From positions 1 to 53,469 of the forward strand of contig DATLDH010000141.1 of the NCBI GenBank assembly GCA_035526015.1: a stretch of 53,469 nt of DNA. The letters are read 5' to 3'. Shown in pieces: positions 1-53,469 of this stretch. Origin of the DNA: Acidimicrobiales bacterium (GTDB lineage Bacteria; Actinomycetota; Acidimicrobiia; Acidimicrobiales; DATLDH01). A model generated the notes under the pieces. It was given only the letters and a program-made list of their open reading frames with translations. It did no database searches and was not told where the DNA came from. How positions within the stretch are numbered: position 1 is the first letter of the stretch; each line of letters begins with the position of its first letter. The position numbers were made by a program, and so were the translations under genes.

Positions 1-314
1 AGGTCGGCCAGATCGCCCTCGCGGAGCTCGACCTTCACGCCCTCGCGCTCCGAGAGTCGTCGCCCGAACGCCAGCTGCTCGGAGGAGAAGTCGACGCCGA
101 TGGCCGTCGCGCCCTGCTTGGCGAACGCGATCGAGCATTGCGCCCCGCCACACCCGAGCTCGAGAACGCGCTTGCCCTTCATGTCACCGAGGAGGCGGAA
201 CTCGGCCTCGGTGGCGATGTCGGGCCCGTAGTGCGCGACGTCGGTGGGGAGCTGGGCCTTGGCCTGGTACCCGGCGGAGTGGCGGTCCCATGCGGCGGCG
301 TTGTCGGTGGGCAT
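1..314 (-). CDS. class I SAM-dependent methyltransferase (N-terminal part; gene runs off window start)
   Basis: Reverse translation from ATG (complement of 312-314) reads MPTDNAAAWDRHSAGYQAKAQLPTDVAHYGPDIATEAEFRLLGDMKGKRVLELGCGGAQCSIAFAKQGATAIGVDFSSEQLAFGRRL... The LELGCGG segment is SAM-binding motif I. It is absent from the ORF track because no stop lies in the window. Confidence 0.75.
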   Translation of the reverse strand, partial: MPTDNAAAWDRHSAGYQAKAQLPTDVAHYGPDIATEAEFRLLGDMKGKRVLELGCGGAQCSIAFAKQGATAIGVDFSSEQLAFGRRLSEREGVKVELREGDLAD

Positions 315-336
315 CGCCCGCAAGCTTGCCCGACGG

Positions 337-1023
337 GTGGGCCACGATGAGGGAGTGCCGCTCCGCCTCGTCACCTTCAACGTCCAGCACGGGCGCACGG
401 CCGACGGCGCCACCGTCGACAACAGGGCGTTGGCCGCATCATGCGCCGGCCTCGGCGCCGACATCCTCGCCGTGCAGGAGGTCGACGTCGGCGTGCGTCG
501 CAGCGGCCGTGCTGATCAGGTCGGCATCATCGCCGATGCCTGCGGGCTGCACGCCGTGTTCGGCCGTGCCACGCGCGTCGGGTTGCGAGGCCGGTACGGC
601 ATCGCGCTGCTGTCGCGCGAGCCGTCGACGGCGACGACCGTGCACCTCCCGCGCGTCGGTCGCAACGAGCCCCGGGTCGCCGTCGTCGCCCGGCTCGGCC
701 CGCTCACCGTCGTCGCGACCCACCTGTCGGTGCGCGCCGAGGAGGTCCCGGCCCAGCTCGACGCCGTTCTGGGGCTCGTGCCGGCGGCCGGCCCCGCCGT
801 CGTGGCGGGTGACCTCAATCTCGGCTCCGACGCCGTCCTGGCCCCGGCCACCGCCGCCGGGTTCGCCCTCGCCGATCCGTCGGCACCCTCGTTCCCCGCC
901 CGCTCGCCGCGGGCACGGATCGACCACGTGCTCGTGCGGGGGCTGCCCGTCGGCCGGGTCGTCGTCGGTCCCCGAGCGCCTGTGAGTGACCATCTGCCCG
1001 TATCGGTCGAGATCGGGACATAG
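337..1023 (+). CDS. endonuclease/exonuclease/phosphatase (EEP) family protein
   Basis: Part of ORF 244..1023. Contains LRLVTFNVQHG, ADILAVQEVD, GDLN and a C-terminal SDHLPV, the typical EEP catalytic motifs. Start is set at in-frame GTG 337 (GTG 355 is also possible), because the upstream part overlaps the divergent methyltransferase. Confidence 0.8.
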   Translation: MGHDEGVPLRLVTFNVQHGRTADGATVDNRALAASCAGLGADILAVQEVDVGVRRSGRADQVGIIADACGLHAVFGRATRVGLRGRYGIALLSREPSTATTVHLPRVGRNEPRVAVVARLGPLTVVATHLSVRAEEVPAQLDAVLGLVPAAGPAVVAGDLNLGSDAVLAPATAAGFALADPSAPSFPARSPRARIDHVLVRGLPVGRVVVGPRAPVSDHLPVSVEIGT

Positions 1024-1105
1024 GCCCCCCGATGTCCGGTCGGGGGCAGGGGTGGGCATACTTGACGGCGAACCTCTCGTCACACCCGACCGGAAACGGA
1101 TCCCC

Positions 1106-1879
1106 ATGAAGCGACTCTTCGCCCTCTTCGCCGCCCTCGTCGCCGCCGCCACCCTCCTCACCGGTCTCGTGCCCACCGGGCGCGCCGTGGCCGGCCCGAT
1201 CTCGCTGATCGACCAGGAGACCGACTGCCTGGAGCTCGTGCCCGAGTCCGTAGGCGTCGCCGGCACCACCGACGACGGCGCCAAGATCGTCGTCTCCGTG
1301 CTCGTCTACCTCGACGGCAGCCTCAAGGAGCGGGACGGCTACAACGTGTTCGCCCCCGCCAACCGGGCCTACAAGCCGCTGAACATCGAGCTGAAGCCGA
1401 CCTACCGCAAGCACGCCTTCAACGGCACCGATGTCTCGGTGATCTTCGACCAGCTCAAGGACCTGGTCGGCGGCAAGCGGCCGAAGGGCTTCGACATCGT
1501 CGTTGCCCTGACCCGCAAGGACATCGAGGCCGCCGGCATCGGTCGGGGCGTGGCCGGGATCGCCGACTGCATCGGTGGCATCCGCTTCGACGACCGCTCG
1601 TTCGCCATCTCCGAGGCCCAGAAGGGCGACATCGGCGGCGTCATCCTCGCCCACGAGCTCGGGCACATCCTGGGCGCCCACCACCACTACGCCAACTGCT
1701 ACGAGGACGGCGACACCAGCGACGGCATCATGGTCGTCACCCCCGTGGGGCCGGCACCGACCGGCGGCCAGAAGAGCTGCACGCTGATGTACCCGAGCGC
1801 GGGCCCGAACAAGCTGCTGTTCGGCACGCTCGAGTCCCTGGCCGTCCGCGGTCACGCCAGCGACTTCGCCCGGCCCTGA
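1106..1879 (+). CDS. secreted zinc metalloprotease, metzincin type (HExxHxxGxxH plus Met-turn)
   Basis: ATG 1106 gives the signal peptide MKRLFALFAALVAAATLLTGLVPTGRAVA. Contains AHELGHILGAHHHYANC and a CTLMY Met-turn. High GC3. Confidence 0.8.
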   Translation: MKRLFALFAALVAAATLLTGLVPTGRAVAGPISLIDQETDCLELVPESVGVAGTTDDGAKIVVSVLVYLDGSLKERDGYNVFAPANRAYKPLNIELKPTYRKHAFNGTDVSVIFDQLKDLVGGKRPKGFDIVVALTRKDIEAAGIGRGVAGIADCIGGIRFDDRSFAISEAQKGDIGGVILAHELGHILGAHHHYANCYEDGDTSDGIMVVTPVGPAPTGGQKSCTLMYPSAGPNKLLFGTLESLAVRGHASDFARP

Positions 1880-1881
1880 CC

Positions 1882-2679
1882 GTGCGCCTCTCGACCCGGC
1901 GGCTGGCCGGGGTGATGGCGGCCGCCGTGGTCGCGGCCGCAGCGGTCTCGCCTCTCGCCCACGGCGCCTCCGCGACCCGGATCGGCGAGCCCGTGGCCGA
2001 GGGGATGCGGCTCGACACCGAGACCGACTGCGACGAGTGGACTCCCGACTCGTTCAGCATCGGGGGGATCACCGATGAGGGCGACAACATCGACCTCGAC
2101 GTCCTCGTGCTCCTCGACGGCGTCGGCGTCGCCGCCGCCACCGAGCTCATGACCAAGGCGGCGAGGTCCTACGCGCCGCTCGACATCACCCTGAAGGCCG
2201 GCTTCCAGTCGGTGTCGTTCGCGGGTAACGACGCCCAGTCCCTGATCAACCAGGCCAAGGCCTACGTGGGAGGGGCACGGCCCGAGACCGTCGACGTCAT
2301 CCACGTCCTGACGGCGAAGCCCATGACCGACCCGAGCACCCCGCCTGGCGCGACGTTGGCCGGGCTGGCCGACTGCATCGGCGGGGTCAAGGACCCCCGC
2401 CACGCCTTCTCGGTCGCGCGGGTCGACTTCGAACCGCCCACCGACGTGGTGCTGCAGCTCGATGTCGACACTGCGGCGCGCGTGACCGCCCACGAGATCG
2501 GCCACCTCTTCGGGGCCCATCACCACTACGCCAACTGCGTCGAGGGCGCCGCCAGCGAGCTGAACGAGCTGTCGCCGTGCACGTTGATGTTCAACGCCAC
2601 GAACTTCGGCTCGGCCAACTTCTCGCAGCTGAACGCGTCCATGGTGCGCGGCCACGCCGTGAACTACGCCACACCCTGA
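1882..2679 (+). CDS. secreted zinc metalloprotease, metzincin type (tandem paralogue of 1106..1879)
   Basis: GTG 1882 lies 2 nt after the previous stop. Signal-like N terminus with AHGASA. Contains AHEIGHLFGAHHHYANC and CTLMF, and shares ETDC, ADCIGG and VRGHA blocks with the upstream gene. Confidence 0.8.
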   Translation: MRLSTRRLAGVMAAAVVAAAAVSPLAHGASATRIGEPVAEGMRLDTETDCDEWTPDSFSIGGITDEGDNIDLDVLVLLDGVGVAAATELMTKAARSYAPLDITLKAGFQSVSFAGNDAQSLINQAKAYVGGARPETVDVIHVLTAKPMTDPSTPPGATLAGLADCIGGVKDPRHAFSVARVDFEPPTDVVLQLDVDTAARVTAHEIGHLFGAHHHYANCVEGAASELNELSPCTLMFNATNFGSANFSQLNASMVRGHAVNYATP

Positions 2680-2696
2680 CCTCGTCGGCTGAACTC

Positions 2697-3248
2697 CTAC
2701 GCCAGCCGCCGGCGTAGCTCCTCGAAGCGACGGGCCCGCGCATCGACGGATCCGACGAGGTGGTCGAGCCAGCCGGTGATCTCCCCCACATCCAGGTCCG
2801 GCGTGGCGACGAGGAGCTGCTCGAGGTCCAGCCAGTCCTTGGGCCGATCGAAGACGACCTTGGCCACGACCAGGTGCTCGGGGGCGAGGATCGGAATCGA
2901 GTCCGGGCCGAACGGAACGACCCGGGCGCCGTCCCGCATGGCGAGATGGACCGCGTCGTAGGCGAAGAACAGGTCGAGCGGGTTGCGCCCCCACCACGCC
3001 CGGCCCTGGCCGTCGCGCGTCATCGTGGGTTCCGCCGGCGCGCGGGTGACCCCGAGTGGCTCGAGCACATCGAGGACGCGGCGGTACTGCTCGGTGCCCA
3101 CGAAGAGGTTCACGTCGATGTCGACGGTGGCTCGTGGCTCGGCGTAGTACGCCAGCGCCAGTGCGCCGCCGTACGCATGCGGGATGGCGGCGCGGTCGAG
3201 CGCCTCGTGCAGGAGCACGACCTTGTCGGCGAGGCCGGGCTCAGCCAC
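2697..3248 (-). CDS. nucleotidyltransferase-fold (pol-beta/MNT-like) protein
   Basis: 183 aa. YGGALALAYYAEPRATVDIDVNLF matches the G[GS]-x(n)-DxD signature of minimal nucleotidyltransferases. GTG start overlaps the upstream gene by 8 nt. Confidence 0.7.
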   Translation of the reverse strand: MAEPGLADKVVLLHEALDRAAIPHAYGGALALAYYAEPRATVDIDVNLFVGTEQYRRVLDVLEPLGVTRAPAEPTMTRDGQGRAWWGRNPLDLFFAYDAVHLAMRDGARVVPFGPDSIPILAPEHLVVAKVVFDRPKDWLDLEQLLVATPDLDVGEITGWLDHLVGSVDARARRFEELRRRLA

Positions 3249-3717
3249 GGCCCGCCAGCGGTGGACAGGTCAGCCGCGACGCTCGCCGCGGGCGGGGGAG
3301 CCGATCGGTCAGGGCGAGGAGATCGCGCAGTGCCGTGCCCCGGTCATCGGGTGTGGCGCCGACCCAGTCCGCGACCGAGTCGCCGGCGTCGAGGGCCACC
3401 TGGTCACAGCCTGCGAGCTCGTCGAGGAGCAGGCGGCGGATCCCGGCACCCGGCGGCCGCCCGGCGCGCAGCTCGGCCAGCAGCCGGCGAGCGGCGTTCT
3501 CTGCTGCCGTCGGCGCCACCGGAGCCCCTGCCCGCCGGGCCGAGGCCCGCACCTCGTCGCGATCGAACGGCCGCGTGGCGATAGCCGCGGCCCGGTCGAG
3601 GATGGCGTCGTCCAACGCCAGGAACGTCGCCAGCGTTCTCGACCGGGGCCCGGTCGCGGTGTGGACCGACTCCCGGATCTCGAAGCGACGCTTCGGCCGC
3701 CTGGCCACGTACGCCAT
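3241..3717 (-). CDS. hypothetical protein, upstream partner of the nucleotidyltransferase-fold gene
   Basis: ORF 3241..3735. I prefer ATG at 3717 (MAYVARRPKRRFEIRESVHTATGPRSRTLATF...). No recognisable domain. Coding-like GC3. The stop overlaps the NTase start (GTGGCTGA). Confidence 0.55.
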   Translation of the reverse strand: MAYVARRPKRRFEIRESVHTATGPRSRTLATFLALDDAILDRAAAIATRPFDRDEVRASARRAGAPVAPTAAENAARRLLAELRAGRPPGAGIRRLLLDELAGCDQVALDAGDSVADWVGATPDDRGTALRDLLALTDRLPRPRRASRLTCPPLAGRG

Positions 3718-3739
3718 AGTGGGTATTCTACCCACTATG
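3715..3739 (-). promoter_or_regulatory. perfect inverted repeat CATAGTGGGTA-N3-TACCCACTATG; candidate operator plus leaderless promoter
   Basis: The 11-bp arms are at 3715-3725 and 3729-3739. On the minus strand it reads CATAGTGGGTAGAATACCCACTATG. A TAGAAT -10-like hexamer (3730-3725) lies 7 nt upstream of the ATG (3717-3715). The tract is AT-rich relative to the surroundings. Confidence 0.5.
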
Positions 3740-3745
3740 GCGGAG

Positions 3746-4720
3746 CTACCGCTGGCGGGCGACGAGCTCCATGTCGCTGTCCACCATCATCCGCACGAGC
3801 TCGGGGAACGTCGTGGTCGCCTCCCACCCGAGCACCGCCTTCGCCTTGCTCGGGTCGCCGACGAGCACGTCCACCTCGGCCGGGCGCATGAAGCGCTCGT
3901 CGCGCGTGACGTGGTCGTTCCAGTCGAGCCCGACGTGGTCGAAGGCCAGCTCGCAGAACTCGCGTACGGCATGGGTCTCACCGGTGGCGATCACATAGTC
4001 CGCCGCCACGTCCTGCTGGAGCATCAACCACATGGCGCGCACGTAGTCGCCGACGAAGCCCCAGTCGCGCTGCGGCGAGAGATCGCCCATGGCGAGGGTG
4101 TCGTCGAGGCCGTGCTTGATCCGAGCCACGCCGTGGCTGATCTTGCGGCTGACGAATTCCAGGCCGCGCCGCGGCCCCTCGTGGTTGAAGAGGATCCCCG
4201 ACGAGCAGTGCATGCCGTAGCTCTCGCGGTAGTTGACCGTGATCCAGTGCCCGTAGGCCTTCGCCACGCCGTAGGGCGAGCGTGGGTAGAACGGCGTCGT
4301 CTCGACCTGCGGCGTCTCGACCACCTTGCCGAACATCTCGCTCGAGCTGGCCTGGTAGAAGCGGATGTCGGGGTCGACCATGCGGATGGCGTCGAGGATG
4401 CGCGTCACCCCCAGCGCCGTCGTCTCGCCGGTGAGGACGGGCTGGTTCCACGACGCCTGCACGAAGGACTGCGCCGCCAGGTTGTAGACCTCGGCCGGGC
4501 GGTGCTCCTGCAGGATCCCCATGATCGAGGTCTCGTCCATCAGGTCGCCCTGCACGAGGGTGACCTGGTCCTGGAAATGGGCGATGCGCTCGAAGTTGAC
4601 CGTGCTGCTGCGCCGCACCATGCCGAGCACCTCGTAGCCCTGGCTCAGCAGGAACTCGGCGAGGTACGAGCCGTCCTGGCCGGTGATGCCCGTGACCAGG
4701 GCGCGACGCGGGCTCGGCAC
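3746..4720 (-). CDS. gmd: GDP-mannose 4,6-dehydratase
   Basis: 324 aa. [19 protein letters not shown] Rossmann motif, YGVAKAY catalytic YxxxK, and full-length resemblance to Gmd. Confidence 0.93.
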
Positions 4721-4724
4721 GGGC

Positions 4725-5801
4725 TCAGACGATAGGCGTCGCGAACTCGGTGACCATGCGGTGGGCGGCCTCGTCGCGGTACTGCACCGGCGGCGACTTC
4801 ATGAAGTAGGCCGACGGGCCGAGCAGCGGGCCGCCGATGCCACGGTCCTTGGCGATCTTGCAGCACCGCAGCGCGTCGATGATGACGCCGGCCGAGTTGG
4901 GCGAGTCCCACACCTCGAGCTTGAGCTCGACGTTCAGGGGGACGTCGCCGAAGTTGCGGCCCTCGAGGCGGATGTAGGCCCACTTGCGGTCGTGCAGCCA
5001 CGGCACGTGGTCCGACGGGCCGATGTGGACGTCGTCGGCGGCGATGCCGTTGTCGATCTGGCTGGTGACCGACTGGGTCTTGGAGATCTTCTTCGACTCC
5101 AAACGCTCGCGCTCGAGCATGTTCTTGAAGTCCATGTTGCCGCCCACGTTGAGCTGGTACGTGTGGTCGAGCACCATGCCGCGATCCTCGAACAGGCGCG
5201 CCAGCAGGCGGTGGACGATGGTGGCGCCGACCTGGCTCTTGATGTCGTCACCCACGATGGGCACACCGGCGTTGCTGAACCTGGCCGCCCACTCGGGGTC
5301 GCTGGCGATGAACACCGGGATGGCGTTGACGAAGCCGACCTTGGCGTCGAGGCAGGCCTGGGCGTAGTGCTTCTGCGCCTCCTCGGAGCCGACCGGGAGG
5401 TAGCTGACGAGCACGTCGGCGCCCGAATCGCGGAGGACCTGCGCGACGTCGACGGGCTCGGCCGGCGACTCCTCGATGGTCTGGCGGTAGTACTTGCCGA
5501 GGCCGTCGAGCGTCGGGCCCCGCAGCACCTGGATGCCGAGCTCGCCGACGGGCGCGAACTTGATCGTGTTGTTCTGACCGGCGAAGACGGCCTTGCCCAG
5601 GTCGAGGCCGACCTTGGCGGCGTCGACGTCGAAAGCGGCGACGAACTCGACGTCACCGACGTGGTAGCCGCCGAGCACCACGTTCATCAGCCCGGGAACG
5701 CTCTCGTCACTCGGCGCGTCGCGGTAGTACTCGATGCCCTGCACCAGCGAGCTGGCGCAGTTGCCGACACCGGCGATGGCGACCTTGATGGCGTTCTTCA
5801 T
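4725..5801 (-). CDS. ino1: myo-inositol-1-phosphate synthase
   Basis: 358 aa. N terminus [26 protein letters not shown] is typical of actinobacterial Ino1. Sits downstream of padR as in mycobacteria. Confidence 0.93.
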
Positions 5802-5817
5802 TTGGGAGATGTCCTCT

Positions 5818-6429
5818 CTACGGGCGCGCCGAGCTGCGCTCGGCGGCGATCAGTGAATCGAGCCACGAGATGTCGCGCTCGGTCGTCTCGGTTCCGTGCT
5901 CCACGAGGGAGCGGGTGTAGTCGTCGAGGCGGGCGCGACCGGCCCGCACGGTGTCGCGGGTCTTGGCCAGGCGCTCCACCAGGTGGGCCCGCCGCCGCTC
6001 GAGGAGGCCGATGCGCGCCTCGGGTGGGAGGTGGCCGGCGAAGGCCAGGCGCAGGTTGAACGAGCGGTCGTCGTCGGCGCCGGACTGGCCATCGGCCTCC
6101 AGCAGCTCGGCGAACAGCTCGCGGCCGCGATCGGTGATCCCGTAGACCTTCTTGCCCCGGTTGCCGCGCAGGCCGAGGCCGCCCGTCCGCGCCCGGAAGG
6201 CCGCCAGCTCGCCGCCCAGGCTGCCCGTGGAGGGGATGACGGCGGCCGTGGAGGTGGCGGCATCGACGGCCTTGACGGCGCCGGCCGCCTCCAGGCGGGC
6301 CAGGGCGGGATAGAGCGAGCCGAACGAGACGCTGGAGAAGACGCCGAGCGTGTCGCCCAGGCGCTTCTTGAGCTCGTACCCGTGGAGATCGTGTGAGGTG
6401 AGCAGCCCCAGGATGGCCAGTTCCAGCAC
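5818..6429 (-). CDS. PadR family transcriptional regulator
   Basis: Part of ORF 5818..6561. GTG at 6429 gives [24 protein letters not shown]...[14 protein letters not shown], the PadR winged helix. The upstream extension crosses the AT-rich palindromes and is unlikely to be coding. Confidence 0.85.
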
Positions 6430-6444
6430 GCTGACGACTATAGC

Positions 6445-6467
6445 CGATATATCGATGCGATATATCG
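6445..6467. promoter_or_regulatory. two copies of the palindromic 10-mer CGATATATCG separated by ATG; candidate PadR operator in a divergent promoter region
   Basis: CGATATATCG occurs at 6445-6454 and 6458-6467. Each copy is self-complementary. It is the only strongly AT-rich tract in this neighbourhood and lies between padR (minus) and the DUF5318 gene (plus). Confidence 0.5.
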
Positions 6468-6523
6468 CCACATCACTGGGGGCGGGGCGTCGCAGTGCGA
6501 TTGCCGCTGGGTACGCTTCGCCC

Positions 6524-6928
6524 GTGAGCTTCACGCCGGCGTCGATCAGGGGATCGGGCACCGGCGCGGCCAGCGAGGTCGACTACCGACTCGCACGCTC
6601 CTCGGTCGTGCGGGAGTTCCACAAGGGCCGGCTCTCCAAGCTCGACGTGTGCGACGCCCACCCCGAGCTGCTGCGCGCGGCGCGCAACGTGGCCGAGGCG
6701 ACCCAGCGCCCGTGCCCCATCTGCGAGGCGGCCGACGTCGTGCTCGTGACCTACGCGTTCGGCGCCCGCCTGCCTGCCGGCGGCCGCTGCATCAGCAGCA
6801 AGGCCGAGCTCGACCGGCTCCGCCGTCAGGTCGGCGACCTCGCGTGCTATGTCGTGGAGGTGTGCCCCGAGTGCTCGTGGAACCACCTGGCGCGCTCGTT
6901 CACCGTGAGCCGTCCCACCCGGCGCTGA
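6524..6928 (+). CDS. DUF5318-like conserved actinobacterial protein (Cys4 motif)
   Basis: Part of ORF 6350..6928. Contains VDYRLARSSVVREFHKGRL...CDAHPELLRAA...CPICE...CPEC. Position between padR and the PBP matches the mycobacterial arrangement. The start is uncertain (GTG 6524 chosen; ATG 6455 lies inside the palindromes). Confidence 0.75.
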   Translation: MSFTPASIRGSGTGAASEVDYRLARSSVVREFHKGRLSKLDVCDAHPELLRAARNVAEATQRPCPICEAADVVLVTYAFGARLPAGGRCISSKAELDRLRRQVGDLACYVVEVCPECSWNHLARSFTVSRPTRR

Positions 6929-6999
6929 TCCGCGCGCACCCGGCCGAGGCCGCCGCCCCCGCACTCCGCCTCGCCCTCACCGCCGCCGCATTGTCACTG

Positions 7000-7458
7000 G
7001 TGATGACGTCGTCCGGTGACATCCTCGTGGTCGCCGCGCTGCTCGGGCTGCTGGCTGCCGACGTGTCGGCGTGGGCGGCGGCGACGCTCGCCGGGCTCGC
7101 CGTGCTGGCGCGCTGGGGCACGACGAGCCTGGCCTCGCTCACCGGTGTCCAGACCGTGCTGGGCCCGGCCGCCGTGGTGGGCCCCGCCCGGGGAGCGGCC
7201 AGCGCGTGCCTGGCGGCCGGCGCTCTCGTGCTCGCCGCCCCTCCCGGCCTGCCGGCCGCCGCGTTCGGCGCCACCGCCGGGCTGCTCGTGGCCGGCCAGG
7301 GACCGGCCGCAGGTGCCGGCGCCCTCGGGGTGCGGGCCGGTGCCTGTGTCGCCGGTGTCGCCCTGGCCCTGGGCGCCGCGCGCTGGCTCCCGTCGCGGCT
7401 GGCGCGCTGGGTCGCGGTCGGGCTCGGCGCCGCCGCCCTCGTGTTGGCGGCGACGTGA
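7000..7458 (+). CDS. Ala/Leu-rich integral membrane protein
   Basis: C-terminal part of ORF 6649..7458 from GTG 7000 / ATG 7003 (MTSSGDILVVAALLGLLAADV...). Several hydrophobic spans and high GC3. No family assignment. Confidence 0.5.
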   Translation: MMTSSGDILVVAALLGLLAADVSAWAAATLAGLAVLARWGTTSLASLTGVQTVLGPAAVVGPARGAASACLAAGALVLAAPPGLPAAAFGATAGLLVAGQGPAAGAGALGVRAGACVAGVALALGAARWLPSRLARWVAVGLGAAALVLAAT

Positions 7459-8561
7459 CGGGCTCGCGCTCCTGGGCCCTGCTGGCTGCGCTGCTCGTCG
7501 CCGGGTGGGTCGCGCTGGCGTGCCTGGGTGACACGGCCGTGGGCGACGTGGAGCTCACGGCCGCCGCGGCCGCCGCCGCGGCGGGGTGCGCAGCGCTGGC
7601 CGCCGCGCCGGGACCGGGACGGCGTCGCTACGACCTCCCCGTCTCGGTCGTGGCCCTGGTCGGCCTGCCGCCCGCCGTCGCACTGGCGGCGGCCGACGCC
7701 GACGCCCGGCCGCTCGCCGCCGTGGTGGCCGTCCTGGCCGTCGCCGGCGCGGCGACGGGCGGGCGCGACCTGACCGTACGGTTGCGGGCCGTGGCCGTGG
7801 CGGGAGCGGGCGCCGCGGTGCTGGCCGGCGTGCTCGCGGCCCCGGCCTCCGACGAGTGGCTCCTCGTGCCGCCCGACCGCGGGGCCGCCGCCGGGCTCGT
7901 GCTGGCCGGCCTGCTCCTCGCCCTCGGCAGCCTCGGCCCCGTCGTCTCGGTGCCCGCACTGCGGCCGCTGCTCGGTCCGGCCCTGCTCGTGGCCATGGTG
8001 GGCAGCGTGGCGCTGAAGGACGACGCCGTCGTGGTGGTGATGGCCGCCACCGCGGTCGCCGTCGCCACCGCTCGTCCACCGCTCGGCGTCGCCTTCGTGG
8101 CCGTGGCCGTGGCCTCCCTGCCGGCCGGGCCGCCGACTGCGGCCCTGCTCGCCGCCGCCGCCGTCCTGATGGTGGCCATCGACCGGCCCGCCGGAGGGTT
8201 CCTGGCCCTCCCGGGCGGTGTGGCCCTGGCCCTCGTCGTGGCCCAGCCCGGCCCCTTGGCGGGACGGGTCTCGTTGGTGTTGGCCGCGCTCGTCGTGGCG
8301 GGGGCGGTGGGCCGGTCGGTCCCGTCGCCCACCGCCTGGGGCGCCCGGGCGGGCGGCCCGATAGAGGTGCCGCGGCTGCCCGCCGTCGCCCTGGCCGCCT
8401 GGCTGCTGGTGGCGCCGGGCTCCTGGCGCTGGGCGGGCGACCCGCCGCTCGACGCCTACGACCACGGCGCAGCCAGGGCCGCCGCCGTGATGCTCATCGT
8501 GCTGCTCGCCGCCGCCGTGTGGCCGCAGGTGCGACCCCGTCCGGAGGAACCGGCCGGGTAG
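7455..8561 (+). CDS. polytopic membrane protein
   Basis: Part of ORF 7071..8561. GTG 7455 overlaps the previous stop (GTGA). VTGSRSWALLAALLVAGWVALACLG... is followed by many hydrophobic segments. No family assignment. Confidence 0.55.
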   Translation: MTGSRSWALLAALLVAGWVALACLGDTAVGDVELTAAAAAAAAGCAALAAAPGPGRRRYDLPVSVVALVGLPPAVALAAADADARPLAAVVAVLAVAGAATGGRDLTVRLRAVAVAGAGAAVLAGVLAAPASDEWLLVPPDRGAAAGLVLAGLLLALGSLGPVVSVPALRPLLGPALLVAMVGSVALKDDAVVVVMAATAVAVATARPPLGVAFVAVAVASLPAGPPTAALLAAAAVLMVAIDRPAGGFLALPGGVALALVVAQPGPLAGRVSLVLAALVVAGAVGRSVPSPTAWGARAGGPIEVPRLPAVALAAWLLVAPGSWRWAGDPPLDAYDHGAARAAAVMLIVLLAAAVWPQVRPRPEEPAG

Positions 8562-8589
8562 CCTCGACAGGCCGCAGACGGCGCCCACC

Positions 8590-10833
8590 ATGCCCCCTCC
8601 TCCCCGCCGACGCCCGCCGTCGCCGACCCGCCGCCGAGCCCCTCGGCCCCGCCCGGTGCGACGACCGCGCCCCCCCGGGGCGCCGCGGGCGCGCCGCCGC
8701 CCCGCTCGCCCGGCCCCTGCCGGGAACGGGCCCCGTGCCCTGCTGTGGCGGTACCGGCGCGTCCTCCTGCTCGTCGCCGTGCTCGGCATCGGAGCCGTCG
8801 GGGGAGCCCTGCTGGTGCTGGCCCAGGTCCCGCTGCCGCCCGACCGGCCCGAGGCGCAGACCACGTTCCTGACCGACGCCACCGGCCACCGCCTGGCCTC
8901 CATCGATGCCGGCGAGAACCGGGTGTCGGTGAAGCTGGACGACGTGCCGCCGGTCGTCATCGACGCCGTGCTGGCCACCGAGGACAAGAACTTCTTCACC
9001 CACTCCGGCGTCGACCCCTTCGGCATCATGCGCGCCACATGGGCCGACGTGCGCGGGCGCGGATCGCTCCAGGGTGGCTCCACGATCACCCAGCAGTACG
9101 CCAAGAACGCCTACGTCGGCAACGAGCGCAGCCTGTGGCGCAAGCTCAAGGAGGCGGTCATCGCCGTCAAGCTCGAGCGGCGTTACGACAAGCGCGAGAT
9201 CCTCGAGCGCTACCTCAACGCCATCTACTTCGGCCGCGGCGCCTACGGCGTGCAGGCCGCGTCTCGCGCCTATTTCGCCAAGGACGTCGGCCGGCTGGAG
9301 CTGCGCGAGGCGGCCTATCTCGCCGGCCTCATCCGCTCGCCCGAGTCGGCCGACGCCGTGAAGGCACCCACGGTCGCCAAGGCGCGGCGGTCCCGCACCT
9401 TGGCCGCCATGGTCCGCGCCGGGAAGATCACCGACACCGAGCGCGGCGCGGTGGAGGCCGTGCCCCTGACCGACTACGTCACCGATCGTCGCCGGGCCCA
9501 GCAGCAGCAGGTCGTGCTCGAGGAGAAGGGGACGGCGTACTTCGTCGAGTACGTCCGCCAGCTCCTCGTGAAGAAGTTCGGTGAGGCGGCCGTCGTCGGT
9601 GGCGGACTGAGGGTCAAGACGACGCTGAACCTGCAGCAGCAGACCCAGGCCTACGACGCGGTCTACGGCCTGCTCGACCGGGCCGACGACCCGTCCGGCG
9701 CGCTTGTCGCCGTCGACGACCGGGGCGCCATCACCGCCATGGTCGGCGGCCGCGACTACGCCACGTCCAAGGTCAACCTTGCGCTCGGCCGGGAGGGTGG
9801 CGGCCACGGCCGCCAGGCCGGCTCGACGTTCAAGCCGTTCCTCCTGGCCGAGACCGTGCGCCGCGGCTACACGGTCGAGAGCGCGTACCCGGGTCCGGCC
9901 GAGATCACGTTGCGCAAGGCCAACAACGGCAAGGACTGGCCCGTGCACAACTACGACGACCAGGACTTCGGCGACTCGGTGAACCTCATCGACGCCACCC
10001 GGCAGTCGGTGAACACCGTCTACGCCCAGCTCGTGCTCGACATCGGCGCCGGCGCCATGGCCGACATGGCCCGAGACCTCGGTGTGACCGCGCCGTTGCA
10101 GCCGGTGAACTCCCTCGTCCTCGGCACGTCCGACGTCTCGGTCCTCGACATGGCGCGAGCGTTCTCCACCTTCGCCAACCGCGGCGAGCGGGCCGAGACC
10201 TTCGCCCTGCTGGAGGTGACGACCGCCGACGGCCGTGTCCTCGAGCGGGCCAGCCCCGATCGCACCCGCGTGCTCGAGCGGCGCCAGGCCGACATCGTCA
10301 ACTTCTGCCTCCGCCAGGCGGTGGAACGCGGGACGGGCACGGCGGCCAGGTTCGGCAAGCCCATGGCCGGCAAGACGGGCACGACCCAGGACTACGGCGA
10401 TGCCTGGTTCGTCGGGTACACGCCCAAGCTCACCGCGGCGGTGTGGATGGGCTACCCCGAGGGCAACAGCCACCCCATGACCTCCGTGCGCGGCCGCAAG
10501 GTCACCGGTGGCAGCTTCCCGGCCCAGATCTTCAAGCGGTTCATGGCCGCGGCGACGAAGGGCATGAGCACCGGGTCGTTCCCGTCGGTCTCGGACTTCG
10601 ACGGCAAGGTCCTCAAGGGCGCCCGGTCCACGTTCAGCACCGACACCACCACCACGACCCTGGCGGGAGACGCCTCGACGACATCGTCCACCGAGCGGGG
10701 GACGACCACGACGACGACGGCCCCGACGTCGACGACCTATCGCGAGATCCACCCGTCGTCGACCTCGACCAGCTCGTCGACGTCGTCGACCTCGACGACA
10801 GGGACGACCGAACCGGACCGACAGCCCGGCTAG
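8590..10833 (+). CDS. ponA: class A penicillin-binding protein (glycosyltransferase GT51 + transpeptidase)
   Basis: 747 aa. Contains EDKNFFTHSGVD and GGSTITQQYAKN (GT51), and STFKP, SVN and KTGTT (transpeptidase). Arg/Pro-rich cytoplasmic N terminus, one TM segment, and a Thr/Ser-rich C-terminal tail. Confidence 0.93.
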   Translation: MPPPPRRRPPSPTRRRAPRPRPVRRPRPPGAPRARRRPARPAPAGNGPRALLWRYRRVLLLVAVLGIGAVGGALLVLAQVPLPPDRPEAQTTFLTDATGHRLASIDAGENRVSVKLDDVPPVVIDAVLATEDKNFFTHSGVDPFGIMRATWADVRGRGSLQGGSTITQQYAKNAYVGNERSLWRKLKEAVIAVKLERRYDKREILERYLNAIYFGRGAYGVQAASRAYFAKDVGRLELREAAYLAGLIRSPESADAVKAPTVAKARRSRTLAAMVRAGKITDTERGAVEAVPLTDYVTDRRRAQQQQVVLEEKGTAYFVEYVRQLLVKKFGEAAVVGGGLRVKTTLNLQQQTQAYDAVYGLLDRADDPSGALVAVDDRGAITAMVGGRDYATSKVNLALGREGGGHGRQAGSTFKPFLLAETVRRGYTVESAYPGPAEITLRKANNGKDWPVHNYDDQDFGDSVNLIDATRQSVNTVYAQLVLDIGAGAMADMARDLGVTAPLQPVNSLVLGTSDVSVLDMARAFSTFANRGERAETFALLEVTTADGRVLERASPDRTRVLERRQADIVNFCLRQAVERGTGTAARFGKPMAGKTGTTQDYGDAWFVGYTPKLTAAVWMGYPEGNSHPMTSVRGRKVTGGSFPAQIFKRFMAAATKGMSTGSFPSVSDFDGKVLKGARSTFSTDTTTTTLAGDASTTSSTERGTTTTTTAPTSTTYREIHPSSTSTSSSTSSTSTTGTTEPDRQPG

Positions 10834-11003
10834 TCCGCGGGCTCGTGGGGGTACATGGTGCGGCACGAGAAGCACCAGTGCTCGGTCTCCTCCAGCGTGG
10901 TCGACGAGCCCGGCGTGTCCCATGCCTCGGGCACCACGTAGACGCGGTGGACGGCCACCACCTCGTCGTCATCGCGGGCGCAGTTGTCGCAGACCTCTCC
11001 CAC
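10830..11003 (-). CDS. small (57 aa) CxxC...CxxC zinc-ribbon-like protein
   Basis: Below the ORF-track size cutoff. GTG (complement of 11001-11003) gives VGEVCDNCARDDDEVVAVHRVYVVPEAWDTPGSSTTLEETEHWCFSCRTMYPHEPAD. GC3 is very high. Converges on the ponA stop with a 4-nt overlap. The RBS is weak. Confidence 0.4.
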   Translation of the reverse strand: MGEVCDNCARDDDEVVAVHRVYVVPEAWDTPGSSTTLEETEHWCFSCRTMYPHEPAD

Positions 11004-11071
11004 GAGGAGCGACGGTACACTGGCCCCTACCGCCGGCAGCCGTGTGGCGCTGGACGGGAAAGGAGTCCGAC

Positions 11072-11926
11072 ATGGCCCAGGCGACGACCGCCCCCGCCGT
11101 GCGCGCCCGCAAGGGTGGCGAGCCCCTCGTCATGGTCACGGCCTACGACGCGCCCGGCGCCCGCATCGTCGACGACGGTGGGGCCGACCTCATCCTCGTC
11201 GGCGATTCCCTCGCCATGGTCGTGCTCGGCTACGACACCACCCTCGACGTGACCGTGGCCGACATGGCCCACCACGTGGGTGCGGTCGCCAGGGCCAAGC
11301 CGCGCGCCCTCGTGGTCGGCGATCTCCCGTGGCTCAGCTACCACGTGAGTGTCGAGGACACGGTGCGCAACGCCGCCGCGCTGATCCGGGCCGGGGCCCA
11401 GGCCGTGAAGCTCGAGGGCGGCCTCCGGCGGGTGCCGATGATCGAGGCCATCGTCGCCGCCGAGATCCCCGTGATGGGCCACATCGGGCTCACGCCGCAG
11501 TCCGTGCACGCCATGGGCGGGTTCAAGGTCCAGGGGCGCGACGCCGAGGCGGCGGCGGCCATGGTCGACGACGCCCTGGCCCTGGTGGCGGCGGGTTGCT
11601 TCGCCATCGTCCTCGAAGGCGTGCCGGACACGGTGGCCCGCATGGTCACCGAGGCGGTGCCGGTGCCCACCATCGGCATCGGCGCCGGACCGCACTGCGA
11701 CGGCCAGGTCCTCGTGTTCCACGACCTGCTCGGCCTCGAGGACCGCGTGCTGCCGAAGTTCGTCCGCCGCTACGCGGCCCTGAAGGCCGATGCCGTCGGG
11801 GCCATCGCCGCGTTCGCCGCCGACGTGCGGGGCCGGCGCTTCCCGGCCGACGGCGAGAGCTACCACCTCTCCGACGACGCGGCGCGCGAACTGGGCCTGT
11901 ACGGGAGCGATAGACAGGTCGGGTGA
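11072..11926 (+). CDS. panB: 3-methyl-2-oxobutanoate hydroxymethyltransferase
   Basis: ATG 11072 is preceded by GGGAAAGGAG. Contains [36 protein letters not shown]...AVKLEGG, typical PanB. Confidence 0.93.
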   Translation: MAQATTAPAVRARKGGEPLVMVTAYDAPGARIVDDGGADLILVGDSLAMVVLGYDTTLDVTVADMAHHVGAVARAKPRALVVGDLPWLSYHVSVEDTVRNAAALIRAGAQAVKLEGGLRRVPMIEAIVAAEIPVMGHIGLTPQSVHAMGGFKVQGRDAEAAAAMVDDALALVAAGCFAIVLEGVPDTVARMVTEAVPVPTIGIGAGPHCDGQVLVFHDLLGLEDRVLPKFVRRYAALKADAVGAIAAFAADVRGRRFPADGESYHLSDDAARELGLYGSDRQVG

Positions 11927-12567
11927 CCGATCGCCGTCCACTGCGGGTCGGCGGCGCCGACCCGCTGCTCGATCCGCCGGAAGGGTTGCCGCCGGCGGTG
12001 CGGCAGCGGCTCCTCGGCCTCGACACCGCGTGGGGGCAGAGCGTGTTGTGGACCGTCGTGTGGATCGGCCTCGCCCTCGGCGTCGCCACCTTCCTCGCCA
12101 AGGGGGCGAACGGGCCGGCCGACCCGTCGCCGCAGCCCGAGCGCGCCTCGGCCCGCGTGCGCGGCTTCGGCGAGGCGGCCTTCTCCATCCAGCCCGAGGG
12201 GCAGCCGGCGACTGAGCCGGGTTGCGCCCTCACCGCGGACGAGCCCAGGACCTGGCAGCAGGGGATGATGGGCCGCCGCGACCTGGCCGGCTACGACGCC
12301 ATGGTGTTCCGGTTCCGGGCGCCCAGTGATCAGCCGTTCTTCAACCGCAACGTCCCTGTCGCACTGTCGATCGCGTGGTTCGACCTGGCGGGGCGCTTCG
12401 TGTCTTCGACCGACATGCCGGCCTGCGAGGACCGCGAGGGTTGCCCCCTCTACCACCCGACCGGCCCATACCGGTACGCCGTCGAGACCCTGCAGGGCGG
12501 TCTCACCGCACTCGGCGCGGGCCCCGGGACGGTGCTCGCAGTGGGAGGGCCATGTACCGGGCGCTGA
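11923..12567 (+). CDS. membrane-anchored DUF192 domain protein
   Basis: GTG overlaps the panB stop (GTGA). One TM segment (VLWTVVWIGLALGVATFLA) is followed by QGMMGRRDLAGYDAMVFRF...FFNRNVPVALSIAWFD...CPLY...YAVE, which is DUF192-like. Confidence 0.75.
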   Translation: MTDRRPLRVGGADPLLDPPEGLPPAVRQRLLGLDTAWGQSVLWTVVWIGLALGVATFLAKGANGPADPSPQPERASARVRGFGEAAFSIQPEGQPATEPGCALTADEPRTWQQGMMGRRDLAGYDAMVFRFRAPSDQPFFNRNVPVALSIAWFDLAGRFVSSTDMPACEDREGCPLYHPTGPYRYAVETLQGGLTALGAGPGTVLAVGGPCTGR

Positions 12568-15068
12568 AGGTCGCCCTCGTCCTCACGACACTCGTGACGC
12601 TCTGGCCCGGTGTCGCCGATGCGGCGGTTCCCGACACGTTCACCTTCGGCGGCGCCGGGTTCGGCCACGGTGTGGGCATGAGCCAGTGGGGCGCATACGG
12701 CCAGGCCCAGGAGGGGCGCAGCGCGGCACAGATCCTCGGTCACTACTACCCCGGCACGTCCCTCACCGGCGTCGACGAGAACGTCGGCATCCGCGTGAAC
12801 CTGATCGATGCCGCGTCGGCCCAGGCGCGCGGGGAGGCGCTCGCCGCCGGAGGGGGAGCGCTGCGCGCCGTCGCCGGCGCCCAGACCCTCGACGCCGCCG
12901 GGCAGACGTTGTCGCTGTCCGTCGTGGGCGACCAGGTCCAGGTGCGGCGCGGCGCGGCGACCATCGGTGGCTCCGAGGTGCGCCTCCAGTGGTCGGACGG
13001 GCCGACGCTGCTGAACCTGGCCGGCCCCACCGAGTCGCTGTCGGGCGCCGGCCACCGCTACCGCTACGGCGAGGTCGACGTCGCCGTCGTCGACGGCCGC
13101 CTCCAGGCCGTGCTGCAGCTCAGCCTGCACGACCACTACCTGCGCGGCATCGCCGAGATGCCGTCGTCGTGGCCGGCCGCCGCCCTGGAGTCCCAGGTCG
13201 TGGCGGCCCGCACCTACGCGCTCCGCAAGTTCCGCGCCGGGGTCCGCCCGTCGTGCCGGTGCCACGTGCTCGACACCACCGCCGACCAGGTCTACGCCGG
13301 CTGGGCGAAGGAGTCCGACGCCGGTGGGGCCCGATGGGTGGCCGCGGTGCAGGCGACGTCGCCGACGCCGACGACCGGGCTCACGCTGACCTACATGGGC
13401 GAGCCGGCGTCGGCCAACTACTTCTCGTCGTCCGCCGGGCGCACCGAGGCCAACATCGACGGTTTCGGCGGCACCACGCAGTTCCCGTATCTCCGCCCCG
13501 TCGACGACCACTGGAGCATGACGTCGGGGAACCCGTTCTCGGCGTGGAGCTTCACCCGCAGCCAGGCCGCCGTCGCCGCCGCCTTCGGGCTGCCCGACGT
13601 CGAGCAGGTCGACCTGTCCCGTCGCACGGCCGGCGGAGCGGTGCGCACGGCGACGGCGGTGTCGTCCGCCGGCCAGCGCGCCACCATCACCGGTTCGCAG
13701 TTCCGCGGCCGGCTCGAGCTGCCCTCGCGCTGGATCGGGCCCGCCGTGGTGCGGGTCGCCGGCGCCGACCGCTACGCCACCAGCGTCGCCATCGGCAGGC
13801 TGGCGGCGGTCTCGTCGACCACCGTCGTCATCGCATCGGGCGAGTCGTCCCACCTGGTCGACGGCCTCGTCGCCGCGCCGCTGGCCCGCGACCGCGGCGC
13901 GCCGCTCCTGCTGGCGACGGTGTCCGGGCTGCCCCCACCGGTCGGTGACGACGTGACGCGCCGCCGCGCCACCACCGCGCTCCTCGTCGGCGGCTTCGGC
14001 GCCCTCGGTCCCGGCGTCGAGCAGGCGCTGCGGGCCCGCGGGGTGGCCACGGTGCGGCGTATCTCGGGCCCGACGCGCTTCGACACCGCGGCGGCCGTGG
14101 CCGCCGAGATGGGTGCGCCGCGCCCGCGCGCGGTCGTCGCCTCCGGCGAGACGGCGCACCTGGTCGACGCCCTGGCCGCCGGCGGTCCCGCCGCCGGCGC
14201 CGGGCTGCCCGTCCTCCTCACCGCCGCCCGGGAGCTACCCGCGGCCACCCGCCAGGCCATCGGTGAGCTCGGCGTCACCGACACCGTCGTCGCCGGCGGG
14301 CCGGCCGCCATCGCCGACGCCGTCACCGCGCAGCTGCCGCGACCGGTGCGCGTCTCGGGGGCCGATCGTTTCGCCACTGCCGTCGCCGTGGCCCGGCACT
14401 TCGGCTCGGGAGCGGTGAGCGGCGCCGGGTTGGTGGCGGCGTCGGGCCGTGACACCCACCTGGTCGACGCCCTGCCCGGTGGCGCCCTCGGCCTGCAGAC
14501 CGTGCTCGTCGCCCCGACCGGGCCCGATCCCTCGACTGCGGCGTTCGTCGCCGGCCGCCAGTCGCCGACGCTGTTCGTGCTGGGCGGGACGGCGGCGGTC
14601 TCCGACGCCGCCGTGCGGGGCCTGCAGGCGGCCGGGCAGCCCACGGGCCGCTTCCCGTCGCGGATCGCCGGCTTCGACGAGGTGGGCTTCATCAGCCAGC
14701 CGCTCACCGGTGTCGCCGTGGTCGGCTGTGCCGCCCTGGCCGACACGCCGCCGCGCCGGGCCCAGGGCCTCACCGGCCGCCAGGACCTGGCCGGTTACGA
14801 CGGCATGGTGTTCGCGTTCGCCACCGACACCGACGCCGCCTTCTACATGCGCAACGTGCCCATCCCGTTGTCGATCGCCTGGTTCGGCGCCGACGGCAGC
14901 TGGGTGGGGGCCGCCGACATGGCCCCGTGCGGCGATCGCGACGACTGCCCGTTGTACCGCTCGCCGGTGCCGTACCGCACGGCCCTGGAGACGGCGGGCG
15001 GCGATCTCGGGAGGCTGGGGGTGGGCTCGGGCTCGTTCCTCCTGGCCGGCGGCTCCTGCCCCGGCTGA
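12552..15068 (+). CDS. secreted SpoIID/LytB domain protein with three CWB2-type cell-wall-binding repeats and a C-terminal DUF192 domain
   Basis: ATG 12552 gives the signal peptide MYRALKVALVLTTLVTLWPGVADA. Contains GFGHGVGMSQWGAYG and YLRGIAEMPSSWPAAALESQVVAARTYAL (SpoIID). Repeats are GADRYATSVAI, GPTRFDTAAAVA and GADRFATAVAVA, each followed by ASGE..HLVDAL. The C-terminal 130 aa are paralogous to 11923..12567. Confidence 0.85.
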   Translation: MYRALKVALVLTTLVTLWPGVADAAVPDTFTFGGAGFGHGVGMSQWGAYGQAQEGRSAAQILGHYYPGTSLTGVDENVGIRVNLIDAASAQARGEALAAGGGALRAVAGAQTLDAAGQTLSLSVVGDQVQVRRGAATIGGSEVRLQWSDGPTLLNLAGPTESLSGAGHRYRYGEVDVAVVDGRLQAVLQLSLHDHYLRGIAEMPSSWPAAALESQVVAARTYALRKFRAGVRPSCRCHVLDTTADQVYAGWAKESDAGGARWVAAVQATSPTPTTGLTLTYMGEPASANYFSSSAGRTEANIDGFGGTTQFPYLRPVDDHWSMTSGNPFSAWSFTRSQAAVAAAFGLPDVEQVDLSRRTAGGAVRTATAVSSAGQRATITGSQFRGRLELPSRWIGPAVVRVAGADRYATSVAIGRLAAVSSTTVVIASGESSHLVDGLVAAPLARDRGAPLLLATVSGLPPPVGDDVTRRRATTALLVGGFGALGPGVEQALRARGVATVRRISGPTRFDTAAAVAAEMGAPRPRAVVASGETAHLVDALAAGGPAAGAGLPVLLTAARELPAATRQAIGELGVTDTVVAGGPAAIADAVTAQLPRPVRVSGADRFATAVAVARHFGSGAVSGAGLVAASGRDTHLVDALPGGALGLQTVLVAPTGPDPSTAAFVAGRQSPTLFVLGGTAAVSDAAVRGLQAAGQPTGRFPSRIAGFDEVGFISQPLTGVAVVGCAALADTPPRRAQGLTGRQDLAGYDGMVFAFATDTDAAFYMRNVPIPLSIAWFGADGSWVGAADMAPCGDRDDCPLYRSPVPYRTALETAGGDLGRLGVGSGSFLLAGGSCPG

Positions 15069-15140
15069 CCCCCAGAAAAACCCAGCCCGGTCACGCTTGG
15101 TGCCGCGAACCGGTTGGTATCGGGTGTGAGGATGGCAGGT

Positions 15141-17291
15141 ATGCATTTCAGGCGATTCGTCGCGGGCGCGGTCGCGTCGCTCACGGTCGTTGCCGGCGCG
15201 GTCTTCTCCGCCCCGCCCGCCGCCGCCGCCGTCCCCGAGACCTTCACCTTCACCGGCTCGGGCTTCGGTCACGGAGTGGGGATGAGCCAGTACGGCGCCT
15301 TCGGCCAGGCCCAGGAGGGCCGCACCGCGGCACAGATCCTCCAGCACTACTACTCCGGGGTCACGGTCGGGGCGTTCGACGACGCGGTCGCACTGCGGGT
15401 CAACCTGCTCGACGCCGCCACGTCGGTGCAGATGCGGGGCGAGTCCCTCGCCACCGGCGGCGGTGCCATCAAGGTTGTAGCCGACGCCGCCACGATCGAC
15501 GCCGGCGACAAGGAGGCCGTCACCTTCGGCATCGCCGGCACCAACGTCACCGCCTCCAAGGCCGGCGGCGCGCCGATCTCGGCTGCCGTGGTCAAGGTCC
15601 AGTGGTCGGCGGGGCCCACGTTGCTCGACGTCATCGGCGGTACGGAGAGCTTCGACGGGCCCAGCCATCGCTACCGCTACGGCGAGGTCGACGTCGCCGT
15701 CGTGGCCGGCAAGCTGGTGGTGGTCAACACGCTCTCGCTGCACCAGGAGTACCTGCGCGGCATCGCCGAGGTGCCGTCGTCATGGCCGGCCGAGGCCCTC
15801 AAGGCCCAGGTGATCGCCGCCCGCACCTATGCGCTCTACAAGTTCCAGGCCGGCGAGCGGGCAGCCTGCCGCTGCCATGTGTACGACAGCATCTCCGACC
15901 AGGTCTTCGCCGGATGGTCGAAGGAGTCCGAGCCGACCTTCGGGGCCAAGTGGGTCGACGCAGTGGCGGCGACGTCGCCGTCGACGTCGACGGGGATCAC
16001 CGTGCTGTCGGGCGGTGAGCCGATCGGCGCCTTCTACTACTCCTCCTCGGGTGGCAAGACCGAGTCCAACACCGACGGCTTCGGCTCCTCCACGCCGTTC
16101 AGCTACCTCAAGAGCGTCGACGACCGGTGGAGCCTGCTCGTCCAGAACCCGTTCGCCAGCTGGACGTTCACCCGCACCCAGGCCGACGTGCTCGAGGCCT
16201 TCAACCGTGACCTGGCCGCCGACAAGAAGCTGCGTGACGTCGAGAGTCTCGACCTGAGCGCCCGCACCGCGGGCGGCTCGCTCAAGACGGCCGTCGCCAC
16301 CGCCGCGGACGGCACCAGGGCCAGCATCGGCGGCAACACCTTCCGCTCCCGCCTCGAGTTGCCGGCCCGGTGGATCGGCACCCCGGTCGTGCGCGTGTCC
16401 GGCCCCGACAGGTACAGCACCGGCGTCGCCATCGGCCGGCAGGCGGCCTCCGCGTCCGGCGGCACCGTCGTGGTCGTGTCCGGCGAGAACGCCCACCTCG
16501 TCGACGGCCTGGTGGCCGCCCCGTTGGCCCGGCTGCGCCAGGCCCCGTTGCTGCTGTCGGAGGGCAAGGGCCTGCCCCAGGCGGTGGCCGACGAGGTGGC
16601 GAGACGCAAGCCCCAGACTGCGATCCTCGTGGGCGGCCTCGGCGCGCTGAGCGCCCAGGTCGAGGACGACCTCGAGGCCAGGGGCGTGACCACCGTGCGG
16701 CGCCTGGCCGGCGCCGACCGCTACGAGACTGGCCTGCTCGTCGCCCGTGACATGCAGGCCCCCCGCACCCAGGTCGTGATCGCGTCCGGCGAGGCCGGGC
16801 ACCTCGTCGATGCCCTGGCGGCCGGCGGCCCGGCGGCGGCCACCGCCCGCCCGGTGCTCCTGGTGGCCCGCGACCAGGTGCCGTTCCCTACCCGTCAGGC
16901 GCTCACCGAGATGGGCACGACCTCCACCGTCGTGGCCGGCGGTGAGGCCGCGGTGTCCGACGCCACCATGTCCCAGCTGCCCAGCCCACGCCGCCTGGCC
17001 GGGGACAGCCGGTACTCGACGGCCACGGCCATCGCCGATTTCTTCGCCTCGACGGTCGGGACCAACCGTGTCGTGGTTGCCTCCGGCGCCGACGGGGCCC
17101 TGGTCGATGCCCTGGCCGGCGGCGCCCTCGCCTCACTGACGGTGCTGACCGCCCCCGAGGCGCTGACCGCCGTGACCAGGACGTGGCTGACGTCGGGCGC
17201 CGGCGCGCCGGCCGGCCTCGTGCACGTCCTCGGCGGTCCGGCCGCAGTCGGCAACGCCACGTTCGACAGCCTGAGGTCCGCCGTCTACTAG
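15141..17291 (+). CDS. secreted SpoIID/LytB domain protein with CWB2-type repeats (paralogue, no DUF192)
   Basis: ORF 15114..17291. ATG 15141 lies 9 nt after GAGG. Signal peptide MHFRRFVAGAVASLTVVAGAVFSAPPAAA. Contains GFGHGVGMSQYGAFG and YLRGIAEVPSSWPAEALKAQVIAARTYAL, with repeats GPDRYSTGVAI, GADRYETGLLVA and GDSRYSTATAIA. Confidence 0.85.
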   Translation: MHFRRFVAGAVASLTVVAGAVFSAPPAAAAVPETFTFTGSGFGHGVGMSQYGAFGQAQEGRTAAQILQHYYSGVTVGAFDDAVALRVNLLDAATSVQMRGESLATGGGAIKVVADAATIDAGDKEAVTFGIAGTNVTASKAGGAPISAAVVKVQWSAGPTLLDVIGGTESFDGPSHRYRYGEVDVAVVAGKLVVVNTLSLHQEYLRGIAEVPSSWPAEALKAQVIAARTYALYKFQAGERAACRCHVYDSISDQVFAGWSKESEPTFGAKWVDAVAATSPSTSTGITVLSGGEPIGAFYYSSSGGKTESNTDGFGSSTPFSYLKSVDDRWSLLVQNPFASWTFTRTQADVLEAFNRDLAADKKLRDVESLDLSARTAGGSLKTAVATAADGTRASIGGNTFRSRLELPARWIGTPVVRVSGPDRYSTGVAIGRQAASASGGTVVVVSGENAHLVDGLVAAPLARLRQAPLLLSEGKGLPQAVADEVARRKPQTAILVGGLGALSAQVEDDLEARGVTTVRRLAGADRYETGLLVARDMQAPRTQVVIASGEAGHLVDALAAGGPAAATARPVLLVARDQVPFPTRQALTEMGTTSTVVAGGEAAVSDATMSQLPSPRRLAGDSRYSTATAIADFFASTVGTNRVVVASGADGALVDALAGGALASLTVLTAPEALTAVTRTWLTSGAGAPAGLVHVLGGPAAVGNATFDSLRSAVY

Positions 17292-17444
17292 CGACTCGTT
17301 GTCACACCCCTGACCCCATACTTCCCCTATGGAGTGGGTGACGGGGGTTCGGCTACGATGAGTGCTTCGTTGTCCGCCCTGCCCCGGGTCGTCCGGGGCC
17401 CCGAGCGCACCGCGCCGGGTCCGGAGGGAAAGGTAGTGGTCGTC

Positions 17445-17822
17445 TTGCGACCGTATGAAGTGATGGTCATTCTCGACGCGGGCCTCGAAGAGGACGCATT
17501 GCGGGCCAGCGTCGACCGCCTGACCGACCTCATCAGCGCCCAGGGCGGCACGCCCGGACGCGTCGACCGTTGGGGCCGCCGCCGGTTCGCCTACGAGATG
17601 AACCACCGGTGGGAGGGCTACTACGTCCTCGTCGAGGCCACGGCCGAGCCGGCCGCCATGGCCGCCGCCGACCGCATGCTGCACCTCGCGGACGAGGTCC
17701 TCCGCCACAAGATCATCCGCCTCCCCGATGAAGTCGCCGGCCGCGGCCGTCCCCAGGACACCGCCGCCGTGCCCGAGAGCGATGAGGCCGCCCCGGTGGC
17801 GGCCACCACGAACGGAGCCTGA
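17445..17822 (+). CDS. rpsF: 30S ribosomal protein S6
   Basis: TTG 17445 follows GGAGGGAAAGG. (M)RPYEVMVILD...RWGRRRFAYEM...GYYVL is canonical S6. An in-frame GTG at 17436 is less likely because of RBS spacing. Confidence 0.9.
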   Translation: MRPYEVMVILDAGLEEDALRASVDRLTDLISAQGGTPGRVDRWGRRRFAYEMNHRWEGYYVLVEATAEPAAMAAADRMLHLADEVLRHKIIRLPDEVAGRGRPQDTAAVPESDEAAPVAATTNGA

Positions 17823-17823
17823 G

Positions 17824-18303
17824 ATGTCCAATGGCAACAGCGTCACCCTGGTCGGCAACGTCACCCGCGATCCCGAGCTGCGGTTCACCCCGAGCGGGCA
17901 GGCGGTCGCCACCTTCGGCCTCGCCGTCAACCGCCGCTGGCAGAACCGCCAGACCCAGGAGTGGGAGGAGGCGGTGTCGTTCTTCGACGTCGTCTGCTGG
18001 GCCGAGATGGCCGAGAACGTGAGCGAGTCGCTGGGCAAGGGCTCGCGGGTCTTCGTGACGGGTCGGCTCGACCAGCGGTCCTTCGAGACCAAGGAGGGCG
18101 AGAAGCGCTCCAAGGTCGAGGTCGTGGCCGAAGAGGTCGGCCCCAGCCTGCGGTGGGCGACGGCGGAGATCAAGAAGAACGACCGCCGTGGCCCTGATGG
18201 CGGCCAGCAGGGCGGCGGCCAGGGCGTCGGGGGCGGACAGAGCAGCCGCCCGGCCGCCGCGCCGACCGGCGACAACTACGCCTATGACGAGGAGCCGTTC
18301 TAG
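17824..18303 (+). CDS. ssb: single-stranded DNA-binding protein
   Basis: ATG 17824 lies 1 nt after the rpsF stop. Contains MSNGNSVTLVGNVTRDPELRFTPSGQAVATFGLAVNRR..., a Gly-rich linker and the acidic tip DEEPF. Confidence 0.93.
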   Translation: MSNGNSVTLVGNVTRDPELRFTPSGQAVATFGLAVNRRWQNRQTQEWEEAVSFFDVVCWAEMAENVSESLGKGSRVFVTGRLDQRSFETKEGEKRSKVEVVAEEVGPSLRWATAEIKKNDRRGPDGGQQGGGQGVGGGQSSRPAAAPTGDNYAYDEEPF

Positions 18304-18828
18304 ATGGCACGCGGCAACGATCGCGACCGGAAGCGGTCGCCCAAGGACCTGCGCGACCGCCGGGGCAAGAAGAAGGTCTGCATCTTCTGCAAGGACCACC
18401 TTCCCTGGGTCGACTACAAGGACGTCAACCTCCTGCGCCGCTTCATGAGCGACCGCGGCAAGATCCGCGCCCGTCGGGTGTCGGGCAACTGCACCCAGCA
18501 CCAGCGTGAGGTGGCGGTCGCCATCAAGACCGCCCGTGAGCTGGCGCTGCTCCCCTACACCCAGCGCACGGTGACCGAGCGCACCGGCGGGCGAGGTGGG
18601 CCGCGCGGCCCGCGTGGTGCGCCGGCCAACGTCGAGGCCCGTGCCGTCGTCGACCCGGTCGACGCCGAGCTGGCCGAGGTGCAGGCCGAGTTCTCCGGTG
18701 ACAGCGAGGACAGGGTCGCGGGTGCCGATCCGGCCGACCTCTCCGTCGGCGAGGACACGGGCGAGGACACCGTCGTGGAGACGGCGACGGCTGATGCCGG
18801 CGCCGGTGACGCGGAGGGCGACGAGTGA
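18304..18828 (+). CDS. rpsR: 30S ribosomal protein S18 with an ~84-aa acidic C-terminal extension
   Basis: The S18 core is [64 protein letters not shown] (residues ~22-85). The ORF continues to 174 aa with high GC3. Its stop overlaps the rplI GTG. Confidence 0.9.
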
Positions 18829-19274
18829 AGATCGTCCTGCGCACCGACGTCGACGACCTCGGCAAGAAGGGCGATATCCTCGACGTCGCCGACGGGTTCG
18901 CGCGCAACTACCTCATCCCCAAGGGCCATGCCATCAAGGCGACCAAGGGCGTGGAGGTGCAGGCCCAGGCCATGCGGCGCTCCCGCGACCTCGCCGACGC
19001 CAAGGACCGGGAAGGCGCCGAGGTCGTGGCCCGCACCCTGGTGCCCCAGGTCATCCGCATCACCGCCCGCGCCGGGACCGAGGGCCGTCTGTTCGGCTCT
19101 GTCACCACCGCCGACGTGGTCGATGCGGTGACGGCCCAGACCGGTGTGGCCCTCGACCGCCGCAAGGTCCACCTCGACGAGCCCATCAAGAGCGTGGGCA
19201 CCCACGAGGTGCCCGTGAAGCTGCACCCCGAGGTGCAGTTCCGCATCACCGTCGAGGTCGCCGGCGGCGCGTAG
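18825..19274 (+). CDS. rplI: 50S ribosomal protein L9
   Basis: [36 protein letters not shown] is the canonical L9 N terminus. Confidence 0.93.
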
Positions 19275-19309
19275 GGCATTCCTGTCACACCGCCTCTTCA
19301 AGATGGGGG

Positions 19310-19366
19310 TGTGGAGAAACAGCCGGGTTGTCCCCAGCGACATACAGAGGTTGTCCCTCTAGCGAC
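19310..19366. repeat. DnaA-box-like motifs and a direct repeat GGTTGTCCC-N-AGCGAC x2 upstream of dnaB
   Basis: TGTGGAGAA at 19310-19318 is the reverse complement of TTCTCCACA. TTGTCCCCA is at 19328-19336 and TTGTCCCTC at 19351-19359. The repeat units are GGTTGTCCCCAGCGAC (19326-19341) and GGTTGTCCCTCTAGCGAC (19349-19366). Confidence 0.3.
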
Positions 19367-19377
19367 CCACAGGGTCG

Positions 19378-20763
19378 ATGGGCGAGGGTGACGGCCTCAT
19401 GGTGCAATCCCTCGAAGAAGCCCGCCGACGGACCGCGTCCACCGGTCGGGTCCCCCCGCACAACCTGGAGGCCGAGGAGTCACTCCTCGGCGCCATGCTC
19501 CTGTCCAAGGACGCCATCGCGGCCGCGGTGGAGACCTGCGGGGCCGACGACTTCTACAAGCCGGCCCACGGCCATGTCTTCGACGCCATCACCTCGCTGT
19601 ACTCCAAGGGCCAGCCCGTCGACATCGTCACCGTCGCCGACGAGCTGGGTCGGGCCGGCATGCTCGAGTCCATCGGGGGCGCCCCGGGCATCATGATGCT
19701 GCAGGGCCGCACGCCGGCCTCCAGCAACGCCGCCCACTACGCCCGCATCATCGAGGAGCACTCGTTGCTCCGCCGCCTCATCGGAGTGGCGGGGGAGATC
19801 GCCGAGCTCGGCTACCAGGTGCCCGACGACGTCACCGCCGCGGTCGACCGGGCCGAGTCGATGGTGTTCCAGGTCGCCCAGCGTCGGGTGGCCGACTCCA
19901 TGAAGCCGTTGCGCGATCTGCTTGGCGAGAGCCTGGATCGGCTCGAGGCGTTGTACGGCCGGGGCGAGGCCGTCACGGGGGTCCCCACCGGGTTCACCGA
20001 CCTCGACGAGGTGACGGCGGGGCTCCAGCCCTCCAACCTCGTCGTGGTCGGTGCCCGTCCCGCCATGGGCAAGACGGCCTTCGCTCTCGGCATCGCCGCC
20101 CACGCCGCGGTGGAGGCCAACGTGCCGGTGGCGTTCTTCTCCCTGGAGATGAGCCACCTCGAGATCGCCCAGCGCCTGCTGTCGGCGGAGTCGCGCGTGG
20201 AGTCGAGCCGCATGCGCAACGGCCGCCTGCTCGAGTCCGACTGGTCCAAGATCAGCCACGCCATCGGTCGCCTCGGCGAGGCACCCATCTACATCGACGA
20301 CAACCCCAACCTGACGGTGATGGACATCCGGGCCAAGGCGCGTCGCCTCAAGAGTCGCGAGGCCGGGCTCGGCCTCGTCGTCGTCGACTACCTCCAGCTG
20401 ATGTCGGGCCGGGCGAGCGCCGAGAGCCGCCAGGTCGAGATCTCCGAGATCAGCCGGAACCTCAAGATTCTCGCCCGCGAGCTGAACATCCCCGTCATCG
20501 CCCTGTCGCAGCTGTCGAGGAACCTCGAGATGCGGGCCGACAAGCGCCCCGTGCTGGCCGACCTGCGCGAGTCGGGCGCCATCGAGCAGGACGCCGACGT
20601 GGTGATGTTCATCTACCGTGACGAGGTGTACAACACCGACTCACCCGACCGGGGCACGGCCGAGGTGATCGTGGCCAAGCACCGCAACGGGCCCATCGGC
20701 AAGGTCACCCTCGCCTTCCTCGACCACTACACCCGCTTCCACAACATCGCCCGCGGCGTGTAG
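19378..20763 (+). CDS. dnaB: replicative DNA helicase DnaB
   Basis: 461 aa. Contains PPHNLEAEESLLGAML and the Walker A GARPAMGKTAF. No intein insertion. An alternative start is ATG 19399. Confidence 0.93.
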   Translation: MGEGDGLMVQSLEEARRRTASTGRVPPHNLEAEESLLGAMLLSKDAIAAAVETCGADDFYKPAHGHVFDAITSLYSKGQPVDIVTVADELGRAGMLESIGGAPGIMMLQGRTPASSNAAHYARIIEEHSLLRRLIGVAGEIAELGYQVPDDVTAAVDRAESMVFQVAQRRVADSMKPLRDLLGESLDRLEALYGRGEAVTGVPTGFTDLDEVTAGLQPSNLVVVGARPAMGKTAFALGIAAHAAVEANVPVAFFSLEMSHLEIAQRLLSAESRVESSRMRNGRLLESDWSKISHAIGRLGEAPIYIDDNPNLTVMDIRAKARRLKSREAGLGLVVVDYLQLMSGRASAESRQVEISEISRNLKILARELNIPVIALSQLSRNLEMRADKRPVLADLRESGAIEQDADVVMFIYRDEVYNTDSPDRGTAEVIVAKHRNGPIGKVTLAFLDHYTRFHNIARGV

Positions 20764-21603
20764 GTGGCGGTCACCGCCGGCTGCATCGTCCTGCTGCTGG
20801 TCGGGCTGGTGGTTTCGGCACGGTGGGGCGGTCGGGCGACGCAGCCCGACACCGATGCTTCCGAGCCCGACCCGGCTCCGCGGGCGGTAGCCCAGTGTTA
20901 CCTCGACGGGCTGACCGTCGCCGTGGCCTCCGGCGTCGGCGCGGGGATCCTCGTCGCCGGCGCCGGGGGACGACTGGTCATGCGCCTGCTGGCCGTCACC
21001 GCCGGCCCCGGCGCGCAGGGTGTCGAGACCGAGGCCGAGCAGATCGTCGGCAAGATCACCCTGGACGGCACGATCGGCTTCGTCGTCTTCACCGGACTGT
21101 TCTTCGGCCTCGCCACCGGTGGTGTCTACGCCCTGATTCGCCGGTGGCTACCGGGCGGCTGGTGGCGCGGCATCGCGTTCGGGGCACTGCTCCTCGTCGT
21201 GGTCGCGACCCGCGCCGACCCCTTGCGCGCCGACAATCCCGACTTCGACATCGTCGGGCCCGGCCTGGTCGCCGTGGTCGCCTTCATCGCCCTCGGTCTG
21301 GCCCACGGCGTCACCGTGACGGCCCTGGCCGAGCGTTATCGGGGGGTGGTCGCACTTCCACGGGAGGGGTGGCGGCGCGCGGTGCCCTACCTCCCGTTGC
21401 TCCTGATGCTGCCGGTGTTCCCCGTCGCCGTGTTCCTCCTGCTCCTCGGCCTCGTCGTGGTGGGACTGAGCCAGAGCGAGACCCTGGTGCGCGGTGTACG
21501 CCACCCGCGTTTCCGGCGCGTCGGTCAGGTGGTGACCGCCCTGGTCGCCGCCGTCTGCCTCCCCGGCTTCGTGATCGACGTGGCCGACATCCTCACTCGT
21601 TGA
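20764..21603 (+). CDS. integral membrane protein, unknown function
   Basis: 279 aa. GTG lies directly after the dnaB stop. Multiple hydrophobic spans and high GC3. No recognisable motif. Confidence 0.55.
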   Translation: MAVTAGCIVLLLVGLVVSARWGGRATQPDTDASEPDPAPRAVAQCYLDGLTVAVASGVGAGILVAGAGGRLVMRLLAVTAGPGAQGVETEAEQIVGKITLDGTIGFVVFTGLFFGLATGGVYALIRRWLPGGWWRGIAFGALLLVVVATRADPLRADNPDFDIVGPGLVAVVAFIALGLAHGVTVTALAERYRGVVALPREGWRRAVPYLPLLLMLPVFPVAVFLLLLGLVVVGLSQSETLVRGVRHPRFRRVGQVVTALVAAVCLPGFVIDVADILTR

Positions 21604-22090
21604 GCAGCGTGCCCCGGGCCTCGATGTGGACGACGTCGTCGTCGGTAGTGTCGCCGAAGTCGAGCTCGTACCAACCGCCACGGTCGATGCGCGGCGGATC
21701 CTCGAGGCCGTGCCGGGCGACCAGAGCGGCGACCGTGATCGGAATGGCATCGCCGTGTGAGCACACGGCGACGACCTCCTGCGGCGGGTGCCGATCACGG
21801 CAGTGGGAGAGCACCGAGAACATGCGGGCCGCCACGTCGCCGAACGACTCGCCGGGCTGGTGCTCGCGCAGCTCGTCGAGAGTCACCAGCTCGATGCCGG
21901 AGACGACGAGCGGCGCCACCGTCTCGAGGCACCGCCGGGCCGGACTGCTGTAGGCGGCGTCCACCGCGCCGAGCACCCTTGCGATGGCCATGGCCTGGTC
22001 GCGGCCGATGTCGGAGAGCGGTCGGAGGTCGTCGTCGCCGACCCAGCCGGGTCGGTCGGCGGCCTGCGTGTGGGGGATGAGGTGGATCAC
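21593..22090 (-). CDS. histidine phosphatase superfamily (SixA/PGM-like) protein with a non-canonical first motif
   Basis: GTG at 22090 gives [13 protein letters not shown]...[11 protein letters not shown]...[10 protein letters not shown]...CSHGDAI. The usual RHG is PHT here. The start overlaps the stop of the upstream hydrolase (GTGA). Confidence 0.7.
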
Positions 22091-23274
22091 GGCAGGCGCG
22101 CCCGCAGCCACTCGACCACGAGGTCGATGGCGGCGCGCCGGTGACCCTGCAGATAGTGGGGAGCGCCGGCGAGCTCGACGTAGGTGGTGTCGTCGGCGGC
22201 CGACGCGTCGAGATACCCACGCGCCTGGTGCAATCGGATCTCGGTGTCGGCGGTCGGGTGCACGACCAGGGTCGGCACCGTCACCCGCCGGAGCGCCTCG
22301 GCCAGGCCGGCACCCGACGACGTGCCCGACCAGGTCGAGAGCCACGCGCGCGCCGTGAGGGTGCGGGCCAGGCCGCCGTACCCGTAGTTGGCGTCCAGCG
22401 GGTCGGGGAAGGCGAAGATGCTGCCGAGGGGCCGATCGTCGGGGTCGATGCCGGGGTCGAGGTGGGCCGGGTCGGCGAGCGTGCGGTAGGTCGTGAGATA
22501 TCGCGCGTGCACGGCGCGGCGCCGGTGGGCGTTCCACTCCGGCGACCCGGCGGTGGCGGCCCGCGCCGCCCGACGATGCGCGGCCTGCTCCTCCAGTGAC
22601 TCCTTGGCCACGGCGTCGATGCGCGCCACGCGTGCGCGTTGGGCGGCCCGGTAGGCCCCGACCCACGTCGGGTCGTAAATACTGGGCTCGGGCCACGGCC
22701 GCCACCCGTTGGCCGGGTCGAACATGTCGAGGGTGGGGTCGACCGAGAGCGCATCTGCCTCGTCGGTCACCGACGGGTCGATCACCTGCAGGAGGAAGAT
22801 CCCCTCCCCGGGATGGGCGGCCAGGGCGACGAACGCGTCGCCGAGGTGCGGCCCCTCCCCGTCGTCACCGGCCCGGTGCGCATGGGCCATGGCCATCAGC
22901 GCGCCGCCCCCGCTGTTACCCAGGAGGGCCACGGCCTGGGCGCCGCGGCGCCGCAGCTCGCCCACGCCGGCGATGACGTCGGCGACGGCCGTCTCGTGCA
23001 CGCAGTCGGTGTCGTTGTTGAGGTACCGCGTGTTGAAGCCGAACACCCCGTAGCCGGCCGCGGCCAGCAGTGGCGCGGCGTAGTGCACGGAGAAGTCGCC
23101 ACGGGGATGGGTGAGGGCGACACCGGTGCGCCAGGGCGCGCCGTGCGGCGGCGTCCACAACGTGCCGCGCACGATGGCGCCGTCGCCGGTGACGACCGTG
23201 ACCGGCTCCCGCCCGGGTGCCGTCCCTGGCTCGTCGTCGGGGTCGGGCCAGTACCCCAGCCACGGGCGCGCCAT
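22087..23274 (-). CDS. alpha/beta hydrolase fold protein
   Basis: ATG 23274 gives [14 protein letters not shown]... The nucleophile elbow is LLGNSGGG, with a late VVHPTADTE...PHY segment. The upstream part of ORF 22087..23463 is Arg-rich and non-coding-like. Confidence 0.75.
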
Positions 23275-23297
23275 CACGGCGACCCTACGCTCAGGGG

Positions 23298-24182
23298 GTG
23301 AGGAAGTGGTACCTGACCCTGGCCGTGGTGTGCACCGGCTGGGGCACCATCCCGCTGATCGTCCGCACCGTCGAGCTCCCCGCGGTCGCCATCGTCTTCG
23401 TCCGGCTGGCCGTCGCCGCCGTCGCCCTCGCCATCGGCGTGGCCGTCGCCGAGCGGCGCGCACCCCGGGCCCGACCCCGGTTGCTCTCGGTCCATCCGGC
23501 GCGCTGCGTCGCCGTCGCCGTCGTGCTCGGCGTGCACTGGCTCACGCTCTTCTCGGCGTTCAAGCGGGCACCCGCCGGCACCGTCATCCTCATCGTCTAC
23601 CTGGCGCCGGTCGGCGTGGCGGCCCTGGCCCCGACGGTGCTGGGCGAGCGCCACGGACGGCGCACCTTGCTCGCCCTCGCCCTGGCCGCCGCCGGCTTCC
23701 TGCTCATCGCCGGCCCCGCCGCCGACCTCGTGGCCGGCGGCGGGCTCGTCTTCGCCGTGGTGGCCACCGTCTTCTTCGTCGCCCTCGTGCTGCTGTCGAA
23801 GCCGTTGTCGGAGACCTACGGCGGTCTGCGGCTGGCGTTCATGGAGATGGCCGGTGCCGCGGTGGTGGTGGCGCCGTTCGCATTCGCATCGGACTGGGGA
23901 AGCCCGCGCGTCACGTGGTGGTGGCTCGTCGTCCTCGCCCTCGTGCACACCGCCCTCGGGGTCGGCGTCTATCTGGCCGCGCTCGCCGTCGTCCCCGCCA
24001 CCCACGTCGGCATCCTCGGCTACCTCGAGCCGGTCAGCGTGGTGGCGTGCGCCTGGCTCTTCCTCGACGAGTCGCCGGCGGTGGCGACGCTGGTGGGCGG
24101 CACCCTCGTGGTGGCGGCCGGGGTGCTGGTGGTGGCAGGTTCAGGGGCCGACGACCCGGAGGTGGCGCGTGTTTCTCGGTGA
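23298..24182 (+). CDS. EamA/DMT family transporter
   Basis: GTG 23298 gives [22 protein letters not shown]... About ten hydrophobic spans in the two-EamA-repeat pattern. Confidence 0.8.
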
Positions 24183-24372
24183 GGACCTCCTCCCGCTGCT
24201 GGTGCTGGCGCTGGGCGGCGCCATGCTCGTGGGCAACGGCGCGGCGTGGCTGCGGCCGCGCGCCGAGGTGAAGGAAGGCGAGCTGGAGCGGCCGCCGACC
24301 GGCCGCACGGTGGTCATGATGACCGTCGGTCTCCTCGCGTCGCTGTGGGCCCTGGCCAGCCTCCTCAGCTGA
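24169..24372 (+). CDS. small two-TM membrane protein (67 aa)
   Basis: GTG 24169 within ORF 23854..24372 gives [27 protein letters not shown]...VVMMTVGLLASLWALASLLS. Overlaps the EamA end by 14 nt. Supported only by hydrophobicity and GC3. Confidence 0.35.
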   Translation: MFLGEDLLPLLVLALGGAMLVGNGAAWLRPRAEVKEGELERPPTGRTVVMMTVGLLASLWALASLLS

Positions 24373-24413
24373 CTTCGCGGTCGGCCCACCCATGCTGTGG
24401 TTGACTCGAATTC

Positions 24414-25304
24414 ATGACTCCGTTCACCCGATCCCGCGTGCTGCTGGCCGTCGTCCTGAGCCTCCTCCTGCTGGTCGGAGCCTGCGGCAAGGACGACCCG
24501 ACGACCGAGGCGGGGCCCGATGACAGCGCGCCGGCCGCCGATCGGGCCGCGGTGGAGAAGGCGGTTCGTGACTCGCTGAAGGCGGAGAATGCCAAGGACG
24601 CCAAGGCCTTCCTCGCCCTTTGGACCGACAAGGGCCTCGAGTCCTACGACGTCGGCAGCCGTGCCGATCTGGAGGCGGGCAAGGCCGAGGGCTTCGGCGA
24701 GGAGCCCATCGAGCTGCTGAAGTTCACCAAGACCGAGGTGACGGGGACCACGGCGAGGACCACCGCCCAAGCCATGCGTGAGGAGAACCAGGTCGCCAAG
24801 CCGCTCTTCCAGGCCACGTTCAGCCTGCTGAAGAAGGGCGAGCAGTGGCTGCTCGACGGCTTCGAGTACCAGGGCGGACCGCCGCCGTCGCGCGGCGAGC
24901 AGGTCGTGGCCGTCAAGGCCCAGGAGTACGGCTTCGCCATGGAGACCGAGCTGCCCGGCAACGTGGCCTTCACCTTCACCAACGCCGGCAAGGAGCAGCA
25001 CGAGATGACCCTGTTCAAGGCGCCCGGCCCGGTGAGCATCGGCGACGCCAAGAAGGCGCTGGAGAACGTCGACGGCTCCGGCGAGATGGTGGACGACCTG
25101 CCCGCCGGGTACGCGGCCGACCACATCACCTTCGCCGAGGCCGGGCAGACCCAGAACGTCACCTTCGCCGAACCCCTCGCCGCCGGCACCTACGTCGTGG
25201 CGTGCTACATCCCCCAGGGGGGCTTCGGTGAGAACGGCCCGGTCGATCCCGACGGCAAGCCGCACATCCAGCTCGGGATGATCAACGTCCTCACAGTGAC
25301 GTAG
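24414..25304 (+). CDS. lipoprotein with an NTF2/SnoaL-like N-terminal half and a possible cupredoxin-like C-terminal half
   Basis: Lipobox LLLVGAC. The C-terminal half has a beta-rich pattern with H (EQHEM), C (VVACYIP), H and M (PHIQLGM) arranged like type-1 copper ligands, but with a long Cys-His loop. Confidence 0.7.
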   Translation: MTPFTRSRVLLAVVLSLLLLVGACGKDDPTTEAGPDDSAPAADRAAVEKAVRDSLKAENAKDAKAFLALWTDKGLESYDVGSRADLEAGKAEGFGEEPIELLKFTKTEVTGTTARTTAQAMREENQVAKPLFQATFSLLKKGEQWLLDGFEYQGGPPPSRGEQVVAVKAQEYGFAMETELPGNVAFTFTNAGKEQHEMTLFKAPGPVSIGDAKKALENVDGSGEMVDDLPAGYAADHITFAEAGQTQNVTFAEPLAAGTYVVACYIPQGGFGENGPVDPDGKPHIQLGMINVLTVT

Positions 25305-25872
25305 CGGCCAGGCGCACCAGCTCCAGGCGCCCGCCGTCGGCCCGCACATGGGTGACGGCGCAGAAGTCCATGGCCAGGTAGTCCGGGTTGTGCTCGGCCA
25401 GGTCGGCGGCAGCGAGCACGGTCAGCAGGAAGTCGACGATCACCCCGCCGTGGGTGACGCCGACGACGGCGGCGTCCGGGTACCGCCTCGCCTGGTCGAC
25501 GACGAAGGCGGCGAGGCGCTCGCCGGCCTGGCGGGCGGAGATGCCTCCCGGCGGGATGTAGTCGCGGTCCTGGGCGCAGCGCTGCCAACTCTTGACGAAC
25601 TCCTCGAAGCTCTGGCCCAGCACGTCGCCCCAGTTGGCCCGCTCGCGCAGGCGGCCGTCGTCGACGACGGGGAGCCCGAGCTGTCGGCCCACGACCTCGG
25701 CCGTCTCCCGGGCCCGCTTGAGCGGCGAGGAGTACAGGGCCACCGGCTCGACCGGCGCCAGCAGCTCGGCCACGCCCCGCGCCTTGGTGCGCCCGCGGGC
25801 CGAGATACCCGGGTCACCGGGCCCGGCGTCGGCCTTCTCGCCGTGACGCACGAGGAAGACGTCGGTCGGCAC
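25291..25872 (-). CDS. histidine phosphatase family protein (phosphoglycerate mutase-like)
   Basis: MPTDVFLVRHGEKA... carries the canonical RHG. Also contains SSPLKRARETAE and VTHGGVI. Confidence 0.85.
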   Translation of the reverse strand: MPTDVFLVRHGEKADAGPGDPGISARGRTKARGVAELLAPVEPVALYSSPLKRARETAEVVGRQLGLPVVDDGRLRERANWGDVLGQSFEEFVKSWQRCAQDRDYIPPGGISARQAGERLAAFVVDQARRYPDAAVVGVTHGGVIVDFLLTVLAAADLAEHNPDYLAMDFCAVTHVRADGGRLELVRLAATSL

Positions 25873-25888
25873 GGCCCCATCGTGGCCG

Positions 25889-26944
25889 GTGGCGGCGTCC
25901 TACGCTCGCGACGTGACACTCACCGTGCTCGACCAGGGCCGCGTCACGGTGGTCGACGGGTCGGTGGGCGGCGGCCGCGTGATGGTCGACGACGTCTCGT
26001 TGACGCGGGCCACGGGCTTCGTGCGCAAGCCCGAGGGGTTGTGTCGGGGCGAGGTCTGCATCCCCGTGCGGCCGGGGTCGGGCCTCGACGACAACGCCGT
26101 CGACCTCGTCGCCGTGGCTTCTGTGCTGGGTCGGCCCATCGCCGTCGACGAGGATGCCGGCGCCGTCTACCTCGGGCCGGCCGCCACCGAGCGCGCCGCC
26201 GTCCTGCGGTCGGGTCGGGCCCCCGACTTCACGCTGCCCGACCTCGACGGGCGCCTGCACTCTCTGTCGGACCTGCTCGGCCGCAAGGTCGTCCTCGCCG
26301 TCTACGGCTCGTGGTGAGGGTGCGTCGACGACCTGCCGGTCTGGCAGGCTTTGCACGCTGAGCTCGAGCACCTCGGGTTCTCCATCGTCACCGTCGCGCT
26401 CGAGAAGGATCCCGAAGACGTCAGGCCCTTCATCGAGCGGGCGGCGCCCACCCATCCGAGCCTCATCGACACCGACTGGGTGGTCGCCGATCTGTACAAC
26501 GCGGTGAACGTCCCCAGCGTGGTGTGGATCGACGAGGAGGGCCGGATCGTGCGGCCCAACGACGCCGTGTTCGTCACCGGGACGTGGACGCGGGCTCACG
26601 GCGTCGACCACGAGCGTCACCTCCGGCGCATCCGCCGCTGGGCGACGACCGGCGAGGGTGCCATGACCGCCGAGGAGGCGGCCCGCCGCCAGCCCGTGCC
26701 CGACGCCGACCACCAGCAGGCGCGCGCCGAGTTCGGCCTGGCCCAGTGGCTGGCCCGCAACGGCCACGCCGACCGCGCCGAGGCCCACTTCGCGCGCGCC
26801 GGCGAGCTGGCGCCCCACGACTTCACCATCCGCCGCGGCTCGCTGCCCATCCGCGGCATCGACTCCCGTGGCGACGAGTTCCGCGAGATGGTCGTCGACT
26901 GGGTGGGGAAGGGCAACCCCTACTACGAGCTCCTGGAGGACTGA
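25889..26944 (+). CDS. thioredoxin-fold (ResA/TlpA-like redoxin) protein with an in-frame TGA at the active-site position; candidate selenoprotein, alternatively a nonsense pseudogene
   Basis: ORFs 25889..26317 and 26351..26944 share one frame. Read-through gives ...APDFTLPDLDGRLHSLSDLLGRKVVLAVYGSW-TGA-GCVDDLPVWQALHAELEHLGFSIVTVALEKDPEDV...VPSVVWIDEEGRIV. A SECIS-like hairpin follows the TGA. Confidence 0.55.
26322..26358 (+). promoter_or_regulatory. SECIS-like stem-loop immediately 3' of TGA 26315-26317
   Basis: The apical stem CCTGCC (26332-26337) pairs with GGCAGG (26343-26348) around the loop GGTCT (26338-26342). The lower stem GCGT (26322-26325) pairs with ACGC (26355-26358), with an imperfect middle section. 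The loop starts 21 nt after the TGA. Confidence 0.45.
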
Positions 26945-26945
26945 C

Positions 26946-27797
26946 CTACGCCGGGGCGGGCGCAGGGACCTTTCGGCACAGCATCTGGCCGGTGCCGGTC
27001 GCCACGAGCCTGCGGTCGGCCGACCACAGGCGGCCGTTCCAGTGCAGGAGGCCGTCGGCGCCCAGCGGGGAGTAGCCGTCGCACAGGAGCCATTCGCTCT
27101 GCGGCTGCGGGTCGGTGAAGGCGACGTAGAGGTCGAGACTCGGCGCGATGAACCGCATGGGCTGCTCGACGTGCTGGCGCGACGCCGACGGCCAGCTCTG
27201 CACGTCGACGAGGATCAACGAGCGGCACGCGTCGATCCACGGGTCGTCGAAGGTGGCGGTCGGGATGAACTTGTGCCAGCCCCGCCACACCGGCGACAGC
27301 GGCCCTGGCGGCGGCCAGTCGCGACGGAAGTCGAGTGGCTTGGCGTCGAGGTTCAGCCAGAACGGGAAGTTGGGACCGGCCGCCAGCTCCTCTTCGGTCA
27401 GCAGCTCGGTGATGCTCGGCAGGCCGTCGGGGCCGGCCACGTCCGGCGGCTCGCTGACGTCGTGGGCCAGGCCCTCGACGTCGCCCACGCTCCACACCAT
27501 GGCCTCGAGGATGGGGCGGTCGCCCTGCCGCATGTGCACGCGGTGGGCGGCGGCCGTGCGCGCCATGCGCAGCTCGGTGACCTCCAGCTCGACGGTGTCG
27601 AAGGCGGCCACGCCCATGTAGGTGCACTGGAAGCTGGCCGGCCGGTGGAAGGGGCTCACGGCGCCGGCGGCGCGTAGTGCCACCGAGGCGACATAGCCGC
27701 CCATCGGCCCCCAGATCTCCCACTCCTGGCTGAGCTTCGCGGTGAAGTGCCGCTCGTCGACTGCTGTGACCGCGGTGTCCAGCCCCAGGTCTCCCAT
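26946..27797 (-). CDS. acyl-CoA thioesterase II-like (double hotdog) protein
   Basis: 283 aa. Contains WGPMGGYVASVALRAAG... Overall resemblance to TesB-like thioesterases. Confidence 0.8.
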   Translation of the reverse strand: MGDLGLDTAVTAVDERHFTAKLSQEWEIWGPMGGYVASVALRAAGAVSPFHRPASFQCTYMGVAAFDTVELEVTELRMARTAAAHRVHMRQGDRPILEAMVWSVGDVEGLAHDVSEPPDVAGPDGLPSITELLTEEELAAGPNFPFWLNLDAKPLDFRRDWPPPGPLSPVWRGWHKFIPTATFDDPWIDACRSLILVDVQSWPSASRQHVEQPMRFIAPSLDLYVAFTDPQPQSEWLLCDGYSPLGADGLLHWNGRLWSADRRLVATGTGQMLCRKVPAPAPA

Positions 27798-27885
27798 GCG
27801 CCGAAACTAGGCCCGGGCAGGGCCGGGAGGCCGCCCAATTCCGACACACGCCCGTAACAAAAGGAAACGTCGTGTTCACCCGGGC

Positions 27886-28428
27886 ATGACGGTCGCGAAA
27901 CACTGGCCGCGTACGTTCGCCTCGATGACGATCGATCACGTCGCCGTGCTGCGGTGGCCCGAGGAGAGGGCCAGCGTCGAACGGCTGCGGGCCAGCGGCA
28001 CGCCCCGCCTCCTCCTCGTGGCCCCCGACGCCGAGGCACCCGTCGCCACGGATTGCGACGAGGACTGGATCCGCCTACCGGCGGTCGATGACGACGTACG
28101 CGCCCGGACGAATGCCCTGGCGGCCAAGGCGGCGCGCCACAGCCCGCGGCCCGAGGTGAAGGGCGACGGGCGCCTCGCCTACCGGGGACGCTGGGTGGCG
28201 CTGTCGCAGACCGAGGAGGCGATCGCCCGGCTCCTGGCCGACCAGCTCGGCGAGGTCGTGGGGCGCGACGTGCTGGCCACCGACTGGGGGACCAGGCCGC
28301 CGAGTGCCAACGCCATGCGCGTGCACATCACGCGCTTGCGCCGACGGGTCGGCCCCCTCGGGCTCGTGGTCCGGTCGGTGCACGGTCGCGGCTACGTGAT
28401 GGAGCCGGCCGAGCCCACCGACTCCTGA
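27886..28428 (+). CDS. OmpR/PhoB-type winged-helix DNA-binding protein with a truncated, apparently non-phosphorylatable receiver remnant
   Basis: The C terminus LSQTEEAIARLLADQLGEVVGRDVL...MRVHITRLRRRVGPLGLVVRSVHGRGYVME is a Trans_reg_C pattern. The N-terminal ~75 aa retain only LLLVAPD and DWIRLP-like receiver elements. Alternative start ATG 27925. Confidence 0.75.
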   Translation: MTVAKHWPRTFASMTIDHVAVLRWPEERASVERLRASGTPRLLLVAPDAEAPVATDCDEDWIRLPAVDDDVRARTNALAAKAARHSPRPEVKGDGRLAYRGRWVALSQTEEAIARLLADQLGEVVGRDVLATDWGTRPPSANAMRVHITRLRRRVGPLGLVVRSVHGRGYVMEPAEPTDS

Positions 28429-28441
28429 CAGAGCGCCACCC

Positions 28442-31084
28442 ATGCTGCTCGACCTCCTTCTCGTCCTCGCCGCGGCCAAGATCGCGGCCGAGGTCGCCGA
28501 GCGGCTGCGCCTCCCGGCGGTGCTGGCCGAGATCCTGGCCGGCGTCGTGCTGGGCCCATCGGTGCTCGGCGCCGTCGGCTCCGGCGAGGTCCTCCGCTTC
28601 CTCGCCGAGCTCGGGGTCGTGCTCCTGCTGCTCGAGGTCGGCCTGGAGATGGACCTCGGTGAGCTCGGCGCGGTGGGGCGGGCGTCGGTCCTGGTGGCCG
28701 TTGCCGGCGTGGCCCTGCCCTTCGTGGGTGGCTTCGTCGTGGCCTCGGCCCTGGGGGAGGCGGTGCACCCCGCCATCTTCGTGGCCGGGGCGCTGACGGC
28801 GACGAGCGTCGGCATCACGGCGCGCGTCTTCGCCGATCTCCGGGCCCTGTCGTCGGTCGAGGCCCGCACCGTGCTCGGGGCGGCGGTGGCCGACGACGTG
28901 CTCGGCCTCGTGATCCTCACCGTGGTGGTGCGTGTCGTATCGGCGGGCAACGTCTCGGTCGCCAGCGTGGGCGTGCTCATCGCCGGAGCCGTGGCCTTCC
29001 TCGTGGTCGCCGGCGGCGTGGGCGTGCAGTTCGCGCCGAGGATCTTCGCGACGATCGACCGCCACTCCCGGTCGACGGGCACCCTGCTGGCTGCCGCCCT
29101 CGTCTTCACCTTCGGCCTCGGCGAGCTGGCCGGCGTGGCCAAGCTGGCCCCGATCATCGGCGCCTTCGTCGCCGGCATCTCGCTGGCGAAAGCGAAGCAG
29201 GCCGAGCGCGTCCGCCGCGATCTCAACCCCGTCGGCCAGGTGCTCATCCCGGTGTTCTTCGTGCAGATCGGCCTCGACGCCGATCTCGCCAGCCTCATGC
29301 GGCCGTCGGTGGTTGCTCTCGCCGGCGCGCTCCTCGTCGTGGCCGTGGTCGGAAAGGTGGCGTCTGCGGCTGCCGCCGTCGGCTCGCCCGGCGACCGGTG
29401 GCTCATCGGCCTCGGCATGCTCCCCCGCGGTGAGGTCGGGCTGATCTTCGCCGGCCTCGGCCTGCGCGAAGGGATCCTCGGCGGCGACCTCTACGCCGCG
29501 CTGCTCCTCGTCATCCTCGCCACGACCCTCGCCACCCCGCCGCTGCTCAAGTGGCGGCTGCGTGCCGTGTCGGCCGCCCGCCGTGCCGCGCCGGGCCGGG
29601 CGCGCCCCGAGGGTGGCTGGTTCGATATCGCCGACGGCGAGGTCGAGCTGCGCGGTCGTCCCGGCCTTGACGTCGCGCCGATGCTGGCGTTGGAGGCGGC
29701 CCGCCGCCTGGCAAGCGACACCCGGCCGGGGTCGAACCTCCTCGACTGGTTCGCCCATCTCCCCCGCGACGCAGAACAGCCCCGGTGGGACGACACCACG
29801 CGCCGCGAGCTGTTCTCGCTCCTGCGCGTCGGGACGGCGCGGTCGTGGCGCTTCCTCGAGACCACGGGGATGCTCGACCGCGTCCTCCCCGAGCTGGCCG
29901 AGACCGTGCGGCGCCGGCGGGACGACGCGTCCGAGCTCGATCCCGCCCAGGTGCTGCGCTGGACCACGGTCGAGCAGGTCCACGCGCTGGCCGGCCACCC
30001 ACGGTTCCAGAACCTCGAGCACCCGGACTGGGTCTTCCTTGCCGCCCTCGTGCTCGACGTGGCCGGCAGCAACGAGCCGCCCGTGGAGGCGGCGCGCCAG
30101 ATCGTCGGGCGCCTCGGCCTGGGGGAGGAGGCCGAGGCCGAGATCGTGCTGCTGATCGACGAGCGCGGGCTCCTCCGGGCCGCGTCGGCCCGCCCCGACG
30201 GGTTGACCGAGGAACGCGTGCTGCCCCTCGCCCTCCATCTCGGGCGGCCCGAGCGCGTCCGGGCCATGCATCTGCTGACCCTTGCCCAGAACGACCTCCC
30301 GACCTGGCACCGCGACCGGCTGGAGGAGCTCGTCGAGCGCATCGGTCGCCTGCTCGCCCACGCCGACGTCACCGGTCCCGAGGCGAGGACCCTCGCCGAG
30401 CAGCGGCGCGCCGAGGCCGAGCAGCTCGCCACGTCGGCCGCCGTGCGCGAGCGGCTGGCCCACGCCCCCCGACCATGGCTGCTCGGGCTGCCGAGCGCCG
30501 CCCTCGTGCGCCAGGCCTCCCTGCTGGAGCCCGCCCCGACCGGCTCGATGATCCGCGTCGTCGTGACCGGCCCGCGGGTGGAGATCGGGTGCCGCGACCG
30601 CCGTGGGCTGCTGGCGGCGGTGACCGACGCGCTCACGAGGGCGCGGTTGACGATCACCGAGGCGACGACGGCGACGTGGGCTGACGGCGCCGTGGTCCTG
30701 GCCTTCGTCGTCGACGGCCCCGACGTGGATGCCCATGCGCTCACGGACCGGATCCGGAGATCCCTCGCCGCCCCACTCGCGGCCGAGCCCGTGCCCGACG
30801 CCGTCGTCGAGTTCGATGACGAGGCGTCGCCGTGGTACACGATCGCCGACGTGCACGCCACGGATCGTCCCGGCTTGCTGCACGCCATCACCGCCGCCAT
30901 CGCCGCCGCCGGCGCATCCATCCATTCGGCGCGCGTCGCCACCGACGCGGGCATCGCCCACGACCGGTTCGAGCTCACCGACCGGCGCGGCGCCAAGCTC
31001 TCGCCGTCGGTGCAGGACGCCGTCCGTGCCGCGTTGGTGACGGGCGTGGTGCCCAGGCGAAGGCCGTTCGCCGGCCGTCGGTAG
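28442..31084 (+). CDS. CPA2 (Kef-type) cation:proton antiporter fused to a GlnD-like central region (degenerate HD) and two ACT domains
   Basis: 880 aa. The N-terminal ~380 aa (MLLDLLLVLAAAKIAAEVAERLRLPAVLAEILAGVVLGPSVLG...) form a Na_H_Exchanger pattern. The middle section WRFLETTGMLDRVLPELAE resembles GlnD. The C terminus has two DRxGLL ACT motifs (CRDRRGLLAAVTDAL and ATDRPGLLHAITAAI). Confidence 0.85.
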   Translation: MLLDLLLVLAAAKIAAEVAERLRLPAVLAEILAGVVLGPSVLGAVGSGEVLRFLAELGVVLLLLEVGLEMDLGELGAVGRASVLVAVAGVALPFVGGFVVASALGEAVHPAIFVAGALTATSVGITARVFADLRALSSVEARTVLGAAVADDVLGLVILTVVVRVVSAGNVSVASVGVLIAGAVAFLVVAGGVGVQFAPRIFATIDRHSRSTGTLLAAALVFTFGLGELAGVAKLAPIIGAFVAGISLAKAKQAERVRRDLNPVGQVLIPVFFVQIGLDADLASLMRPSVVALAGALLVVAVVGKVASAAAAVGSPGDRWLIGLGMLPRGEVGLIFAGLGLREGILGGDLYAALLLVILATTLATPPLLKWRLRAVSAARRAAPGRARPEGGWFDIADGEVELRGRPGLDVAPMLALEAARRLASDTRPGSNLLDWFAHLPRDAEQPRWDDTTRRELFSLLRVGTARSWRFLETTGMLDRVLPELAETVRRRRDDASELDPAQVLRWTTVEQVHALAGHPRFQNLEHPDWVFLAALVLDVAGSNEPPVEAARQIVGRLGLGEEAEAEIVLLIDERGLLRAASARPDGLTEERVLPLALHLGRPERVRAMHLLTLAQNDLPTWHRDRLEELVERIGRLLAHADVTGPEARTLAEQRRAEAEQLATSAAVRERLAHAPRPWLLGLPSAALVRQASLLEPAPTGSMIRVVVTGPRVEIGCRDRRGLLAAVTDALTRARLTITEATTATWADGAVVLAFVVDGPDVDAHALTDRIRRSLAAPLAAEPVPDAVVEFDDEASPWYTIADVHATDRPGLLHAITAAIAAAGASIHSARVATDAGIAHDRFELTDRRGAKLSPSVQDAVRAALVTGVVPRRRPFAGRR

Positions 31085-31088
31085 GTCA

Positions 31089-31126
31089 TTCATTCACCGG
31101 AAACACTTCGGGCACGGTTCGGAAAC
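31089..31126 (+). promoter_or_regulatory. GlnR-box-like operator upstream of amt
   Basis: TTCAT-tcaccg-GAAAC-acttcg-GGCAC-ggttcg-GAAAC. The two GAAAC b-sites lie 22 nt apart, and a-sites precede each by 6 nt. This matches the actinobacterial gTnAc-n6-GaAAc-n6-GtnAC-n6-GAAAc architecture. It ends 71 nt upstream of the amt start. Confidence 0.5.
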
Positions 31127-31196
31127 AACCGGTCCGTAGGTTGACCGACGAGGCCAACGACGCCCTCTCCCATCCACACCGTTCCTGGAGGACACC

Positions 31197-32765
31197 TTGC
31201 AGAGACACCTCACGCGCCTGGCGCGCGCGTCGGCGGTGGTGGTCCCGGCGTTGCTCTTCGCGACGACGGCCATCGCCGCAGCCGACCCGACCGGCTCCAA
31301 CATCGAGGGGCCGGAATCACTCGACAAGGTCGGCATCGGCCTCAACCTGATGTGGATCATCGTGGGGGCGGTCCTCGTCGTGTTCATGCAGGCCGGCTTC
31401 GCCCTGGTGGAGACGGGCTTCTGCCGTGCCAAGCACGCCGCCCACGTCGTCAGCACCAACTTCGCCATCTTCGGGCTCGGCTTCGTCGGGTTCTTCCTGT
31501 GCGGCTTCGCGTTCATGTTCGGCGGCTTCAGCTACCCGGGCGTCTTCGGTATGGACCAGCCCATCGGGGAGGCCCTGCTCGGCTCCGGCAACTGGGTCTT
31601 CCTCTGGAAGGGCGGGTTCGCCCTCTCCGGCGACAAGGCCTACGACGTCGCGGTGGCTGCGTTCTTCCTCTACATGGTCGCGTTCATGGACACCGTCGCC
31701 ACCATCCCCACCGGCGCCATGGCCGAGCGGTGGAAGTGGCGCTCGTTCGTCGGCTGGGGCCTGTTCTGCGGCGCCGTCTACTACCCGCTGTTCGGGGCCT
31801 GGACGTGGGGTGGCGGTTGGCTCGCCAAGCTCGGCATCTCCAAGGATCTCGGCTTCGGCTACGTCGACTTCGCCGGTTCCGGTGTGGTCCACGCCGTCGG
31901 AGGCATCGCCGCCCTCGCCGGCGCGGTCGTGCTCGGGCCCCGCATCGGCAAGTATGGGCCCGACGGCAAGGCCCGCTCGATCCCGGGCCACCACATCCCG
32001 ATGGCCATGCTGGGCTGCTTCATCCTCCTGTTCGGCTGGTTCGGGTTCAACGCTGCGTCGACCTTCGCCGCCACCGACCTCCGGTTCACCATCGTGGCCA
32101 CCAACACGGCCATCGCCGCCGCCTTCGGGGCAACCATGGCCATGTTCTGGGTCATGCGCCGGACAGGGAAGCCGGACCCCGGGATGATGGTCAACGGCAT
32201 GCTCGCCGGCCTGGTGGCCATCACGGCGCCGTGCGCCTTCGTGCAGCCGTGGGCGGCCGCCGTGATCGGCACGATCTCCGGCGTCACGGTGATCGAGGCG
32301 GCGTGGATCATCGAGCGCAAGATGAAGGTCGACGACCCCGTCGGCGCCATCGCCGTCCACCTCGTGCACGGCATCTTCGGCGTGCTCTGTGTCGGGATCT
32401 TCTCCGACGGCAGTTACGGCCAGATGTGGAACGGCACCGACCACGGCGACCAGGGCGTCACCGGCATCCTGTACGGCAGTCTCGGTTGGGGCCAGCTGCT
32501 GGTCCAGGCCATCGGGGCCGTCACCATCATCGTGGTCATCGGCGGCATCGCCTACGCCTTCTTCAGCATCCAGAACAAGCTGACCAAGGGCGGGATCCGC
32601 CCGTCGGCCGAGGACGAGATCGGCGGCATGGACCTGCCCGAGATGGGCGCTCTCGCCTATCCGGAGTTCGAGTTCGCCATCGAGGAGTCCGACCCCGAGA
32701 TCGGGCACCGGCCGCTGGTGGGCTCGTCCCGCTCGTCCGGTCCTGACGAGGACGCCTACTCCTAG
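31197..32765 (+). CDS. amt: ammonium transporter (Amt family)
   Basis: 522 aa. TTG start after GGAGGA. Signal-like N terminus. Contains MWIIVGAVLVVFMQAGFALVETG, DFAGSGVVH and HLVHGIFG, the Amt signature regions. Confidence 0.93.
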   Translation: MQRHLTRLARASAVVVPALLFATTAIAAADPTGSNIEGPESLDKVGIGLNLMWIIVGAVLVVFMQAGFALVETGFCRAKHAAHVVSTNFAIFGLGFVGFFLCGFAFMFGGFSYPGVFGMDQPIGEALLGSGNWVFLWKGGFALSGDKAYDVAVAAFFLYMVAFMDTVATIPTGAMAERWKWRSFVGWGLFCGAVYYPLFGAWTWGGGWLAKLGISKDLGFGYVDFAGSGVVHAVGGIAALAGAVVLGPRIGKYGPDGKARSIPGHHIPMAMLGCFILLFGWFGFNAASTFAATDLRFTIVATNTAIAAAFGATMAMFWVMRRTGKPDPGMMVNGMLAGLVAITAPCAFVQPWAAAVIGTISGVTVIEAAWIIERKMKVDDPVGAIAVHLVHGIFGVLCVGIFSDGSYGQMWNGTDHGDQGVTGILYGSLGWGQLLVQAIGAVTIIVVIGGIAYAFFSIQNKLTKGGIRPSAEDEIGGMDLPEMGALAYPEFEFAIEESDPEIGHRPLVGSSRSSGPDEDAYS

Positions 32766-32788
32766 CCACCTCCATCGACCTCGCACCA

Positions 32789-32818
32789 GGAGCCGGCGGC
32801 ATTCGTGCCGCCGGCTCC
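32789..32818 (+). terminator. perfect 13-bp stem hairpin after amt
   Basis: GGAGCCGGCGGCA (32789-32801), loop TTCG, then TGCCGCCGGCTCC (32806-32818). It starts 24 nt after the amt stop. There is no T-tract, as is common in high-GC actinobacteria. Confidence 0.5.
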
Positions 32819-32838
32819 GGCGCGTAAGGTCGCGCGTC

Positions 32839-33039
32839 GTGAAGGTACGCATCGACCAGGACCGCTGCGAGGGCCACGGGCGCTGCTACGCGCTGGCCCC
32901 ACAGGTGATCGAGCCCGACGAGATCGGCAACGGCAGGGAGATCGGTGACGGCGACGTGCCGCCGGAGCACGAGGTCGCGGTGCGCAAGGCGGCCGCCAAC
33001 TGTCCCGAGCTGGCCGTGATCATCGAGGAGGGCGCCTGA
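32839..33039 (+). CDS. small ferredoxin (P450-associated type)
   Basis: 66 aa. Contains CEGHGRC...C(P) cluster ligands. The stop overlaps the P450 start. Confidence 0.85.
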   Translation: MKVRIDQDRCEGHGRCYALAPQVIEPDEIGNGREIGDGDVPPEHEVAVRKAAANCPELAVIIEEGA

Positions 33040-34238
33040 TGGGCCATCACCCGCCGGTCGAGGACTGGGCCACCGACTTCGACCACACCGACGACGCCTG
33101 GGCGGCCGACCCGTTCCCCATCTGGGACGACCTCCGCGAGACGTGCCCGATCGCCCACTCCGACCGCTATGGCGGCGTGTGGTTGCCGACGCGTCACGAA
33201 GATGTCTCGGAGATCGCGTACGACACCGAGCACTTCACGTCGCGCAGCATCGTCGTCACCGAGTGGCCGCCGCCCCGCGAGCTCGAGCCCCAGGGCATCG
33301 CCCCCCCGATCTCTTCCGACCCGCCGTTCCACCGCGGTGCCCGCCGCCTGCTCCTCGAGCCGTTCGCGCCAAAGGCCATCGACCTGATCGAGCCGGCGAC
33401 CCGCGAGTACTGCGAGGAGCTGGTGGCCGCCATGGCGGGCCGCGACGTCGTCGACGCCGCCGAGGAGTATGCCCAGCACATCCCGGTGCGTGTCATCGCC
33501 AAGATGCTCGGGTTCCCCGAGGAGGATGCCGACCGGTTCCGCGGCTTCGTCGAGCACGTCCTGGCCGAGGTCTCCCTGCCGCTCGAGCAGCGCTTCGAGG
33601 GGATGCAGCTGCTGTTCGAGTACCTGCGCGAGCAGGTGCAGGACCACATCGACAACCCCCGCGACGACCTGACGACCTATCTCCTGAACGCCGAGATGGA
33701 CGGTCGGCCCATCGACGTCGGCCACGTGGGCGGCACCATCGCCCTCCTTCTCATCGCCGGCATCGACACGACGTGGAGCGCCATCGGCGCGTCGATCTGG
33801 CACCTGGCCGGCCATCCGGACGATCTGGCCCGCCTCGTGGCCGAGCCCGGTCTCCTGCCCACCGCCATGGAGGAGTTCCTGCGGGCCTACGCACCGGTGA
33901 CGATGGCGCGCCTGGTCAAGGAGGACATGGAGTGGAAGGGCTGCCCCATGAAGGCCGACGAGTGGATCCTGCTGTCGTTCCCGTCGGCCAATCGCGACCC
34001 GGAGGCCTTCGAGCGGGCCGATGAGTTCGTCATCGACCGCGAGATCAACCGTCACGCCGCTTTCGGCCTCGGCATCCACCGCTGCGCCGGGTCACATTTG
34101 GCCCGCATGGAGCTGCGGGTCGCCCTCGAGGTGTTCCTGAAGGCGTTCCCCCGGTTCACCCTGGCCGACCCCGCTGCGGTCACCTGGTCGGGCGGTCAGG
34201 TCCGCGGGCCGCGCAAGCTCCCGCTCCGTATCGGCTGA
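33039..34238 (+). CDS. cytochrome P450
   Basis: 399 aa. Heme loop FGLGIHRCAGSHLAR, EFLR (ExxR), and the I-helix AGIDTT. Confidence 0.93.
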   Translation: MGHHPPVEDWATDFDHTDDAWAADPFPIWDDLRETCPIAHSDRYGGVWLPTRHEDVSEIAYDTEHFTSRSIVVTEWPPPRELEPQGIAPPISSDPPFHRGARRLLLEPFAPKAIDLIEPATREYCEELVAAMAGRDVVDAAEEYAQHIPVRVIAKMLGFPEEDADRFRGFVEHVLAEVSLPLEQRFEGMQLLFEYLREQVQDHIDNPRDDLTTYLLNAEMDGRPIDVGHVGGTIALLLIAGIDTTWSAIGASIWHLAGHPDDLARLVAEPGLLPTAMEEFLRAYAPVTMARLVKEDMEWKGCPMKADEWILLSFPSANRDPEAFERADEFVIDREINRHAAFGLGIHRCAGSHLARMELRVALEVFLKAFPRFTLADPAAVTWSGGQVRGPRKLPLRIG

Positions 34239-34352
34239 ACTCCTGTAGGTCGTGTCTGGCCCGGCCGGGCCACTCGCCGGCGCGCGATCGCGCGAGTCGA
34301 ATGACACCAGCAGGGGATGTCGTGGGTCCAGTGAGCCGCCGATACATCTGGT

Positions 34353-35129
34353 ATGTCCACCTTCGGCCGCCGCATCACCGGTCTCGCCATCGCCATCGCC
34401 ATCGCCGCTGCCGTCGGCCTCGTCCTGCCGGCGTCCCCGGCCCTCGCCGCCGGCCCCGCCTCCCTCCGCCCCGCCGCCAGGAAGGCGACGGTGGTGAAGC
34501 CCAAGAAGAAGGCCACGGCGTGCAAGCCCACCAGGACCAAGAAGTGCGGCGCCCTTCCGAGAGCGACGCCGGCCGCTCCCGCTCCCGGCGCCGCCCCCGC
34601 CCCCTTCACCTTCCTCCAGACCCACGCCGGTGGCCCGGTGCGCTGGAACCCGTGCCAGGCGCACGCCTACGAGATGAACCGTGCCGCGCCGAGCGAGGCG
34701 TCGATCGCAGCCGTGCATGCGGCCTTCCGTGAGATCGGAGCCGCCACGGGGATCACCTTCCGCTTCGCGGGGTTCGTCGACCACGGCTACATGGGTACGA
34801 ACCACCCCGTGAACATCTACTGGGCGGCGCCGCTCGAGGTGCCGTATCTGCCCGCCGGCGCCACCGGGGCCGGGATGCCGTTCGCGGTGCCGACCGAGCG
34901 GGGCCCGGTGTACAGCGGTGGCAGCGTGTTCTTCCCCCGCACCACCGAGACGACCCGCAACACGGCGCTGCACGAGATCGGTCACATCGCCGGCCTCGGC
35001 CACGTCCAGTCGTCGTCACAGGTCATGGCGACGATGCACTCGGCCATCAGCGACTACAGCACGGGTGACCGTGCCGGGCTCCAGGCGGTGGGTGCCGGCC
35101 GCGGCTGCCTGCCCGCGACGCCCGCGTAG
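34353..35129 (+). CDS. secreted matrixin-like (M10-type) zinc metalloprotease
   Basis: Signal peptide MSTFGRRITGLAIAIAIAAAVGLVLPASPALA. Contains ALHEIGHIAGLGHVQSSSQVM (HExxHxxGxxH followed by a Met). Confidence 0.8.
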   Translation: MSTFGRRITGLAIAIAIAAAVGLVLPASPALAAGPASLRPAARKATVVKPKKKATACKPTRTKKCGALPRATPAAPAPGAAPAPFTFLQTHAGGPVRWNPCQAHAYEMNRAAPSEASIAAVHAAFREIGAATGITFRFAGFVDHGYMGTNHPVNIYWAAPLEVPYLPAGATGAGMPFAVPTERGPVYSGGSVFFPRTTETTRNTALHEIGHIAGLGHVQSSSQVMATMHSAISDYSTGDRAGLQAVGAGRGCLPATPA

Positions 35130-35146
35130 CGGTCGGCTGCGTCCTC

Positions 35147-35869
35147 GTGGGCCAGGTGGCGAGGCGGCGACAGATGACGGCGGCGCGCTGGGGGCCCGAC
35201 CCGGAACTCCAGCCCCGCAGCGGCAGGAGCCGGTCGGGAGCTCCGGTGCCGTCCGGTAGCGTCGACGCCGTGGACGCAGAACCCACCCCCTTCCCGGACA
35301 GGGAGGATCCGGAGGCCGTCGAGGCGCCCGATGCGACCGACTCCCTCACCCTCGACGAGGTGGCGGAGCTCTACAACTTCGACCGTGGCCGCCTTCGCCG
35401 GCGTGTCCTCGCCGGGGGGCTGCCCGGCGCGTTCATGACCCAGACCACCGAAGGGCTGCAGTGGCGGATCCCCAGGCAGTCCCTGGAGCGGTTGGGGTAC
35501 ACACCGACCGCGGATGTCGTCCCGGCCGCGCCGACGGCGGTGGTGGAGGCCGCGCCTCCCCCCGAGGCCATGGCCGGGGATGGCCCGCTCCTGGAGGAAC
35601 CGCCGCGGCTCACCCGCGCGTGGGAGCGGGTGGACGCGGCGTGGGAGGAGGTCTACCGCGACCGCGATCGGCTGGCGCGGCGATGGCAGCGGCTCGAGGA
35701 CGAGCGCGCCCGGCTGGATAGCGCGTTCGCCGACCTTCATGCCGACCGCGAGCGCCAAGCGGAGATCCTCGACCTCATCGAGAAGCGGCTGGCCGAGCTC
35801 GCCGATGCGATCGCACCGACCGACTCCAGGCGCGACGTCGGGGGCGAGCCCGACGCCAGGGGCTTCTGA
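35147..35869 (+). CDS. hypothetical protein with an excisionase/MerR-like HTH and a C-terminal coiled coil
   Basis: LTLDEVAELYNFDRGRLRRRVLAGGLPGAF...WRIPRQSLERLGY resembles an HTH_17-type domain. The C terminus is Arg/Glu/Leu-rich with heptad-like spacing. The start is uncertain. Confidence 0.5.
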   Translation: MGQVARRRQMTAARWGPDPELQPRSGRSRSGAPVPSGSVDAVDAEPTPFPDREDPEAVEAPDATDSLTLDEVAELYNFDRGRLRRRVLAGGLPGAFMTQTTEGLQWRIPRQSLERLGYTPTADVVPAAPTAVVEAAPPPEAMAGDGPLLEEPPRLTRAWERVDAAWEEVYRDRDRLARRWQRLEDERARLDSAFADLHADRERQAEILDLIEKRLAELADAIAPTDSRRDVGGEPDARGF

Positions 35870-35882
35870 GCCCGGGCCTCAC

Positions 35883-36593
35883 TCAGCCCGTCAGGTGCGC
35901 GCCGAGGAACTCCAGGGTGCGTGACCAGGCCAGGTCGGCGGCGTCCTTGTCGTACATCGACGGGGCGTCCCAGTTGGAGAACGCGTGGCCGGCCTCGTAG
36001 CGGTGGAACACGACGTTCGGGTGTGAGGCGAACGCCTGCTCGACCTCGGCGATCTTCTCCTCGGGGATGAAGGCGTCGTTGTTGCCATAGTGGAACATCG
36101 TCGGACACTCGAGGTTCGGTGCCTGGTCGAGCAGGTTGTTGACGGGCGAGCCGTAATAGGGCACCGCCGCGTCGGGCCCGCGCCCGTCGACCCGGCTCAT
36201 GGTGGCGGCGGCGAAGGCAAGTCCCCCGCCGAGGCAGAACCCCATGGCGCCGACCTTGCCCGTGCACTCGGACATGGCGAGGAGGTGGGCGTGGGTGGCC
36301 CGGATGTCTGCGACGCCGGTGGGGAAGTCGAACTTCTGGGCGATGGCGAACGCGTCGCCGATCCCCGACTCGTCCTTGCGCTCGAACCGCGGCTCGATCC
36401 GCCAGAACATGTCGGGGACGAGGACGACGTAGCCCTCGCCAGCCAGACGCTCGGCGAGGGTGCGCATGTTGTCGTTGATGCCGAAGATCTCCTGGAACAG
36501 CAGGATCCCCGGGCCACTCCCACCCGCCGGCAGGGCGCAGTACGCCTCGAACGTCCCGCCGTCGCCCGCCTGCACCGTCTCGTACCTGGACAT
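35883..36593 (-). CDS. dienelactone hydrolase family protein
   Basis: ATG 36593 gives MSRYETVQAGDGGTFEAYCALP...GILLFQEIFGIN...GAMGFCLGGGLAF...GHAF. These are the DLH motifs with a Cys nucleophile. Confidence 0.88.
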   Translation of the reverse strand: MSRYETVQAGDGGTFEAYCALPAGGSGPGILLFQEIFGINDNMRTLAERLAGEGYVVLVPDMFWRIEPRFERKDESGIGDAFAIAQKFDFPTGVADIRATHAHLLAMSECTGKVGAMGFCLGGGLAFAAATMSRVDGRGPDAAVPYYGSPVNNLLDQAPNLECPTMFHYGNNDAFIPEEKIAEVEQAFASHPNVVFHRYEAGHAFSNWDAPSMYDKDAADLAWSRTLEFLGAHLTG

Positions 36594-36708
36594 CGGTCCA
36601 CCTTCCGTGAGCTGAAGCCCGAAGATGTCACACCTCGGTGCTTCACTCTGCGCATGAGCCCTACGACAAGACTCGCGTCGGAGGGCGACCCTGGGTACGA
36701 TCGAACAT

Positions 36709-38154
36709 ATGCGCGATAGCTCTGAGCGGCGCCAGCGCACCCTCACCTCGCAGTTCGGCGTCTCGAGGCGCGAGAACCATGACGCCTCGCCCTTCTACGA
36801 CCGGTTCACCCCGCCCGACCTCTCCTCAGAGAGCGAGGTCGCTCCCCGCAAGGAGATCGACGAGGTCTTCCGGGGCGACGCGAGGGACATGGAGAAGGTG
36901 GACGACCGCTCGGTGGCGCTCGTGGTCACGTCGCCGCCCTACTTCGCGGGTAAGGAGTACGAGACCGCCCTGGGCGAAGGGCACGTCCCGGCCACCTACG
37001 CGCAGTACCTCACGATGCTCGAAGAGGTGTTCGCCGAGTGCGTGCGGACCCTGGAACCGGGTGGACGGATCGCCGTCAACGTGGCGAACCTCGGTCGCCG
37101 ACCGTACCGGTCCCTCTCCTCGGATGTGACCTGGATCCTGCAGGACAGGTTGCGGTTGTTGCTGCGCGGTGAGGTCATCTGGGTCAAGGCGCGGGGCGCG
37201 GCGGGCTCCTGCGCCTGGGGATCGTTTCAACGGCCGGCGAATCCCGTGCTGCGCGACCTCACCGAGCGGGTCGTGATCGCCAGCAAGGGCCGCTTCGATC
37301 GGGCCCAGAGCGCGCGTCAGCGGTTCGGCAAGGGCCTCCCCTCCGAGGCCTCCATCTTCCGCGACGAGTTCATGGAGGCGACGACCGACGTCTGGGAGAT
37401 CCCACCGGAGAGCGCCAGTCGGGTCGGGCATCCCGCCCCGTTTCCAGTGGAGCTGCCCGAGCGACTGATCCATCTGTACACGTACCGCGACGATCTCGTG
37501 CTCGACCCGTTCATGGGCTCGGGGACGACCGCCGTCGCTGCGGTCCGTACCGAACGTCACTTCGTCGGGTACGACACCGACGCCGCGTATGTCGAAGCCG
37601 CGCAGCGCCGGGTCGAGAAGGAGCGGGCCCGACTGGCGCAGGCGTCGACGGCTGCTCCAATGGCACGGGTCGTGCTGCCGAGTGCCCCGGCCCCGGCTGA
37701 TGCACAGGAGGACTTTCAGGCCAGAGCCGTCCGCGAAGGCCGGGCCGCTCGTGACATCGCCCGTGAGGCGATCGAGCAGTGCGGGTTCCGGGAGATCGAG
37801 GCCAACGTCTCGTTTCCCGAGGGTGTGGAGGTGAACTTCGTCGCCAAGGACGCGGACGGAGCGACGTGGCTGTTCGATGTCTCGGGCGGGTTCACCTCGA
37901 ACCGCCCCGGGCTCCGTCGCACCGACACCCTGTGGAAGGCGCTGGGGAAGGCCGCCGTCCTGCACTCGGCCTATCCGAAGAGCCGGTTGGTCCTCTTGAC
38001 GACGAACCCGCCCGAGCCGAAGGGCGCAGGCGCCGCCGCTCTCGCCCAGGTCCGCGGCGTCAGGAAAGCGATCCGCGACGTCGTCGTCCTGTCGTCCTCA
38101 GAGGATCTCGGCCGACTCCGGACCTACGCACGCGGGACGGAGAAGCGGCCGTAG
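36709..38154 (+). CDS. beta-class N4/N6 DNA methyltransferase (SPPY) with a ~150-aa C-terminal domain paralogous to the next ORF
   Basis: Contains VVTSPPYFAGKEY (motif IV) before DPFMGSGTTAVAA (motif I), and HPAPFPVELPERLI. C-terminal residues ~330-481 align with ORF 38155..38577 (RPGLRRTDTLWKA versus RPGLLRTDTLKKA). Confidence 0.88.
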   Translation: MRDSSERRQRTLTSQFGVSRRENHDASPFYDRFTPPDLSSESEVAPRKEIDEVFRGDARDMEKVDDRSVALVVTSPPYFAGKEYETALGEGHVPATYAQYLTMLEEVFAECVRTLEPGGRIAVNVANLGRRPYRSLSSDVTWILQDRLRLLLRGEVIWVKARGAAGSCAWGSFQRPANPVLRDLTERVVIASKGRFDRAQSARQRFGKGLPSEASIFRDEFMEATTDVWEIPPESASRVGHPAPFPVELPERLIHLYTYRDDLVLDPFMGSGTTAVAAVRTERHFVGYDTDAAYVEAAQRRVEKERARLAQASTAAPMARVVLPSAPAPADAQEDFQARAVREGRAARDIAREAIEQCGFREIEANVSFPEGVEVNFVAKDADGATWLFDVSGGFTSNRPGLRRTDTLWKALGKAAVLHSAYPKSRLVLLTTNPPEPKGAGAAALAQVRGVRKAIRDVVVLSSSEDLGRLRTYARGTEKRP

Positions 38155-38577
38155 GTGGTGACTGACTTCCAGGCGTCGGCCGGCATCCAGGGCCGCCAGT
38201 TCGCCGAGCAGTGCGACCAACTGCTGAAGCACTATGGCTTCGCCGTCGAGGGCAAGTGCCTTCTGAGCGCGGTCGGGGTCGAGATCGACTGCGCGGCGAC
38301 CAGCCCGCGCGGGACGCCTCTCTGGTTCGAATACAAGGGGAGCGTGCAGGGTTCGCGACCGGGGCTCCTGCGCACCGACACCCTCAAGAAGGCGATCGCC
38401 AACGGGGCGCTCCTGGCCGCCGCCGACGAAGGGCGTCCTTTCGTCGTCTTGACGTCGCACCAGCCGACGAGCGGTGCCGGAGCAGCGATGCTGGCCGCCG
38501 CTCTACGTCTCGGATATCTGCGCGATGTGATCACGATCTACGCACCGCAGGACACCCAGCGGTTGCGAGACCTGTAG
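38155..38577 (+). CDS. small PD-(D/E)xK-like (restriction-endonuclease-fold) protein
   Basis: 140 aa. GTG lies directly after the methyltransferase stop. It has E18, then VGVEID45, then WFE59-Y-K61, which fits the E...D...ExK arrangement. Paralogous to the MTase C-terminal domain. Confidence 0.6.
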   Translation: MVTDFQASAGIQGRQFAEQCDQLLKHYGFAVEGKCLLSAVGVEIDCAATSPRGTPLWFEYKGSVQGSRPGLLRTDTLKKAIANGALLAAADEGRPFVVLTSHQPTSGAGAAMLAAALRLGYLRDVITIYAPQDTQRLRDL

Positions 38578-38582
38578 ACGCG

Positions 38583-39050
38583 TCAGGTCGGCCGCTCCAC
38601 GAGCTCGGCCAAGCGGCGAAGGCTCTCGTCGATGTTGCGGGTGTTGTACTCGGTGCGGTCGCCGAGAAGCTTGCGCTCGGCGAGGGCCCGCACCTTGCCG
38701 AGCTTGGCCACGCGCTCGAACCCCTCGGTCACGGCCGTCGCATCCCCCGCCGGCCCGAGTCGGTACCACCAGCGGGTGCGGACCTCGCCCTTGTCGTTCT
38801 CGGTATGGAACTCCAGGGCCCTGCCCTCCTCGTAGCGGTCGATCACGCACGTCATCGACCACGCCCGAGCCTCGGCCTTGTTGTTTCCCCGGAAGCGGCT
38901 CCCGGGCGACCGGCCGTCACCCTCCAGCACGTCGACGCTGGCAAGTTCCTCCGACCACTCCGGCATCCGGGTCACGTCGCCGACCACCGCCCACACCGCG
39001 TCGGCCGGCGCGGCAATCTGCCGCGACCGTTCGGCAGTCTCACCGGCCAT
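38583..39050 (-). CDS. SRPBCC (START/polyketide cyclase-like) family protein
   Basis: ATG 39050 gives MAGETAERSRQIAAPADAVWAVVGDVTRMPEWSEE..., the typical SRPBCC N terminus. Confidence 0.8.
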   Translation of the reverse strand: MAGETAERSRQIAAPADAVWAVVGDVTRMPEWSEELASVDVLEGDGRSPGSRFRGNNKAEARAWSMTCVIDRYEEGRALEFHTENDKGEVRTRWWYRLGPAGDATAVTEGFERVAKLGKVRALAERKLLGDRTEYNTRNIDESLRRLAELVERPT

Positions 39051-39052
39051 TG

Positions 39053-39598
39053 CTAGCTGCGGCGCGAGACGTTGATCTCGGTGGGGTTGGCCAGCATGTC
39101 GAACACGGCCGAATACTTGGTGCCGGCCGCGACGAGCATGTCCTTCTGCTCCGAGTCGCACTCGCCGTCGATGTCGAACTCGATCTCCACATTGCTGAAG
39201 CCCTTGCGGACGTCCGGGTCGACGCCGAGCACGCCTCTGACGTCGATGTCAGCGCTCACCTTCGACGAAACGCGGTTCAGCTTGATGTTGCGGGCGGCGG
39301 CGCCTGTGACCACGCCGGCGGTGATGCACGCCGCCAGCGCGTGGAGCACGTACTCCTGCGGGGTCGGGCCATGACCGTGGCCGAGCGTCGGATGGTCCGC
39401 TTTGAACGAGAACTCCTGCACGTGCTTCTGGTCGGCGCCGATGCCGTACCAGTCATGGATCGTCGACTCGCTGGCCGTCCCCTCGACCCACTCGTTCTTC
39501 GCCGAGAACCGGAAGGCCGCCAGGTTGGCGTCGTCCCGGAACCGGTTGATCGCCCCGAACATCTTGTCGCACGGTACGCCGTTGATCTCTTCGGTCAT
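39053..39598 (-). CDS. OsmC/Ohr family protein
   Basis: ATG 39598 gives MTEEINGVPCDKMF...PTPQEYVLHALAACITAG..., the OsmC conserved Cys region. The remainder of ORF 39053..40390 is non-coding-like. Confidence 0.85.
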   Translation of the reverse strand: MTEEINGVPCDKMFGAINRFRDDANLAAFRFSAKNEWVEGTASESTIHDWYGIGADQKHVQEFSFKADHPTLGHGHGPTPQEYVLHALAACITAGVVTGAAARNIKLNRVSSKVSADIDVRGVLGVDPDVRKGFSNVEIEFDIDGECDSEQKDMLVAAGTKYSAVFDMLANPTEINVSRRS

Positions 39599-39679
39599 CG
39601 CTCGTCTCCCCAGGTCGGTGACAGCACAGTAGCGGTGACGTCCGCGTAACGTGCGGGCCAGTCGAAGGAGGAGATTGGC

Positions 39680-40456
39680 GTGCAGTGGGAGATGGTCGAC
39701 GAGGGCTGGGGGCGACGGGCGGTCGACTTCTCGACGCTGCTCGAGCCCGCCAACACCCGGGAATACGTGGCGGTGCACCACCGACTCGGCCTCACCCCGG
39801 GCATTCGCCTGCTCGACGTGGCATGCGGATCCGGGCTCGCCCTCGAGCTGGCGGGGATCTGCGGAGCGGTGACGGCGGGCATCGACGCCGCTCCTCGCCT
39901 GGTCGCGGTGGCCCGGGACCGCTGTCCTGACGCCGACCTCCGTGTCGGGGACATGGGAGCCCTGCCGTGGAGTGACGAGACCTTCGACATCGTCACGAGC
40001 TTCCGCGGCATCTGGGGCACGACGCCCGCCGCCGTCGACGAGGCTTACCGCGTGCTGGTTCCGGGCGGACGGTTGGCGATGACGGTGTGGGGCAACGTCG
40101 GCAAGTCGAGTGGTGCGTGGTCCATGCTGCCGTTCCAGTGGGCGACGGAGGACAAGGTCCAGCACCAGGCCGACATGGTTGCCCTGGGGCGACCGGGAAT
40201 CGGCGAGGCATTTCTCGCCGACCGGGGGTTCGAGGTCGCCGAGCGGTTCGAGGTCCCGTTCGTGTTCGAGTTCGCGGACCCCGAGACGTACGCCCGATCG
40301 TTGGCGGCGACGGGCCCGGCGTACGAGGCGATGGAATCGATCGGCGAGGAGGAATGGCTCGCCCGCGCGCTCGAGCTGGCGTCGGAGCACGTGCGGAACG
40401 GACTGCCGCTGCGCGCGTCGCTGCCCGTGTTCGCCTACATCGGGACGAAGCGCTGA
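39680..40456 (+). CDS. class I SAM-dependent methyltransferase
   Basis: LLDVACGSGLALELA is motif I, followed by GIDAAPRLVAVAR and FDIVTSF. Confidence 0.85.
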   Translation: MQWEMVDEGWGRRAVDFSTLLEPANTREYVAVHHRLGLTPGIRLLDVACGSGLALELAGICGAVTAGIDAAPRLVAVARDRCPDADLRVGDMGALPWSDETFDIVTSFRGIWGTTPAAVDEAYRVLVPGGRLAMTVWGNVGKSSGAWSMLPFQWATEDKVQHQADMVALGRPGIGEAFLADRGFEVAERFEVPFVFEFADPETYARSLAATGPAYEAMESIGEEEWLARALELASEHVRNGLPLRASLPVFAYIGTKR

Positions 40457-41728
40457 TCAGCCGGCTTCGGCGAGGTGTCGGGTGAGGTGATCGGCGAGCT
40501 CCGCAGTGTCGGCCTCGGCACCGTGGATGAAGCTCGATCGGCGCCGGCGCAGGAAGGTTCCTCCCAGGAAGTAGACGCCCGGCGCGTCGACCACGCCTCC
40601 GTCGTGGCGCAGACGACCGGCGCCGTCGAACACCGGCAGCTCGACCCAGGAGAAATCGGGACGGAACCCGGTCGCCCAGACCACCGTCTTGATCTCGCCG
40701 CTGCGGAGATCGATCGTCAGGGGCGTGTTCGGCGGGACCCGCGTCGGCTCCGATCGCACCGGCGCGTCGAGTGCGTCGGCGTCATCGTGGGTCTGGACCC
40801 ACTCGTCGATCTCCTCCAGCAGCCGCGCCAGCTTCTGATCGGCCAGGGCGCAGGTGTTGCGGAGCCCGCCTGAGAACAGGCTGACGCCGTCCCGGATGGC
40901 GCCGATGCGCCCGCAGAGCCGAACTCCGGCGTCGGTGAGGGCGTTCAGGTCCAGGGTCCGTCGCTGCGGCGTGCCGATGAGCTGCGGCGACGCCACTCCT
41001 CGCGCCTTCAGGAGCTCCGGCACTTCGTCCCAGCGTTCATCGAGGCGGCCTATCGCCTCCATCCAGTGCTGGATGTCGCGGCCCCGGTACGTGCGCGGCA
41101 TGCGGACGTGCTCGCCTACCGAGACCGTGACGGGTCGGCCCGACGCATGGATCTCGTCCGCCAGCTGGATGCCGGTGGCCGCGGCACCGACGACCAGGAC
41201 GCCGCCCTCCGGCAGGTCGTCGGGCCGCCGGTAGTCCAGCGGGTTCACCGCGACGACATCGTCGGGCACCGCATCTGCGAAGGCCGGGACGCTCGGGAGG
41301 TTGCACGCGCCACTCGCCAGCACGACGGAGCGGCAGTGCCACGTCCCCTGGTCGGTCACGACGTCGTAACCATCGCTCGACGACCTGACCGCGAGCACGG
41401 TCGTCTGGGCGTGCAGTGGTGCATCGACGATCGCCGAGTACCGCTGGAGGAACGCCGCGACCGCGCCGCCGGTCATGTAGCCGTCCGGATCATCTCCCTC
41501 GTACCCAGCTCCGGGAAGGCGCGTCTGCCAGTTCGGCGTCAGAAGCGTGAAGGACTCCCACCGCTGATCGACCCAGGAGCTCGCAACGTCGCCGCGCTCG
41601 AGGACCACGTGGTCGATGCCGCGGTCCGAGAGGCGTCCGCTCATGGCGAGCCCGCTGTGCCCGCCACCGATGATCACGGTCGTGACGGAGCGTCCCGAGG
41701 GCATGCGCCTCAGTGTTGCCTGCGCCAC
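40457..41728 (-). CDS. FAD/NAD(P)-binding flavin-dependent oxidoreductase (monooxygenase-like)
   Basis: VIIGGGHSGLA is the dinucleotide-binding motif. A second GxG motif is VVGAAATGIQLA, followed by ATGF. Alternative start ATG 41704. Confidence 0.85.
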   Translation of the reverse strand: MAQATLRRMPSGRSVTTVIIGGGHSGLAMSGRLSDRGIDHVVLERGDVASSWVDQRWESFTLLTPNWQTRLPGAGYEGDDPDGYMTGGAVAAFLQRYSAIVDAPLHAQTTVLAVRSSSDGYDVVTDQGTWHCRSVVLASGACNLPSVPAFADAVPDDVVAVNPLDYRRPDDLPEGGVLVVGAAATGIQLADEIHASGRPVTVSVGEHVRMPRTYRGRDIQHWMEAIGRLDERWDEVPELLKARGVASPQLIGTPQRRTLDLNALTDAGVRLCGRIGAIRDGVSLFSGGLRNTCALADQKLARLLEEIDEWVQTHDDADALDAPVRSEPTRVPPNTPLTIDLRSGEIKTVVWATGFRPDFSWVELPVFDGAGRLRHDGGVVDAPGVYFLGGTFLRRRRSSFIHGAEADTAELADHLTRHLAEAG

Positions 41729-41751
41729 CGCTGACCTGCACTTCGACTGAG

Positions 41752-41822
41752 AGCGGGCGACGAGAATCGAACTCGCGTTCTCAGCTTGGGAAGCTGATGT
41801 TCTGCCGCTGAACTACGCCCGC
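41752..41822 (-). tRNA. tRNA-Gly (anticodon CCC)
   Basis: Minus strand reads GCGGGCG-TA-GTTC-AGCGGCA-GAAC-A-TCAGC-TTCCCAA-GCTGA-GAAC-GCGAG-TTCGATT-CTCGT-CGCCCGC-T. This folds as a full 71-nt cloverleaf with a TTCGATT T-loop. CCA is not encoded. Confidence 0.9.
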
Positions 41823-41852
41823 GTGGCCGCTCACAGTATCGTGCCGCCGGTC

Positions 41853-42425
41853 ATGATCCTCTCCGACCGAAGCATCCGCGAAGCCCTGGAATCGGGCCGC
41901 ATCGAGATCGATCCCCTGGGCGAGGGCTGCATCCAGCCGTCGTCGGTCGACCTCCACTGCGACCGCTACTTCCGGGTGTTCCTCAATCACACCCTCCAGG
42001 CCATCGACGTCAAGCAGCGCATGGAGGAGCTCACCCAGCTGGTGGAGATCGGCGAGGAGGACGTGTTCGTCCTCCATCCCGGCGAGTTCGTCCTCGGCGC
42101 CACCTCCGAGCGGGTCAAGCTGCCCGACGACCTGGTCGCAAGGCTCGAAGGCAAATCGAGTTTGGGGAGACTCGGCCTCCTCATCCACTCGACTGCCGGC
42201 TTCGTCGACGCCGGCTGGGACGGCTACCTCACCCTCGAGCTGTCGAACGTGGCGAACCTGCCGATCACGATCTACCCCGGCATGAAGATCGGCCAGATCA
42301 GCTTCCTGCAGATGACCACGCCGGCCGACCGGCCCTACGGCAGCAGCGCGGTCGGCTCCAAGTACCAGGGCCAGCGGGGCCCGACGCCCAGCCGCTACTA
42401 CGAGAACTTCCAGCCCCGCGGCTGA
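41853..42425 (+). CDS. dcd: dCTP deaminase
   Basis: ATG 41853 gives [21 protein letters not shown]...QPSSVDL...[12 protein letters not shown]...[10 protein letters not shown]. Canonical Dcd, adjacent to tRNA-Gly as in mycobacteria. Confidence 0.93.
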
Positions 42426-42437
42426 CCCTGCCGGGGC

Positions 42438-42980
42438 CTACTCGAGCGTCCAGGCGAGGTTCGTGTTGTCCGGGCTCGAGGTGATCGTCATCCACTTGGC
42501 GCTGGCCGGGATCTTGAAGCTGCACGAGTCGCCGAAGCCCCACCGGAAGCACGGGGACCGCCAGGTCACCCGTGAGCCCATGATCTCGCGGCAGGGATAG
42601 GGCCACCCGCCGCTGTCCACGCCGGTCTCGGTCCAGAACTGGACGATGACCGAGCCCCAGTTGATCCCCGCCACGGCCGTCCGCGCCTTCAACGACCGTA
42701 GAGTCCTTCCGTCCGACAGGGCCCCCACGTCGACGATCGAGGCATGGAGCGCGGGGTCGACGCCGGCCAGGGCCGGGGAGCATTCGCTCTGCAGCCAGGC
42801 GGAGCAGGTGGGGGCACCGACGCACCCCTCCATGCCCCTGACCCCGAAGGTCACAGGACTCTCGCCGACGCCGCTGACGATCGTCCCGGACCGCAGCGGC
42901 TCGCCGGCACGGGCGACCGATGGCATGGCGGCGAGGGCGGCGGCCACTGCCGCCACCGTGAGAATTCGGGTGAATCGCAT
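42438..42980 (-). CDS. secreted Cys-rich hypothetical protein
   Basis: Signal peptide MRFTRILTVAAVAAALAAMPSVARA. Seven Cys in the mature part. High GC3. No recognisable family. Confidence 0.6.
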   Translation of the reverse strand: MRFTRILTVAAVAAALAAMPSVARAGEPLRSGTIVSGVGESPVTFGVRGMEGCVGAPTCSAWLQSECSPALAGVDPALHASIVDVGALSDGRTLRSLKARTAVAGINWGSVIVQFWTETGVDSGGWPYPCREIMGSRVTWRSPCFRWGFGDSCSFKIPASAKWMTITSSPDNTNLAWTLE

Positions 42981-43032
42981 AGGGCGAGTGTCGACCCGGC
43001 GACGGACCGAGACATCCCTGACGCTCAGGGAT

Positions 43033-45231
43033 TCAGGTCGTGGGGCGTGGGCCTCCCCGGCCTTCGATGGCGTCGAGCAGGTGCATGGAGATGTCCTGGA
43101 CGAGGATGTCGTCCCGGCCGTTCTCCTTGACGCCGTCGTCCAGCATGATCAGGCAGTAGGGGCAGGCCGTTGCGATACGGGTGGCGCCGGTGGCGATGGC
43201 CTCCTGGGCCCGCTCGGTGTTGACCTTCTTGCCGACCGACTCCTCCATCCACATGCGGGCGCCGCCGGCCCCGCAGCACATGCCCTTGGTGCCGTTGCGG
43301 GGCATCTCCACGATGTCGATGCCCTTGAGCGACCCGATCACCTTGCGCGGCGCCAGGTACACGTCGTTGTGGCGGCCCAGATAACAGGAGTCGTGATACG
43401 TCACGCGCTCGGCCAGGGACGCCTCGCCGAGATCGAGCTTGCCGGTGTCGATCAGCCACTCGAGGAACTGGCTGTGGTGGACGACCTCGTAGTGGCCGCC
43501 CAGCTGCGGGTACTCGTTACCGATGGTGTTGAAGCAGTGGGGGCACTGGGTGATGATCTTCTTGACCCCCATCCCGTTCATCGTCTCGACGTTCTGGGTG
43601 GCGAGCATCTGGAAGATGTACTCGTTGCCCGACCGCCGGGCCGGATCGCCCGTGCACATCTCCGACGGGCCGAGGATGGCGAAGTCGATGCCGGCCCGCT
43701 GCAGCAGCTTGGCCGTGGCCACGCTGACCTTGCGGCTCTTGTCGTCGAACGAGCCGGCGCAGCCCACCCAGTAGAGGTACTCGTGGTCGAGGGCTGACGA
43801 GGCGTCGACGATGGGCACCTCGACGGGCAGGTCCTTGGCCCAGTCGGCCCGCTCGCCCTGGTTCATCCCCCAGGGGTTGCCCGCGTTCTCCATCTGCCGG
43901 TACGCGTTGCCGAGCTCGGCGGGGAAGTTCGACTCCATGAGCGACAGGTAACGCCGCATGTCGAGGATCTTGTCGAGGATCTCGATGTTCACCGGGCAGA
44001 TCTCGTCGCACGCCTTGCACGAGGTGCAGGCCCAGATCTCCTCGGCGCTGATCCGCTCGAACACCGAGTTGGCGGTCACCGTCAGCTCCGGGTCCTGGCC
44101 CACGACGGGCGAGACCGGCCCGCCCGGCGCGGTCGCGGCCATGACGTGGCCGACCTTGAGCACGATCTCGCGCGGGTCGAGCGGCTTGCCGGTGGCATGG
44201 GCCGGGCACACGCTCGTGCAGCGCCCGCAGACGGTGCACGCGTCGGTGTCGAGCAGCTGCTTCCAGGTGAAGTCCTCGATGGCGTTGGCGCCGAAGCTCT
44301 CGAGCTCGGTCTCCATGAGGTTGGGCATCGGCTTCATGGCGCCCTTGGGGCGCTCGCGGTCGCGGAGGTACATGTTCAGCGGCGAGGTGAACATGTGACG
44401 CAGCTTGGTGACCGGCAGGATCACCAGGAAGGCGACGAAGGCGAGGAAGTGGACCACCCAGGCGAACTGGTGCAGTGTGGCCAACCCCTCCCAGCCCTCG
44501 AAGACCTTGGAGAGCGGGTAGCCGATGATCGACCACTCCTCGAAGCCGGGGCGCTCGTGCAGGGCGATTCGGACGGCCTCGGTGAGGAAGCCGCTCAGCC
44601 CGATCAGCAGGAAGGTGCCGAGGATGACGGCGTCCTCGGGCCGGCTCTTGATGCGGATGCGGTAGGGCCGCTGGATGTAGCGGCGGACGATGGCCCACCC
44701 GATGCCGATCAGGAAGAGCAGGCCGGCGACGTCGCCCACCAGCGCGTAGCCGCGGTAGACGTCGCCGTGGAGGAAGCGGGCCGAGGGCGGCAGCTGGTGG
44801 TCGATCTCCAACGCAGTGGTGACGCCGAACAGGATGATGAACGGGAAGTAGATGAGTGAGTGCATGACGCCGGCGGCGGGATCGCGCAGCAGGGTCTGCA
44901 TGTAGACGCCGGCCCGGAAGTCGCGCAGCCGCCGACCGACGTTCTTCGTCGTGGTCGGCCGGGCGTCGGGTTGGCCGCGCTCCCAGTTGCGCGCCCGGCG
45001 ACTGAAGAGCCAGCCGACGGCGATGAACAGCGCCGGCAGGGTGACGTAGAAGACGACCTCGAGCGCGCCGGGGATGTTGCCGAACACCTCGCGGCTCACC
45101 GGCGAGGGGTCCTCCCACTTGGTGAGCGCGGGGATGGTGCCCAGCAGGACGGTGAGGCCGGCGACGACCGACCCGACGATCAGGCTCGCCTGGGAGGGCT
45201 TGAGCCGGGGGCGCGTGGCCATGCGCGTCAA
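43033..45231 (-). CDS. membrane-bound (Fe-S)-binding reductase (N-terminal heme-b/NarI-like membrane domain, 2x[4Fe-4S] ferredoxin and two CCG domains)
   Basis: 732 aa. About 5-6 N-terminal TM spans. Contains CTVCGRCTSVCP and CTSCKACDEICP, plus the CCG motifs CPHCFNTIGNEY and CCGAGG...ATACPYCLIML. Resembles the large mycobacterial iron-sulfur reductase found in this neighbourhood. Confidence 0.88.
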   Translation of the reverse strand: MTRMATRPRLKPSQASLIVGSVVAGLTVLLGTIPALTKWEDPSPVSREVFGNIPGALEVVFYVTLPALFIAVGWLFSRRARNWERGQPDARPTTTKNVGRRLRDFRAGVYMQTLLRDPAAGVMHSLIYFPFIILFGVTTALEIDHQLPPSARFLHGDVYRGYALVGDVAGLLFLIGIGWAIVRRYIQRPYRIRIKSRPEDAVILGTFLLIGLSGFLTEAVRIALHERPGFEEWSIIGYPLSKVFEGWEGLATLHQFAWVVHFLAFVAFLVILPVTKLRHMFTSPLNMYLRDRERPKGAMKPMPNLMETELESFGANAIEDFTWKQLLDTDACTVCGRCTSVCPAHATGKPLDPREIVLKVGHVMAATAPGGPVSPVVGQDPELTVTANSVFERISAEEIWACTSCKACDEICPVNIEILDKILDMRRYLSLMESNFPAELGNAYRQMENAGNPWGMNQGERADWAKDLPVEVPIVDASSALDHEYLYWVGCAGSFDDKSRKVSVATAKLLQRAGIDFAILGPSEMCTGDPARRSGNEYIFQMLATQNVETMNGMGVKKIITQCPHCFNTIGNEYPQLGGHYEVVHHSQFLEWLIDTGKLDLGEASLAERVTYHDSCYLGRHNDVYLAPRKVIGSLKGIDIVEMPRNGTKGMCCGAGGARMWMEESVGKKVNTERAQEAIATGATRIATACPYCLIMLDDGVKENGRDDILVQDISMHLLDAIEGRGGPRPTT

Positions 45232-45266
45232 CCTACCCGGCGGTAACTACGGCGCGGGACGTTGCG

Positions 45267-45695
45267 TCAGTGCGAGTAGGCCTTGGCGTCGGACTCGCGG
45301 AGCCGCGCCGCCATGTGGGCCAGCAGCTTGTGCGCCAGCCCGGGGATCTCGTCGAGGACCCCGCTGAACTCGCGCTGGCCGAGCACGAGGACCTCGAGGT
45401 CCTCCTCGGCCTTGACCGACGCCGTGCGGGGGCCGCGGTCGAGCAGTGCCATCTCACCGAAGTACTTGCCACTGCCGAGGGTGGCGACCTTCTTCTTGCC
45501 GCGCAGCACGGAGGCCGTCCCGTCGAGGATCAGGTAGAACTCGTGCCCGGCCGTGCCCTCCTCACAGAGGACCTTGCCGGCCGGAACCTTGATCTCGTCC
45601 GAGGCCCGACCCAGTGTCTGCAGCTCTTTCTTGTTGAGAGCGGAGAAGAGGGGGACCCGGCTGAGCTGATCGAGCTTGTTGTCCTTGCGCGCCAT
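45267..45695 (-). CDS. stand-alone cyclic nucleotide-binding domain protein
   Basis: ATG 45695 gives MARKDNKLDQLSRVPLFSALNKKEL...GEFYLILDG...YFGEMALLD..PRTASV, the cNMP-binding signature. Confidence 0.85.
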   Translation of the reverse strand: MARKDNKLDQLSRVPLFSALNKKELQTLGRASDEIKVPAGKVLCEEGTAGHEFYLILDGTASVLRGKKKVATLGSGKYFGEMALLDRGPRTASVKAEEDLEVLVLGQREFSGVLDEIPGLAHKLLAHMAARLRESDAKAYSH

Positions 45696-45788
45696 GGCGG
45701 GCAGCGTATCCAGTTCGACGGCCGAATGATCGGGATCGGCACGCAGCGTGTCGGCGGCGGGTCGACCCGGCGCCCGTATTGTCGGGCC

Positions 45789-46988
45789 ATGGCGTTCGAC
45801 CTGGCCACCCTCGCGCAGCCGGCCCTGACCAAGATCGTGCTCGTCGTGATGGACGGCCTCGGCGGCTACGCCGATGCCGACCACGGCACCGAGCTCGAGG
45901 AGGCGGCGACCCCGAACCTCGACGCCCTGGCCGCCGAAGGCGCCGTCGGCCTGGTCGAGCCGGTGGGTCCCGGCATCACGCCCGGCTCCGGCCCGGGCCA
46001 CCTCGGCCTCTTCGGCTACGACCCGCTGGAGTTCGAGCTGGGCCGTGGCGCGCTGTCGGCGGCCGGCCTCGACGTGAAGCTCGAGGCCGGCGACGTGGCG
46101 GCCCGCGGCAACCTGGCGTCGCTGGATGCCGCCGGGATCGTCACCGACCGCCGGGCCGGCCGCATTCCCGATGACGAGGCCGCCGTGGTGGTGGCCCGCC
46201 TCAACGACGAGGTGCGCGTCGACGGCGTCGAGGTCCTCTTCACCCTCGAGGCCCAGCACCGCGTGCTCGTCGTGCTCCGGGGCGAGGGTCTCGACGCCCA
46301 CGTGGCCGACACCGATCCCCAGTCCGTCGGTGTCGAGCCGCGGGTGCCCGTGGCTCTTCAGCCCGCGGCCGAGCGGACCGCCGACGTCGTGGGTCAGGTC
46401 GACGCGCAGATCCGTGCGCTCCTCGCCGACCACCCGAAGGCGAACGTGCTGCTGCTGCGGGGCTTCGACTCGTTCCGGACCCTGCCCACGCTGCAGGAGC
46501 GCCACGGTCTCACCCCGGCGGCGGTCGCCATCTATCCCATGTACCGGGGGATCGCCCGGCTGGTCGGGATGGAGGTGCTGCCGAAGGCGGCCGACCTCGA
46601 CGGCCAGCTGGCTCAGCTGCGCGAGCACTGGGACCGCTTCGACTACTTCTTCGTGCACCACAAGTACACCGACTCGGCGGGGGAGGACGGCAACCGTCCT
46701 GGCAAGATCGCCGCCATCTCCGACCTCGACGCCGCCATCCCGGCCCTGCGGGAGCTCGGCCCTGACGTCATCGTCGTGACCGGCGACCACTCGACCCCGA
46801 CCCAGATGGCGGCCCACTCGTGGCACCCGGTGCCGGCCCTGGTCTGGGCCGAACGGGTCGGGCGCGACGACGTGACCCGGTTCGGGGAACGGTGGTGCCG
46901 GACCGGGGCCCTCGGCACCCGGCCCACCAAGGACCTCATGGCCATCGCCCTGGCCTGCGCCGGCCGGCTGGCGAAATACGGGGCCTGA
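45789..46988 (+). CDS. apgM: cofactor-independent phosphoglycerate mutase, archaeal (ApgM) type
   Basis: ATG 45789 gives MAFDLATLAQPALTKIVLVVMDGLGG...TPNLDALA...GSGPGHLGLFGYDP...TGDHSTP. Confidence 0.85.
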   Translation: MAFDLATLAQPALTKIVLVVMDGLGGYADADHGTELEEAATPNLDALAAEGAVGLVEPVGPGITPGSGPGHLGLFGYDPLEFELGRGALSAAGLDVKLEAGDVAARGNLASLDAAGIVTDRRAGRIPDDEAAVVVARLNDEVRVDGVEVLFTLEAQHRVLVVLRGEGLDAHVADTDPQSVGVEPRVPVALQPAAERTADVVGQVDAQIRALLADHPKANVLLLRGFDSFRTLPTLQERHGLTPAAVAIYPMYRGIARLVGMEVLPKAADLDGQLAQLREHWDRFDYFFVHHKYTDSAGEDGNRPGKIAAISDLDAAIPALRELGPDVIVVTGDHSTPTQMAAHSWHPVPALVWAERVGRDDVTRFGERWCRTGALGTRPTKDLMAIALACAGRLAKYGA

Positions 46989-47003
46989 CCAGGGCAGATA
47001 CAC

Positions 47004-47064
47004 AAGTTGACAGCGCTGCGCTCAACTTTGCTATAGTCCTTCTAGTCAAAAGATCACTAGGAGG
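47004..47064 (+). promoter_or_regulatory. dnaK promoter region with an inverted repeat AAGTTGA-N11-TCAACTT overlapping the -35 (candidate HspR operator) and the RBS
   Basis: IR arms are at 47004-47010 and 47022-47028. TTGACA is at 47007-47012 and TATAGT at 47032-47037 (19-nt spacer). A second short IR, CTAGT-N9-ACTAG, is at 47042-47060. AGGAGG at 47059-47064 precedes ATG 47073. Confidence 0.5.
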
Positions 47065-47072
47065 CAGTCCAC

Positions 47073-48886
<1,814 letters not shown>

Positions 48887-48890
<4 letters not shown>

Positions 48891-49393
48891 TGAGTGATCC
48901 GTCCACGACCTCGCCCGTCGCGCCGCCTGACGAGCCCGAGGCTCCGCCCGAGGAGGTCGTCGCCGACACCCTCCCCGAGGAGGTCGTCGTCGAGGAGCCG
49001 CCCCGCGACTACCTCGACGACCTGCGGAGGGTGCAGGCGGAGTTCGAGAACTACCGGAAGCGGGTGGCCCGCGAGCAGGCGGTGGCATCGGACCGGGGTA
49101 CCGAGCAGCTGGTGGCGTCCTTGCTGCCGGTGCTCGATGCCGGTGACCTCGCCATCGCCCACGGCGACACCGGGGTGGAGAAGGTGGCGGGGATGCTGAT
49201 GGAGACCCTCGCCAAGGCCGGGCTGGAAGGGATCGCGCCGGCCGCCGGTGAGGCGTTCGACCCGACCGTCCATGAGGCGGTGGCGCACGAGGAGGGTGAC
49301 ACCGAGCACCCCGAGGTGCTCGAGATGTGGCGCGCCGGGTACCGGTGGAAGGGGCGGTTGCTGCGTCCCGCCACGGTGAAGGTGAAGGGGTAA
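48887..49393 (+). CDS. grpE: nucleotide exchange factor GrpE
   Basis: [16 protein letters not shown] is the GrpE signature. GTG overlaps the dnaK stop. Confidence 0.92.
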
Positions 49394-49400
49394 CGCGCGC

Positions 49401-50510
49401 ATGGCCCAGGCCCAGCGTGAGTGGTACGAGAAGGACTACTACAAGGTCCTCGGCGTCGCCGACTCGGCGACCGACACCGAGATCACCAAGGCGTACCGCA
49501 AGCTGGCCAAGCAGCATCACCCCGACGCCAACCCGGGGTCGGAGGAGCGCTTCAAGGAGATCTCGGCCGCTTACGACGTGCTGGGCGATGCCGAGAAGCG
49601 CAAGGAGTACGACAGCGTCCGCAAGCTCGGCCCCCTCGGCGGGTTCGCGGGCGGGGGCGGAGCGCCCAACTTCGGCAACGTCCGGTTCGACGACATCACC
49701 GACCTGTTCGGTGGGCTCTTCAACCGCACCCGCGGCGGCGGTCGTCCCGGCGCCGGCACCGGCCCGGGGCGCGGCGATGATCTGGAGGCCAGCCTCCACC
49801 TGTCGTTCGTCGACGCGGTCAACGGGCTGACCACGACCGTCAACCTCACCAGCGACGCGGCGTGCTCGGCCTGCCACGGCACGGGGGCGGCCCCGGGCAC
49901 GTCGCCGGTCATCTGCAACGGCTGTGGCGGTCGCGGCGTGCTGGACGACAACCAGGGTGTCTTCTCGTTCAGCCAGACGTGCCGTCAGTGCGGTGGCACG
50001 GGCATGAAGGTCGAGTCACCCTGCCCGACGTGCAAGGGCAGTGGCGTCGAGCGGCGGCCCCGCCAGGTCAAGGTGCGCATCCCGTCCGGCGTCGACGACG
50101 GCAGTCGCATCTCGGTCAAGGGGCGTGGCGGCGCGGGGCGTAACGGCGGCCCGCCCGGCGACCTCTACGTCAACGTTCACGTGGCGGCCCACCCGATCTT
50201 CGGCCGGAAGGGCAAGAACCTCACGGTGCGCGTGCCGGTCACCTTCGCCGAAGCGGCTCTCGGCGCCACCATCACGGTGCCGACGCTGACCGAGCCCGTC
50301 ACCCTGAAGGTCCCCGCCGGCACCAGCGCCGGGAAGACGTTGCGTGTCCGCGGTCGCGGCGTGCCCGCGTCGAGCGGCGCCGGGGACCTCCTCGTCACCG
50401 TGGACGTCCACGTGCCGACCGAGCTGTCCGACGACGAGCGCACCGCGATCGAGAAGCTGGCCGCCGCGTCCAACGGCTCGCCGCGCCGACACCTCGGAGT
50501 GGAGAGATGA
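49401..50510 (+). CDS. dnaJ: molecular chaperone DnaJ
   Basis: J domain DYYKVLGV...HHPD, a G-rich linker, and four CxxCxGxG zinc-finger repeats. Confidence 0.95.
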
Positions 50511-50887
50511 GTGATCAGCGCGACATGAATCGGGCCGTCTACGTCATCTCGGTGGCGGCCGATCTGGCCGGCGTTCACCCCCAGACGCTGCGCATCTACG
50601 AGCGCAAGGGCCTGCTCGAGCCGTCGCGGACCGGCGGCGGCAGCCGCCGCTATTCCGAGGAGGACATCGCCCGGCTGCGCCGCATCCAGCAGCTGACCGC
50701 CGGGGGCCTCAACCTCGAGGGCGTCCGCCAGGTGATGGAGCTCGAGGCCGAGGTGGTGCGGTTGCGGCAGGAGGTCGAGCGGGCGCGTCAGGAGGCCCAG
50801 GAGGCAGTGGCCCGCACCCATCGTCAGTACCGCCGGGACCTCGTCCCTGTGAAGCAGTCGCCGGTCCTGTTCCGCCGGCGCGGGTAG
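50507..50887 (+). CDS. hspR: heat-shock repressor HspR (MerR family)
   Basis: [52 protein letters not shown]. Positioned after dnaJ. Confidence 0.9.
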
Positions 50888-50895
50888 GAGTCGCC

Positions 50896-53373
<2,478 letters not shown>

Positions 53374-53374
53374 C

Positions 53375-53469
53375 TCAGCTCGCGGCGGCCCTGCGGGTGG
53401 GGCCGGCGATGACGAGGGAGTCGAGGAGGCGGGAGGTCGAGGCGGTGATCTCCTGCACGGCGGCCTCGA
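53375..53469 (-). CDS. 3' end of an unidentified gene converging on clpB (runs off window end)
   Basis: The reverse strand reads ...EAAVQEITASTSRLLDSLVIAGPTRRAAAS-stop (TGA is the complement of 53375-53377). GC3 is high. The fragment is too short to assign. Confidence 0.3.
   Translation of the reverse strand, partial: EAAVQEITASTSRLLDSLVIAGPTRRAAAS

Follow-up and report, generated by a model that had tools for sequence, protein, structure and literature searches.

Within the window (the whole 53,469-nucleotide stretch of Acidimicrobiales DNA that was analyzed), two open reading frames (ORFs), 25889..26317 with a GTG start and 26351..26944 with a TTG start, lie in one frame, and the sole stop codon between them is the TGA at 26315-26317. 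The original prediction had described the two ORFs as sharing a frame and being split by this TGA only, and both the ORF coordinates and the sequence confirm that description. In GenBank the locus is represented by two entries, each annotated as a hypothetical protein: HUQ40509.1 (VM030_10175; 25913-26317, 134 aa, starting at GTG 25913) and HUQ40510.1 (VM030_10180; 26351-26944, 197 aa, starting at TTG 26351). Read through the TGA, the peptide runs ...LAVYGSW-[TGA]-GCVDDLPVWQALHAE..., or, as a longer string, ...RKVVLAVYGSW-[TGA]-GCVDDLPVWQALHAELEHLGFSIVTVALEK..., giving a U-G-C motif with a single candidate selenocysteine (Sec) codon, S-W-U-G-C. The features of the locus are as follows.

25913..26944, + strand: complete candidate selenoprotein coding sequence, 343 codons and a terminating TGA at 26942-44; another possible GTG start lies upstream at 25889
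25913..26215, + strand: N-terminal domain of about 100 aa without a Pfam match, containing a CxxxxC motif formed by C44 (TGT 26042-44) and C49 (TGC 26057-59)
26216..26551, + strand: ResA/TlpA-like thioredoxin-fold (AhpC/TSA, Redoxin) domain spanning the UGA, assigned by Pfam, profile alignment and fold match
26315..26317, + strand: UGA predicted to be read as Sec, U135 in 343-aa numbering, in the column of the nucleophilic Cys that opens the ResA/TlpA WCxxC motif
26321..26323, + strand: TGC encoding Cys137, the putative resolving partner in U-G-C, in a column that is invariant in 69 aligned homologues
26322..26358, + strand: extended imperfect lower stem, present in the minimum free energy (MFE) fold of this sequence and not conserved in relatives
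26332..26348, + strand: apical mini-hairpin CCUGCC-GGUCU-GGCAGG, a candidate bacterial SECIS (bSECIS), with stem 26332-37 / 26343-48 (conserved in its inner 5 bp) and loop 26338-42
26588..26941, + strand: C-terminal helical TPR-like domain with a conserved HDFTIRRGS-P-RG, in a region outside the alignment to the NCBIfam model NF041054

As judged from the sequence, the true start is probably GTG 25913 and not the GTG at 25889, since the former agrees both with homologue N-termini (MTLTVLDQGR... compared with MTSFTLLDDGR...) and with the GenBank call. GC3 is 0.93 upstream of the TGA and 0.95 downstream, in keeping with the earlier observation that codon bias stays coding-like across the gap. When both strands of the 53-kb window were scanned, this was the only in-frame TGA with strongly coding flanks on both sides. 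TGA is also the commonest genuine stop in the window, ending 19 of 34 confident ORFs, and is therefore not a reassigned codon; a reading based on TGA reassignment was rejected on this ground. The gene is flanked by genes for a histidine phosphatase and an acyl-CoA thioesterase, with no cytochrome-maturation genes at the locus. Among the loci compared, no gene neighborhood is conserved between the window and its relatives, and thus context offers no functional clue.

To describe the encoded protein, the read-through sequence was scanned against Pfam with Cys in place of the stop, using the 351-aa reading. AhpC/TSA (PF00578, 3.5e-15) and Redoxin (PF08534, 2.6e-12) matched residues 110-221 of this reading, spanning the TGA, and a weak TPR match was found near the C-terminus. 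As the redoxin matches cross the TGA, neither half is a complete fold, which agrees with the original prediction that neither would function alone as a thioredoxin fold. A profile of 69 family members aligned best with the solved structures of ResA, TlpA, and related thioredoxin-family proteins. In this alignment the family motif S-W-C-G-C overlies W-C-x-x-C with a one-residue deletion, and the TGA column therefore corresponds to the first active-site Cys. Two further claims, that the TGA occupies the position of the first Cys of the ResA/TlpA WCxxC motif and that a Cys follows two residues later, were thereby borne out, the first by the profile alignment to solved structures and the second by Cys137. 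The CxxxxC pair of the N-terminal domain is nearly invariant in the family alignment.

The fold was assessed with an AlphaFold model of a Cys homologue (P0002, 50% identical), which stands in for the window protein. The model has a pLDDT of 95.6 and a pTM of 0.92 and consists of three packed domains. In a fold search of the PDB with this model, only the central domain found matches, with ResA at a TM score of 0.8 and an rmsd of 1.5-2 A and ResA/TlpA-type structures at 24-34% identity; no solved structure spans the whole protein. The N-terminus of the window protein (MTLTVLDQGRVTVVDG...) contains no hydrophobic segment, hence no signal peptide or membrane anchor, and on this basis a cytoplasmic location is predicted.

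A search of 5.8 billion proteins returned 1571 matches, the best 120 of which were inspected. Among these 120, 115 are full-length proteins of ~345 aa, and S-W-C-G-C is present in every one (115/115). The five closest (64-68% identity) are fragments of 204-205 aa that begin just past the motif. In the contigs of all five, S-W-TGA-G-C lies in frame with an upstream ORF; the fragments begin where they do because an in-frame TGA precedes them. These data bear on the GenBank reading of the locus as two genuine genes encoding hypothetical proteins of 134 and 197 aa, a division that gene callers produce and for which a TTG start is available at 26351. Such a division splits a thioredoxin fold, whereas the homologues are single polypeptides of ~345 aa, and the 33 nt from the TGA to the TTG encode the conserved G-C-x-x-D-L-P-V-W-Q, in which C137 and W144 are invariant. 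The homologue architecture refutes the two-gene reading, to which we attach almost no credence.

To see how the TGA codon is distributed, species-representative genomes and JGI metagenomes were scanned, yielding 144 related loci. Among the loci fetched, 85 gene copies have TGA at this codon and 58 have TGC or TGT. The 85 TGA copies represent 71 distinct site sequences, all S-W-TGA-G-C; TGA-form and Cys-form sequences share phylogeny, so that counts of this kind overstate independence. The motif context is Y-G-S-W-U-G-C in the window and [W/Y/F]-[A/S/G]-S-W-U-G-C in relatives. Within Acidimicrobiia, where at least 12 metagenome-assembled genomes (MAGs) keep the TGA form, it occurs in Ilumatobacteraceae, Acidimicrobiaceae, and Candidatus Poriferisocius. 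Outside this class it is found in Tepidiformaceae/Dehalococcoidia (Chloroflexota), which have two tandem TGA paralogues, as well as in Myxococcota, Binatia, and Acidobacteriota. Complete chromosomes with a TGA form include NZ_OZ241965.1 (Candidatus Poriferisocius) and OZ243954.1 (Tepidiformaceae). Cys forms predominate in Streptomyces, Catenulispora, and Streptosporangiales. The MAGs from which TGA and Cys forms derive come from soil, freshwater, and sponge.

The nearest sequences, L001-L003 (63-69% identity downstream of the TGA), likewise carry TGA, and a neighbor-joining tree places the window together with L001 and L003 in a large clade composed solely of TGA forms. Parsimony on the family tree requires at least seven Sec/Cys switches. 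In comparisons of the window with its two closest relatives, dN/dS is 0.28-0.38 upstream of the TGA and 0.31-0.35 downstream, within an overall span of 0.26-0.38 for the two halves. Purifying selection is evident in each half, and the downstream one (63-69% amino acid identity) is if anything the better conserved of the two. The original prediction had proposed aligning homologues at this column and looking for similarity downstream of the stop. The column is Cys in the 115 full-length proteins among the best 120 of 1571 matches and TGA in 85 copies from several phyla, and the TGA relatives retain the downstream coding sequence.

That prediction had also named a recent nonsense pseudogene as its alternative. 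Such a gene could have arisen by a TGC-to-TGA mutation in a Cys-type redoxin, or could appear to have done so through a sequencing or assembly error. A one-base change would suffice, the family has many Cys forms, and the public record does show two separate hypothetical proteins. However, the same TGA recurs in 85 gene copies across several phyla, the nearest relatives of the window all have it, no secondary stop or frameshift occurs downstream of it in any TGA copy, and the downstream half combines a dN/dS of 0.26-0.35 with a GC3 of 0.95. Pseudogenization, like sequencing error, is effectively refuted by these comparative data and is exceedingly improbable. Taken together, the Sec/Cys pattern, the TGA in the nearest relatives, and the dN/dS values leave no room for a recent nonsense mutation, a sequencing error, or a pair of independent genes.

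The remaining local signal is the hairpin just past the UGA. Its apical part has a 6-bp stem, an energy of -10.0 kcal/mol, and a 5-nt GGUCU loop that is separated from the UGA by 20 nt, and it overlaps the codons for part of D-L-P-V-W-Q. The perfect CCUGCC/GGCAGG stem and a GGUCU loop beginning 21 nt after the UGA had been part of the original prediction and were found exactly so. In the consensus bSECIS model (PMC13188914), the loop has 3-9 nt, with a G among its first two positions and then G or U; the stem has 4-16 bp; the UGA lies 16-37 nt away; and the energy does not exceed -7.5 kcal/mol. The window hairpin lies inside this model on every count. However, the fold of a 64-nt segment is not better than that of shuffled sequences (z = -0.73), and in this window of 71% GC a hairpin within the same limits comes after 8.8% of UGA trinucleotides overall, so that the hairpin alone is weak evidence. 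Rfam yielded no SECIS family, either at gathering thresholds over the whole window or at permissive E-values over 26250-26450, where the only hits, to mir-1180, Guanidine-II, and SNORA52, were due to chance; this is unsurprising, being the expected outcome for bacterial SECIS elements.

Comparison across the family is more informative than the single sequence. A fully paired 5-bp stem with an NG[G/U] loop is present in all 71 distinct TGA-form sequences compared with 14 of 54 Cys-motif sequences, the latter tally including two spurious matches from outside the family. The nominal Fisher p value for this difference is 4e-21, calculated on sequences that are not phylogenetically independent. Loops among the TGA forms include GGUCU, CGUGU, CGGGU, AGGUU, and CGGCU. 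Their stems show a compensated pair, UUGCC/GGCAA, in L027, a wobble change, CUGUC, in L004, and a Q-to-R change (CAG to CGG) that retains a U-G pair in L101 and L134. Every change within the TGA forms preserves pairing, and the accompanying amino acid changes are limited to P to S and Q to R. In the Cys forms the Leu codon varies freely, with CTC, CTT, CTA, and TTA in use, whereas the Leu codons of Sec forms never break pairing; Cys forms also carry E or D instead of Q. Conservation of the hairpin in relatives with the TGA, which the original prediction had set as a check, thus holds for the apical stem and extends to compensatory changes. It does not hold for the extended hairpin drawn there at 26322-26358: while this structure is present in the MFE fold of the window sequence, RNAalifold on 26 TGA-form sequences recovers the 5-bp apical stem and nothing else that is conserved in the 50 nt around the UGA, and the lower stem is, on this alignment, probably not a required part.

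The hairpin might be a mere side effect of encoding DLPVWQ, with the functional SECIS, if any, located elsewhere. High-GC codons for LPxWQ generate CUGCC...GGCAG automatically, the true TGC forms L084-L086 bear an identical CTGCCGGTCTGGCAG, and conservation does not extend to the lower stem. Set against this, full pairing with a G[G/U] loop separates the 71 TGA forms from most Cys forms, synonymous Leu and Gln changes occur in Sec forms only if compensated (UUG with CAA), the amino acid changes of Sec forms are confined to the two that keep pairing, and RNAalifold offers no other candidate in the 50 nt that follow the UGA. We therefore regard a purely incidental hairpin as unlikely. Even so, coding for the conserved peptide LP[V/G]WQ with GC-rich codons accounts for part of the hairpin, and an RNA element that is partly pre-encoded by the protein may make switching between Cys and Sec easy.

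Sec machinery was sought in the window and at related loci. ARAGORN detected only a tRNA-Gly and no tRNA-Sec in the 53-kb window, and no tRNA-Sec in 41 TGA-form loci. NCBIfam scans of ten large window ORFs identified dnaB, dnaK, dnaJ, clpB, PBP1A, amt, and similar genes, with no selA, selB, or selD. In tblastn searches of the window and ~1.5 Mb of relatives' loci with approximate E. coli SelA, SelB, and SelD sequences, only generic GTPase-domain matches were obtained. In the Actinomarinales, the sister order within Acidimicrobiia, selA, selB, selC, and selD are reported in all 84 complete genomes (bioRxiv 10.64898/2026.04.03.716425), which is circumstantial support for Sec use in the Acidimicrobiia lineage.

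A different decoding of the UGA would dispense with selenium, the codon being read as Cys, Trp, or Gly by near-cognate or suppressor decoding, or TGA having been reassigned. Low-level insertion of Cys or Trp at UGA does occur in bacteria, and Sec genes were not found within the window. Against such read-through, TGA terminates 19 of the 34 ORFs in the contig, and there is only one such in-frame TGA per 53 kb. Moreover, the site is a redox-active Cys column with a classic Sec/Cys pair, and a SECIS-type hairpin is conserved specifically in the TGA forms. Without Sec, selection would be expected to settle on TGC, the outcome seen in many relatives. Selenium-free read-through is accordingly very unlikely, and decoding of the UGA as Sec remains our preferred reading.

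The comparative data establish a single gene with a Sec/Cys pair at a ResA-like active site, a conserved mini-hairpin, a thioredoxin-type central fold, and purifying selection across its length. From the sequence evidence, we consider it very probable that 25913-26944 is a genuine selenoprotein gene encoding a cytoplasmic, three-domain thiol/selenol oxidoreductase with a Sec135-Gly-Cys137 active site. The original prediction of a candidate selenoprotein is supported on three counts: the Cys/TGA alternation in the homologue column, the maintained downstream coding sequence, and the retained hairpin. During translation the UGA at 26315-17 would be decoded as Sec. SelB carrying Sec-tRNA(Sec) would dock on the hairpin, the GGUCU loop of which starts 21 nt after the UGA, and this docking would place the factor at the ribosomal A site as the UGA arrives. 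In the folded protein, the nucleophilic attack would come from Sec135, with Cys137 as its resolving partner and a selenenylsulfide spanning the CxC-type motif; this chemistry is suggested by the position of the pair in the thioredoxin-fold active site. The N-terminal CxxxxC motif and the TPR-like domain may pass electrons along or serve as a docking site for a partner.

More tentatively, the window clade might constitute a distinct cytoplasmic selenoenzyme family missed by curated models, defined by a CxxxxC N-terminal domain, a U-G-C redoxin domain, and a TPR-like C-terminal domain. Its minimal SECIS would be largely pre-encoded by LP[V/G]WQ, and a single TGC/TGA change would switch between Cys and Sec. 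We rate this broader proposal as possible but rather doubtful; if true, one-base TGC/TGA switching would explain the seven or more switches on the family tree.

The practical value of the finding lies in annotation, as the public record and most gene callers split the gene in two. Because gene callers do so and NF041054 scores the clade below its cutoff, the same mis-annotation probably affects the 85 gene copies from Acidimicrobiia, Chloroflexota, Myxococcota, Binatia, and Acidobacteriota. The locus also adds a soil/freshwater Acidimicrobiales lineage to the predicted Sec users and is a clean example of a very small candidate SECIS overlapping a conserved peptide motif.

No new category is opened, as UGC-type redoxin selenoproteins have been cataloged since 2008, and the window gene is an unannotated further member. 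In that year, the GOS survey described "Prx-like (UGC-containing)" proteins (pfam00578), with 46 Sec sequences and 855 Cys homologues, and found them to be commoner in non-marine samples (PMC2398784), which fits the soil, freshwater, and sponge sources of the MAGs seen here. UGC-containing TlpA-family selenoproteins are also listed in a 2026 review (PMC13188914). Together with NF041054, these reports substantiate the suspicion, voiced in the original prediction, that U-G-C ResA-like selenoproteins were already cataloged; a literature search on the motif name "WAxxUGC" gave no match. The Prx-like group likewise has an AhpC/TSA/TlpA-like fold, a single Sec in U-G-C, and many Cys (CGC) homologues. 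Its published entries, with MDE0950781.1 as the representative, describe a motif and a domain, and the likeness to the window protein is at that level.

The closest curated model is NCBIfam NF041054, "WAxxUGC_long" (ResA-like WAxxUGC motif-containing protein, equivalog), which is the top match at E = 4e-74. It shares with the window protein the N-terminal and redoxin domains, the U-G-C motif, and a similar length (354 profile positions versus 343 aa). Its motif, however, is W-A-x-x-U-G-C, in place of which the window gene has Y-G-S-W-U-G-C. The window protein scores 250 bits, below the curated cutoff of 300, and its alignment covers only profile positions 8-204 of 354, leaving out the C-terminal third. 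Across the ten Sec and Cys sequences scored, this one and nine relatives, values run from 205 to 267 bits, all below the cutoff, and for nine of these sequences the best alignment ends near profile position 204. By these sequence comparisons, the window clade is a sister group of NF041054 with a different C-terminal domain and falls outside the curated model. The shortfall in score may be the reason that NCBI annotation missed the Sec codon.

For the central domain, the closest solved structures are Bacillus subtilis ResA and Bradyrhizobium TlpA, whose N-terminal active-site Cys aligns with the Sec. Whereas these proteins have a CxxC active site, the U-G-C of the window protein is CxC-type and one residue shorter. 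ResA and TlpA are extracytoplasmic, in contrast to the window protein, which lacks a membrane anchor, a signal peptide, and a cytochrome-maturation context. Unlike them, it also has additional N- and C-terminal domains and a predicted use of selenium.

At the RNA level, the reference is the proven SECIS of E. coli fdhF (NC_000913.3). Numbered from the U of the UGA, its GGUCU begins at nt 22, 2 nt closer to the UGA than in the window gene (nt 24); this is the likeness in spacing and GGUC-type loop that had first been pointed out. Both are hairpins within the coding sequence just past the UGA, with GGUCU in the apical loop region, and both fit the bSECIS consensus. The fdhF SECIS has a bulged U. 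This has no counterpart in the window hairpin, and, compared with fdhF, the window family keeps only a perfect mini-helix of 5-6 bp with a 5-nt loop and no conserved lower helix.

In the GenBank annotation, the predicted selenoprotein gene is divided at its in-frame TGA into two hypothetical proteins. Its N-terminal domain is without a Pfam match:

25913-26317, plus strand: hypothetical protein HUQ40509.1 (VM030_10175), first half of the selenoprotein gene
26351-26944, plus strand: hypothetical protein HUQ40510.1 (VM030_10180), second half of the selenoprotein gene
25913-26215, plus strand: N-terminal domain, ~100 amino acids

The N-terminal domain carries a CxxxxC pair that is almost invariant across the family, C44 (26042-44) and C49 (26057-59). 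Its structure was modeled with high confidence, and a search with the whole model gave no PDB match to this domain among the matches listed.

The SECIS-like hairpin is also found in homologues with Cys at the active site. The hairpin sequence CTGCCGGTCTGGCAG is retained identically in three true TGC forms from relatives' loci (L084 10415, L085 10397, and L086 10418); in L084, a CAA codon results in the loss of one hairpin pair. As true Cys forms retain the identical sequence, the peptide LPVWQ in part pre-encodes the element, which may either have originated before Sec use or have persisted after it.

Among Tepidiformaceae/Dehalococcoidia genomes, the selenoprotein gene occurs as two tandem paralogues spaced ~1.1 kb apart, both of which have the TGA and the CUGCC-GGUCU-GGCAG hairpin:

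L005, 9269 and 10397: tandem pair, TGA and hairpin in both copies
L007-L010, L012-L014, L017-L020, L089, and L093: loci with a like tandem pair

An ordinary tRNA-Ser (UGA anticodon) lies immediately upstream of the pair.

Within the coding sequence but on the opposite strand, Rfam matched 26281-26300 (minus strand) below threshold to the Guanidine-II riboswitch, at its first hairpin. The score is 17 bits where the gathering score is 32, and we judged this to be a chance match.

Other genes in the window include the following:

18304-18828, plus strand: ribosomal protein S18 ORF, unusually long at 174 amino acids
28442-31084, plus strand: 880-amino-acid protein with a Na+/H+ exchanger membrane domain and C-terminal ACT domains
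31197-32765, plus strand: ammonium transporter gene, directly downstream of the exchanger-ACT gene
43033-45231, minus strand: 732-amino-acid Fe-S oxidoreductase of HdrD/CCG type with a NarI-like membrane N terminus

The S18 domain comprises only residues 36 to 83, so the protein either is extended at length or has been assigned the wrong start. The combination of exchanger and ACT domains in one protein is an unusual fusion. The Fe-S oxidoreductase matches NF045663 (diclust_near_Sec) weakly, scoring 82 bits where the cutoff is 530. For the predicted selenoprotein itself, the best NCBIfam hit is NF041054 (WAxxUGC_long), and the entire clade scores below the cutoff of that model, 300 bits.

Follow-up and report, generated by a model that had tools for sequence, protein, structure and literature searches.

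Genes and features at the locus

We analysed a 53-kb stretch of DNA (53,469 nucleotides, hereafter the window). In it lies a single gene whose product joins a cation/proton antiporter to a module of GlnD origin. A gene for a winged-helix (wHTH) regulator precedes it and the ammonium transporter gene amt follows. All features are on the forward strand.

27886..28428 (+), OmpR/PhoB-type wHTH regulator gene, 180 aa (Pfam Trans_reg_C, aa 104-172)
28442..31084 (+), fusion gene, NapA-type CPA2 antiporter plus GlnD-derived pseudo-HD/ACT/ACT module, 880 aa, ATG start
28475..29554 (+), CPA2 (Na_H_Exchanger) transmembrane domain, aa 12-371 (Pfam PF00999, E 1.6e-61; NapA 4bwz)
28892..28897 (+), DD ion-binding motif D151-D152, equivalent to NapA D156-D157 (NapA alignment; D-D in 37/37 loci)
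29354..29356 (+), K305, equivalent to NapA K305, the TM11 lysine and salt-bridge partner of the DD motif (NapA alignment; K in 36/37 loci)
29612..30526 (+), GlnD-like all-helical central domain, pre-HD linker plus degenerate HD-like region, aa 391-695 (TIGR01693, hhalign, AF2)
30053..30058 (+), HD dyad remnant L538-D539, equivalent to E. coli GlnD H514-D515 (BLASTP, MAFFT and hhalign agree)
30554..30715 (+), ACT domain 1, aa ~705-758, DRRGLL (Pfam ACT; AF2 beta-alpha-beta-beta fold)
30803..31042 (+), ACT domain 2, aa ~788-867, DRPGLL and the family-specific SPWYT motif (Pfam ACT 804-850; AF2)
31089..31126 (+), GlnR-box-like operator, TTCAT-n6-GAAAC-n6-GGCAC-n6-GAAAC, whose 5' end lies 108 nt ahead of the amt start codon
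31197..32765 (+), amt, ammonium transporter, 522 aa (PF00909, E 2.7e-98; TIGR00836, E 1.9e-100)

The frame of the fusion gene is unbroken and its GC3 is uniform at 0.94. The antiporter, a full CPA2 unit of 13 TM helices, occupies residues 1-372. Beyond the final TM helix come about 500 cytoplasmic residues derived from GlnD, in which aa ~391-866 match the C-terminal 60 % of that enzyme colinearly, from the pre-HD linker through the HD-like helical domain to the two ACT domains. Pfam returned Na_H_Exchanger at aa 12-371 (E 1.6e-61; 208.7 bits, cutoff 26.2) and two ACT stretches (E 2e-16), while NTP_transf_2, GlnD_UR_UTase (PF08335), HD and TrkA_N gave no match at E<=1. The original prediction of an N-terminal CPA2 transporter followed by a GlnD-like remainder was therefore borne out, the former by PF00999 and an end-to-end alignment with NapA, the latter by TIGR01693, NF002895 and hhalign matches over aa ~391-866. 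The sequence data directly show the fusion architecture, the domain homologies, the decay of the catalytic site beside strictly conserved transport residues, and the synteny. A literature search for a CPA2 or other antiporter combined with GlnD or ACT domains found no publication.

The transporter half belongs to the NapA clade

The antiporter had been described as Kef-type. Its sequence instead assigns it to the NapA-type CPA2 clade with a DD motif. Thermus thermophilus NapA (4bwz) aligned with the fusion protein at E 1.5e-66 (aa 2-374 to 7-380 of 394) and scored 228 bits, compared with 60 bits for KefC. The NCBIfam models for KefC (61 bits, cutoff 752) and KefB (51 bits, cutoff 804) stayed under their thresholds, the motif is DD rather than QD, and the RCK/KTN (TrkA_N) domain is absent. 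On these grounds we rejected Kef-type identity. TIGR00932 (2a37) scored 170.1 bits, under its cutoff of 238.3, with homology still unambiguous.

The stretch ATSVGIT is identical between the fusion transporter and NapA. The meaning of the DD motif and its lysine has been described, as has the K+-selective QD motif of Kef (PMC11150392). That these ion-binding residues are so strictly conserved points to selection on transport itself. By similarity to NapA, the transported cation is inferred to be Na+.

The central domain is a GlnD remnant that has lost its catalytic histidines

The TIGR01693 GlnD equivalog matched aa 391-866 in a single stretch (model 314-846 of 850, E 6.9e-29), at 100.7 bits and far under its 519.4-bit cutoff. 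The actinobacterial GlnD model NF002895 matched aa 397-866 (model 315-774 of 782). When the central domain was searched alone, TIGR01693 was the sole match (E 5.4e-6, model 320-615). Profile comparison with hhalign aligned the family with E. coli GlnD 409-882 at 98.0 % probability and with a GlnD from the same lineage, 346-783, at 98.4 %. AF2 modelled the central domain as all-helical (pLDDT 87.5).

Both the nucleotidyltransferase (PF01909) and GlnD_UR_UTase (PF08335) domains are present in E. coli GlnD and in the GlnD of locus L037 and absent from the fusion; the loss of the nucleotidyltransferase domain had been foreseen and stands at E<=1. The HD site has decayed as well. At the dyad His position, the family carries L in 92 and V in 19 sequences and H in 1 (n=119). 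Among species-level loci this position is L, A, V, I, K, S, M or T, with H in just 4 of 37. The dyad Asp/Glu is kept in every family member despite the loss of His. The dyad is retained in a minority (P0005/L001), and L019 and L023 keep the first His together with the dyad.

Placement of the first HD His (E. coli H471) varied with method: L505 by MAFFT, V513/H514 by BLASTP, and Q503, within 'DPAQ', by hhalign. Under none of the three does the window protein have a conserved first HD His. The claim of HD-motif decay thus stood as to the missing catalytic His residues (Q503 and L538), but the position given for the motif, RWTTVEQV, was off, with Q503 lying a few residues upstream. The same-lineage GlnD, for comparison, keeps FHTYTVDHH and MHDLGKG and gains a Pfam HD match.

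Pfam HD (PF01966) found no match in the central domain, even in members retaining H...HD. Foldseek searches with the 500-aa and 261-aa models returned the helical body of class-II tRNA nucleotidyltransferases (TMq 0.36-0.55) and generic tandem-ACT proteins; matches to the HD superfamily (PDEs, YpgQ, Rel) were non-significant. As Pfam HD gave no match and the best fold match was the tRNA nucleotidyltransferase helical body, the label 'HD-like' derives from GlnD-specific homology alone. A PDB sequence search with the C-terminal half yielded no informative match (an unrelated monooxygenase, E 0.8), and neither sequence nor fold searches found a solved structure of the GlnD HD-ACT-ACT region. Read from its sequence, the module is a GlnD-derived pseudoenzyme whose catalytic histidine is gone.

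The tandem ACT domains

The presence of two ACT domains with DRRGLL and DRPGLL, as originally proposed, was verified by the motifs themselves, two Pfam ACT stretches and the AF2 fold. The model of aa 381-880 (pLDDT 91.3, pTM 0.82) shows a helical domain and then two beta-alpha-beta-beta-alpha-beta units. ACT domains of the family match ACR-type Pfam ACT models, and hhalign aligned the fusion pair with ACT1 and ACT2 of GlnD. Conserved residues are D719, L723 and F755 in ACT 1, while P797, W798, T800, D808, D841 and F843 are invariant in ACT 2. ACT ligand specificity is not readable from sequence; the checkable part is the conserved Asp/Leu/Phe signature, whose positions in the ACT pair are common to GlnD, ACR11 and AMA2 (PMC11190351).

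Distribution of the family

The same continuous architecture recurred in more than 120 protein clusters of full-length homologues, in 37 species-level genomic loci and in 48 full-length representatives of 50 % clusters. The family as a whole comprises 184 clusters at 50 % identity (E<=1e-30), and its carriers are almost all Acidimicrobiia. Conserved residues span the antiporter/GlnD junction across the family.

Some representatives lack the CPA2 domain and are possibly stand-alone or single-TM-anchored modules, or metagenomic fragments. Existing names for proteins of this family, 'cation:proton antiporter' or the COG-based 'KefB', conceal the sensor part.

Genomic neighbourhood

As had been stated, the fusion gene lies directly upstream of amt, which starts after a gap of 112 nt and was confirmed by PF00909. 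Across the 23 informative loci, amt lies within 1.5 kb of the fusion in 17 and is absent from its neighbourhood in 5. A homologue of the wHTH gene lies within 700 nt in 10 of the 23 and has no counterpart nearby in the other 13. Every informative locus has amt, the wHTH gene or both (23 of 23).

Actinobacterial glnD has likewise been found beside amtB and glnK (PMC4285133). The original prediction placed the fusion where glnK and glnD normally accompany amt. Its observation that a PII gene is missing near amt was correct for the window, in which tblastn with E. coli GlnB found no PII homologue at E<=10. For the lineage, replacement of glnK/glnD by the fusion was rejected. The gene glnK lies within 5.5 kb of the fusion in 9 loci and directly beside it in five (L010, L015, L021, L035 and L040). 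In L037, a fusion-amt-glnK unit adjoins a canonical amt-glnK-glnD cluster 2 kb away, with GlnD intact. Adjacent glnK in relatives and the L037 cluster argue that the fusion supplements the PII/GlnD system of this lineage.

The wHTH gene ends 13 nt before the fusion gene, and in seven other loci its homologue lies 18-109 nt upstream by tblastn coordinates (L002, L004, L008, L009, L011, L028 and L039). Its best PDB match is the response regulator 7lz9 (aa 31-176 to 64-222 of 232); none of its 11 PDB matches at E<=0.01 is named GlnR. The N-terminal third of the receiver domain is missing, and with it the region of the usual phospho-acceptor Asp, which argues that this truncated regulator needs a non-phosphoryl input.

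A GlnR box has been described as gTnAc-n6-GaAAc-n6, with two 22-bp boxes (PMC5826061), and GlnR is likewise an OmpR/PhoB-type protein (PMC10235972, PMC5826061). The element at 31089..31126 resembles this arrangement, and the pattern is conserved upstream of amt. Exact GAAAC-n17-GAAAC occurred 8 times in 606 kb against 0.33 expected, always on the coding strand. A PWM scan returned 14 sites; 11 lie ahead of amt or glnK-amt at distances of 94-137 nt, and most loci have no comparable site upstream of the fusion gene. Upstream of the wHTH-fusion unit there is only an imperfect GTAAC-n5-GAAAC. As the predicted operator precedes amt and not the fusion gene, co-regulation of the two would be no more than a possibility.

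An Rfam search near the operon found no riboswitch or other RNA. Between 27500 and 33200, a sigma-70 promoter scan found no promoter-like site, and a terminator scan found one terminator-like site, inside amt, no above-chance count.

Proposed mechanism and alternatives

Our leading model is that the GlnD-derived pseudoenzyme module senses nitrogen status and gates the NapA-type antiporter allosterically, a proposal for which we judge the case to be evenly balanced. The module would keep only the sensor function of GlnD, both catalytic activities being gone. It would read cytoplasmic nitrogen status, most likely through glutamine on the ACT pair, and respond with a conformational change; glutamine is probably the ligand. 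Its tether would be the last helix of the mobile (elevator) core domain, and on account of this attachment we propose that antiport is allosterically inhibited or released. Such gating would parallel that by the C-terminal RCK domain of KefC and by the RCK/CorC-PtsN system of YcgO. In both of these CPA transporters, docking of the cytosolic C-terminal domains onto the transport module brings about auto-inhibition (KefC, PMC11150392; YcgO-PtsN, bioRxiv 10.64898/2026.08.14.744764).

The gene sits in a conserved nitrogen neighbourhood: amt, putatively under GlnR-box control, in some loci accompanied by glnK, and often also an OmpR-type regulator with a truncated receiver. The original proposal, in which an ACT sensor of GlnD type has been recruited to govern ion transport at a nitrogen locus, is plausible, and it is strengthened by the conserved synteny with amt (17/23) and the GlnR-box-like operator before amt. 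Conservation of the fusion beside amt across the class suggests that nitrogen status, probably as glutamine, may directly control ion/proton exchange. If the stand-alone modules are real, they would point to an output of the module other than the transporter, which counts against this model.

In a more specific version, which we regard as quite unlikely, the fusion would be a glutamine-gated, single-polypeptide counterpart of Amt, opening under nitrogen excess and closing under nitrogen scarcity. Once open, the antiporter might serve for efflux of NH4+ (or K+), or let in H+ to offset NH3-driven alkalinisation; closure under scarcity would prevent loss of scavenged ammonium. AmhT is a CPA2 protein of NH4+/K+ efflux.

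The best-surviving alternative, though still unlikely, is that the fusion is a receptor for PII (GlnK). The dead HD-like domain would bind PII without catalysis, and GlnK, modified or not, would regulate the antiporter or be sequestered by it, in the manner of AmtB-GlnK, with the ACT pair tuning the interaction. The HD domain is the uridylyl-removing site of GlnD, PII is the sole known GlnD substrate, and direct PII binding regulates membrane transporters elsewhere (PMC4285133). Retention of the dyad Asp/Glu in all family members although the His is gone would fit such a role, as would the loci with glnK beside or near the fusion. However, glnK is not next to the fusion in the window or in most loci, and the ubiquitous glnK-amt pairing accounts equally well for the adjacency. 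GlnD has no defined PII-binding surface with which conservation could be compared.

Decidedly doubtful is a reading in which the fusion is mainly a membrane-anchored nitrogen sensor, or transceptor, that binds and releases the neighbouring truncated OmpR-type regulator. The released regulator would bind GlnR-like boxes and control amt, and ion transport would be secondary or a second input. The close spacing of the wHTH gene in the window and seven loci speaks for it, together with the regulator's missing phospho-acceptor region, the OmpR/PhoB type of GlnR (PMC10235972, PMC5826061), the GlnR-like boxes before amt, and the possible stand-alone or single-TM-anchored modules. The wHTH gene is nevertheless absent near the fusion in 13 of 23 informative loci, its PDB matches include no GlnR-named chain, and the ion-binding residues are strictly conserved.

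That the module retains an enzymatic role at the membrane, through residual phosphohydrolase activity or PII deuridylylation/deadenylylation, is very improbable. P0005/L001, L019 and L023 retain the residues noted above, but in the window protein the two His positions are occupied by Q503 and L538, the dyad His is missing in 118 of 119 close homologues at a hypervariable position, and Pfam HD finds no match even in HD-retaining members. An assembly, frameshift or gene-calling artefact joining an antiporter to a truncated glnD was rejected as next to inconceivable: split tblastn segments in the long-read MAG loci L004, L028 and L035, which suggest indels or pseudogenes, are all that speaks for it, whereas the suspected junction at 29550-29620 is genuine, with a continuous frame, uniform GC3, residues conserved across it and identical recurrence in more than 120 clusters and 37 independent loci from many studies.

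Implications of a possible nitrogen-gated antiport

Bacterial nitrogen control is thought to run from glutamine to its targets almost wholly via GlnD and PII or, in proteobacteria, via the nitrogen-PTS. The fusion family suggests a shortcut in which the sensor half of GlnD is wired directly to an ion/proton antiporter and retained near amt throughout the Acidimicrobiia, a class found in abundance in metagenomes from soil, fresh water and the sea.

If the module does bind glutamine, the fusion would offer a tractable system for glutamine transduction by the GlnD HD-ACT-ACT region, a new kind of CPA-regulating domain beside RCK and CorC, and a concrete link from nitrogen status to pH/cation homeostasis in actinobacteria. 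Should the more specific role as a counterpart of Amt be true, the fusion would be the first case of direct gating by glutamine among bacterial ion transporters; it would also represent a branch of nitrogen control that bypasses PII and derives from a GlnD pseudoenzyme.

Comparison with known systems

The transporter half most resembles NapA, the T. thermophilus CPA2 Na+/H+ antiporter (4BWZ, 5BZ2, 5BZ3). The two align end to end over 13 TM helices and have in common the DD motif, K305, the ATSVGIT break and the PRGEVGLI motif. NapA, however, extends only ~14 residues past the transporter domain (7-380 of 394 aligned), compared with ~500 in the fusion. The glutathione-gated K+/H+ systems KefC and KefB of E. 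coli follow the same logic, a CPA2 transporter fused to a C-terminal, cytoplasmic, auto-inhibiting ligand-binding domain (PMC11150392). Their regulatory domain is RCK/KTN and their motif QD, whereas the fusion has DD, lacks TrkA_N/RCK and carries an unrelated GlnD-derived domain.

GlnD itself is colinear with the module through the pre-HD linker, the HD region and both ACT domains. The fusion differs in lacking the NTase, PF08335 and the catalytic His residues and in being joined to a transporter; the two coexist in L037, where GlnD is genuine.

A link between nitrogen-related signalling and antiport is known from YcgO, an E. coli CPA1 K+/H+ antiporter inhibited by PtsN of the nitrogen-PTS through the transporter's cytosolic C-terminal domains (bioRxiv 10.64898/2026.08.14.744764). 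There, a separate regulator acts through RCK/CorC and a phosphorylation relay on a CPA1 protein, in contrast to the presumed GlnD-derived sensor in cis of the fusion. Finally, ACR11 and the Chlamydomonas alpha-amylase AMA2, a glutamine-activated amylase (PMC11190351), are cases in which GlnD-type ACT domains were detached from GlnD catalysis and, in plants and algae, re-used as glutamine sensors (PMC11190351, PMC3173338). Those proteins are soluble enzymes or regulators with only ACT domains, while the fusion also keeps the HD-like domain and has a membrane transporter as its partner.

Results

The antiporter-GlnD fusion

The following features of the window are referred to below.

27886-28428, + strand: gene for an OmpR/PhoB-type winged-helix (wHTH) DNA-binding protein, from alignment to response regulators
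28442-31084, + strand: fusion ORF, 880 codons, ATG start, GC3 0.94
31089-31126, upstream of amt: candidate GlnR-box-like operator, TTCAT-n6-GAAAC-n6-GGCAC-n6-GAAAC
31197-32765, downstream of the fusion: ammonium transporter gene, amt (PF00909, E 2.7e-98)
41752-41822, - strand: tRNA gene (Rfam, 67.8 bits)

The GC3 of the fusion ORF is usual for genes of this window, which has a GC content of 72 %. In Pfam, aa 12-371 of the fusion protein form a full-length Na_H_Exchanger domain (E 1.6e-61) and two further stretches match ACT, with no nucleotidyltransferase, GlnD_UR_UTase, HD, or TrkA_N/RCK match at E<=1. With NCBIfam, aa 391-866 aligned as a single stretch to positions 314-846 of the 850 in TIGR01693, the GlnD equivalog model (E 6.9e-29; 100.7 bits versus a cutoff of 519), and aa 397-866 to positions 315-774 of the actinobacterial GlnD model.

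The fusion family is widespread in Acidimicrobiia. More than 120 full-length homologues (~880-950 aa) with equal Pfam architecture and 51-67 % identity were found among 5.8 billion proteins. Those named in their source came from Acidimicrobiia/Acidimicrobiales MAGs, under the names "cation:proton antiporter" and "KefB/ACT domain protein". Scanning a single genome for each species gave 37 fusion loci with the CPA2 and GlnD-like parts contiguous on one strand, nearly all from Acidimicrobiia (Acidimicrobiales, Ilumatobacteraceae, Microthrixaceae, and Acidimicrobiaceae). Exhaustive HMMER searching of 1.84 billion cluster representatives matched the C-terminal 500 aa to 184 clusters at E<=1e-30; the best 150 of these included 48 complete fusions and 17 partial ones. 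Residues flanking the junction were conserved. This repeated contiguous architecture rules out an assembly or joining artefact, and the fusion described in the original prediction is real.

In three long-contig MAGs (loci L004, L028, and L035), tblastn matches to the fusion were broken into several segments, four of low identity in L035. This suggests indel errors of long-read assemblies, or a pseudogene for L035. Seven cluster representatives (P0124, P0125, P0126, P0152, P0186, P0190, and P0270) were module homologues of ~490-580 aa without a CPA2 domain, starting with Met exactly at the module boundary; P0124 carries a single N-terminal hydrophobic helix in its place. These may be stand-alone or differently anchored proteins, or metagenomic fragments or frameshifted fusions.

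A NapA-type transporter

Searching all PDB sequences, the best match of the transporter half was Thermus thermophilus NapA (4BWZ; 228 bits, E 1.5e-66), with aa 2-374 aligned to 7-380 of 394; KefC scored only 60 bits. D151-D152 and K305 of the window protein correspond to the ion-binding D156-D157 of NapA and to K305, which forms a salt bridge with that motif; the two proteins also have an identical ATSVGIT helix break. In K+-selective KefC, "QD" replaces "DD" and Thr occupies the position of a NapA Val (PMC11150392). At these positions the window protein agrees with NapA. The Kef-type label initially given to this protein thus gives way to a NapA-type assignment by homology. All 37 loci have D151 and D152, and 36 of the 37 have K305, so transport is under purifying selection. 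Homology with the 13-TM NapA and with KefC topology (PMC11150392) predicts a cytoplasmic C-terminus.

A GlnD-derived module ending in two ACT domains

By hhalign, the family profile matched E. coli GlnD residues 409-882 with 98.0 % probability and residues 346-783 of the bona fide GlnD of L037, a locus of the same lineage, with 98.4 %. In both matches, pre-HD linker (GMLDRVLPEL signature), HD region, and the two ACT domains aligned in colinear order. Without its ACT domains, the module (aa 391-690) still had GlnD as its sole NCBIfam match (E 5.4e-6).

The HD tetrad of E. coli GlnD, taken from its sequence, is H471/H514-D515/D597. All three alignment methods placed H514-D515 at L538-D539 of the window protein. 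At the dyad His position, the 119 close homologues have L (92), V (19), A (3), and H just once; the species loci, 37 in number, show L, A, V, I, K, S, M, or T there, and H in four. The dyad Asp position is always D or E. hhalign placed the first HD His at Q503, in a column that is H in ~45 % of the family. HD decay was correctly anticipated, but the "RWTTVEQV" proposed as its position lies a few residues downstream of Q503. As a control, the GlnD of L037, encoded in a genome that also carries the fusion, retains FHTYTVDHH and MHDLGKG and matched the Pfam NTase, GlnD_UR_UTase, HD, and ACT models. These alignments identify the C-terminal half as a pseudoenzyme module of GlnD origin.

The generic Pfam HD model matched no family member, including those keeping H...HD. 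Foldseek matched only the helical body of a class-II tRNA nucleotidyltransferase (prob 1.0, TMq 0.47-0.55); HD-superfamily matches ranked lower and were non-significant. Neither sequence nor fold searches found a solved GlnD structure. The term "HD-like" thus rests on GlnD-specific homology. The dyad is kept in L001/P0005 (L001 8001-10700), and both first His and dyad in two Ilumatobacteraceae loci (L019 138-2726 and L023 1393-3984); this minority may be closer to the ancestral module, having decayed less.

A confident AF2 model of aa 381-880 (pLDDT 91.3, pTM 0.82) ends with two beta-alpha-beta-beta-alpha-beta units. The structures nearest to it are tandem-ACT regulators, SerB2 and aspartate-kinase regulatory subunits among them. 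The ACT domains of the family match ACR-type ACT models in Pfam. The beta1-alpha1 loop Asp and Leu and the beta4 Phe are kept in both (D719/L723/F755 and D808/L812/F843). GlnD has these positions in common with plant ACR11 and with AMA2, a Chlamydomonas amylase activated by glutamine (PMC11190351).

Linkage to amt and a GlnR-box-like operator

Among the 23 fusion loci with >=2 kb on both sides, 17 had amt within 1.5 kb of the fusion, downstream in most, upstream in five, and divergent in one. None of the 23 lacked both amt and a wHTH homologue. In L002 (10764-14128), which holds a 53 %-identical relative, hydantoinase/oxoprolinase A and B genes (PF05378/PF01968 and PF02538) lie downstream instead of amt, another nitrogen/glutamate-related neighbour seen at one locus only.

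In a Thermoanaerobaculia MAG (L038 1-3797, DASYUP010000119.1), a NapA-like CPA2 gene comes directly after glnD-glnK-amt; amt and an antiporter gene are associated here outside Actinomycetota and with no fusion. The glnD of this MAG is a 3' end with an ordinary ACT2, and its antiporter (424 aa) is 44 % identical to the transporter half of the window protein. This single case hints that the association is older than the fusion.

The site at 31089-31126 is laid out like the GlnR box of actinobacteria, which has two repeats of gTnAc-n6-GaAAc-n6 (PMC5826061). Exact GAAAC-n17-GAAAC was expected 0.33 times in the 606 kb of loci and occurred 8 times, each time on the coding strand. A PWM trained on seven sites found 14, of which 11 lay 94-137 nt upstream of amt or glnK-amt, six of them untrained. 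Across Acidimicrobiia the operator reads GnAAC-n6-GAAAC-n6-GnnAC-n6-GAAAC, ~100-130 nt upstream of amt/glnK-amt (present in the window and L001, L005, L013, L017, L018, L020, L021, L026, L027, L030, L037, and L040). Its a-site is GnAAC or GCCAC, versus gTnAc in the GlnR box. In most loci, the PWM scan found no comparable site upstream of the fusion gene. Given these conserved sites, amt is likely under nitrogen control.

Other features of the window

ORFs 25889-26317 and 26351-26944 (+) share a frame and are separated by one in-frame TGA (26315-26317). Readthrough would yield a protein of 351 aa with a thioredoxin fold, carrying "...AVYGSW*GCVDD..." at its redox motif, and the second part matches NF041054, "ResA-like WAxxUGC motif-containing protein" (NCBIfam, E 4.5e-34). 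The product of 25889-26944 therefore likely contains selenocysteine. A 6-bp GC-rich hairpin (CCUGCC-GGUCU-GGCAGG) begins ~17 nt past the UGA; the fold there was no better than that of shuffles (z = -0.73). The products of two large tandem paralogous genes at 12375-17291 (+; 897 and 725 aa) join SpoIID to three CWB2 cell-wall-binding repeats, with DUF192 added in the first. The tRNA gene was the sole Rfam match in the window.

Discussion

We favor ligand-gated allosteric control of the antiporter, and give this reading an even chance of being correct. Its basis is an intact NapA-like antiporter, a cytoplasmic noncatalytic GlnD-derived module, well-conserved ACT domains, and conserved amt linkage. 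The module would read nitrogen status, most likely as glutamine at the ACT pair, and this sensing would gate antiport. Under nitrogen excess, NH3 influx might alkalinize the cytoplasm, which H+-importing antiport would counter. Alternatively, the transporter may be shut under starvation so that NH4+/K+ is not lost.

The pseudo-HD domain could instead be a GlnK docking site, which we consider unlikely. glnK directly adjoins the fusion in L010 (wHTH-glnK-fusion-amt), L015, L021, L035, and L040. In the 53-kb window, tblastn with E. coli GlnB found no PII gene; the fusion gene itself is the window's sole GlnD-like match.

L037 has fusion-amt-glnK and then, on the opposite strand, amt-glnK-glnD with an intact GlnD. 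In this lineage the fusion thus coexists with the canonical system, and the earlier idea that it replaces glnK/glnD is rejected for the lineage.

Somewhat less likely still, the protein may be a transceptor acting on the adjacent truncated regulator. The alignment of the wHTH protein to response regulators begins only at ~residue 64 of the receiver, so that the region normally holding the phospho-acceptor Asp is missing. Its homologues lie <=700 nt from the fusion in 10 of the 23 informative loci (~40 %). Residual catalysis by the module is highly improbable: GlnD transferase activity belongs to the N-terminal domain and removing activity to the HD domain (PMC4285133), and with the former absent and the latter decayed, its His positions being Q503 and L538, none is expected, in agreement with the original prediction.

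Ligand-gated control has parallels in CPA transporters, whose C-terminal cytosolic domains auto-inhibit the transport module by docking on it, until a ligand or partner releases them, as for the RCK domain of KefC (PMC11150392). YcgO is a second case of docking auto-inhibition, through its RCK/CorC domains and PtsN of the nitrogen-PTS (bioRxiv 10.64898/2026.08.14.744764). Our literature search found no mention of a CPA2 or other antiporter fused to GlnD or ACT domains, and neither NCBIfam nor Pfam has a model for the family or its central domain. CPA antiporters with a fused C-terminal regulatory domain are known; the GlnD-derived type is previously undescribed.
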